From assembly GCA_050010515.1 (NCBI GenBank), contig JBEKKX010000030.1:1-29970 (forward strand): a stretch of DNA of 29,970 nucleotides, in the 5' to 3' direction. A program made the position numbers and the translations under genes. Below are positions 1 through 29,970 of this stretch, one piece after another (positions within the stretch are counted from its first letter, which is position 1; the number at the start of each line of letters is the position of its first letter). The stretch comes from Candidatus Bathyarchaeia archaeon. Its GTDB lineage: Archaea; Thermoproteota; Bathyarchaeia; Bathyarchaeales; Bathycorpusculaceae. The notes beneath the pieces were generated by a model. That model had not been told where the DNA came from and made no database searches. It saw nothing but the letters and a program-made list of their open reading frames with translations.

Positions 1-145
1 CTCCTAAATGCATTAGCAGCGTTAAGATTGAACAGACCGGAAAAAACCAGATCCATCACCATGCTAGCAAGATAGCAGAAATTAACACAAACCAATCGAA
101 TTAGCAACAGACTGGCGCGCTTATTGCATCACTATAGAAATCTGG

Positions 146-153
146 TTTAAATA
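146..153 (+). promoter_or_regulatory. TATA box (TTTAAATA) for the small ORF at 174
   Basis: Canonical archaeal TATA about 20 bp before ATG 174. Confidence 0.5.
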
Positions 154-173
154 ATTAAACTCGCATAGTTATT

Positions 174-389
174 ATGTGGGGAAGTAGGTTGGAAGTACAA
201 TATGCGTGCTTCAATGAGTTCCCCGATCAATGTGCAGGATGCCCAGAATACAGTGAAACAAGGCAAGATCAGGCAACGCAACTCACATTGCTGGCAGGGA
301 TGGGTATGATGAACCCGGTTCCATATGCCGAAAAAATCGTCAAAGAATGCAAGCGGTATCACAAACGCAAAGTTGAATATATGGGATAG
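174..389 (+). CDS. Small Cys-containing hypothetical protein (possible metal binding)
   Basis: 71-aa ORF behind a TATA box with pattern C-x7-C-x2-C...C; start may be TTG 189. Confidence 0.55.
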   Translation: MWGSRLEVQYACFNEFPDQCAGCPEYSETRQDQATQLTLLAGMGMMNPVPYAEKIVKECKRYHKRKVEYMG

Positions 390-535
390 CAAGAAGCACA
401 GCGCAACCCTGAATAAGCAAACATAGCCAAGGCAAAGTTGACTGAGGAAACTAAATTATCGGGGAAAACTCTCGATTTTTACGTTACTTCTTGGATTGCG
501 CTAAAGATAGCGAAATGAATGCTGGGCGGTATCTC

Positions 536-815
536 GCCACTTGGGTGGATGGGTTCAATTCCCAGCGACCAAAGGCCGCATATCGCATCATTTCCGTTTC
601 GCGCGCGCTGGGGAGGCCGGTGCGTAAGACGAAGCGCTTTGCCAAGACCAAGCGGAGGCTTGTTTGTTCTATTGGATTGTTTCAGTTCTACTGGAATTTC
701 ATCAACGAGTTTGAACGGAGAGAGTCTCCAGCAACACTGAAGGATTAACAGATCACGTTTGGACATGGCGCGAGTTTTTGCATAAACATTAACTATCTCG
801 GATGAGGGCATTACT
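536..815 (+). mobile_element. Degraded IS1-family transposase C-terminus plus probable right end
   Basis: ATWVDGFN..RALGRPVRKTKRFAK..LFQFYWNF..ESPA, then after a frameshift near 738 EGLTDHVWTWREFL. This matches the IS1-like ER.N...RL.RKT..FSK / PA..GLTDHVW pattern. 800-815 reads AGTAATGCCCTCATCC on the minus strand, close to the IS1 GGTAATG terminus. Confidence 0.75.
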
Positions 816-1005
816 AAGAAAAGCACTTAGCCGAAAATTGCCTGCGACAGAAACTATTTAAGACATAGATGTCTTTCAAAAACGTTAATTGGCAGTTAAA
901 AGGGCTTTGGGGCATCAGTTTCGTTGAATATAACTAAAGGGCACTTTAATTTCAATCTATTCTTAACCAATAATTTTCCAAGATTAACTATGAAAAAACT
1001 CCTTT

Positions 1006-2232
1006 TTGACGAACTTTAAGGAGGCAACCAGAATTTCACATGGCGACCTTTATAGAAATTTCTGGGGAATGTTCAAGGAGACAACATTAGCTTACTCATT
1101 TGACATAGCTGGATTAATTGCTGGTTTTCTTATTGCTTACCAGCTTAATGTTTTCAGGCTCTCACCCTGGGCCTTGGCTCTTTATCCAGCATTCATAAGC
1201 ATAAGAATAATTAACGGTTTACTTAGTGGTCGCTTAAGCACTGCCTTGCATCTTGGCACGATTTACCCTCGATTTTCTGGAAATACAAAAAGCTTCCATA
1301 AATTAATCCATGCCATAATTGTATTAACTTTAGTAACAAGCCTAACGGTTAGCTTAATTTCTTTATTTTTCGGTTACTTGCTTTTGGGCATAACCCTAGC
1401 TGATTTCCCAGCTATACTATCAGTAATGGTTTCAACATTAGCAATAGGTCTGCTTTTTTCTTTAGTAACTATTAAGGTTGCCTTTGTTTCTTTCAAACGA
1501 GGATTAGACCCTGACATCGTAGTTTATCCAATAATATCTACAGCAGCCATCATTTTCATAACCCTCTGTTATATTGGAGTGTTAAATTTGTTTTTCTTTT
1601 TGCCTTTTTTTGGCAGATTAGCAATTCTAGCTATCGGCCTTACACATGTATTTCTCGTTCTATATTTGATATCACAAGACAGGCAGGAACCTGAATTCCT
1701 GAAAACCATAAGAGAATCCCTCATTATGCTAATGTTTGTAGCCGTAATTCTAACCCTAACCGGAACCATTTTCAAAGGAATAAGTAACTTCGCAGAAAAC
1801 CGGAAAGAAATTTACACGATTTATCCAGCCTTAATTAGCATGGTAAGCAATGTAGGCTCAGTTGTAGGCTCCACCGCTAACACTAAGCTCGCTTTAGGTT
1901 TACTCACGCCCTCTTTCTCCTCAATAAAAAATCATACTAAAAACATTACTAGCGCATGGACAGCCTCACTTTTAATCTCCACCGTTTTAGCCCTCATATC
2001 TCTAGCAATTAACCGTGTGTTTCCACTATCAAGCGTGCTTAATTTTATGATAATGATTTGGTTATCTAACGTAATAGCGGTCATAGGTATAGTGCTTTTA
2101 TCTTACGGTATCGCGATATTAACATTCAGAAGAGGCTTGAACCCTGATAATTTTGTCATCCCAATTGAAACCTCATTAGCAATCATAGTAACCTCAACAG
2201 CTTTACTATTAGCTTTACTTCTAATCGGGTAG
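1006..2232 (+). CDS. MgtE/SLC41-type integral membrane protein with two tandem MgtE membrane domains
   Basis: About 10 hydrophobic segments, GRLSTALHLG motif, repeated FKRGLDPD..YPI / FRRGLNPD..IPI. Confidence 0.85.
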   Translation: MTNFKEATRISHGDLYRNFWGMFKETTLAYSFDIAGLIAGFLIAYQLNVFRLSPWALALYPAFISIRIINGLLSGRLSTALHLGTIYPRFSGNTKSFHKLIHAIIVLTLVTSLTVSLISLFFGYLLLGITLADFPAILSVMVSTLAIGLLFSLVTIKVAFVSFKRGLDPDIVVYPIISTAAIIFITLCYIGVLNLFFFLPFFGRLAILAIGLTHVFLVLYLISQDRQEPEFLKTIRESLIMLMFVAVILTLTGTIFKGISNFAENRKEIYTIYPALISMVSNVGSVVGSTANTKLALGLLTPSFSSIKNHTKNITSAWTASLLISTVLALISLAINRVFPLSSVLNFMIMIWLSNVIAVIGIVLLSYGIAILTFRRGLNPDNFVIPIETSLAIIVTSTALLLALLLIG

Positions 2233-2292
2233 CTTGAGGGTATAATTAAAATAATTCAGAGCCATATTTTATTGTGGAGCGATCTCTAGAAT

Positions 2293-3489
2293 ATGCCTAA
2301 ATTTGAAAAGATAGAATACAAACCTATCCCCGTCAGAGAGCTTTTGCTTGAAATGAAAAATCTATCTGAACTAATGATTGATTTAGCCTATTCCGCAGCG
2401 TTATATAATGATAAAGACCTTGCTGAAGACGTTCTCGCGCTTGAAAGCCGAGTAGATACGTTGGCGTACCTTTTAAATATGGAATTAATGGTTGCTTCAA
2501 GAGACCCAAAAGACGCAGAGGCAATGGTTGGCATTTCCATAGTAGCTTCTTCCACAAATAAAATTTCAGATGCTGCCGCCGACATAGCAGCCATAGTAAC
2601 TCGCAACATTGGCATTCACCCCATAGTTGGCGAAATCTTTGAAAAAGTAGAAGAACGCTTAATGAAAGTGACCGTAAAAGCCAATTCAGCGATTGTCAAG
2701 AAAAGGATAGATGAACTGGATTTAGCTGCAAAAATGGGCGTTGATATTATTGCCATCCGCCGACATAACGATTGGATACTCAACCCCAAGGGCACAGAAA
2801 GAGTCTTACAAGACGACATGCTAATTACTCGTGGAGCATCATTAGGCATTGAAAAGTTTAAAGATTTAGCTGAAGGCGAACTTGCAAAATTAGACGTTGA
2901 AGAACGCGCGAAATTCGAGGAAATTGTTTCAAGATTCGTAGAACTCAAGGACACATCTGAGTTAATGTTGGATTTAGCTTATTCTTCCCTTCTGTTAAAC
3001 AGTAAGGAACTAGCTGAAGAAGTCGAGCGTCTTGAAGAGCGCATGGACCAGTTGCACACTGATTTCGAATTGCTTGCTTTAACGAGCGATTTCAAAAAAG
3101 AAGAAGCCTCAGGTTTCCTAGGTTTAATTCGGTTAGGTGTAGCGACAGAAAAAATCGCTGATGCCGCTGCGGATATAGCTGAGGTTGTTCTAAGAGGTAT
3201 TGAGCCGCACCCAATTTTGAAGCTGACAATTAAAGAAGCAGAGGAAACAGTTGCCCAAGCTTGTGTTACTGCGGATTCTCGGCTTGTAAATAAAACTCTT
3301 AAAGAAGCGCGTGTGCATGAAGAAACAGGCATGTGGGTTTTAGTGATAAAAAGAGGAGAGAAATGTTTGCGTCCTCGAGCAGACTCAAAAATCCAAGCAG
3401 GTGACGTATTAGTTGCTTCAGGATACGCTGAAGGCGCTGATGACTTAAAGAAGCTTTCTTCCCCAGCCCAAGTGTGCAACGTCGAATAG
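2293..3489 (+). CDS. Tandem [PhoU-like + TrkA-C/RCK-C] x2 regulatory protein
   Basis: Internal duplication (EMKNLSELMIDLAYSA / ELKDTSELMLDLAYSS) with TrkA-C motifs GVDIIAIRR and GMWVLVIKRG; usual partner of archaeal MgtE-like genes. Confidence 0.9.
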   Translation: MPKFEKIEYKPIPVRELLLEMKNLSELMIDLAYSAALYNDKDLAEDVLALESRVDTLAYLLNMELMVASRDPKDAEAMVGISIVASSTNKISDAAADIAAIVTRNIGIHPIVGEIFEKVEERLMKVTVKANSAIVKKRIDELDLAAKMGVDIIAIRRHNDWILNPKGTERVLQDDMLITRGASLGIEKFKDLAEGELAKLDVEERAKFEEIVSRFVELKDTSELMLDLAYSSLLLNSKELAEEVERLEERMDQLHTDFELLALTSDFKKEEASGFLGLIRLGVATEKIADAAADIAEVVLRGIEPHPILKLTIKEAEETVAQACVTADSRLVNKTLKEARVHEETGMWVLVIKRGEKCLRPRADSKIQAGDVLVASGYAEGADDLKKLSSPAQVCNVE

Positions 3490-3644
3490 TTGGCATCTTT
3501 ATTTCAGATTCATTAACACTATAAACCAGTAACCGCGCGCATGGTTGTTCCGAAAATGGTTAAAAATGGTAATAATCCTCTTTTTGGCATTCACAACCAA
3601 TCCTTCTTTCTCATAGAACTCCAGCGTGCTGCCTTGCCAATAGA

Positions 3645-3905
3645 TTATGTGTTGAAGTATGTTGGTGAGACTGCTTTGTCGGGTCTTCCAAGATTTTCTG
3701 ATGCTTCTCTGTTCATGGCCAGACACAGCAGGCTGTAAAGTGTGGTAGGAAGCGACGTTTTTTAAGCCTCTGACTTTGTTCGTGGCCAAGCTGTACTGTG
3801 TCTTCAGGAAGCTGTAGACTGCTTCTATATGCGGTCTCTTGTGATACTCTCTTTTCTGATCTTCTGGCCCGTAGGTTCGAAACTTCTTATCTACTCAGCA
3901 AGCCC
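3645..3905 (-). mobile_element. Degraded IS4/IS5-superfamily (DDE_Tnp_1-like) transposase C-terminus
   Basis: Minus strand DKKFRTYGPEDQKREYHKRPHIEAVYSFLKTQYSLATNKVRGLKNV contains the Y-x2-R-x3-E-x6-K (YREK) signature. A frameshift near 3745 continues TLYSLLCLAMNREASENLGRPDKAVSPTYFNT* (stop 3645). Confidence 0.75.
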
Positions 3906-4365
3906 TTAACGTCTCGTTTCTGAGTTTGTCACCACGGCATCAGACATCACCGAGAGATACACAGAGACAGAGACGGAGGGGGTCTACTCCCTAATTCTCT
4001 TTTTCAGTACCGCTCTTAAAAGGATATTAAATTTCAAAATTTTGTTGGGTTCAATTATGTCGCTGCTTTCTTTATTCTTGCTTAAATGTACTCCGGTAAG
4101 GAAAACCGTGAGCATAAATGCCAGTTCCCTTCTAATTAAAAAACCGTTTTCCCCTTTAATTTGGAACTAACTGAAATTTATAAAACATAAAAAATAGATA
4201 AAAAGCCATGAAATAGCTTGAAAAAAGCAAAGTGATTAAATAGAAATGTTTTCGCGATGGGGATTGCAGGGAAATTTTATAAGTTAAACATATAATTCAG
4301 AAAGGATTTGGGGAAAAGCGTAAAAATAAGTGTTCATAAGAACTCTTGAAAAGTGATGATTTACT

Positions 4366-4560
4366 TTGACCCCTGGAATTGAAGAAGAGGTGTTAACCAG
4401 TTTAGGGCTAACGTTTTCCCGGGGCAGAGTTTATCTGACTCTTGTTCACAACGATTACCCTCAAAATAAAGGGCAAAAGCATTTTGAAGATGCCAGATCA
4501 CAGGTTCTATGCAATGTTGAAATGTTTAGGGAAAATGGTTTCAATGAAAGGAGCAATTAA
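4366..4560 (+). pseudogene. Truncated, decayed TrmB-family HTH domain
   Basis: EVLTSLGLTFSRGRVYLTL..ARSQV..EMFRENG aligns by eye with ETLVKLGLTFLQAKVYLAL..ASQDV..ELQEKS of the TrmB gene at 24985-25797; no effector domain. Confidence 0.6.
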
Positions 4561-4585
4561 AACTGGAAGCAGAGAGGGCATTGTA

Positions 4586-5542
4586 ATGCCATTACCTCCG
4601 TTCTTTAGGACCATTATACAAACTAAGGAGCAAGGCTTTGTATGGACAGTTTCTATGCTTATGGTATTATCATTGAGACGTATTCTTGCAAATCTAAAAT
4701 ATATCCCTGAAAATGCTATTGTAGAAGTTAACAATTCCAAGATGTTTTTGCTTCCGAGAAAAGGCGACATTAACTGGGATCTGTTTTTGTATAAAAAAAG
4801 AGAACCAATCTGCACAAATTATTTGATGCACTCAGGTATCCTCAAAGAGGGCGATGTTGCCTTAGACATTGGAGCCAACATAGGTTATTACGTTCTGGTT
4901 GAATCACAACTTGTGGGCAAAAGAGGACAAGTCTACGCTGTTGAACCCGTTTTAGGCAATTTTAACCAACTGGAAAAGAACGTGCAACTAAATAATTTGA
5001 AGAATGTTTCGATGTTCCAGTTTGCATTGGGCGAGAAAGACGCGAAATCAGGGGAGATTTACGTTTCAGATAAGTCTAATTTATCCGCTATGAACAGAAA
5101 TGCCGTTGGCGGCAAAATCGTTAGTGCACAGGAAGTATCCGTGGAGACGGTGGATACGTTCTTTAAAGATAAAGCTCCTCCAAACCTCATTCGCATGGAT
5201 GTGGAAGGCTATGAATACGAGATAATTAAGGGAATGGCTAAAACTCTGAAGGGGAACATAAAAATTCTTGTAGAGCTGCATCCTTCGCGTCTTTGTCTCG
5301 ATCCTGAAAAAATGGATGAAATATTTCATATTCTGGAGCAAAACAACTTCAGAGTTCGATTTGTGGTTATTGAGGATAAGGTTGAAGAAAACAAAATCGT
5401 TAGGCTCTTTTTGAAGAAAGCTGGAGATAAGCTGCCGATCGTTGCTTCGAATATATCTATGCAAGAACTCAAAAAACTGATAGAAAATAACTCAAGGTTG
5501 GCCCCAAATGTGGTATTCGAAAGACAGATTTCTTCCTATTAA
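4586..5542 (+). CDS. FkbM-family SAM-dependent methyltransferase
   Basis: LDIGANIGYY, VYAVEP and MDVEGYE motifs. Start moved from 4442 to ATG 4586 (purine-rich GAGAGGG upstream, avoids overlap with the TrmB remnant). Confidence 0.9.
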   Translation: MPLPPFFRTIIQTKEQGFVWTVSMLMVLSLRRILANLKYIPENAIVEVNNSKMFLLPRKGDINWDLFLYKKREPICTNYLMHSGILKEGDVALDIGANIGYYVLVESQLVGKRGQVYAVEPVLGNFNQLEKNVQLNNLKNVSMFQFALGEKDAKSGEIYVSDKSNLSAMNRNAVGGKIVSAQEVSVETVDTFFKDKAPPNLIRMDVEGYEYEIIKGMAKTLKGNIKILVELHPSRLCLDPEKMDEIFHILEQNNFRVRFVVIEDKVEENKIVRLFLKKAGDKLPIVASNISMQELKKLIENNSRLAPNVVFERQISSY

Positions 5543-5713
5543 GTAACTGGAAAGTCATCCTTTACTGCGTTCTTGCTTGTTCTTCTGTGAAGAGTAGTGG
5601 TTGATTAATTCCTTAACCGACGACTAACTGGAACATAAAAAATGGCTTCTCATAGCCACGGTTGAGTTCAAATGTGGCTTGGTTTATTCGCACTTATACG
5701 AGTACATGATTTT

Positions 5714-5773
5714 TTATCCCGTCTTCCTGCTTTACTGGTGTTTGCAGTTGCCGCTAAGCGGCAAGCGGGATAA
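5714..5773. other. Nested inverted repeats (three-way-junction-like) between convergent genes
   Basis: TTATCCCG 5714-5721 pairs with CGGGATAA 5766-5773; CTGC 5727-5730 with GCAG 5744-5747; TTGCCGC-TAA-GCGGCAA at 5748-5764. Confidence 0.55.
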
Positions 5774-5781
5774 GACACAAT

Positions 5782-6789
5782 TTAACGCGTTAAAGCAATC
5801 CATAGATGGTCTGAGACTGGCCTTGGCAGCATCTCTGCCTTGTCGTCTTTATGCATGAGTATTCGTTTGTTGGGGTTTATGTTGAATTCGCCTATGACGT
5901 CAGCGTAAATGTGCTCTAGGCTTAAGGCATCGATTATTTTGTTTGCGGCTTCTGGCTGTGCAGCAATAAGCAATGCGCCTGAACTAATCAGTTGCAAAGG
6001 GTCAATTTCATAATACCTGCAGATTTTGGCAGTTTCAGGTTCAACCGTAATTTTTTCTTCAAAAACCCGTACGCCTAAGCCAGCAGCGTCTGCCATTTCG
6101 TGGATTCCGTTTAGTATTCCGCCTTCTGTTGGGTCATGCATGGCGTGGACTCCACCTGTTCTGTAAGCCGTTAATGCGTCTTTTACTACGCTTATTTGGC
6201 TGTAGAAGCGTTTGGCGCTCTCAAGTATGCTCAGAGTAAAAACTTTTTTTAGTTGCTCTTCGCGGTCGGAAGCTAAAATTGCCGTGCCTTCAATTCCAGC
6301 GGTTTTTGTTAAAATCAGCTTGTCGCCTGCTTTGGCGCCTGCAGCAGTAACGTATTTGCCTTTTTCAGTTAAGCCCATGACGCAGCCAACAACAATAGGA
6401 TTAGCCAGCCCCGGAGTTGACTCACAATGCCCTCCAACAATCGCAATGCCAAGCTCCTTAGCGGCAGCGTTCATTTGAGTGCTTATGGTTTCAACGATTT
6501 TGCTGTCAGCGTCCTCTGGCAAAAGCAAGCATGAGAAGAAAAAGGCGGGTTCAACCCCAAACGTAGCAACATCATTAGCGTTAATGTTGATGGCTTCCCA
6601 TCCGATACGTTCAACTGCACCAGTGATTGGATCCATGGAAACGATGGCGTTCTTGCTTCCAACATCTAACACTGCACCATCTACTCCAGCAGCGGGACCC
6701 AAAACTACTTCGCTACGTTCGGCGCCAAGGTTTTTGAACACTACTTCTTTTAGGATGTCTATCGGGATTTTTCCAGGCGGCAGTTTCAT
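5782..6789 (-). CDS. AIR synthase (PurM/HypE/ThiL/SelD superfamily) protein, ATP-dependent, substrate unknown
   Basis: SMDPITGA, NANDVATFG, IVGGHCE, AKAGDKLILTK and AMHDPTEGG motifs; lacks the HypE C-terminal PRIC. Confidence 0.9.
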   Translation of the reverse strand: MKLPPGKIPIDILKEVVFKNLGAERSEVVLGPAAGVDGAVLDVGSKNAIVSMDPITGAVERIGWEAININANDVATFGVEPAFFFSCLLLPEDADSKIVETISTQMNAAAKELGIAIVGGHCESTPGLANPIVVGCVMGLTEKGKYVTAAGAKAGDKLILTKTAGIEGTAILASDREEQLKKVFTLSILESAKRFYSQISVVKDALTAYRTGGVHAMHDPTEGGILNGIHEMADAAGLGVRVFEEKITVEPETAKICRYYEIDPLQLISSGALLIAAQPEAANKIIDALSLEHIYADVIGEFNINPNKRILMHKDDKAEMLPRPVSDHLWIALTR

Positions 6790-6816
6790 GATCTTAATCT
6801 CTGTGAAATCTAGCTT

Positions 6817-7362
6817 TTAAGTTGTTGATACAATTCTTGACCTGTAGCTTCTCCAAGCTTCTGGAAGTCGTTTGCGAAGTATAATGGCTATTGGAATCCC
6901 CACTATTCCACCCGCGGCTATTTGCAGTATGTTGAAGGGCACTTCGCCCAGCGCTGCCCAGCGTAATGACAACCCGAAAAACTCAGCTAAGAAATACCCC
7001 GATACCATTTCGGCACCTGCTATGACCACTGCACTGATGTCTCTTTTTCGGCTTAGCCTGTTTGATATTAAGCCTGCGATGAGCCCTTCAGCGCCTTTTA
7101 TGATGAGTGTGAACGGTGCATAGACGAAGTATCCGCTGGATACATCGGATATTGCGGAGCCAACCCCGCCGGCGAATCCGCCGACGATTGGACCGAAAGT
7201 GAGGGCGGTGGCGAAGATCATGATGTCTCCGAAGTTTAGGTATCCTTTTGTGGCTGGAATGGGAATTTGCACAAGGAAGGTTGCGACTGCTACAAGGGCT
7301 GCCATGACTCCTGCTTGTGCAATTATGAGGGTGATTCTTTTTCTGTCGGGTTGAGGTTGCGT
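6817..7362 (-). CDS. ECF transporter S component (HmpT/PdxU-like)
   Basis: AALVAVAT..IPIPATKGYLNFGD..GSAISD..GY..YAPFTLIIKG; about 6 TM segments. The frame is open 19 codons above ATG 7305 to an ACG at 7362 behind GGTGA, so the start is uncertain. Confidence 0.85.
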   Translation of the reverse strand, partial: TQPQPDRKRITLIIAQAGVMAALVAVATFLVQIPIPATKGYLNFGDIMIFATALTFGPIVGGFAGGVGSAISDVSSGYFVYAPFTLIIKGAEGLIAGLISNRLSRKRDISAVVIAGAEMVSGYFLAEFFGLSLRWAALGEVPFNILQIAAGGIVGIPIAIILRKRLPEAWRSYRSRIVSTT

Positions 7363-7375
7363 TTTTTCACCTTGG

Positions 7376-7418
7376 TAGTTGCAACTTTAGTATAGTTGCA
7401 TCTATACTATCAAATAAG
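7376..7418 (-). promoter_or_regulatory. Promoter with palindromic operator for the S-component/AIRS operon
   Basis: TAGTATAG-TTGCAT-CTATACTA at 7388-7409 (22 bp, one mismatched pair), a second half-copy TAGTTGCAACT at 7376-7386, and TATA-like CTTATTTG (minus strand) at 7411-7418. Confidence 0.7.
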
Positions 7419-7435
7419 CGTTACGGAACCAACAA

Positions 7436-8845
7436 TCACAAAAGCAGCTGTATATCGTCGAATGCTGCCAGAACCTTCCTTCCACGCTCAGTGATTCGGA
7501 AGAATTTCTTGCCGTTCTCCTCATAGCCGACCACCAACCCCTTATCTGACAGCTCGTTGAGATGTTGATAGACAGCGGCGCGCGTCATTATCTTGCCTAA
7601 TTGTTTCCATAAATCATAACCGTACGTGTCCTTTTCACTGAGAATTTTAAGGATTTTTTGTTTAGTGCTTACTGCAAGCCCTAAGCCTGCGGTTTTCTGT
7701 TTTTTCGTCATCGCCTGAAGAACATCGGTCGCTTTTAGCCCGCTCCCCGTGATAAGGCAGACTACGCTGCTGTCGCTGGAAATTCGGTCAACTTTCAGTT
7801 TCTGCAGTGCAGCCACCGTGGCTGAGCTGGCTGGTTCAGCGAAGACTCCTTCAAGCTTAGCTACTTGAAGCTCTGCAGCCAAAATATCAGCGTCTGAGAC
7901 AGTTAAAGCTAAGCCGTTTGATTCTTGAATCGCTTTAATTGCTAATTCGCTTTGTAATGGCTCGCCAACGAGAATAGCTAAGGCACGAGTGGATGGGTTG
8001 CAGGATTTTGAAGATTTTGAAGATTTTGAAGATGATTGTTCTGTTAGTTCGTTGACTATTGGGGCACAGCCTTCTGTCTGGACTCCTATCATTCGTGGCA
8101 ACGAGCGGGTTAGCCCTAACTTTTTGAGTTCTTTAAACCCTTTCCAAAGAGAATAGATGGTCCCGCCGCTTCCCATCGAAACTATAACCCAATCAGGAAC
8201 CGCAAACTGCTCATTAATTTCGAACGAAATAGTTTTTTGAGCTTCAACAACCAACGGGTTAAGTTCGGCAGTCGCTTGATACCAGCCTGTTTCCTTGGCT
8301 AAGGCAGAGGCCTTGCGGATGGAGTCATCCACAATGTCGCCTGATTCCTCGATGACGGCGTCGTAAGCAATCATCTGCGCCAGTTTTCCAACATCAACAA
8401 CTTTGGGAACCAAGACGTGGCAAATCAGTCCTGCTTTTGCGCCGTAGGCAGCTAAAGAAGCGCCCATGTTCCCGTTAGTGGCGCATACTATTGCCTCAAA
8501 GCCTTGGTCAATCGCGTTTGATGTCAAGAAAGCTGCTGCGCGATCTCTGTAAGAGTTTGTGGGGTTGCGTGTTTCATCCTTCAAATAAAGGTTCTTTAAC
8601 CCGACGGCTTTGGCAAGTCTTTCAGCCTTATGCAATGGTGTTCCGCCCTCTCCCAAACTGACCATGTGCTTAACAGGCGGAAGCATCTCTCTGTATCTCC
8701 AGAATCCCTGCTCTCTCGAAAATTTCAATTTTTCAGCTTCAGGTAAGTCAGCTATGAATTCCAGTGTGCCGCCGCATTTTTCACAGTTGCTTCTCAACGG
8801 GTAAACTGGAAGCTCTGTACCGCAGTGAATGCATCGAAGCATCAA
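7436..8845 (-). CDS. Threonine-synthase-like PLP fold-II protein lacking the catalytic Lys, fused to a C-terminal PadR-like winged helix
   Basis: N-terminal CxxC..CxxC, SLGEGGTPL, NPTNSYRDR (canonical NPTGSFKDR), EPASS, ITGSGLK, then ILKILSEKDTYGYDLWKQL..AVYQHLNELSDKGLV..FFRITERG. Confidence 0.9.
   Translation of the reverse strand: MMLRCIHCGTELPVYPLRSNCEKCGGTLEFIADLPEAEKLKFSREQGFWRYREMLPPVKHMVSLGEGGTPLHKAERLAKAVGLKNLYLKDETRNPTNSYRDRAAAFLTSNAIDQGFEAIVCATNGNMGASLAAYGAKAGLICHVLVPKVVDVGKLAQMIAYDAVIEESGDIVDDSIRKASALAKETGWYQATAELNPLVVEAQKTISFEINEQFAVPDWVIVSMGSGGTIYSLWKGFKELKKLGLTRSLPRMIGVQTEGCAPIVNELTEQSSSKSSKSSKSCNPSTRALAILVGEPLQSELAIKAIQESNGLALTVSDADILAAELQVAKLEGVFAEPASSATVAALQKLKVDRISSDSSVVCLITGSGLKATDVLQAMTKKQKTAGLGLAVSTKQKILKILSEKDTYGYDLWKQLGKIMTRAAVYQHLNELSDKGLVVGYEENGKKFFRITERGRKVLAAFDDIQLLL
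8004..8033. repeat. In-frame 9-bp tandem repeat (GATTTTGAA)x3
   Basis: Three exact copies plus GAT; encodes SSKSSKSSK on the minus strand. Confidence 0.9.
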
Positions 8846-8992
8846 GTTTTATTCCCCACTACCTGCATGTTGGAAGAGCCTTTTATGTTATGCCATTTGC
8901 TGATTAGTTCTGTTCTTTTGGAGCAAAGCATTTAGGAGAGGAAAATCTAAATGGGAGTTCACCTCAAAATAGACGATTATGAGTGATAATTG

Positions 8993-9370
8993 ATGAGCGT
9001 AAGAGAAGACCCAATAAAAATGCATAAAGAAGCTAATTCGCTGATGGAAAACGGCAAATACGTTGAAGCAAGAGACATTTTCATCAAAGTGGCAGACCTA
9101 TACTATAAAGGCCAGAACTATTTCGGGTCAGCAGAAATGAACTATAAAGCTGGCGAATGCGCCTTTGCCCTCAAAGAATACGAGAAAGGCGTGGAATTTT
9201 TTATGAAGTCCGCTGACATCTCGTTTAATAAGGGATTCGACAGGTACGGCGTTAGCGCGCTTGATTATGCACGAGACTGCCAAAAAGCCTTAGGCAACAC
9301 AAAGGAAGTTGAAGAGCTAAGCAAGAAAATTAAAGAAGTCAAAGAAAAACTCGAAAGCTCCGGCTTCTAA
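8993..9370 (+). CDS. Small TPR-like all-helical protein
   Basis: Repeated motifs GKYVEA..F..VA.LY, YKAGECAFALKEYEKG and YARDCQKALG. Confidence 0.8.
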   Translation: MSVREDPIKMHKEANSLMENGKYVEARDIFIKVADLYYKGQNYFGSAEMNYKAGECAFALKEYEKGVEFFMKSADISFNKGFDRYGVSALDYARDCQKALGNTKEVEELSKKIKEVKEKLESSGF

Positions 9371-9460
9371 GAGCCTAACTTTTCTTTTATCCGGGAATTT
9401 ACCGTTTTTTGAGGTTTTAACATTTTGGTGATTTGTTATATGGCTGGAAATTTTGCTAGC

Positions 9461-9497
9461 TTAATCATGATTAACTTTAAGTTAATTGCAGTTAACT
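9461..9497. promoter_or_regulatory. Overlapping palindromes around a TATA-like element upstream of the wHTH gene
   Basis: TTAATCATGATTAA 9461-9474 (perfect), ATTAACTT-T-AAGTTAAT 9470-9486, AGTTAACT 9490-9497. Confidence 0.55.
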
Positions 9498-9537
9498 ATA
9501 TATCTTGGAATGCACATGATTAAAATTGGTGCTGAAC

Positions 9538-9858
9538 ATGAGTATCGAAAACTTAGTTATGCAGGCAAGCAAAAAATGTGAAATATTCGCAAACCCAATA
9601 AGAAGCTTCATCGCCGCATTTATCGCTGCCAAAGAAGAAGCAACATGGTCTGAACTGAAAGGTGCAATAGAAAAATGGGCAGGCAACGTCAACCCCAACA
9701 CGTTAAGCTTCCACCTAGGCGAACTTATGAGCGCAGGGTTTATAGTGAAAGTAGACATTAGGGGACAACCAAGATACACCGTTGTAAAAGAAAAACTCCC
9801 CGAACTACAGAGCCTGCTTGGAGAAGAACTCCTCCAAGCTGTAAAGGAGACTGCTTGA
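9538..9858 (+). CDS. ArsR-like winged-helix transcriptional regulator
   Basis: FANPIR..I..ATWSEL..NTLSFHLGELMSAGFI..RY; ATG 9538 follows GGTG. Confidence 0.85.
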   Translation: MSIENLVMQASKKCEIFANPIRSFIAAFIAAKEEATWSELKGAIEKWAGNVNPNTLSFHLGELMSAGFIVKVDIRGQPRYTVVKEKLPELQSLLGEELLQAVKETA

Positions 9859-10118
9859 TAATGCAAAAAAGACATAATTTACTTGAAATAAAAAACACGC
9901 TAAGGCAGCAAATTTCTGAAGCGTTGAATGAAGGTTATATGAACGTTGAAATAGAAATCTTTGACATGAACTTGAACGGTACTTACTCTGTCAAAGGTTC
10001 ATTCAACGTCGTTCCCTTCTTATCAACAACATTAAAAAGAAAAGGCACTTTTGTAACTGAACTTGATGAGAACTTACAAATTGTAAGTCTGAAGTTAACT
10101 GAGGATAAACAGCAGTGA
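9855..10118 (+). CDS. Hypothetical protein (helix followed by beta meander)
   Basis: 87-aa ORF overlapping the upstream stop, operon-like packing. Confidence 0.7.
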   Translation: MIMQKRHNLLEIKNTLRQQISEALNEGYMNVEIEIFDMNLNGTYSVKGSFNVVPFLSTTLKRKGTFVTELDENLQIVSLKLTEDKQQ

Positions 10119-10125
10119 AATTCAA

Positions 10126-10746
10126 TTGGACAAACCCTTAGTCACAGTTTTGCTATTGGGTAGTTTCGATCCTCAAACGAAAGCCAGACTGGAAAGCGTT
10201 AAGGACGAAATAGTGAAGACTTTTTCAGGAGAGAACACATATGCATTGCTTCTTGATAGCGTAGAAGTGTATTTTTCAGATGTCGTGGAAGTCTTGACAG
10301 AGCTTTCAAACGAAAACACGATTACCCTATTTGTATTTCAAGACAATCAACTTATTGATATGGCAGACCTAAAACTTGAAAAAGACGCCGACAGCACTGT
10401 TTATGATTACTTAAAAAAGCAATATAGAATCAAACAATTCAGTAGGCGGCCTATTTTTGAGAAGCTTGATGTATTAATGCGAAATGCTGAAGTTATTTTT
10501 TTGCTAAGGGATAAGGAGGAGACACGAGGGGGCGAATATCTAGAACTGATGCATGCTCTCTTCCGTGATCAGGCTGGAAAATTGTGGTTCCTTAAGAGAA
10601 ATGATATAGTACTTTCGTCAATGCTTATGGAGTATTTAGATAAATATGGCGTTAAACTGCGGACATATCAAGCAGAAAGTGATCTTAAGACAATGGTTAT
10701 AAGGGTTCTTAATTACCAGCTTCAAAATTCTGACACCGCAAATTAG
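10126..10746 (+). CDS. Hypothetical protein, possible nucleoside-deoxyribosyltransferase/TIR-like fold
   Basis: VLLLGSF..RLESVKDEI..ALLLD ... EKLDVLMRNAEVIFLL..TRGGEYLEL..KLWFLKR pattern. Confidence 0.7.
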   Translation: MDKPLVTVLLLGSFDPQTKARLESVKDEIVKTFSGENTYALLLDSVEVYFSDVVEVLTELSNENTITLFVFQDNQLIDMADLKLEKDADSTVYDYLKKQYRIKQFSRRPIFEKLDVLMRNAEVIFLLRDKEETRGGEYLELMHALFRDQAGKLWFLKRNDIVLSSMLMEYLDKYGVKLRTYQAESDLKTMVIRVLNYQLQNSDTAN

Positions 10747-10835
10747 AGCGTATTAGTTTTTGTTTTCCTTCGCTGCTATTGTTAGAAACAATTCTTAGAA
10801 ATCCATAATAAAATGAAATGGGTAATCTCTAAAGG

Positions 10836-12545
10836 TTGAATTTCACGTATTTGCTTTCATCTTTCAAATCCTTCTGTGAAATCCTAGACAAAGTTGAAGC
10901 GACGAAAAAACGGCTAGAAATCATAGATTTAACTGCAAACTACCTGAAAACGCTCAGTTCAGAAGAGATTGAGCCTGCAACTAACATGATGGTTGGCAGA
11001 GCATTCCCAAAATACAGCCAAAAGTCGCTTGATGTAAACTGGTCAACCCTGACCCGAGTTTTAGAGCGTATAAGCCACTTTGATTGGAACCTTTTCCGCC
11101 AAGCCATGGCAAGCACAGGTGACATAGGTTCGGCTACAAAAGCAGTGCTTGAGAAAACTAAAGCAAAAAAGCAAACGCAGCTAACGCACAAATCCTTGAC
11201 CATAGTGGAAGTCAGGCGAGCGCTAGAAGCTATCGCTCAAACCACAGGCGCAGGTTCAAGAACCAAAAAAGAACGCCTAATAACAAGCCTACTAAGCCAA
11301 GCTACCTCAGTTGAAGCCAAATACCTCGTCAAAATCTTCACAGGAGAAATGCGCATAGGACTCCATGAAGGCTTAATGGAACAAGCCGTTGCCAGAGCCT
11401 TCAACGTTCCAATAAAGAAAGTGCAGCACGCCAGCATGGTGCTAGGCGACATAGGTGAAGTGGCGGCAACACTCAAAACCCGAGGCATAGAAGGCTTGAA
11501 GAGAGCAGGCTTCAGCGTTTTCAGGCCTGTAAAACTCATGCTTGCCCAAACAGCCCAAACAGTAAACGAAGCATTGGCAGAGCATGGTGGCAGAACTGCT
11601 TTCGAATACAAGTACGACGGTGCAAGGGTCCAAATTCACAAGCAAAACGGCTCGGTAGAGGTTTTCAGCAGAAGACTAACTAATGTGACAGAAAGCCTCC
11701 CAGAAATCGTTGAAATCGTAAATCGCAACATTAAAGCGCAGTCAGCCATCGTTGAAGGCGAAGTAATTGCGCTTGATAGAGCTGGTTACCCGATTGCGTT
11801 TCAACATTTAATGCGCCGGTTCAAACGAATCCGCAATGTCACAAGTATGGTGCAGAGAATTCCCTTAACTCTTTACTTGTTTGATGTTCTCTACCTTAAT
11901 GGTGAAAGCCTAATCATGCTGCCATACTTGCAACGCAGGCAAATCTTGGCGCAGAATGCTGGGGAAATTGCCTTATCCAAACAAATAGTCACCGATAAAA
12001 TCGATCAAGCGGAAGGTTTTCTCAAAGAAGCAATAGCCGCTGGGCACGAAGGACTAATGGCAAAACAACTTGATAGCCCCTACACGCCTGGAAGCAGAGG
12101 AAAAAAGTGGCTGAAAATCAAAACAGTCCTCGAACCCTTAGACCTCGTAATTACCGCCGCTGAGTACGGCTATGGAAGGCGAAAAGGTTGGCTTTCCGAT
12201 TACTACTTGGCAGCAAGAGACCCCAAAACGGGTGAATTTTTGAATGTGGGTAAAACTTTCAAGGGTTTAACCGATGCTGAAATCATAGAGATGACCAAGC
12301 AGTTAAAGGCTTATGCAGTTGGACAGGAAGGGCATCGGGTAATAGTTATTCCTAAAATCGTGGTTGAGGTGGCTTATAATGAGATTCAGAAAAGCCCAAA
12401 ATACAAGAGCCAAATGGCGCTGCGGTTTGCCCGAATCAGCCGCATAAGAGACGATAAAACTCCCCAAGAAGCTGACAGTATTGATAAGGTTAGGGAAATA
12501 TATGAAAGACAGTTCCGCATAAAAGGCAAATATAACACTGAATAA
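10836..12545 (+). CDS. lig: ATP-dependent DNA ligase
   Basis: EYKYDGARVQIH (motif I), EGEV, FDVLYLNG, EGLMAK, WLKIK, LRFARISRIRDDK. Confidence 0.97.
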   Translation: MNFTYLLSSFKSFCEILDKVEATKKRLEIIDLTANYLKTLSSEEIEPATNMMVGRAFPKYSQKSLDVNWSTLTRVLERISHFDWNLFRQAMASTGDIGSATKAVLEKTKAKKQTQLTHKSLTIVEVRRALEAIAQTTGAGSRTKKERLITSLLSQATSVEAKYLVKIFTGEMRIGLHEGLMEQAVARAFNVPIKKVQHASMVLGDIGEVAATLKTRGIEGLKRAGFSVFRPVKLMLAQTAQTVNEALAEHGGRTAFEYKYDGARVQIHKQNGSVEVFSRRLTNVTESLPEIVEIVNRNIKAQSAIVEGEVIALDRAGYPIAFQHLMRRFKRIRNVTSMVQRIPLTLYLFDVLYLNGESLIMLPYLQRRQILAQNAGEIALSKQIVTDKIDQAEGFLKEAIAAGHEGLMAKQLDSPYTPGSRGKKWLKIKTVLEPLDLVITAAEYGYGRRKGWLSDYYLAARDPKTGEFLNVGKTFKGLTDAEIIEMTKQLKAYAVGQEGHRVIVIPKIVVEVAYNEIQKSPKYKSQMALRFARISRIRDDKTPQEADSIDKVREIYERQFRIKGKYNTE

Positions 12546-12563
12546 CAACACTCACTTTGGAGA

Positions 12564-13613
12564 ATGATTAAGGTGGATGCAGCAGAAAAGAAAGTGTTCG
12601 CTAAAAAATTCTACAGTCGCCAAACAATACTAAAAGAACTGGGCGAAAAAGGACAGCGGCAACTAGCAAAATCTAAAGTTGCAATTGTCGGCACCGGAGG
12701 ATTAGGGACCGTTTCGTCACTCTATCTTGCTTTAGCTGGCGTCGGCTACATACGCTTAATCGACCAAGACACTGTAGAAACCCATAACCTGCATAGGCAA
12801 ATCCTGTACAACCCAGACGACTTGCACTATCCAAAAACTGAAGTTGCCGCAAAAAAACTAGAAAAACTCAACCCACTCGTAAAAGTTGAAGCAATTCCTG
12901 AAAATGTGAACGCAAGCAACGTTGAACGCCTTTTGCAAGGCGTGGACTGTGTTGTTGACGGTTTAGATAACATGGTGACTCGTTACCTTGTTAATCGTGC
13001 CTGCGTAAAATCAAAGATTCCATACGTTTTCGGCGCAGCCATCGGTATCGAAGGCAATCTCTCCGTGTTTGCTCAGCCTGAAACTGGATGCTTGGAATGT
13101 TTGATGCCTAACCTTTCCGATACGGATTTACTAACGTGTAGCACTCGTGGAGTCCTTGGAGCAACAACTGGAATAATCGGCGCTTTGCAAGCCATGGAAA
13201 CCATAAAGCTCTTAGCTGGAATCGGCTCAACTTTGAAGGGTAAACTGCTGGTCTGCGACTTCAGCGACATGGATTTCACCAGCATAGACATTTCGAAAAG
13301 CACCCGCTGCCCAGTCTGCCACGGCGACTTATCTTCAGTTGCTGGCGGCGAACGGCTGGTTTGGCTTTGCGGAAGAGACACAGCTAACATTAACCCTGAA
13401 AAACCGTTAAAACTGAACCTTGAAGAAGTTTACCCAGCTGTAAACAAGCAGTTTAAGGTTCGCTTGAAGTCGCGTTTGGCTCTTATGTTCAATTACAAGG
13501 GTTATGAAGTTAGCCTGTTCAACGGCGGACGCATGCTCATAAAAAACATTACAAGCGAACGGGAAGCGCTAAAGGCGTATAGGGAAATAATCAGCAAGCT
13601 AAATGCTTCTTAG
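12564..13613 (+). CDS. ThiF/MoeB (E1-like) adenylyltransferase with C-terminal extension
   Basis: YSRQ, GTGGLG, NLHRQ, DGLDN, CLEC and CPVC zinc pairs, LCGRD C-terminal domain. Confidence 0.92.
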   Translation: MIKVDAAEKKVFAKKFYSRQTILKELGEKGQRQLAKSKVAIVGTGGLGTVSSLYLALAGVGYIRLIDQDTVETHNLHRQILYNPDDLHYPKTEVAAKKLEKLNPLVKVEAIPENVNASNVERLLQGVDCVVDGLDNMVTRYLVNRACVKSKIPYVFGAAIGIEGNLSVFAQPETGCLECLMPNLSDTDLLTCSTRGVLGATTGIIGALQAMETIKLLAGIGSTLKGKLLVCDFSDMDFTSIDISKSTRCPVCHGDLSSVAGGERLVWLCGRDTANINPEKPLKLNLEEVYPAVNKQFKVRLKSRLALMFNYKGYEVSLFNGGRMLIKNITSEREALKAYREIISKLNAS

Positions 13614-13639
13614 CTGGGCTACTAAAGTTCTATCAAGGG

Positions 13640-14983
13640 CTATAAAAAATGAAAGCCCACGCTCAGTTCAGCCCACAGTACCGCTGAAGCAACAGCCACC
13701 TGTGCGATGGACAGTATGGCACCGACTTTGAGGTATTCTTTGAGGCTGATGTTGACGCCTTTACGCCGCATGGTTTCCAGCCACATCACAATCGCCAAGG
13801 AGCCTAACGGGAAAAAGTGGGGTCCCAGATTGTTTCCGATGATGTTGCTGAAAATCAGTCCCGTTAGGGTTGTTCCAGATGCGCCGATGTGCTGGATGCT
13901 TAGCAAGCCGAGGATTGTCATTGGCCAGTTGTTCATGAAGCTTGCCCCGACGGTTACAACCATGCTTGGCGCGAAAATCCCCAGTGCAGAGGGCAGCTTG
14001 CTTGTCGCTAGGAGAGCGGAGGCTAGCAGGTTTGTGATGCCCGCGGTTTCCAGCCCTTGGACGACGAGGAAAATGCTAAACATGAAGAGCACGATGTCCC
14101 AGTTGATGTCCCTTGCCAAGCCCCTGAGCCCTTTCCTCTCGCCGTTCACCGAGCCGTTCCACTTCAACGTAAACCAGTAAACCCCTATCAGAAACGCTGC
14201 CCCACTGCAGATGACTATCGAGACTGGGAACCGATTCAGAGAGGTCAGCAGGTAGCCTATGTCGATCGCAACCAGCGTAGCCAAGCTTACCCTCAACAGA
14301 AGCGGCGAAATAACCTGTTTTCCCTCGGTTAAGGAATCCGCAGCTTTCACGTCATAGGCTTTAGGAATCTGCTTCCTGAAAAACAGCCAAAACAGCAGTA
14401 GGCTGCTGAGAATAGTCGCCACTGCCACGGGTCCCATGAAGATCAGGTGGTCGATGAAGCTGTACTTGAAGAAATCAGCACTCAAGATGTTGATGGGGTT
14501 GCTGGTGATCAGCGGCATCGCAGCCGTATCCGCCATCAAGCCCGCGCTGAAAAGATATGCCAACTTACCCTTCGAGTCTATGCCCAGGCAAGTTACGATC
14601 TCCAAGACGATGGGGGTTAAAATCAAAACGGCGCTGTCATTCGCAAAAAGGATGCTTACCGCCGCCGTGAGAAGGGAAACGTAGAAGAAAAGCCGCAAGC
14701 CGTTGCCGCCAGCCATCTTGACGACGCGCAGTGCCGCCCACTTAAAGAATCCCATCGCATCCAAAGTCACCGACAAGGCTACAATGCCAAGGAACGCCAA
14801 CGCGGCATCCCAAATGTTGAGGAAGGACTGTGCCGCCTGCCCCAAACTGACCGTGCCTAGCAGAAGCGACGCAACGGCGCCGATTCCAGCCGCGTAGCCT
14901 AGTCGCAAGCCGAAGGGGCGCTTAATCATCAGGAAAAGCGTCACTACGAAAACGGCTACTGCAGCAACTGTGATGTAATCCAC
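13640..14983 (-). CDS. arsB: ArsB-family arsenite/anion permease
   Basis: LDAMGFF, FANDSAVLILTPIV, ADTAAMPLITSNPINI, MNNWP, NLGP..PLGSLA..MW. Confidence 0.85.
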   Translation of the reverse strand: MDYITVAAVAVFVVTLFLMIKRPFGLRLGYAAGIGAVASLLLGTVSLGQAAQSFLNIWDAALAFLGIVALSVTLDAMGFFKWAALRVVKMAGGNGLRLFFYVSLLTAAVSILFANDSAVLILTPIVLEIVTCLGIDSKGKLAYLFSAGLMADTAAMPLITSNPINILSADFFKYSFIDHLIFMGPVAVATILSSLLLFWLFFRKQIPKAYDVKAADSLTEGKQVISPLLLRVSLATLVAIDIGYLLTSLNRFPVSIVICSGAAFLIGVYWFTLKWNGSVNGERKGLRGLARDINWDIVLFMFSIFLVVQGLETAGITNLLASALLATSKLPSALGIFAPSMVVTVGASFMNNWPMTILGLLSIQHIGASGTTLTGLIFSNIIGNNLGPHFFPLGSLAIVMWLETMRRKGVNISLKEYLKVGAILSIAQVAVASAVLWAELSVGFHFL

Positions 14984-15022
14984 GTTTTTGCCCCGCGTTG
15001 TTTAGGAAGCGTTGCCTTCAAG

Positions 15023-15030
15023 TATAAAAA
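15023..15030 (-). promoter_or_regulatory. TATA box of arsB
   Basis: TTTTTATA on the minus strand, 40 bp upstream of the GTG start. Confidence 0.55.
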
Positions 15031-15353
15031 ATTAGCCTACCCAACAGGCGTGGTCTTAAAGAGAAAACAAAAAAATAATGCTCTGTCTCAACAACTCGTT
15101 TTTGGCTTAAATGTTGTTAATTTCCGGACTAACCTTATTGCATAATTTAACGCTTTTCCTTTTCAAGCGAGAAAGCAAAAGCTAAATTTTAAAATCTTTT
15201 AAGGGGACTTTTTTTATAATTTAACATCTTCAGGCGAATATTACGATGGTCTCTAAGTAAGCGTGGCGCTGTTCTGGAAAGTAAACTGCCATTTAACGTT
15301 GAAAAGGCGTACGCGGTTGGGAAACAAATATATTTTAGCCAAGCGAATTATAT

Positions 15354-15614
15354 GTGAATAAACGACAGCGTAAACAAGATACCCAAAAAACGGTTTTGTG
15401 TCCTTACTGTTCACAGCAAGCCACGCTGAACTTCAGATTTTTGGTTCGTGTAAGACCTGCCTTAAAGAAAATTGGAGATGAATATATGATAAATAACGAT
15501 GTTTGCCCGAATTGTAAGTCGACGGCAGAGACCGAACTGGTCATAAAAAACGAGCAAGAGATTTACACAATTTGCAGCGTCTGCAAAAGTGTCCGTTCTA
15601 AGTCATGGATCTAA
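15354..15614 (+). CDS. Small zinc-ribbon protein
   Basis: CPYC, CPNC and CSVC motifs; an alternative internal start MINND follows GGAGA. Confidence 0.55.
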   Translation: MNKRQRKQDTQKTVLCPYCSQQATLNFRFLVRVRPALKKIGDEYMINNDVCPNCKSTAETELVIKNEQEIYTICSVCKSVRSKSWI

Positions 15615-15652
15615 AACCATCCGTACCCCTTAGAGAATCTTTTCTAAAATTT

Positions 15653-15671
15653 AGCCTAAAAAATTTAGGCT
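15653..15671. other. Inverted repeat between convergent genes (terminator or operator)
   Basis: AGCCTAAA-AAA-TTTAGGCT with perfect 8-bp arms; T-tract follows at about 15685. Confidence 0.4.
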
Positions 15672-15780
15672 CTATTTATCTTAGTTTTTTGGAATACAGA
15701 TAATTCCCTAAATGAACCAAACAAGCTTAGAAATATTACTCTAAGGTGGGAAACAAAAAAGTAAAGAAATGGAGAGAAGT

Positions 15781-16848
15781 TTATTCTTGCTTCTTCTGTT
15801 TTCCAGGTCGCAGCGAGCGGACGGTTTCGCCTGTACGCCACATTTCGCTGTTTCCCATCGCTTTGAGTTCGTCAGCGAGTTTCTGCCTGTAGTCTGGCGA
15901 CTTGCTTCTTTCAAGCACGATGCGTGTTTCTTCGCCTGCAGCCACCAGATCATACAATGAATCGAACAGCGGTTTGGTTCCGTCGCGGAAGCGTTCTCTC
16001 CATCGGAGTGCGCCGATGCGGGCGGTTTCACTGCAGTTGCAGTACATCCAGTCCATTCCGTTCTCATCAACTAAGCGAATCAGACTTTGGGTTAGTTCCT
16101 CGACGGTTTCGTTGAAAGCTTCGCTTGGGCTGTGCCCGCGTTCCCGCAGCGTATTGTATTGCGCTTCCATTATGCCTGCTAAAGCACCCATTAAAACGCC
16201 TCTCTCGCCTGTTAGGTCGCTGTAGACTTCTTTTTCGAATGTTGTTGGAAACAGGTAGCCTGAGCCGATGGCGATCCCGAGGGCTTTGACGCGGTCTTGA
16301 GCTTTGCCCGTTGCGTCTTGGAAGACGGCGAAGCTGCAGTTTATGCCAGTTCCGTCAACAAAGTTTCTGCGGACGCTGGTGCCTGAACCTTTTGGTGCAA
16401 CCAGGATTACGTCTATGTCTTTTGGTGGAATGACGCCTGTTTGTTCTTTGTAAACGATTGAGAATCCATGTGAGAAGTACAGGGCGTCACCTTTTTTGAG
16501 TGTTTTCTTAACGGTTGGCCATGCGTCTTTTTGTCCTGAGTCCGTGAGTAGGAACATTTTGATTGTTCCTCGTTTTGCTGCCTCCTCCAATGGGAACAGG
16601 TTTTTCCCTGGAACCCATCCATCTTGGACAGCTAAATCGTAGTATGCTTTGTGTACGCCTGTGTTTTCTTGTCCTATGATTACTTTTATTCCGTTGTCTC
16701 GCATGTTGAGCGATTGAGCTCGGCCTTGGATGCCGTAGCCAAGTGAGACGACGACTTCGTCTTTTAGGATTTTTTGGGCTTGCGCCACTGTGAACTCTTT
16801 ACGAGTGACGACATCTTCTATGACGCCACCGAAATCCATCTTTACCAT
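15781..16848 (-). CDS. ilvC: Ketol-acid reductoisomerase
   Basis: GYGIQG..Q..N.RDNG, FSHGF, VAPKGSG, SDLTGERGVLMG, EAFNETVEE; likely start MVKMDF. Confidence 0.95.
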   Translation of the reverse strand: MVKMDFGGVIEDVVTRKEFTVAQAQKILKDEVVVSLGYGIQGRAQSLNMRDNGIKVIIGQENTGVHKAYYDLAVQDGWVPGKNLFPLEEAAKRGTIKMFLLTDSGQKDAWPTVKKTLKKGDALYFSHGFSIVYKEQTGVIPPKDIDVILVAPKGSGTSVRRNFVDGTGINCSFAVFQDATGKAQDRVKALGIAIGSGYLFPTTFEKEVYSDLTGERGVLMGALAGIMEAQYNTLRERGHSPSEAFNETVEELTQSLIRLVDENGMDWMYCNCSETARIGALRWRERFRDGTKPLFDSLYDLVAAGEETRIVLERSKSPDYRQKLADELKAMGNSEMWRTGETVRSLRPGKQKKQE

Positions 16849-16967
16849 TTTATTTTTTTCCCTCAAGCAGACACTTTAGAGGAGGCAGTAATTAAGAATT
16901 GTCCTCAACAAATTCGACCTTCAATAGAGCGTAAGACAATTAAACTGTTAATCACCAATAGGAGTTA

Positions 16968-17396
16968 ATGGTCAATAACAAATTTACTGCTGAACTTATT
17001 GCGCCATGCGGTATGAACTGTGCCTTATGCAAAGGATACATAGCTTACACGCATGGGGTTCCGCGGGTAAGAGGCAAAGTAACCTACTGTGCAGGCTGTC
17101 TTCCTAGAGCCAAAAACTGCTACATTAAACGAGGCTGCAAAAAACTCTCCAAACACCAAATCCAATCCTGCCACCAATGCGACACAATGCCCTGCAAAAA
17201 TCTAGGTCACTTAGACAATCGCTATCGTGAACGCTATGGTATGAGCATGGTTGAAAGCCTCAAAATAATAAAAGCCAACGGCATGGATGAATTCCTCAAA
17301 AGCCAAGAAGAAACCCATCGATGCCCAAGTTGCGGAGACGTGATTTGTGTGCATGACGGAAAATGCTATTCATGTGGTTATATTAGGAAACCTTAG
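16968..17396 (+). CDS. DUF3795-like Cys-rich protein
   Basis: IAPCGMNCALC..CAGC..C..CHQC..PC..CPSCG..CVH..CYSC. Confidence 0.85.
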   Translation: MVNNKFTAELIAPCGMNCALCKGYIAYTHGVPRVRGKVTYCAGCLPRAKNCYIKRGCKKLSKHQIQSCHQCDTMPCKNLGHLDNRYRERYGMSMVESLKIIKANGMDEFLKSQEETHRCPSCGDVICVHDGKCYSCGYIRKP

Positions 17397-17414
17397 TAGC
17401 GTATAGCGAACTTT

Positions 17415-18293
17415 CTACATTGATAGATCTTTGTTTTTCACTTGTCTCAACACAAGGTAAGATACAGCCAGCCCTATGATTAATGAAATAAACGCGTAAG
17501 CAGCAAAAGTCATGTCTGGTAAACGCGGTTGAAGTAATCTTCCCTCATATCCGCCGAAAAGAAATATGATTATTCCTGCCAGCAGAACCGCTAAGACATA
17601 CCAGTTTGTATCGACAGTTATTCCAAGCTTCTTTGTCTGCAGGAGCCGTCTTCTATAAAATTCCCCTAATGTGTAGAATATGCCTATTCCAGCAAATGCG
17701 AGAATCAACCAAGCACTGAAACCCGTAAGAGAAAATAACGAAGTGCTCGCTGTCGCAAACAGAATTGAGAGAAAAATTAATGAGCCGACGAAAATGCCCC
17801 AGTCAACAATCCGACTGTTTCTAAATGGACCATAGGATCTTCTCCATGGTTGATGTGTTGGCTCCTGCAAATCTCTATCGGTGGTTTTCTCAAGTAGCGT
17901 CCATGGGTCTTCTACCCACCATTGGGCTTTCTTAGAAGTGTTCTCTTTCTCGCCTTCGATGTTGAATTTGAAACCCTTAATTATTCTGTTAAATGGAAAC
18001 AGCAGTTCAACTCCTCTGTCTGTTGCCGAAGTAAAGCTATCTAATAATGAGTGACTCAATGCACCTAAGGCGAGAAAAGGATTAAAAATATACAATATTC
18101 CTATGAAAAGAAAATTATGAAAAAGCGATCGATGTAACTGGTGTCTTCCAATAAAATCTCTGGCAACAAAAAAATATTCTCTGTCTAAGTCTGGAATCAT
18201 AGCTCCAAGAACCATGGTGAAGGCAATTCCAACATTATGAAAGACGACTATTCCAAGAGCAAAAGCCGCGACAATGTGAGTCGTAAGGTTCAT
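17415..18293 (-). CDS. Membrane-bound metal-dependent hydrolase (YdjM-like)
   Basis: THI, IPDLD, HRSLFH, SHSLLD and GVELLFP motifs plus TM helices; likely start MNLTTH. Confidence 0.85.
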   Translation of the reverse strand: MNLTTHIVAAFALGIVVFHNVGIAFTMVLGAMIPDLDREYFFVARDFIGRHQLHRSLFHNFLFIGILYIFNPFLALGALSHSLLDSFTSATDRGVELLFPFNRIIKGFKFNIEGEKENTSKKAQWWVEDPWTLLEKTTDRDLQEPTHQPWRRSYGPFRNSRIVDWGIFVGSLIFLSILFATASTSLFSLTGFSAWLILAFAGIGIFYTLGEFYRRRLLQTKKLGITVDTNWYVLAVLLAGIIIFLFGGYEGRLLQPRLPDMTFAAYAFISLIIGLAVSYLVLRQVKNKDLSM

Positions 18294-18374
18294 CGATGAC
18301 TCTTTTCCCCTTTTTGCTCTTTGTACCGTTTTCAAATAATAGCTTTTAGGTAAATTAATGCAAACTCGTTGGAA

Positions 18375-18650
18375 TTATGAATCTTGACCGTATTTTTCAA
18401 CGATTTCTCCAATTACATTAATTTTCCGAGTAGCCGCTTTCGCTTTCAGCTTTGACTCCACAAACGGGTTAGGAAACGCTCCTTCTCCGCCGCCATAAGT
18501 CACACTGAAAACTTCCTTGCCTTTCTCCGAAATTATTTGTGCGGCTTACTTTGGACTTGTTAAGGGAAACTAGGAAGTGACTGTGAAAGAAGGGGGATTT
18601 TTCAAGAATTGTTACTAGCAAGCTCGCGCCTTCTTTTTTTGCGGGATTGG
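18375..18650 (-). pseudogene. DUF1697-like C-terminal fragment
   Basis: NPAKKEGASLLVTILEKSP, frameshift, then FPLTSPK*AAQIISEKGKEVFSVTYGGGEGAFPNPFVESKLKAKAATRKINVIGEIVEKY; 5' half absent. Confidence 0.6.
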
Positions 18651-18660
18651 CAAAGATGTA

Positions 18661-18680
18661 ACTTGTATGCAAGTATACTT
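18661..18680. promoter_or_regulatory. Palindromes upstream of vapBC (probable autoregulatory operator)
   Basis: ACTTG-TATG-CAAGT 18661-18674 overlapping the perfect AAGTATACTT 18671-18680. Confidence 0.45.
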
Positions 18681-18718
18681 ATTTACTTGTTTTGAGTATT
18701 AATAATTGGTGCTGTAAA

Positions 18719-18928
18719 TTGACTGAAACAACCACGATAAGGGTCTCAAAGAAAACAGCAGAGACGTTAGAAAACCTGCGGGAAAAACTCGGCGCTCAAA
18801 GCCTAGATGAAGCAATCCAAACGCTTGTAAAACAGCAGCGAAAAGCAATATTGGAAAAATCTTTCGGTGCAGACCGCGGTCGTCTTAAACCCTTTACGGA
18901 GGCAGATCGCGGTGAAGATCGTGATTGA
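18719..18928 (+). CDS. vapB: VapB-type antitoxin (ribbon-helix-helix)
   Basis: TTTIRVSKKTAETL..SLDEAIQTL; overlaps the PIN gene; TTG 18719 follows GGTG. Confidence 0.85.
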   Translation: MTETTTIRVSKKTAETLENLREKLGAQSLDEAIQTLVKQQRKAILEKSFGADRGRLKPFTEADRGEDRD

Positions 18929-19319
18929 TTCCTACGCTTGGATCGAGCATTTCCTCGGCAGCGAAAAAGGCTGCAAAATAGACAATATTTTGGAAAGTGC
19001 CGATGAAGTTTATACCCCCGACACGGTTTTAGCAGAGGTTGCACGAAAGTATGTGCGAGAAGGCGTTGATCTTACGATTATTAATACACGACTAGCACAA
19101 ATAGTTGGGGCTTCCAACATTATTTGTTTAGATGCTAAACTTGCGATTGATGCAGCACGATGTTATTTAGAAATTGAAGCCAAAGCAAGAAAATCAAAGC
19201 TTAACCTTCCAAGTTTACTCGACGCTGTAGTTTTAGCTATAGGTAGATCTCTGGATTCAAAGGTTTTAACAGGCGACCAACATTTCAAGGAACTCCCTGA
19301 AACAATTTGGATTGGATAA
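18912..19319 (+). CDS. vapC: VapC PIN-domain toxin
   Basis: IVIDSYAWIE..VLAEV..SLLDAVVLA..VLTGDQHF acidic PIN quartet; GTG start 18912. Confidence 0.92.
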   Translation: MKIVIDSYAWIEHFLGSEKGCKIDNILESADEVYTPDTVLAEVARKYVREGVDLTIINTRLAQIVGASNIICLDAKLAIDAARCYLEIEAKARKSKLNLPSLLDAVVLAIGRSLDSKVLTGDQHFKELPETIWIG

Positions 19320-19640
19320 ATCTACCGGGAATACAGCGTCAAAGAACTTTCAATTCAGCTGACATGAGCTTATGGCTTGCCAATGCGGAACATCGTTAAA
19401 GTGCTTGATAATTTGCTTATAAATCACCGTTCTGCATGCAAAAGCAACGTTTAATGTTGAAAGTTCGGGGCTTTGGAGATATGTTGAACTATGTTGATTC
19501 ATGTTTGGAGGCTTTCGGGCCATCTAAGAGACCGAGGAGTAGGCTGAGAGGGACAGAAGAAAGCGATAAAAAGCAAGATTCGAAAGGCGGGATAGGGTAT
19601 CAATTTAGCAACTGAATTTCTCGACCAAAATTGAAAGCGC

Positions 19641-20552
19641 TTAAGCGCCCATCAGCTTTAGCAAAATTGCCTTAGCCGCGTATAAGCGGTTTTCTGCCTG
19701 CTCATAAATCACTGACTTCGGGCTCTCGATTGCTTCTGCGTTTATTTCGTATCCCCTGTGAATCGGCATGTCATGCATGATGTAGGCATTGCTGCCTTTG
19801 AGCAGTTCAGCGTTGATTTGGTATGGCATCATAAGCTTAATTCGCTTCTCCTTTTCCGCCGCAAACTTTGGGTCCGTGAAGAATTCCATGTCAATCCACG
19901 TGTCTGTATAAACGAAATCAGCGTCTTTAACTGCGCTCTTAACATCTAGGGTTGACTTCCACAGCCCAGTTTTCTTCGCCTCAGCCAACAACTCATCATC
20001 GCGTGCTGCTTCATTAGAAATCGGTGTAACCGTTGTTAGTTTTACTCCTGTTTTAGTGCAGCCTTCTATTAGCGAGTTGCAAACGTTATTATGAACGCCG
20101 ATGTAGACGAGTTTAGCGCCTTTCAGCATGCCTTTCTTTTCTTTTATGGTGATTAAATCTGCTAAGGCTTGGCTTGGATGGTACTTTTCGTCGCAGCCGT
20201 TGATTACTGGAACACGTGAAGCATTAGCCATCTTCATTAAATCAGCGTTATACAACAGCCTAGCCATGATGCAGTCAACATTACGGGACAAATAACGAAT
20301 TTCATCCGTTATGTCAGCTAACATGAAGTTCGTTGTTCGCCAATCAATAAACAAGCCGTGACCGCCAAGCTGAGTAGCCGCAACCTCAAAAGCAACCCTT
20401 GTCCGCGTGGAAGTCTTCTGAAAAATTAACGCAGCCGACTTGCCCTCAAAGGCTTTACGGTATTTTTTAGGGTTGTGCTTAACTTCAATGCCTAAATCAA
20501 CAAGACCAGTAAGCTCTTGACTGGATAACTCTTTGAAATTAATCAAATGCAT
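19641..20552 (-). CDS. argF: Ornithine carbamoyltransferase (variant motifs)
   Basis: STRTR, HPSQALAD, YTDTW, QAENR; HDMP in place of HCLP. Confidence 0.88.
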   Translation of the reverse strand: MHLINFKELSSQELTGLVDLGIEVKHNPKKYRKAFEGKSAALIFQKTSTRTRVAFEVAATQLGGHGLFIDWRTTNFMLADITDEIRYLSRNVDCIMARLLYNADLMKMANASRVPVINGCDEKYHPSQALADLITIKEKKGMLKGAKLVYIGVHNNVCNSLIEGCTKTGVKLTTVTPISNEAARDDELLAEAKKTGLWKSTLDVKSAVKDADFVYTDTWIDMEFFTDPKFAAEKEKRIKLMMPYQINAELLKGSNAYIMHDMPIHRGYEINAEAIESPKSVIYEQAENRLYAAKAILLKLMGA

Positions 20553-20664
20553 CTTACTTTGCCTTCAAGTAGGCTGAACCGAGCCAGCAATTATAAGCTT
20601 TATGGAAAACCTACTTTTGTAAATTGCATTAATTTTAGTTTAATTGTTTAAGCAGGAAAGGATT

Positions 20665-20847
20665 TTATCTAAAACAGACTCGGTGAAGTTTCAGCCCACG
20701 CCGCATTCTTTCAACCGCCATGTCAACATTATTTGCAAGCTCTTCATCTTTTTCCAAATTTGAATACCATCGCCAGACTTCATCGGCGTTACCTTTCAAC
20801 GTTGTACTAGCTATTGAAGTATTTTTTTTATGCCGATCCTCACTCAT
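20665..20847 (-). CDS. Small hypothetical protein, antitoxin-like C-terminus
   Basis: 60 aa, GAGGATGA RBS, charged helix DEELANNVDMAVERMRR. Confidence 0.45.
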   Translation of the reverse strand: MSEDRHKKNTSIASTTLKGNADEVWRWYSNLEKDEELANNVDMAVERMRRGLKLHRVCFR

Positions 20848-20978
20848 TTTTCATCCTCTATTCTCGTTTATCAAACGAACTTTTTCTTTAGCAATAATTA
20901 CCCACAATAGTTAATAAAAATAATTATAGTTTAAATTATATCAAATGTTAAGTAATTAACAAGACATAACTCGTAAGT

Positions 20979-21809
20979 GTGAAAATGATTCTGCTCGTCC
21001 ACTCAACCCGCGATATTGCAGGCGTAAACATAGCCAAGCATTTACTCCAACTCTACCCCTTTGCAAAGACAAAGCAGACATACCAAGAAAACCCAGTTTA
21101 TGCCGCTGAAATCAATGGCAAACAGATCAGCTTCATAACGCTTAAGGAAGAAGCAGTCAACGCACAAAACCTCCAAGAAGACTTCCCAAGCGCCCAACTG
21201 ATAGTGTTCATTTCACGTCATAGTAGCCAAAGCGGAATCCCCACATTATCCGTTCATACACCTGGAAACTTTGCTGAAGCACAACTCGGTGGGTTACCAA
21301 GAACAATATCAGTTTCACCTGCAACAGCCATGCGTGACGCCTTAAAAGCGCTTTTACACTACAAAGAAGAATTAAGCCTCAACTACGAGGTGTCTTATGA
21401 GTGTACTCATCATGGTCCAAGCTTGAATGTGCCCGCGATGTTTGTTGAGTTAGGCAGCTCCCCAGCACAATGGAACGATTTAAGGGCAGCAGAAGCCGTT
21501 GCCCACTCCGCAATATCTGCAATCACCAACTTCTCAATGCCTGCCAATTCAGCGGCTCTTGGAATAGGCGGAACCCACTACAACCAAAAGTTCACGCATA
21601 TGGCGTTGGCTGGCGAAGCCGTTTTCGGTCACATGATACCTAAATACGCTGTCTCCATAATTGACTCTGAAATATTAACTCAGTGCATCGAGAAAACTTT
21701 AGAGAAAGTCTCGTTGGCAATTCTTGATTGGAAAGGAATCAGAAGTCAAGACAAGCCAAAACTGTTATCGGCTCTGCAAGATGCTGGGTTGACTTTCAAG
21801 AAAGTTTAA
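20979..21809 (+). CDS. dtdA: Archaeal D-aminoacyl-tRNA deacylase
   Basis: FISRHSS, LSVHTPGN, ECTHHGP, FVELGS, GIGGTHY, GHMIPKY, DWKG. Confidence 0.93.
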   Translation: MKMILLVHSTRDIAGVNIAKHLLQLYPFAKTKQTYQENPVYAAEINGKQISFITLKEEAVNAQNLQEDFPSAQLIVFISRHSSQSGIPTLSVHTPGNFAEAQLGGLPRTISVSPATAMRDALKALLHYKEELSLNYEVSYECTHHGPSLNVPAMFVELGSSPAQWNDLRAAEAVAHSAISAITNFSMPANSAALGIGGTHYNQKFTHMALAGEAVFGHMIPKYAVSIIDSEILTQCIEKTLEKVSLAILDWKGIRSQDKPKLLSALQDAGLTFKKV

Positions 21810-21926
21810 CCAAAAAACAGTCATGCCCTGTAAGGAAGCTTTAAAAGTGTTGATAAAGCTATTTTTTAAACTCTAGGTTACAGTAACGTTTATTATTCAT
21901 AAATGAAATCTTGAGTGTGCGAGAAT

Positions 21927-22118
21927 ATGGGAATAAAATCTTGGGTAATGCAAGCAGCAAGAACCTTAAAGTTAGCTGTAAAACCAGGAAGAGAAGAGCT
22001 GTGGCTATCAATAAAAATTAGCCTCCTAGGCATAGGCGCAATTGGTTTAATCGGTTTCGTAATTAAACTCTTAGCGTACGCAATAGGCGGCGCATCAGTA
22101 GCAGGATCGTCATCTTAG
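21927..22118 (+). CDS. secE: Protein translocase SecE/Sec61-gamma
   Basis: LAVKPGREE..GIGAIGLIGFVI; position directly before spt5. Confidence 0.9.
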   Translation: MGIKSWVMQAARTLKLAVKPGREELWLSIKISLLGIGAIGLIGFVIKLLAYAIGGASVAGSSS

Positions 22119-22134
22119 AAGGAAACCTGAATTT

Positions 22135-22608
22135 ATGGAAAAGAAAGAAGAGCAAACGCAAGCAAAAATTTTCGTTGTTAAAACCACCACTGGTCAAGAA
22201 CGAAACGTTGCTAGATTGATTGCTTCAAAAGTGGAAATGAATCACATTCCGATAAAAGCTCTTCTTGTACCAGACACGCTAAAAGGATACGTGTTTGTAG
22301 AAGCTGACGGGCCACATTTGGTGGAAGAAGCCATCCAAGGTTTGAGACATGTACGCTCAAGAATCCCTGGGCTGGTAAGCTTCGATGAGATAGAACGGTA
22401 CATTGTCCGAAAACCAGTCATGGAAGACCTCAACGAAGATGATGTCGTCGAAATTACTGGTGGGCCTTTCAAAGGTATGCGAGCCAAAATCACAAGACTT
22501 GACAAGGCAAAAGGCGAAGTTACCCTCGAATTACTTGAGGCAACATTCACTTTGCCGATCACCGTACACTCAGACTATGTAAAACTAGTGGAAAAAGCTA
22601 AAACATAA
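22135..22608 (+). CDS. spt5: Transcription elongation factor Spt5/NusG
   Basis: TTTGQE, LKGYVFVEA, KOW motif VEITGGPFKG. Confidence 0.96.
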   Translation: MEKKEEQTQAKIFVVKTTTGQERNVARLIASKVEMNHIPIKALLVPDTLKGYVFVEADGPHLVEEAIQGLRHVRSRIPGLVSFDEIERYIVRKPVMEDLNEDDVVEITGGPFKGMRAKITRLDKAKGEVTLELLEATFTLPITVHSDYVKLVEKAKT

Positions 22609-22623
22609 AACAGGCGAAAAAAC

Positions 22624-23112
22624 ATGGGCGAAAAAAAAGTTGTAGAACTGCTCGTAAATGGAGGACAAGCCAATGCAGGTCCACCGTTAGGTCCTGCTCT
22701 TGGTCCATTAGGCCTCAACATCTTGGATGTCGTCAACAAAATTAACGAGCTTACAAAAGATTACGCTGGAATGAAGGTTCCAGTGAAAATCAGCGTTGAT
22801 ACTGAGGACAAAACTTTCGATGTGCTCGTTGGCACTCCAACCGCTTCAGCATTAATTGTTGCTGAATTGAAAATAGAGAAGGGTTCAGGAACGCCCAACA
22901 CTGTAAAAGTAGGCAATTTGTCTATGGAGCAGATGGTTCGGATCGCGAAAATTAAGCGTCCTGAGCTTTTAGCGCCAACGCTAAAGAAGGCAACGAAAGA
23001 GATGCTTGGAACCTGCGTCAGTTTAGGTGTCACCGTCGAAGGCAAAGACCCCCGTGAAGTGCAAAAAGATATTGATGCTGGCAGCTACGAACAGCTATTT
23101 GGTAGCGAATAA
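22624..23112 (+). CDS. rpl11: 50S ribosomal protein L11 (uL11)
   Basis: [26 protein letters not shown]. Confidence 0.97.
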
Positions 23113-23119
23113 TGATAAG

Positions 23120-23134
23120 CGAATATTTTTATAA
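23120..23134 (+). promoter_or_regulatory. Internal BRE/TATA promoter before rpl1
   Basis: CGAATA-TTTTTATAA in the rpl11-rpl1 gap, about 37 bp before ATG 23171. Confidence 0.55.
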
Positions 23135-23170
23135 TGGGTTTCCAATCCCTCATTGGCACGAGGCTTAAAA

Positions 23171-23821
23171 ATGCCCCTAGACAACAAGACAATATCAGAA
23201 GCAGTTAAACAGGCAAAGGCGAAGTCTGGCGAAAAAAAATTCAACCAGACAGTAGATATGATCTTGGATATTGTAGAGATCGATATGAAGGCGCCCGAAG
23301 GCAAAATCCAAGAAATTGTTGAGCTTCCTCATGCAACCGGAAAGCCGAATAAGATCTGTGTTGTTGCTTCTGGAGAATTTGCATTTAAAGCAAAAAACGC
23401 ACAAGCTGATTACGTTATAGAACGTTCCGACTTAGACGAGTTAGCTGGCAAAAAGAAGGAACTGCGCAAGCTTGCCAGCGAATATGACGTTTTCATTTCA
23501 GAAGCTCCATTAATGCCGCTGGTAGGTAGAATTCTTGGTCCAGTTTTGGGCCCGAGAGGAAAAATGCCTATTCCTGTTCCACCGAACGCTGACATTGCAG
23601 CCATAATAAATAAGCACCGCAAAACCGTGGTTGTGAGAATGCGCAACCAACCGATTATTCAAGTTTCAATTGGCTCTCAACAGATGAAGGATGAAGAACT
23701 TGTCGATAACATTATGACGGTTCTTCGTGTTTTAGATGGAAAACTTAAGCGTGGCTTGAAAAACGTAAAGTACGCTTTTATTAAGACATCTATGGGTGAG
23801 CCGGTAAAAATTAAACCTTAA
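23171..23821 (+). CDS. rpl1: 50S ribosomal protein L1 (uL1)
   Basis: KFNQTVD, LGPRGKMP, KTSMG. Confidence 0.97.
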   Translation: MPLDNKTISEAVKQAKAKSGEKKFNQTVDMILDIVEIDMKAPEGKIQEIVELPHATGKPNKICVVASGEFAFKAKNAQADYVIERSDLDELAGKKKELRKLASEYDVFISEAPLMPLVGRILGPVLGPRGKMPIPVPPNADIAAIINKHRKTVVVRMRNQPIIQVSIGSQQMKDEELVDNIMTVLRVLDGKLKRGLKNVKYAFIKTSMGEPVKIKP

Positions 23822-23837
23822 CAAGAGAAGAGAAATC

Positions 23838-24704
23838 ATGCCGTCCCAACAAGTATTAGAGGAAAAATCAAGCCAAGTAGACTCAATAAAAGGCATACTG
23901 AAAGAATACAAATCCATCGGTATCGCTAGCCTGCAGAAGGTTCGTGCTTCGCAACTTCAAGAAATTAAGAAAAGTATGGCTGGTAAAGTTTACCTTAGAG
24001 TTTTAAAGAACACGCTAATGAAGCTAGCCATTGAAGAGATGAATCAAGAAGATTTAAAGAAGCTTGAGGAGTATTTGGACGGATCAAACGTTTACTTGTT
24101 CACAGACCTAAACCCGTTCAAACTGGCGCTGTTGCTGGAACGGGGCAAAGTGAGAACAACCGCCAAGTCAGGTGATATTGCCGCCAACGATGTGGTTGTT
24201 CCAGCTGGTAACACGGGTCAACCTCCAGGTCCATTTATCAGCCAATTAAACGCTGTTGGTTTGCCTACAAGGATTGAGTCTGGCAGCGTGTGGGTCAGCA
24301 AGGACACTTTGGTAGTTCGCAAGGGTGAAGAAATTAACGAGCGCCTTGCCGGTGTCCTCTCAAAACTAGGCATTAAAGCCGTTGAACTCGGCATATCGAT
24401 GCGGGCTGTTTTTGACAATGGCTTAATGATTACCGGTGACCAGCTCAAAGTTGATGTTGACGCAACTAGACGAAGCGTTGAGCAAAGCAACCAAGAAGCC
24501 TTCGCACTGGCAATGGGCATCTCCTACCCAACCATAGACACAATCAAGGCACTCTTGCAGAACGCACACCAAAAAGCCGTTGCATTAGCTGTCGGCGCTG
24601 CAGTACCAACCAAAGAGACAATTGGTGACCTGATTCGAAAAGCGAACATGGAAATGACAAGTTTAAGCGGTGCTGTGGAGAAAGCTAAGCCTAAAGCAGC
24701 ATAA
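23838..24704 (+). CDS. rpl10: 50S ribosomal protein L10/P0 (uL10)
   Basis: KNTLM, NPFKL, AGNTGQPPGP, LSKLGIK. Confidence 0.96.
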   Translation: MPSQQVLEEKSSQVDSIKGILKEYKSIGIASLQKVRASQLQEIKKSMAGKVYLRVLKNTLMKLAIEEMNQEDLKKLEEYLDGSNVYLFTDLNPFKLALLLERGKVRTTAKSGDIAANDVVVPAGNTGQPPGPFISQLNAVGLPTRIESGSVWVSKDTLVVRKGEEINERLAGVLSKLGIKAVELGISMRAVFDNGLMITGDQLKVDVDATRRSVEQSNQEAFALAMGISYPTIDTIKALLQNAHQKAVALAVGAAVPTKETIGDLIRKANMEMTSLSGAVEKAKPKAA

Positions 24705-24789
24705 AGTCATCACTTTTTGAATTGATTTTCTCGTGTTAAAAGTATACCCTCTTCGCTTGGTTCTAAAATAAAAGTAAAGAAAATGAAAA

Positions 24790-24960
24790 ATGAAAACTAA
24801 ACTTGGAAAAACTAAAACTGTTGCAATCGTTCTGTTTCTAATGTTAACAATGAGTGCATCTCTTGTGTTTTTGCCAAATGCTAACGCGTAGAGAACGAAT
24901 GCAACCTACCTTCATTGGTGCTATCCCTAACCCGGTAGGTGTTGGCCAAGAAACATTACA
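24790..24960 (+). pseudogene. N-terminal remnant of a secreted surface protein paralogous to 27160-29700
   Basis: Signal peptide MKTKLGKTKTVAIVLFLMLTMSASLVFLPNANA, TAG at 24889, then frameshifted FIGAIPNPVGVGQE (compare FLAVSPDPVGVGQS). Confidence 0.8.
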
Positions 24961-24984
24961 TTACAACTTCACTTTGGAAGATTT

Positions 24985-25797
24985 CTACTGCACCCTTTGG
25001 CATTCTCCAGAGCACTTTTCCCACATAATATCATACCACTGTTGAATTACTTGTACTAGAATTGGATTGTTTGACCACAGGTAAGGCTGCTCTAACGTAT
25101 TTACCTTGGACGTGGTTGAAATAAACACTTCTGTGTTGTCTTTTATGATTACCTTTGCTGGTGAAGGAAAATGAAGATATCTTGCCTGGAATTCAGGCTC
25201 TCTCTTCAGAAGAGCCGAAAATAACTTTGGCTGATTCCCTTTTTGGGTTTTGTTATGTATTTCCCTGATTTTTACGCCTTTCTTAAGGGCTTTAACCATT
25301 AACTCATAGTTTTTTCTATGCGCTAACATTCTTATTCTTTCTTGGTCTTCATCCATCAAATCAATACTTGTTTGAGCAGTCTCCCAGACTCTTATGAAAC
25401 TATTTTCAATTGGTTCTTTCTCAGGGATCAAAACGAAATCACCTGTTTCGTTTTTGTCTTCACGTTTATCGACACTTTGAAAGCTCTTGAGTATTTCAAA
25501 TACTGTCTTCTTAAGTTCTGCTGTTTGTTTATCTCTTCGCTGAATTAGCATTGAGATGCCTTCTTCCAGCGGTATGGGTCTATATTTGTTTGGTTTAGAT
25601 ATTATTTTTTCAACAAGGCTTTTTTCTTGGAGTTCGGTGAGTACGCGGTAAACGTCTTGTGAAGCTACTTTCGCTGATTTAGCCGTTGTTCTTCCTGTTG
25701 AGGTGCCTAATATAGCGAGGGCTAGGTAGACTTTTGCTTGCAAAAACGTAAGTCCTAACTTAACCAGCGTTTCAACTGGTTCCCCTTGTACCAGCAA
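24985..25797 (-). CDS. TrmB-family transcriptional regulator
   Basis: LGLTFLQAKVYLAL..DVYRVL..L.EK.LVEK..P.KY HTH; C-terminal GVKIR..IIKDNTEVFI..LWSNNP..W effector domain. Confidence 0.9.
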   Translation of the reverse strand: MLVQGEPVETLVKLGLTFLQAKVYLALAILGTSTGRTTAKSAKVASQDVYRVLTELQEKSLVEKIISKPNKYRPIPLEEGISMLIQRRDKQTAELKKTVFEILKSFQSVDKREDKNETGDFVLIPEKEPIENSFIRVWETAQTSIDLMDEDQERIRMLAHRKNYELMVKALKKGVKIREIHNKTQKGNQPKLFSALLKREPEFQARYLHFPSPAKVIIKDNTEVFISTTSKVNTLEQPYLWSNNPILVQVIQQWYDIMWEKCSGECQRVQ

Positions 25798-26032
25798 ACT
25801 TCTTTTCTCCCGGATAAGTAGTGTTTACTAATTGCTTTTAAATTTTTCTAAAAATCAGGCTATAATCAAAAATATTCGTACAATAAATCATTTTTAGGCG
25901 AAAAAATACGGAAACATGGAGGCGCAAAGCTCTCCGATAAATTTTCAAAAGGCAGCGTTTTATGCGAAACATAAAAATAAATGAAAGCTACCAAGTTTAC
26001 TTTATGTACTACAAAAGCCAGAATTGGTAGCC

Positions 26033-27010
26033 ATGAAAGACCTTGAGGAAATAGACGTAAGGATTCTCAAAGAACTTCTCAAAGATGGACGGAAAAGCTT
26101 TACAACTATAGCTGAAGAATGCCAAACATCAAAAGACATCGTCTGGAAACATTACAAAGATATGACGGAGACCGGCATAATAGTTGGCGCCACGATTCAA
26201 TTTAATTATCCAAAGTTTGGTTACAGTGGAGTAGCAATGATAATGCTCAGCGTAGAATCACAATACGTTACTGATGTTTTTGTGCGCCTTAAGAAAACTC
26301 CCGATGTTGACAGTTTTCGCTATTATAATGCAACGTATAATCTTGCTGCAATTTGTCATCTAAAAAGTCTAAGTGATTTAGCGCATGTCAAAGAACTCAT
26401 AAGCAAACAAAGCATAATAAATGAAATCAAAACGTGTCTTTGGACAGACGTAAGGAACATTCCGGAAAACATTTTGGTAGGTCCATTCGAAAACAAAACC
26501 GAGAAAGCAAATGGAAGTTCTCAAGCAGGTGCAGATGCTCAAAAAAGTTCAGTTACGATTGATGAAATCGATTTGCAAATAGTCGAAAAACTAACCAAAA
26601 ACGGCCGTTTACCTTTCAGTAAAATTGCTCAAGAAATAGGCGTCTCAACTGACACTGTAGCTAGGAGATACGAAAAACTCAGGAAAAACAATTTCATTAA
26701 AGTTTCAATTCAAATCAACCCTTTAGAATTGGGCTATCAAGCTATTCTAGACATTAACATAGCACTCACAAACCAAAGCAAAACAAAAGAAATGATGGAT
26801 AAGTTATCCATAGTCCCGGGCGTAGCCTATCTTGCCGAAATAAGTGGAAACTACGACCTGTTAGTTACGGCTTTAGTGAAGGATTGTAAGGATATTATTG
26901 CAATTAATGAGGAAATCGTAAAAATACCATATATTAAAAGAATGGATGCAGCTATGAGACAAGTTTATCCCGCTTGGCCTAGTCCTCGTCAGTACATATC
27001 AACATTTTGA
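26033..27010 (+). CDS. Tandem (double) Lrp/AsnC-family regulator
   Basis: Two HTH+RAM units: IDVRILKELLKDGRKSF and IDLQIVEKLTKNGRLPF..SGNYDL. Confidence 0.9.
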   Translation: MKDLEEIDVRILKELLKDGRKSFTTIAEECQTSKDIVWKHYKDMTETGIIVGATIQFNYPKFGYSGVAMIMLSVESQYVTDVFVRLKKTPDVDSFRYYNATYNLAAICHLKSLSDLAHVKELISKQSIINEIKTCLWTDVRNIPENILVGPFENKTEKANGSSQAGADAQKSSVTIDEIDLQIVEKLTKNGRLPFSKIAQEIGVSTDTVARRYEKLRKNNFIKVSIQINPLELGYQAILDINIALTNQSKTKEMMDKLSIVPGVAYLAEISGNYDLLVTALVKDCKDIIAINEEIVKIPYIKRMDAAMRQVYPAWPSPRQYISTF

Positions 27011-27102
27011 TAGTTAAAAAATACTCACCTGCCACAGCTGGCTTTCCTAAAGTTTTCTGTTTCTTGTCGGTTAGTTGGTAGTCGGATGACTTACTGCGAC
27101 TC

Positions 27103-27112
27103 TTTATAAATA
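27103..27112 (+). promoter_or_regulatory. TATA box of the surface-protein gene
   Basis: TTTATAAATA about 48 bp before ATG 27160. Confidence 0.6.
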
Positions 27113-27159
27113 GTTTTGAACGATACCCGCTGCATAAATAAAATTGAAGGAAAAGAAAA

Positions 27160-29700
27160 ATGCAAAAACTAAAAAGTAAAACTATGGCTATTCTTATTGC
27201 AGCACTTTTAACATTCATGATGACTATTTGTCTCTGTATTTTGCCTTTCATTAGTGCTAGTGCCCCCACGTATCAGACCAAAAATTTAACAGTGCATACT
27301 AGCGCATTCCTAGCAGTCTCACCTGATCCTGTTGGCGTTGGTCAATCGGTTCAGGTTGAGATGTGGGTAGAACCGATCCATCCATATCCAACTGATACCT
27401 TTCACGGTTATTCAGTGACAATCGTGCATCCTGACGGAACAGTCGAAACCAAGGGACCATACAACTCCCTTGCACAGCAGGCTACTCAATTCTTTAGGTA
27501 CACACCTACATCGGTTGGCAATTACACTTTCAAATTTACGTATCCAGGTGAGACATTTACAGACACAAACGACAAGTACTTGCCAGCAACAGCTCAGAAT
27601 GTAACGCTTGTGGTCCAAGCAACACCGGTACCTGGTTATTCCGAGAGCCCTCTTCCAACGAGTTACTGGACAAGCCCAATAAATGCTCAGAACCAAAACT
27701 GGGCACCTATTTCCGGAAACTGGTTATTCAAGGGCGGCGACAATGGCTCAGAACTAGGTTACGGAGACTCTTGGGGCGGCTATAATCCCTACACAACTGC
27801 CGACACAACTGCCCATATTATGTGGACTCAACAGATGACTACAGGAGGTCTTGTTGGAGGTAACATCATTGGTAGCTACTATTCCGGTGCAACTTATTAT
27901 CCGTATCTAGAACCTCCAATAATCATTGATGGTCTGGCTATCTATGGTACACAAAAGGCGGAGGCAACTGGCGAACCCTTCGCCTCTCCTGGCACTGAAT
28001 GCGTAAATCTGGAGACTGGTAAAGTACTATGGAATAACCCTAATATTACCGTTGCTCTCGGCCAAGTATGGCAATACACCCAAGTGCCTGCCCAATATGG
28101 CCAAGGTGCTAGGGCATATCTATGGGGCAATGTCACTAATTCTGATTGGAATGTTTATGATGTTTACACTGGTCAATTCGTATTTGGCTACTACAACGCT
28201 CAAGTACAAGATTTTGGTTCTTGGTATGGAGACGAATTTTTGGCAGGCAGTGATGGAACTATCTACGACTATGTTCTCGATGGAGCAACAGCATCGAATA
28301 CTACTTGGCTGGCGGAATGGAACTCTACCCTAGCCTACGTCGCAAACGGAATTTCCCCAGATACCCCTCCCACATACTACAATTGGCTTTTAGGAGTACA
28401 GTATAACGTAACGGAACCCTCGTATCTTGTCAGCGGTTCTCCTCTTGTATACGGCGGCGAGGTTAACCCGGGAAACATAATTCTAGGCCCACAGAGAATG
28501 GCAATTGATGACAATGTGCTACTTGCGAGAGTATCGGACGGCGGTGAACATCTGTACTATGAAATGGGCTACGACATCACCAATGGTCAGCAATTATGGG
28601 TACATGGGAATGATGAGCCGGGCGCGCTATTCGCCCCATGGGTTTTTGTCGGCGACGGGATTTATGCTTCCTTCAACCTTGGAAATGCTACTTGGATAGG
28701 CTATAATATCAAAACGGGTCAAGTGATATGGGATAGTGTACCAAGCTCAGGGTGGGGCGATTTTGTACAGTACGGACCCGTTATAGCTGACGGCGCACTT
28801 TACGCAGGAACATGGAATGGATACTTGACAGCGTATAACGCTACAAACGGTAATATCATGTGGAAATTCTTCGCTGGAAATTCTGGCACTGCAACCCCCT
28901 TCGGCTCTTATCCTATGTGGGGCAGCGTGGTTGTTGGTGGAGGAGTCGTTTACTCTGGAGGAGGACAAGAATCGCCAAGTAATCCATTGTATCAAGGTTA
29001 CCGATTGTTTGCAGTTAATGAGACGACAGGACAAGAAATATGGAGCATTAGTGGGTACTTCTCAGTTAAAGCAATTGCTGACGGCTATTTAATGGCGTTC
29101 AACAGTTACGATAACACGGCTTACACTTTTGGACAAGGCCCAAGCAAAACAACAGTCACAGCACCCGATGTCGGGGTCACAACTGCAACTCCGATAACGA
29201 TAACAGGTTCAGTCACTGACATATGCACAGCAGCAAGCAACCCCGTTGTCGCTGCAAACTTCCCCAACGGTCTTCCATGTGTTTCTGACGCAAGCATGAG
29301 CCAATTTATGGAAGCCGTTTACATGCAGCAGCCAATGCCAACCAACATAACCGGAGTACCAGTAACGATAGCTGTCACTGATAAAAACGGTAACTGTTAC
29401 GACATAGGCACAACCACAACTAACCCAACCACCGGCTTCTTCAGCCTAAACTGGACACCCATCATACCAGGGAACTTCACGGTCACCGCCACGTTCGCAG
29501 GCACACAAGCATACTATGGATCTATTGCTCAAACCGCTTTCTATGCTAGCTCGCCAGCGCCAACAGCAGCGCCAACCGCTACACCCGTAACAGGCCTAGC
29601 AACAATGTCAGCTCTAACTTATGGAATCGTTGCTGTAATAATCGTAATAATCATCGCAATCGCCATAGTCGGCTTGCTCTTAATGAGAAAAAAGCCATAA
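27160..29700 (+). CDS. Membrane-anchored surface glycoprotein with PQQ-like beta-propeller repeats and Ig-like domains
   Basis: Signal peptide; repeats NLETGKVLW, DITNGQQLW, NIKTGQVIW, NATNGNIMW, NETTGQEIW; about 15 N-x-S/T sequons; Pro/Thr linker; C-terminal TM followed by RKKP. Confidence 0.92.
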   Translation: MQKLKSKTMAILIAALLTFMMTICLCILPFISASAPTYQTKNLTVHTSAFLAVSPDPVGVGQSVQVEMWVEPIHPYPTDTFHGYSVTIVHPDGTVETKGPYNSLAQQATQFFRYTPTSVGNYTFKFTYPGETFTDTNDKYLPATAQNVTLVVQATPVPGYSESPLPTSYWTSPINAQNQNWAPISGNWLFKGGDNGSELGYGDSWGGYNPYTTADTTAHIMWTQQMTTGGLVGGNIIGSYYSGATYYPYLEPPIIIDGLAIYGTQKAEATGEPFASPGTECVNLETGKVLWNNPNITVALGQVWQYTQVPAQYGQGARAYLWGNVTNSDWNVYDVYTGQFVFGYYNAQVQDFGSWYGDEFLAGSDGTIYDYVLDGATASNTTWLAEWNSTLAYVANGISPDTPPTYYNWLLGVQYNVTEPSYLVSGSPLVYGGEVNPGNIILGPQRMAIDDNVLLARVSDGGEHLYYEMGYDITNGQQLWVHGNDEPGALFAPWVFVGDGIYASFNLGNATWIGYNIKTGQVIWDSVPSSGWGDFVQYGPVIADGALYAGTWNGYLTAYNATNGNIMWKFFAGNSGTATPFGSYPMWGSVVVGGGVVYSGGGQESPSNPLYQGYRLFAVNETTGQEIWSISGYFSVKAIADGYLMAFNSYDNTAYTFGQGPSKTTVTAPDVGVTTATPITITGSVTDICTAASNPVVAANFPNGLPCVSDASMSQFMEAVYMQQPMPTNITGVPVTIAVTDKNGNCYDIGTTTTNPTTGFFSLNWTPIIPGNFTVTATFAGTQAYYGSIAQTAFYASSPAPTAAPTATPVTGLATMSALTYGIVAVIIVIIIAIAIVGLLLMRKKP

Positions 29701-29723
29701 AAACAAAACAACCAAAAATCCAC

Positions 29724-29736
29724 TTTCCCCTTTTTT
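29724..29736 (+). terminator. Pyrimidine/T-tract terminator
   Basis: TTTCCCCTTTTTT about 23 bp after the stop codon. Confidence 0.55.
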
Positions 29737-29970
29737 AGTCTTAAGCAATGGAGAAAAAGATAAGGGCTGAGAGGGCTCTGGTCAAATTCACAAGAAGCAA
29801 TAGCCTTTAGCAAGCTTTTGCGTTTCTTTTCCCCTAAGTTTCCAGAGCCTCAGCAAACCCTGAATGTTCTAATATGTCGCCACTCCGTCATTGTCTTTTT
29901 TTCCATATGTCCATAACCAGCATACAAGACTTGTTTGAAAAGTAGATAACTCAGCTCCAGTCGGTTGACT

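What the first reader, a model, noticed from the sequence alone, without database searches (positions are those of the whole stretch)
5782..8845. Candidate vitamin (B6?) sensing and salvage regulon: pseudo-threonine-synthase-wHTH regulator + operator + ECF S component + PurM-fold kinase
Seen: three co-oriented genes. A PLP-fold protein with a DNA-binding tail ends 26 bp above a 22-bp palindrome that sits between a TATA-like box and the RBS of an S-component gene, followed 27 bp later by an AIRS-family gene. Established: HmpT/PdxU-type S components import B6 vitamers; PurM-fold proteins include vitamin kinases (ThiL, and CblS, which pairs with the S component CblT); archaea build vitamin regulators by fusing enzyme domains to HTHs (RbkR, ThiR). 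Inference: the fusion senses PLP or a related phospho-metabolite and represses an uptake-plus-phosphorylation operon. The AIRS protein would then be a non-PdxK B6 kinase. I know of no description of this system but could not search the literature.
Basis: partly seen in the sequence, partly recalled or inferred. Interest (0 to 1): 0.85.

Follow-up and report, generated by a model that had tools for sequence, protein, structure and literature searches.

The report
Archaeal vitamin B6 sensor-repressor and uptake operon
A protein annotated as threonine synthase looks instead like a vitamin B6-sensing gene switch that controls a B6 importer in an archaeon lacking the known genes for making the vitamin.

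Summary
Three co-oriented minus-strand genes are present: a ThrC-fold protein fused to a PadR winged helix, an ECF S component, and a PurM/AIRS-fold protein. A 22-bp palindrome lies between a TATA-like box and the S-component gene.

Regulator and operator. The palindrome is a phylogenetic footprint, found in 31 of 33 related loci. It moves with the S-component gene. It is missing from same-genus genomes that lack the fusion. It is the only strong site in the 2.38-Mb genome.

The sensor. It keeps the ThrC fold but has Arg in place of the Schiff-base Lys. A canonical thrC lies elsewhere.

Link to B6:
- The S component's only strong solved relative is the pyridoxamine carrier PdxU2/HmpT.
- A sister clade of ThrC-wHTH regulators has its own palindrome. 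It sits divergent to pdxS-pdxT in 5 genomes and to this S-component family in 8.
- The genome has no pdxS, pdxT or PdxK/ThiD-family kinase.

The AIRS gene. It neighbours the S component in 48 of 117 genomes, in four arrangements. A paralogue pairs with ThiT. A kinase role is plausible but untested.

My reading is an archaeal counterpart of bacterial PdxR, invented independently and annotated as threonine synthase. Five literature searches found no description of it.

The parts
7436..8845 (-). Regulator gene. It encodes a ThrC-derived (fold-type II PLP) sensor domain, a flexible linker and a C-terminal PadR-type winged helix (469 aa). It is annotated 'threonine synthase' in public sources.
   Evidence: Pfam PALP and PadR. 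NCBIfam PRK05638 scores 407 bits, below its cut-off of 421. The AF2 model has pLDDT 85.4 with a disordered linker at residues 370-392. The best folds are ThrC, with TMt 0.85 and rmsd 2.0 A.
8546..8548 (-). Codon AGA for Arg100, at the position of the PLP Schiff-base lysine of ThrC (SFKDRG becomes SYRDRA).
   Evidence: Alignments to ThrC structures 2ZSJ and 2D1F. In clade 1 the position is Arg in 24 of 41 sequences and Lys in 17. In clade 2 it is I/V/L/M in 18 of 18. In canonical ThrC it is Lys in 6 of 6.
7448..7669 (-). Winged helix-turn-helix DNA-binding domain (residues about 393-466).
   Evidence: PF03551 PadR covers residues 398-460 at E 2.6e-11. The model shows helices and a beta-hairpin wing at residues 389-468 with pLDDT 75-90.
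7410..7417 (-). TATA-like box TTATTTGA of the S-component promoter. Orthologues read TTTAATA or TTAAAATA here.
   Evidence: Read from the sequence and from the orthologous intergenic regions. Its promoter function is inferred.
7388..7409 (.). Operator: a 22-bp palindrome with consensus TAnTATAGTT-nn-AACTATAnTA. It abuts the TATA-like box.
   Evidence: Inverted repeat I3. It is conserved in 31 of 33 loci that carry the S component. It scores 26.8 bits, the genome-wide top hit. It is missing from same-genus genomes without the regulator.
7371..7392 (.). Second, partial operator copy, overlapping the first by 5 bp, with a perfect 10-bp core AGTTGCAACT at 7377-7386. Its centre lies 17 bp from the centre of the first site.
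   Evidence: Direct repeat D1 and inverted repeat I1. It scores 10.6 bits. Two full overlapping sites stand at the same spacing in L038 and L039.
6817..7362 (-). ECF S-component gene of the PdxU2/HmpT type. The reading frame is open from an in-frame ACG at 7360-7362 (181 codons). GGTGA lies at 7367-7371, an out-of-frame GTG at 7368-7370, and an A6 run at 7362-7367. The first in-frame ATG is at 7305.
   Evidence: PF07155 at E 1.3e-35. The family profile hits 4HZU chain S at E 4e-26. The A6 allele was reproduced in 3 further runs, and an A7 variant appeared in one minor contig.
5782..6789 (-). PurM/AIRS-fold gene (335 aa), 27 nt after the S-component stop codon. It is neither ThiL, HypE, SelD nor PurM. 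It is a candidate B6-vitamer kinase.
   Evidence: AIRS and AIRS_C domains. The thiL model scores 99.6 against a cut-off of 184, and hypE 107 against 252. True ThiL, HypE and SelD lie elsewhere in the genome. It is adjacent to the S component in 48 of 117 genomes.

Best explanation
This is a one-operon vitamin B6 regulon.

The regulator. Gene 1 is not an enzyme. It is a transcription factor made from a duplicated threonine synthase. The ThrC domain has lost its Schiff-base lysine (Arg100) and serves as the ligand sensor. The most likely ligand is PLP or another phosphorylated B6 vitamer, held non-covalently. A flexible linker joins the sensor to a PadR-type winged helix.

The switch. As a dimer, the protein binds the 22-bp palindrome next to the TATA-like box of the next gene. 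A partial second site lies beside the first. With ligand bound, the protein would block assembly of the transcription machinery.

The targets. The operon it would shut off has two genes:
- a PdxU2/HmpT-type S component, which imports a B6 vitamer using the shared EcfAA'T module encoded elsewhere;
- a PurM-fold protein, which most likely phosphorylates the imported vitamer and so traps it.

This organism has no PdxS/PdxT and no PdxK/ThiD-type kinase, so the operon would be its route to PLP.

Shown by computation: the regulator-operator pairing, loss of the catalytic lysine, the PdxU2-type transporter family, linkage of the regulator family to pdxST, and linkage of the AIRS gene to the transporter.

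Inferred: the ligand, the direction of control, and the kinase chemistry.
For: REGULATOR AND OPERATOR
- The S component lies directly downstream of the fusion in 33 of 40 wider loci, 32 clear and 1 weak.
- The palindrome stands between the two genes in 31 of those 33 loci.
- Where an insertion separates the genes (L043, L047, L048, L055), the palindrome stays with the S component.
- None of the 7 loci without an S component has a convincing site.
- Eight same-genus genomes keep the S-component-AIRS pair but lack the fusion. None has an intact palindrome upstream of the S component. In 6 of the 8 the best score in the whole 5.5-kb stretch is 5.4 bits or less. One has a decayed remnant of 13.7 bits at -170. 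One has a 15.5-bit hit inside the AIRS ORF.
- The window site is unique in the genome: 26.8 bits against 17.6 for the next hit and 14.8 for the control.
- Outside Bathyarchaeia, 5 of 5 family-f34 loci show the same gene pair, Arg at the lysine position, and a palindrome with the same AAGTT..AACTT core.

SENSOR
- The fold is ThrC.
- The Lys is replaced.
- The Gly-rich loop aligned to ThrC's GNAGN (GSGGT here), the GN of the STGNT loop (TNGN here) and the EPAS motif are kept.
- A canonical thrC with the Lys lies at C4:15390-16520.
- All 67 fusions form one clade apart from 6 canonical ThrC sequences, with support 1.0.

LINK TO B6
- The S-component profile hits only 4HZU chain S, the L. brevis HmpT/PdxU2, at E 4e-26. 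The next hits have E 1.4 and 2.3. That protein's extracted substrate matched pyridoxamine by mass spectrometry (PMC4860826, abstract and passages).
- Clade-2 ThrC-wHTH regulators share their own palindrome, ATATATAAG-N6-CCYATATAT. It lies in the intergenic region they share with pdxS-pdxT in 5 genomes and with this S-component family in 8.
- The pdxST-linked regulators fall in two separate places of clade 2.
- PdxS was found in 29 of 201 class genomes and not in G000, which is 98.5% complete.
- tblastn found no PdxS or PdxT in G000.
- PF08543 gives only a sub-cut-off hit in G000, E 6.6e-5.
- The S component was not found in 14 of 29 PdxS-positive genomes, against 22 of 172 PdxS-negative ones.
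- An ecfA-ecfA'-ecfT operon is present at C50.

AIRS GENE
- It is adjacent to the S component (under 1.5 kb) in 48 of the 117 genomes where both places were listed. The arrangements are 28 co-directional S then AIRS, 17 convergent, 2 divergent and 1 AIRS then S.
- In G007 it lies directly upstream of pdxS-pdxT.
- A 33%-identical paralogue in G000 lies directly after a ThiT gene. Among relatives, 61 of 63 loci show the same ThiT pairing.
Against: No experiment supports any step. Ligand, DNA binding and transport are all inferred.

The sensor:
- 17 of 41 clade-1 fusions keep the Lys. Loss of catalysis is therefore not universal in the family.

The transporter:
- HmpT-type S components were first thought to carry the thiamine pyrimidine HMP (PMC4860826, passages).
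- Two of the six conserved HmpT pocket residues differ here: His84 is Lys70 and Gln87 is Glu73. I mapped these by hand on the alignment, using the invariant columns.
- The window's S-component allele has no canonical in-frame start codon. It may be poorly expressed.

The AIRS protein:
- It occurs in 177 of 201 class genomes, including genomes without the S component and PdxS-positive families.
- It follows the S component in only 11 of the 40 fusion loci.
- In 17 genomes it is convergent and so cannot be co-transcribed with the S component.
- As I recall it, PurM-family enzymes typically activate amide or carbonyl oxygens, phosphate or selenide. Phosphorylation of an alcohol would be unusual for the family.

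The phyletic pattern:
- The PdxS versus S-component contrast rests largely on one family: 12 of the 14 genomes are from f11. These genomes are not independent.
- 15 PdxS-positive genomes also carry the S component.

Direction of control:
- Repression rather than activation is read only from the operator's position.
Confidence: 0.7

Rival explanations
1. The operon serves thiamine-pyrimidine (HMP) salvage, not B6. The S component would import HMP, as 'HmpT' was first named. The AIRS protein, a ThiL-like enzyme, would phosphorylate HMP in place of the missing ThiD. The regulator would sense an HMP or thiamine phosphate.
For: HmpT was originally assigned to HMP, and HMP interacts strongly with one conserved pocket residue in simulations (PMC4860826, passages). 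G000 lacks a PF08543 ThiD/PdxK-type kinase. The AIRS protein's second-best NCBIfam match is thiL, at 99.6 bits. Two of the six HmpT pocket residues differ here.
Against: The substrate extracted from HmpT matched pyridoxamine (PMC4860826, abstract). The sister regulator clade carries one shared operator type and controls pdxS-pdxT in 5 genomes and this S-component family in 8. That ties the regulator family to B6. G000 already has a ThiT-AIRS2 pair and a true ThiL for thiamine. The sensor derives from a PLP enzyme and keeps its cofactor-site motifs.
Confidence: 0.12
2. The regulator senses an amino-acid pathway metabolite (O-phosphohomoserine, threonine or homoserine), using ThrC's substrate site. 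The S component would import an unidentified compound linked to that pathway.
For: The sensor is a ThrC duplicate, and its counterpart of the STGNT loop keeps the GN (TNGN here). That this loop binds substrate is recalled, not tested. A canonical thrC lies within about 3 kb, divergent to the fusion, in 6 of 40 loci (L053-L058). 17 of 41 clade-1 members keep the Lys.
Against: No operator-like site lies between thrC and the fusion in those 6 loci (scan from -600). The adjacency therefore looks like a trace of a tandem duplication. The regulator family's other targets are pdxS-pdxT. The S component's closest characterised relative carries a B6 vitamer. ECF S components are known as carriers of trace micronutrients (PMC7299338, abstract as listed).
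Confidence: 0.08
3. The annotation is right: the fusion is a working threonine synthase with a decorative tail. The palindrome would be a terminator of that gene, or the site of some other factor.
For: Public sources call it threonine synthase. TIGR00260 thrC scores 206 bits, above its cut-off of 167. The palindrome begins 26 nt after the stop codon.
Against: The Schiff-base Lys is Arg. A canonical thrC exists in the genome. The tail is a PadR domain scoring above its cut-off. The palindrome stays with the S component when the genes are separated, and it is missing from fusion loci without an S component. It is lost together with the fusion in same-genus genomes. It is A+T-rich and no T-run follows it.
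Confidence: 0.03

Closest known systems
Bacterial MocR-type PdxR (PLP-responsive regulator of pdxST, pdxK and pdxU)
   Same: A PLP-enzyme fold reused as the sensor and joined by a linker to a winged helix. It is often divergent to its targets. The regulon is made of pdxST and/or a PF07155 B6 transporter (PMC5320631, passages; here).
   Different: PdxR has an N-terminal GntR winged helix and a fold-type I aminotransferase domain. The paper states that MocR is 'not present in Archaea'. Here the sensor is fold-type II (ThrC), the PadR helix is C-terminal, and the Lys is replaced in most members. It is an independent invention, not a family member.
Lactobacillus brevis PdxU2/HmpT, the ECF S component in PDB 4HZU chain S
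   Same: Same Pfam family, PF07155. It is the only strong solved relative (E 4e-26). Tyr120, Asn140 and Gln143 are kept as Tyr104, Asn125 and Gln128, and Glu41 is Asp or Glu.
   Different: His84 is an invariant Lys70 and Gln87 an invariant Glu73. Many relatives carry an insertion of about 80 residues. The preferred vitamer could therefore differ.
Threonine synthase ThrC (PDB 2ZSJ, 6NMX, 1V7C)
   Same: Same fold (TMt 0.85, rmsd 2.0 A, 34-39% identity). The N-terminal Cys4 ribbon is invariant: C5, C8, C21 and C24.
   Different: The Schiff-base Lys is lost, a C-terminal DNA-binding domain is added, and a separate canonical thrC is present in the genome.
PadR-family repressors (for example B. subtilis PadR)
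   Same: A PadR winged helix and a palindromic operator. That paper's abstract, as listed, says PadR negatively controls its target and that effector and operator recognition were studied (PMC5728393).
   Different: The effector domain here is a whole 380-residue enzyme fold, not the short C-terminal helical domain that I recall for PadR proteins.
CblT-CblS (alpha-ribazole transporter and kinase) and the archaeal enzyme-derived vitamin regulators RbkR and ThiR
   Same: The logic is the same: an S component paired with a kinase for the imported vitamin moiety, and enzyme domains reused as vitamin sensors. That CblS is a kinase and CblT a transporter comes from PMC6461909 and PMC6167548 (passages).
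   Different: The PurM fold of CblS, and the RbkR and ThiR architectures, are recalled and were not verified here. No sequence comparison with them could be made.

Membership tests
Threonine synthase (ThrC) | Fold-type II PLP domain of the ThrC type | tested here: met
   phmmer against 2ZSJ gives E 1.4e-60. Foldseek against 6NMX gives TMt 0.85.
Threonine synthase (ThrC) | Schiff-base lysine in the S-F-K-D-R-G motif | tested here: not met
   The window reads S-Y-R-D-R-A. Arg stands there in 24 of 41 clade-1 sequences.
Threonine synthase (ThrC) | Scores above the curated NCBIfam cut-offs | tested here: inconclusive
   PRK05638 scores 407.1, below its cut-off of 421. TIGR00260 scores 206.1, above its cut-off of 167.1. 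The top-scoring PRK05638 hits in the phylum themselves carry Arg.
PadR-family transcription factor | PadR winged helix-turn-helix domain | tested here: met
   PF03551 scores 43.8 bits against a cut-off of 27, over residues 398-460. The region is modelled as helices plus a wing.
PadR-family transcription factor | A palindromic operator that co-occurs with the regulator | tested here: met
   Footprint in 31 of 33 loci. Lost together with the regulator.
PadR-family transcription factor | Sequence-specific DNA binding that an effector relieves or induces | not testable with these tools
   This needs EMSA or footprinting.
MocR/PdxR PLP-dependent regulators | N-terminal GntR wHTH plus a fold-type I aminotransferase domain | tested here: not met
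   The domains are PALP (fold type II) and a C-terminal PadR.
MocR/PdxR PLP-dependent regulators | Regulon of pdxST and/or a B6 transporter, often arranged as a divergon | tested here: met
   This holds for the regulator family, not for the window locus itself. Clade 2 is divergent to pdxST in 5 genomes and to the S component in 8. Clade 1 lies upstream of the S component.
ECF S component, PdxU/PdxU2(HmpT) group (PF07155) | Pfam PF07155 above its cut-off, and the nearest characterised relative is a B6 carrier | tested here: met
   123.4 bits against a cut-off of 26.7. 4HZU chain S at E 4e-26, with RibU (3P5N) at only 0.008 for the single sequence.
ECF S component, PdxU/PdxU2(HmpT) group (PF07155) | The six conserved HmpT pocket residues (E41, H84, Q87, Y120, N140, Q143) | tested here: inconclusive
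   Three are identical, one is conservative (D/E), and two are changed (K70, E73). This is from the alignment, and the passages.
ECF S component, PdxU/PdxU2(HmpT) group (PF07155) | An EcfA-A'-T energising module in the genome | tested here: met
   Two ABC ATPase genes followed by a CbiQ/EcfT gene at G000 C50.
ThiL / HypE / SelD / PurM (named PurM-superfamily enzymes) | Score above the equivalog cut-off | tested here: not met
   thiL 99.6 against 184; hypE 107.3 against 251.6; selD 76 against 125; purM 40 against 236. True ThiL, HypE and SelD lie elsewhere in G000. The protein ends ...ALTR, without the C-terminal Cys that I recall as HypE's hallmark.
PdxK/ThiD ribokinase-type B6 kinase (PF08543) | Phos_pyr_kin domain | tested here: not met
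   The AIRS protein has only AIRS and AIRS_C domains. G000 has no PF08543 hit above the cut-off.
CblS-type alpha-ribazole kinase | Sequence similarity to characterised CblS | not tested
None of the 17 NCBIfam families matched is named for it.

The most novel reading that the evidence does not exclude
Two things would be new together.

1. Archaea of the phylum Thermoproteota sense vitamin B6 with a transcription factor built from threonine synthase. It would be the functional counterpart of bacterial PdxR, evolved independently from a different PLP fold. Databases currently call it threonine synthase.

2. The PurM-fold proteins that travel with ECF S components would be a new class of vitamin kinases. 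AIRS1 travels with the PdxU2-type carrier and AIRS2 with ThiT. They would trap imported B6 and thiamine, replacing the missing PdxK and thiamine kinases in Bathyarchaeia.
Probability: 0.3. Interest if true: 0.85.

Novelty: new variant of a known kind. Interest (0 to 1): 0.78.

Why it matters
No transcription factor for vitamin B6 metabolism in Archaea turned up in my five literature searches. The bacterial MocR/PdxR family is stated to be absent from Archaea (PMC5320631). B6 transporters, and pathway holes in de novo PLP synthesis, are named as open problems (PMC9997740, abstract and passages).

This locus offers four things:
- A testable regulator, operator and target set that is conserved across a phylum.
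- A second, independent case of a PLP-enzyme fold turned into a PLP sensor.
- A correction to a widespread 'threonine synthase' annotation (NCBIfam PRK05638). That annotation would inflate amino-acid prototrophy calls in metabolic reconstructions.
- A concrete candidate for the B6 kinase that most Bathyarchaeia appear to lack.

It also suggests that most Bathyarchaeia depend on external B6, since PdxS was found in only 29 of 201 genomes. That bears on cross-feeding in peat and sediment communities.

Tried and rejected
1. The 12-mer TAGTTGCAWCTA with one mismatch is not enriched in the genome: 18 and 17 hits against 11 and 20 for the control. I replaced it with a 22-bp weight matrix.

2. Secondary matrix hits in G000 (C37:14496, C4:55147, C6:10331) all lie inside ORFs. 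I rejected them as regulon members.

3. Neighbours of the fusion in the more distant families are RIO kinase, Lsm, a methyltransferase, a flavoprotein, an HD protein, SSB, IlvD, acetyl-CoA synthetase and FrhB-like proteins. They give no functional hint.

4. I first suspected an assembly error in the A-run ahead of the S component. Contigs from three other runs reproduce the window allele exactly, so it is a real allele. One minor, divergent contig has one more A.

5. I could not confirm the CblS fold from the papers. The Rodionov 2009 paper is not held.

6. The protein atlas returned only 'AIR synthase family protein' clusters for the AIRS protein.

7. Eleven clade-2 motif hits with two mismatches had none of the tested genes (fusion, S component, AIRS, PdxS, PdxT) within about 1.5 kb (L104-L108, L110-L112, L118, L119, L121). 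I took them as chance.

8. Some clade-2 regulators have other or unidentified neighbours. G130 has a GNAT plus an EamA gene. G004, G103, G137, G002 and G034 have nothing telling.

Supplementary tables of PMC9997740 and PMC5320631, which I could not open, may list archaeal B6 gene calls or transporter candidates that bear on the novelty claim.

Full report
WHAT IS THERE

The window comes from a Bathyarchaeia genome (source names). G000 has 2.38 Mb in 66 contigs and is 98.5% complete. Three genes lie on the minus strand.

Gene 1 spans 7436-8845 and encodes 469 aa.
- A fold-type II PLP domain (PF00291) covers residues 62-367.
- A PadR winged helix (PF03551, 43.8 bits, cut-off 27) covers residues 398-460.
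- An AlphaFold2 model built on 30 orthologues has mean pLDDT 85.4. The linker at residues 370-392 is disordered.
- Its best structural matches are threonine synthases: 6NMX with TMt 0.85 and rmsd 2.0 A.
- In alignments to ThrC structures, the motif S-F-K-D-R-G reads S-Y-R-D-R-A. Arg100 (codon 8546-8548) takes the place of the Schiff-base lysine.
- A canonical thrC that keeps the Lys lies at G000 C4:15390-16520.

Gene 2 ends at 6817. It is a PF07155 ECF S component (E 1.3e-35).

Gene 3 spans 5782-6789 and has AIRS and AIRS_C domains. It scores far below the thiL, hypE, selD and purM cut-offs.

Between genes 1 and 2, read on the coding strand, the order is:
- the stop codon at 7436-7438;
- a TATA-like TTATTTGA at 7410-7417;
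- the 22-bp palindrome at 7388-7409;
- a partial second copy with a perfect 10-bp core at 7377-7386;
- GGTGA at 7367-7371.

THE PALINDROME IS AN OPERATOR TIED TO GENE 1

I searched 201 class genomes. Sixty-one hold a full-length fusion at 48% identity or more (E 1e-130 or lower). I fetched 40 of those loci with 7-kb flanks.
- The S component follows the fusion in 33 of the 40 loci, 32 clear and 1 weak.
- In 31 of those 33, a match to TAnTATAGTT-nn-AACTATAnTA (at least 14 of 20 specified positions) lies between the two genes. It usually sits right after TTTAATA.
- In L043, L047, L048 and L055 an insertion separates the two genes. There the site stays beside the S component.
- The 7 fusion loci without an S component have no convincing site.

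I built a weight matrix from 32 orthologous sites, leaving out the window.
- The window site scores 26.8 bits and is the best hit in G000.
- The next three hits (17.6, 16.2 and 15.7 bits) lie inside ORFs.
- The reversed-sequence control reaches 14.8 bits.

In this genome the regulon is therefore this single operon.

The strongest test came from eight genomes of the same genus. They keep the S-component-AIRS pair but have no fusion, and none has an intact palindrome upstream of the S component.
- In 6 of the 8, the best matrix score anywhere in the 5.5-kb stretch is 5.4 bits or less.
- One has a decayed remnant of 13.7 bits at -170.
- In one, the only hit (15.5 bits) lies inside the AIRS ORF.

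The module also extends beyond the class. In a search of 301 genomes of the phylum, full-length fusions appear in further families: f34, f40, f45, f51 and f55. All five f34 loci I examined have Arg at the lysine position and the same S-component family directly downstream. They also carry a palindrome with the same AAGTT..AACTT core. The two best hits to the NCBIfam model PRK05638 'threonine synthase' are among these five, so that name is probably wrong for this family.

WHY B6

First, the transporter.
- A profile of 25 orthologous S components hits one solved protein strongly: chain S of 4HZU, at E 4e-26. The next hits have E 1.4 and 2.3.
- That chain is L. brevis HmpT/PdxU2. Its extracted substrate matched pyridoxamine by mass spectrometry (PMC4860826, abstract and passages).
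- PdxU and PdxU2 are both listed under PF07155 (PMC9997740, passage).
- Of the six conserved HmpT pocket residues, three are identical here (Tyr104, Asn125, Gln128) and one is conservative (Asp or Glu). Two differ and are invariant in this family: Lys70 for His84 and Glu73 for Gln87.
- The exact vitamer therefore remains open.

Second, and independent of the transporter, a sister clade of ThrC-wHTH fusions exists.
- Its members have about 490-500 aa and are 35-41% identical to the window protein.
- They have I, V, L or M at the lysine position in 18 of 18 sequences.
- These regulators share a different palindrome, ATATATAAG-N6-CCYATATAT, in the intergenic region upstream of their own gene.
- A class-wide pattern search found the motif in 37 of 201 genomes, far more often than the control pattern.
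- I followed it with tblastn. The divergent partner is pdxS-pdxT in 5 genomes, all of family f20: G022, G091, G095, G161 and G173. It is this same S-component family in 8 genomes.
- In 4 further genomes the motif precedes the S component with no regulator adjacent.
- On a tree of the PLP domain, all 67 fusions form one clade apart from 6 canonical ThrC sequences (support 1.0). The pdxST-linked regulators fall in two separate places of clade 2.

One regulator type with one operator type thus controls either PLP synthase or the importer. Bacterial PdxR shows the same pattern (PMC5320631, passages).

Third, gene content.
- PdxS was found in only 29 of 201 class genomes and not in G000.
- tblastn with PdxS and PdxT from G095 finds nothing in G000.
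- PF08543 (PdxK/ThiD) gives only a sub-cut-off hit in G000.
- The S component was found in 165 of 201 genomes. It was missing from 14 of the 29 PdxS-positive genomes, against 22 of the 172 PdxS-negative ones.
- Twelve of those 14 genomes belong to one family, so this contrast is suggestive only.
- An ecfA-ecfA'-ecfT operon at C50 can energise the S component.

THE AIRS GENE

The gene is near-universal in the class: 177 of 201 genomes match at E 1e-30 or lower. It is not ThiL, HypE or SelD, each of which has a true copy elsewhere in G000.

Its link to the S component is real.
- Both places were listed in 117 genomes. In 48 of them the two genes lie within 1.5 kb.
- The arrangements are 28 co-directional (S then AIRS), 17 convergent, 2 divergent and 1 AIRS then S.
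- In G007, which has no S component, the gene lies directly upstream of pdxS-pdxT.

G000 also carries a paralogue that is 33% identical. It sits directly after a ThiT thiamine S component. Among 63 related loci, 61 show ThiT directly upstream on the same strand. In the other two it lies within 600 nt.

PurM-fold partners of vitamin S components are therefore a recurring design in this lineage. A role as a trapping kinase fits that design, and it fits the absence of PdxK. The chemistry is untested, and the CblS precedent is recalled, not verified.

HOW IT MOST LIKELY WORKS

The sensor keeps the motifs that, as I recall, line the cofactor site of fold-type II enzymes. These are the Gly-rich phosphate loop (GSGGT here, GNAGN in ThrC), the GN of the STGNT loop (TNGN here) and EPAS. 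It cannot form the internal aldimine.

I propose that it binds PLP or PMP non-covalently. The liganded dimer would occupy the palindrome next to the TATA-like box and block transcription initiation of the S-component-AIRS operon. When B6 is scarce, the site would be free.

The position of the operator is shown. The direction of control, the ligand and the oligomeric state are inferred. Seventeen of the 41 clade-1 members, from families f18 and f15, keep the Lys. They nest among Arg-bearing lineages and may bind PLP covalently.

AN ODDITY IN THIS ALLELE

The S-component frame has no ATG, GTG or TTG ahead of transmembrane helix 1.
- An in-frame ACG at 7360-7362 aligns with the ATG of the G151 orthologue.
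- A GTG at 7368-7370 is out of frame by one base, across an A6 run.
- Contigs from three other runs, from different studies, reproduce the window allele with no differences.
- One minor divergent contig has A7, which puts the GTG in frame.
- Expression may therefore depend on ACG initiation or on slippage. I did not test this.

COMPARISON AND NOVELTY

Functionally this is a PdxR analogue. By descent it is neither a MocR protein nor a threonine synthase.

Five literature searches found no description of a ThrC-derived or PadR-type B6 regulator in Archaea. The library lacks most subscription journals, and I could not see supplements.

I rate it a new variant of a known kind, namely an enzyme-fold vitamin sensor fused to a winged helix. 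Within it sits a possibly new class of kinases.

LIMITS

Everything rests on comparative genomics of metagenome-assembled genomes. Absences are 'not found in those searched'.

Noticed in passing
G000:C36 (L122:911-2609, minus strand): A second 'S component plus PurM-fold protein' operon. It has a ThiT gene (TIGR02357, 147 bits against a cut-off of 108) followed by an unassigned AIRS paralogue (332 aa, 33% identical to the window's). ThiT lies directly upstream in 61 of 63 related loci. The paralogue is a candidate thiamine kinase that would feed the true ThiL at C13.
   Followed up: partly
window 7360-7372: The S-component gene lacks a canonical in-frame start. There is an in-frame ACG, and a GTG that is out of frame by one base across an A6 run. 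The allele is reproduced in 3 other runs. One minor contig has A7, which restores the GTG frame.
   Followed up: partly
NCBIfam NF004170 (PRK05638); loci L129-L133: The model named 'threonine synthase' describes this regulator family. Its best hits in the phylum have Arg at the catalytic Lys position, carry the C-terminal wHTH, and have the S component downstream. The two best hits (G372, G240) each have one in-frame TGA, which I did not examine.
   Followed up: partly
window 8005-8034 (residues about 272-281 of the fusion): A 9-nt tandem repeat encodes Ser-Ser-Lys units in a surface loop that is modelled as disordered (pLDDT below 50). Near-identical homologues measure 468, 465 and 462 aa. 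That fits variation in repeat copy number between strains.
   Followed up: no
L126 (G007:C63:1520-4251): The AIRS orthologue lies directly upstream, on the same strand, of pdxS (NF003215, 497 bits) and pdxT. No S component of this family was found in that genome.
   Followed up: partly
L043-L058 and others (alignment A1, columns 113-194): About half of the orthologous S components carry an insertion of about 80 residues after the fourth helix region. They measure about 245-255 aa against about 165-185 aa, and the insertion is probably two extra membrane helices.
   Followed up: no
L080 (G130:C66): Here a clade-2 ThrC-wHTH regulator with its palindrome is divergent to a GNAT acetyltransferase plus an EamA-family transporter, not to pdxST or an S component. 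The same genome also has the clade-1 module.
   Followed up: no
L053-L058: A canonical thrC lies divergent to the fusion in 6 of 40 loci: within about 630 nt in four of them, about 290 nt away in L058 and about 3 kb away in L053. No operator lies between them. This is probably a trace of the tandem duplication that gave rise to the regulator.
   Followed up: partly
window 12564-13613 and 13640-14983: A ThiF-family E1-like protein and an ArsB/CitMHS-type permease lie a few kb away. A DNA ligase (10836-12545) and a small TPR protein (8990-9370) are conserved neighbours of the fusion within family f1. I saw no link to the regulon.
   Followed up: no

Follow-up and report, generated by a model that had tools for sequence, protein, structure and literature searches.

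A threonine synthase-like protein lacking the Schiff-base lysine and fused to a winged helix is a probable PLP-sensing regulator of vitamin B6 supply in archaea

A bathyarchaeial gene of the kind annotated as threonine synthase probably encodes a transcription factor that lacks the Schiff-base lysine, senses PLP, and governs the supply of vitamin B6. The gene lies in a window of 29,970 nucleotides, the whole stretch of DNA analysed, from Candidatus Bathyarchaeia archaeon (contig JBEKKX010000030.1 of assembly GCA_050010515.1). Its product joins a threonine synthase (ThrC)-like domain, with Arg in place of the Schiff-base Lys, to a C-terminal PadR-type winged helix-turn-helix (wHTH). A sequence-only reading of this DNA had suggested a pseudoenzyme that serves as a ligand-sensing transcription factor and would be miscalled thrC by automatic annotation. 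The suggestion is supported and can be narrowed to B6, and public sources do name such proteins "threonine synthase". The present analysis adds to that reading a conserved candidate operator and the likely target genes, and it points to B6 instead of threonine.

In the proposed mechanism, Arg in place of Lys would leave the threonine synthase-type domain unable to form an internal aldimine. The protein would dimerize through its ThrC-like domains, and the otherwise intact cofactor pocket of each would hold PLP or another phosphorylated B6 vitamer reversibly. The liganded dimer would occupy a 22-bp palindrome just past a TATA-like box and repress an operon encoding an S-component and an AIRS-like protein. 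When B6 is scarce, the operon would be switched on for B6 import and salvage. The identity of the ligand, DNA binding by the fusion protein, and the sign of regulation are the parts of this scheme that we infer. The features concerned are collected in Table 1.

Table 1. Positions of the regulator gene, its domains, the candidate operator, and the neighbouring genes in the window.
Feature	Position	Strand	Basis or remark
ThrC-like Lys-less sensor + PadR wHTH fusion gene	7436..8845	-	469 aa from TTG
N-terminal CxxC...CxxC zinc ribbon, residues 5-27	8765..8833	-	sequence, model strands
Fold-type II PLP-fold (PALP) domain, residues 62-367	7745..8662	-	profile, alignment, model
AGA codon, Arg at the Schiff-base Lys position	8546..8548	-	alignment, homologues, contigs
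PadR-type winged helix-turn-helix, residues 398-460	7466..7654	-	profile, motif, model
Candidate operator TAGTATAG-ATGCAA-CTATACTA, perfect 22-bp palindrome	7388..7409	.	comparison across loci
ECF-type S-component (PF07155), putative B6 vitamer importer	6817..7305	-	PF07155 E 1.3e-35
AIR-synthase-related (PurM/ThiL/HypE-like) protein	5782..6789	-	profile matches

The fusion protein is built from recognizable parts. Profile searches assign its central domain to PALP (PF00291, E 1.8e-73) and its C-terminal domain to PadR (PF03551, 43.8 bits against a cut-off of 27), which bears out the PadR-like domain described earlier; a disordered linker at residues 379-391 precedes the latter. The 11 families that the profile search reports for the protein include no GntR wHTH and no aminotransferase domain. 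The predicted structure has the ThrC fold (pLDDT 90.6; TM 0.83-0.89 on structural targets), its best Foldseek matches are ThrC proteins of fold type II, and the PadR part comprises three helices, a beta wing, and a C-terminal helix. The zinc ribbon, modelled as strands E2-5, E11-13, and E27-30, is also found in the canonical ThrC of the same genome. The protein is 34-38% identical to ThrC proteins and scores 206 bits against TIGR00260 (cut-off 167). Its translation contains NPTNSYRDR, CATNGNMG, SMGSGGT, EPAS, and TGSGLK, the motifs originally read there. Counted from TTG, the Arg encoded at 8548-8546 is residue 100. Database entries of identical sequence have a length of 468 aa, so translation probably begins at the ATG at 8840-8842, one codon past the TTG, and the Arg would then be residue 99.

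Dimer prediction gave a score of 0.72, against 0.00 for the best of three controls, with at least 53% of contacts in agreement between runs and a partner pLDDT of at least 84. Of proteins solved as pairs, 20 of 30 attain the mark applied to this score; of those solved as single chains, 1 of 23 does. Dimers of ThrC have already been solved, so the predictor may be reproducing known structures.

In an alignment with solved threonine synthases (2zsj, 2d1f, and 6cgq), the Arg takes the place of the Lys in NPTGSFKDR, and the codon AGA agrees (ACA CGC AAC CCC ACA AAC TCT TAC AGA GAT CGC), as the sequence-only reading held. That reading had also proposed asking whether Arg is conserved among such fusions, whether the codon is correct, and whether the genome carries a second, canonical thrC. 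Arg occupies the position in all 121 close homologues (the query and 120 matches, 76-100% identity), and contigs from runs X5, X7, and X6, which belong to three studies and are not flagged as a possible source of the assembly, span the codon with zero differences; contigs from run X12 do not reach it. A sequencing error, for which a single-base change from AAA to AGA would suffice, is rejected on the strength of these homologues and independent contigs. A canonical thrC with NPTGSFKDR adjoins hom elsewhere in the genome.

The loss extends well beyond close homologues. Among representatives of 50%-identity clusters, Lys is absent from 74 of the 76 that bear the wHTH, where its substitutes across lineages are R, L, I, V, T, M, F, S, Y, A, N, and H. 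Representatives without an aligned wHTH keep Lys in 65 of 69 cases, the others being three Arg-bearing fragments and one protein with Val. Lys is missing from all 120 members of a second ("hydrophobic") wHTH clade; the two wHTH proteins that have it, P0122 and P0125, are nested inside the Arg clade. The missing Lys thus characterizes the family as a whole. A FastTree phylogeny of 146 catalytic domains, rooted at the midpoint, leaves the monophyly of the two wHTH clades unsettled. Fusions occur in genomes of Thermoproteota and among proteins labelled Asgard.

The genes downstream of the fusion point to B6. The S-component, the sole one in the genome and the likely target of the regulator, belongs to PF07155, and its best solved relative is HmpT/PdxU2 (4hzu_S, E 2.7e-14; RibU reaches only 0.008). 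The family includes PdxU and HmpT according to the available text of PMC9997740, and HmpT binds pyridoxamine according to that of PMC4860826. Three of the six conserved pocket residues of HmpT are identical in the S-component (Y104, N125, and Q128, for Y120, N140, and Q143 in HmpT) and a fourth changes from Glu to Asp (E41 to D27). By contrast, H84 of HmpT is replaced by Lys and Q87 by Glu, and the vitamer carried could differ from that of HmpT. The S-component gene is without the ATG start that its orthologues employ. The AIRS-like gene begins 27 nt after it, and its product is a candidate B6 salvage enzyme. Assignment of this protein as ThiL is rejected, for its score of 99 bits falls short of the cut-off of 184, and the true ThiL (252 bits) is encoded elsewhere in the genome.

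The gene content of the genome also speaks for a link to B6. The genome is 98.5% complete, yet profile searches of it find PdxS, PdxJ, and PdxH absent and give no match above the cut-off for the PdxT and PdxK families. Across 151 Thermoproteota genomes, in which related genomes are not independent, PdxS occurs in 8 of 55 fusion carriers versus 57 of 96 non-carriers. Counting against the B6 reading, both the fusion and PdxS are absent from one genome of the same genus (G077) and two of the same family (G061 and G133). The available text of PMC9997740 puts the known B6 transporters of prokaryotes at no more than three and states that an organism with none of the known B6 genes has to import PLP "unless an unknown kinase" exists.

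The candidate operator is placed between the fusion gene and the S-component gene. A TATA-like CTTATTTGA stands directly upstream of it, and an AACTAC half-site repeat follows about 9 nt beyond. The perfect palindrome occurs once in the 2.38-Mb genome; the 5 remaining matches carry 3 mismatches each, and their number is at or below shuffled expectation. One primary site lies past the fusion stop in all 26 Bathyarchaeia loci, with no mismatch in 22, one in 3, and three in 1. Where the S-component gene is displaced (L016), the site is displaced with it, and in three loci (L014, L025, and L029) pdxS and then pdxT stand behind the same site in place of the S-component gene. A wider pattern, TAGTAWAG-N6-CTWTACTA with up to 2 mismatches, was searched in five genomes in which the fusion follows gatD-gatE, and the matches inspected there all fall inside ORFs and are uninformative. 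As a separate observation, S-component genes located elsewhere in five genomes (G065, G057, G017, G039, and G069) have related upstream palindromes, identified by eye and unscored.

The hydrophobic clade has a different palindrome, CCTATATATAGG, located between the fusion gene and S-component genes of several families or pdxS-pdxT; it lies beside the latter in four genomes, and a perfect copy is unique in each of the three genomes possessing one. This site is always 10-26 nt from the fusion's own start, also in loci without a divergent partner (L120 and L129). Because it includes TATATATA, promoter signal could account for some of its conservation. Operator type thus varies with the clade of the transcription factor. 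Among 46 loci sampled across the phylum, only 24 have an S-component gene or pdxST beside the fusion, and in 12 the fusion instead follows a gatD-gatE-like ORF pair.

Some neighbourhoods leave room for a link to threonine, since the divergent neighbour of the fusion is canonical thrC in two loci (L104 and L106); canonical thrC is also 3-7 kb away in L112 and G045. The protein might accordingly be thought to sense an amino-acid-pathway metabolite (O-phosphohomoserine, homoserine, threonine, or serine), perhaps bound as an adduct with PLP, and to tune uptake or synthesis for the homeostasis of amino acids and not of vitamins. The fusion domain is nearest to ThrC, and, as Lys mutants of TrpB illustrate, a fold-II protein without the Lys is able to hold an aldimine of PLP with an amino acid. 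We nevertheless consider this unlikely. The stretch N-S-V-N-P-Y-R of 2zsj, whose Asn/Ser and Arg (NS.NP.R) we take to be the O-phosphohomoserine phosphate ligands of ThrC, aligns to A-E-L-N-P-L-V in the fusion protein, and position 199 is S, T, or A within the Arg clade. No copy of the operator was found in thrC intergenic regions, and S-component genes and pdxST, but no thr genes, recur as the neighbours that share an operator.

The cofactor pocket, on which PLP sensing would depend, is retained. Residues N94, P95, T96, S98, F/Y99, D101, R102, G125, N126, G225, G227, E337, T366, G369, L370, and K371 show the same degree of conservation in the two wHTH clades and in canonical ThrC; as far as such conservation can tell, the PLP pocket apart from the Lys is still under selection. 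Compared with ThrC (TIGR00260, NF004170; 2zsj, 2d1f, 6cgq, 1v7c), the fusion has the same fold, a zinc ribbon in common with the archaeal subfamily, and the PLP phosphate loop, the Thr that contacts N1, and the stacking aromatic residue. It differs in the missing Schiff-base Lys, the altered substrate-phosphate positions, the added wHTH, and the lack of thr-pathway context. The ThrC-subfamily PALP fold is thus present without the Schiff-base Lys or the presumed substrate-phosphate residues, and the fusion protein appears not to be a ThrC-type enzyme. Conservation of the entire pocket except the Lys, together with the Lys kept in P0122 and P0125 within the Arg clade, would also suit a bifunctional protein like BirA or RbkR, still an enzyme through non-covalent PLP or other chemistry, in which the wHTH couples catalysis to regulation. 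RbkR, an archaeal enzyme and regulator, is a precedent described in the available text of PMC5397151. The wide range of substitutes at the Lys position fits no one catalytic replacement, and with the altered phosphate-ligand positions it makes this improbable.

Least probable of all is that the palindromes are promoter parts or sites of another regulator, with the wHTH serving something other than the neighbouring genes: the two palindromes are rich in A and T and coincide with or adjoin TATA-like boxes, and that of the hydrophobic clade keeps close to the fusion's own start, but operator type switches with the clade of the transcription factor, the site of the Bathyarchaeia loci follows a displaced target and stays where another target has taken over, a perfect copy occurs no more than once per genome, and the wHTH motif GY..WK..VYQHL..EL, with VYQHL conserved in its recognition helix, is near-invariant among wHTH-bearing relatives.

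A PLP-sensing regulator of this design has functional parallels. Bacterial MocR regulators retain the Schiff-base Lys; the fusion is without it, and its hosts are archaeal. As described in the available text of PMC5320631, MocR/PdxR proteins join a GntR wHTH to an aminotransferase-like PLP domain and regulate B6, GABA, and taurine genes. The fusion resembles them in reusing a PLP-enzyme fold as a sensor joined to a winged helix, and in the proposed use of palindromic or repeated sites beside the regulator gene to control genes for PLP synthesis or B6 transport. It differs in having a type II, ThrC-like fold rather than type I, and a C-terminal PadR rather than an N-terminal GntR wHTH. An N-terminal GntR wHTH with a fold-type I domain, the mark of the MocR/PdxR family, is not what the fusion contains, and the two look convergent rather than homologous as whole proteins.

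Members of the PadR family (PF03551) share with the fusion the winged helix with a C-terminal helix, a dimer (here predicted), and an inverted-repeat operator (here a candidate). PadR proteins are short and carry the wHTH at the N terminus, and stand-alone relatives here measure 104-224 aa, whereas the wHTH of the fusion is C-terminal to a 380-aa sensor domain. Among archaeal vitamin regulators, ThiR derives from thiamine-phosphate synthase. RbkR derives from riboflavin kinase (PMC5397151, available text). Like these enzyme-derived factors, which sense vitamins in place of riboswitches and control synthesis, ECF, or other transporter genes, the fusion would sense a vitamin; it has another enzyme ancestor, another vitamin, and a catalytic residue lost family-wide.

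No description of a ThrC-wHTH regulator was found in the literature searched, subscription journals and supplements lying outside its scope. In the available text of PMC11237513 a cysH-thrC fusion is the sole such mention, and neither ThrC nor PadR occurs in that of PMC9997740, its supplementary tables excepted. The fusion family touches on standing questions, namely how archaea sense, regulate, and import B6 and where PLP comes from when known B6 genes are lacking. The three-gene unit offers a candidate regulator, operator, transporter, and enzyme together, and would be a clean natural case in which loss of the covalent cofactor anchor turns an enzyme into a sensor. A broader proposal is more tentative and, taken whole, doubtful: that the Lys-less ThrC domain is a reversible PLP sensor in a convergent archaeal counterpart of bacterial PdxR across Thermoproteota and Asgard, that its regulon marks the first archaeal B6 importer, and that the co-transcribed AIRS-like protein salvages B6 as a non-orthologous enzyme and may be the "unknown kinase" suggested for organisms without PdxK.

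Annotation is also affected. Hundreds of archaeal "threonine synthase" calls and one NCBIfam equivalog model cover a protein that, from its residues, cannot be threonine synthase, and such miscalls can mislead metabolic reconstruction of Bathyarchaeia, Nitrososphaerales, and Asgard genomes. The fusion scores 407.1 bits against that model (NF004170, PRK05638, a "threonine synthase" equivalog; cut-off 421). The match spans model positions 2-441 of 442, and the model therefore takes in the wHTH. On this alignment, NF004170 describes the Lys-less family and not an enzyme; 4 of the 151 genomes exceed its cut-off, every one with Arg.

The ThrC-like PLP-fold domain (PALP; Pfam, E 1.8e-73) of the fusion protein is followed by a C-terminal winged helix-turn-helix (wHTH) that matches Pfam PadR with 43.8 bits against a cut-off of 27, as the sequence-only reading had proposed. 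The motifs named in that reading (NPTNSYRDR, CATNGNMG, SMGSGGT, EPAS, and TGSGLK) are all present in the translation, and the AGA codon is read at 8548–8546. In phmmer searches against solved structures, the encoded arginine aligns with the lysine of NPTGSFKDR in threonine synthases 2zsj, 2d1f, and 6cgq, placing it where the Schiff-base lysine was said to be replaced. Identical database proteins are 468 residues long, so translation probably begins at the ATG one codon past the TTG; residue numbers here follow the TTG, as in the earlier reading.

The arginine is a family trait and not a sequencing error. The codon is unchanged in contigs from three other studies (runs X5, X6, and X7; contigs of run X12 do not cover it), and arginine is found in 121 of 121 close sequences (the query and 120 matches of 76–100% identity). 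A wider survey covers the query and 150 representatives of 50%-identity clusters. Among the 76 representatives that cover the motif region and carry a wHTH at the C terminus, 74 have no lysine, and its position holds R (17), L (18), I (16), V (6), T (5), M (4), F (3), or S, Y, A, N, and H (one each). Lysine is present in 65 of the 69 representatives without an aligned wHTH; the rest are three Arg-bearing N-terminal fragments and P0236, whose residue is Val and which clusters with the wHTH clade. A C-terminal extension of another kind occurs in four Lys proteins of 610–620 residues. With an Ile-type member as query, all 120 PALP+PadR proteins returned lack the lysine (I 91, V 14, L 9, M 3, T 2, S 1), and public naming places their hosts in Bathyarchaeia, Nitrososphaerales, and Thor-, Prometh-, Odin-, and Sifarchaeia. 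The rival expectation that fusions keep their lysine fails for the 74 representatives and holds only for P0122 and P0125 (NPTSSFKDR and NPTNSFKDR), which are nested in the Arg clade. Their lysine may have been retained or may have come back by a single-base change (AGA to AAA). MocR regulators bind PLP covalently, and by analogy these two proteins may do the same.

Public sources name the Lys-less PALP+PadR proteins threonine synthase, the miscall that had been predicted and a clear annotation error to be corrected. The NCBIfam equivalog NF004170 “threonine synthase” scores the window protein at 407 bits against a cut-off of 421, over model positions 2–441 of 442, and the match span takes in the wHTH. 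Four of 151 Thermoproteota genomes exceed this cut-off, and all four encode Arg. The second, canonical thrC that was to be looked for is present on another contig of the window’s genome (NPTGSFKDR, CASTGNTS). At this locus (L001, 629–3645), the 433-residue thrC lies between a 202-residue ORF of no assigned function and, directly downstream, a homoserine-dehydrogenase-like gene; the start of that gene overlaps the stop of thrC. In two relatives of the same order, canonical thrC is the divergent neighbor of a Lys-less fusion (L104, 6976–8211; L106, 3471–4730), an arrangement consistent with origin by tandem duplication.

Among the cofactor-pocket motifs, 25 Arg-clade, 53 hydrophobic-clade, and 68 canonical Lys sequences differ only at the Lys position. 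Residues N94, P95, T96, S98, F/Y99, D101, R102, G125, N126, G225, G227, E337, T366, G369, L370, and K371 are conserved equally across all three groups. The stretch A-E-L-N-P-L-V of the fusion protein aligns with N-S-V-N-P-Y-R of ThrC, a stretch that in ThrC structures contains the residues binding the substrate phosphate. AlphaFold gives a confident model (pLDDT 90.6), with a disordered linker at residues 379–391 and a PadR-like C-terminal domain of three helices, a wing, and a C-terminal helix. Its closest structural matches are threonine synthases (TM 0.83–0.89 on the target). A predicted homodimer with two PLP molecules scores 0.72 against 0.00 for the best of three controls. Among solved proteins, 20 of 30 pairs and 1 of 23 single chains attain this mark. 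Contact agreement between runs is 53% or more, and partner pLDDT is 84 or more. The predicted interface passes through the ThrC-like domain, and because ThrC dimers are already solved, the pass may only mirror likeness to ThrC. A low-complexity insert, SSSKSSKSSKS (8003–8035, residues 271–281), lies in a loop of this domain, where pLDDT falls to 65. Close orthologues are 462, 465, or 468 residues long and the insert of L025 is shorter, which suggests that the Ser/Lys repeat varies by three-residue units.

Features of the fusion locus
Feature	Position	Strand	Details
Fusion gene	7436–8845	(-)	469 aa; PALP residues 62–367, PadR residues 398–460
Candidate operator	7388–7409		Perfect palindrome TAGTATAG-ATGCAA-CTATACTA, in the 130-nt gap from fusion stop to S-component
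ECF S-component	6817–7305	(-)	PF07155, E 1.3e-35
AIR-synthase-related (AIRS-like) protein	5782–6789	(-)	27 nt after S-component

The S-component and AIRS-like genes lie downstream of the fusion gene on the same strand, and a TATA-like CTTATTTGA immediately precedes the palindrome. The 2.38-Mb genome has a single perfect copy of the palindrome; five further matches have three mismatches each, no more than in shuffled sequence. Whole loci of 4–11 kb were scanned around 26 related fusions (62–96% identical to the window’s), labelled Bathyarchaeia or Bathyarchaeota except L019 (Thermoproteota archaeon) and L029 (Limnocylindrales bacterium). Every locus has one primary site, always past the fusion stop, with no mismatch in 22 loci, one in three, and three in L020; the arms are kept and the spacer varies. 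An overlapping second site lies 17 nt further on in five of the 26. The order fusion, site, S-component, AIRS-like gene holds in 23 loci, and in L016, where a 331-residue ORF is inserted, the site stays with the displaced S-component and not with the regulator gene. In L014, L025, and L029, pdxS (341, 312, and 341 bits), then pdxT (~184 bits), and then the AIRS-like gene replace the S-component behind the same site, so a single type of putative regulator and a single candidate operator precede either a transporter gene or PLP synthase genes. In L025 (4489–6811), both the fusion gene and pdxS are broken into two ORFs (265 + 215 aa and 203 + 91 aa, respectively), either by assembly indels or by gene decay.

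In most of the orthologous loci inspected, the ATG that starts the S-component lies 19 codons ahead of the first ATG (7305) of the window’s copy. At that position the window has ACG (7360–7362, minus strand), and no canonical in-frame start is seen in the codons just upstream. Sequences from four other runs agree with the window across 7226–7447. The S-component of the window must therefore begin either at a later codon, with loss of part of the first helix, or at a non-canonical one.

Across Thermoproteota, a wHTH-tail profile finds fusions in 55 of 151 genomes and separates them cleanly (E ≤1.5e-22; 53 with open frames of 435 aa or longer and two truncated where their contigs end) from stand-alone PadR proteins (E ≥2.5e-17; 104–224 aa). 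Flanks of about 5–6 kb in both directions, shorter where a contig stops, were taken for 46 carriers, whose species may overlap with the 26 loci. A PF07155-type S-component adjoins the fusion in 20 of the 46 by our own HMM (ten Pfam-confirmed), and pdxS-pdxT is the divergent neighbor in four (Pfam). In two genomes of one family, the S-component is followed by a fused ABC ATPase and an unannotated ORF of 226–248 residues, which could be the T component. Twelve of the 46 carriers have a gatD-gatE-like pair, presumably a Glu-tRNA(Gln) amidotransferase operon, upstream of the fusion in the same orientation (Pfam-confirmed in 3 of 3 submitted). These 12 loci (L085, L087, L090, L092, L105, L107, L109, L110, L113, L115–L117) belong to two families; the pair meets the fusion by start/stop overlap or a gap below 25 nt, and no S-component or pdxST lies nearby.

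The window-type site (at most three mismatches) precedes the S-component in six of ten Arg-type loci that have one, and the other four show, by eye, related TAAAG-N-CTTTA palindromes. The hydrophobic clade has a different palindrome, CCTATATATAGG followed after ~7 nt by CTTATATAT, in the divergent gap beside S-component genes (four families) or pdxS-pdxT (four genomes, one genus). Of five genomes searched, three have a perfect copy, unique in each; one-mismatch matches are at control level. This site may serve chiefly in autoregulation or belong in part to a promoter, since it always lies 10–26 nt from the fusion’s own start, even in L120 and L129, which have no divergent partner.

The proposed link to vitamin B6 draws on the sensor, its neighbors, and genome content. 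The sensor domain is a PLP fold with the cofactor pocket intact apart from the lysine, and the operator-linked genes encode PLP synthase or the S-component. The best solved relative of the S-component is 4hzu_S (E 2.7e-14; RibU, 0.008). 4HZU is HmpT/PdxU2, and the substrate extracted from it was pyridoxamine (PMC4860826); PMC9997740 includes PdxU and HmpT in PF07155 and counts only three known prokaryotic B6 transporters. Of the six conserved HmpT residues, the window’s S-component keeps Y120, N140, and Q143, with E41 changed to Asp, H84 to Lys, and Q87 to Glu. It is the sole PF07155 member of its genome, where CbiQ/EcfT-type T components are present. PdxS, PdxJ, and PdxH are absent from this genome (98.5% complete), which also has no PdxT or PdxK/ThiD-family match above cut-off. 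With no PdxK/PdxY/ThiD kinase (PF08543) above cut-off genome-wide, it has no recognizable HMP-phosphate kinase either. PdxS occurs in 8 of 55 fusion carriers versus 57 of 96 non-carriers, related genomes among the 151 not being independent, and lies beside the fusion gene in four of those eight. The same-genus genome G077 and same-family G061 and G133 (96–100% complete) have neither fusion nor PdxS.

Sequence comparison shows the lysine loss, pocket conservation, wHTH, and target swap, as well as the conservation and uniqueness of the candidate operator and its co-variation with the transcription-factor clade. The fusion protein would reversibly bind PLP or another phosphorylated B6 vitamer, and its dimer would bind the palindrome. 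It would repress when B6 is sufficient, because the site lies just after the TATA-like box and feedback logic favors this sign. Such a putative function resembles that of bacterial MocR/PdxR, from which the protein differs in its fold, its wHTH, the end that carries the wHTH, and its lack of the lysine; it fails tests of membership in that family. RbkR and ThiR, archaeal vitamin regulators derived from enzymes, are parallels. No description of a ThrC-wHTH regulator was found in full-text literature searched largely outside subscription journals. The protein is classed as a putative enzyme-derived, cofactor-sensing transcription factor, a reading that yields a specific, testable set of predictions.

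The AIRS-like gene is retained in the unit with either the importer or pdxST as partner, and a guess from gene association is that its product acts in B6 salvage. Among solved structures, this product is closest to HypE and ThiL (E 1e-22 to 1e-12); a role as the genome’s ThiL is rejected, as a bona fide ThiL is encoded elsewhere. Elsewhere in the window, an HTH_20/ArsR-like ORF (110 aa) and, after it, two ORFs of 87 and 206 aa that match no family form a plus-strand trio at 9526–10746, with an overlapping first junction and a 7-nt gap at the second; the trio also occurs in locus L008.
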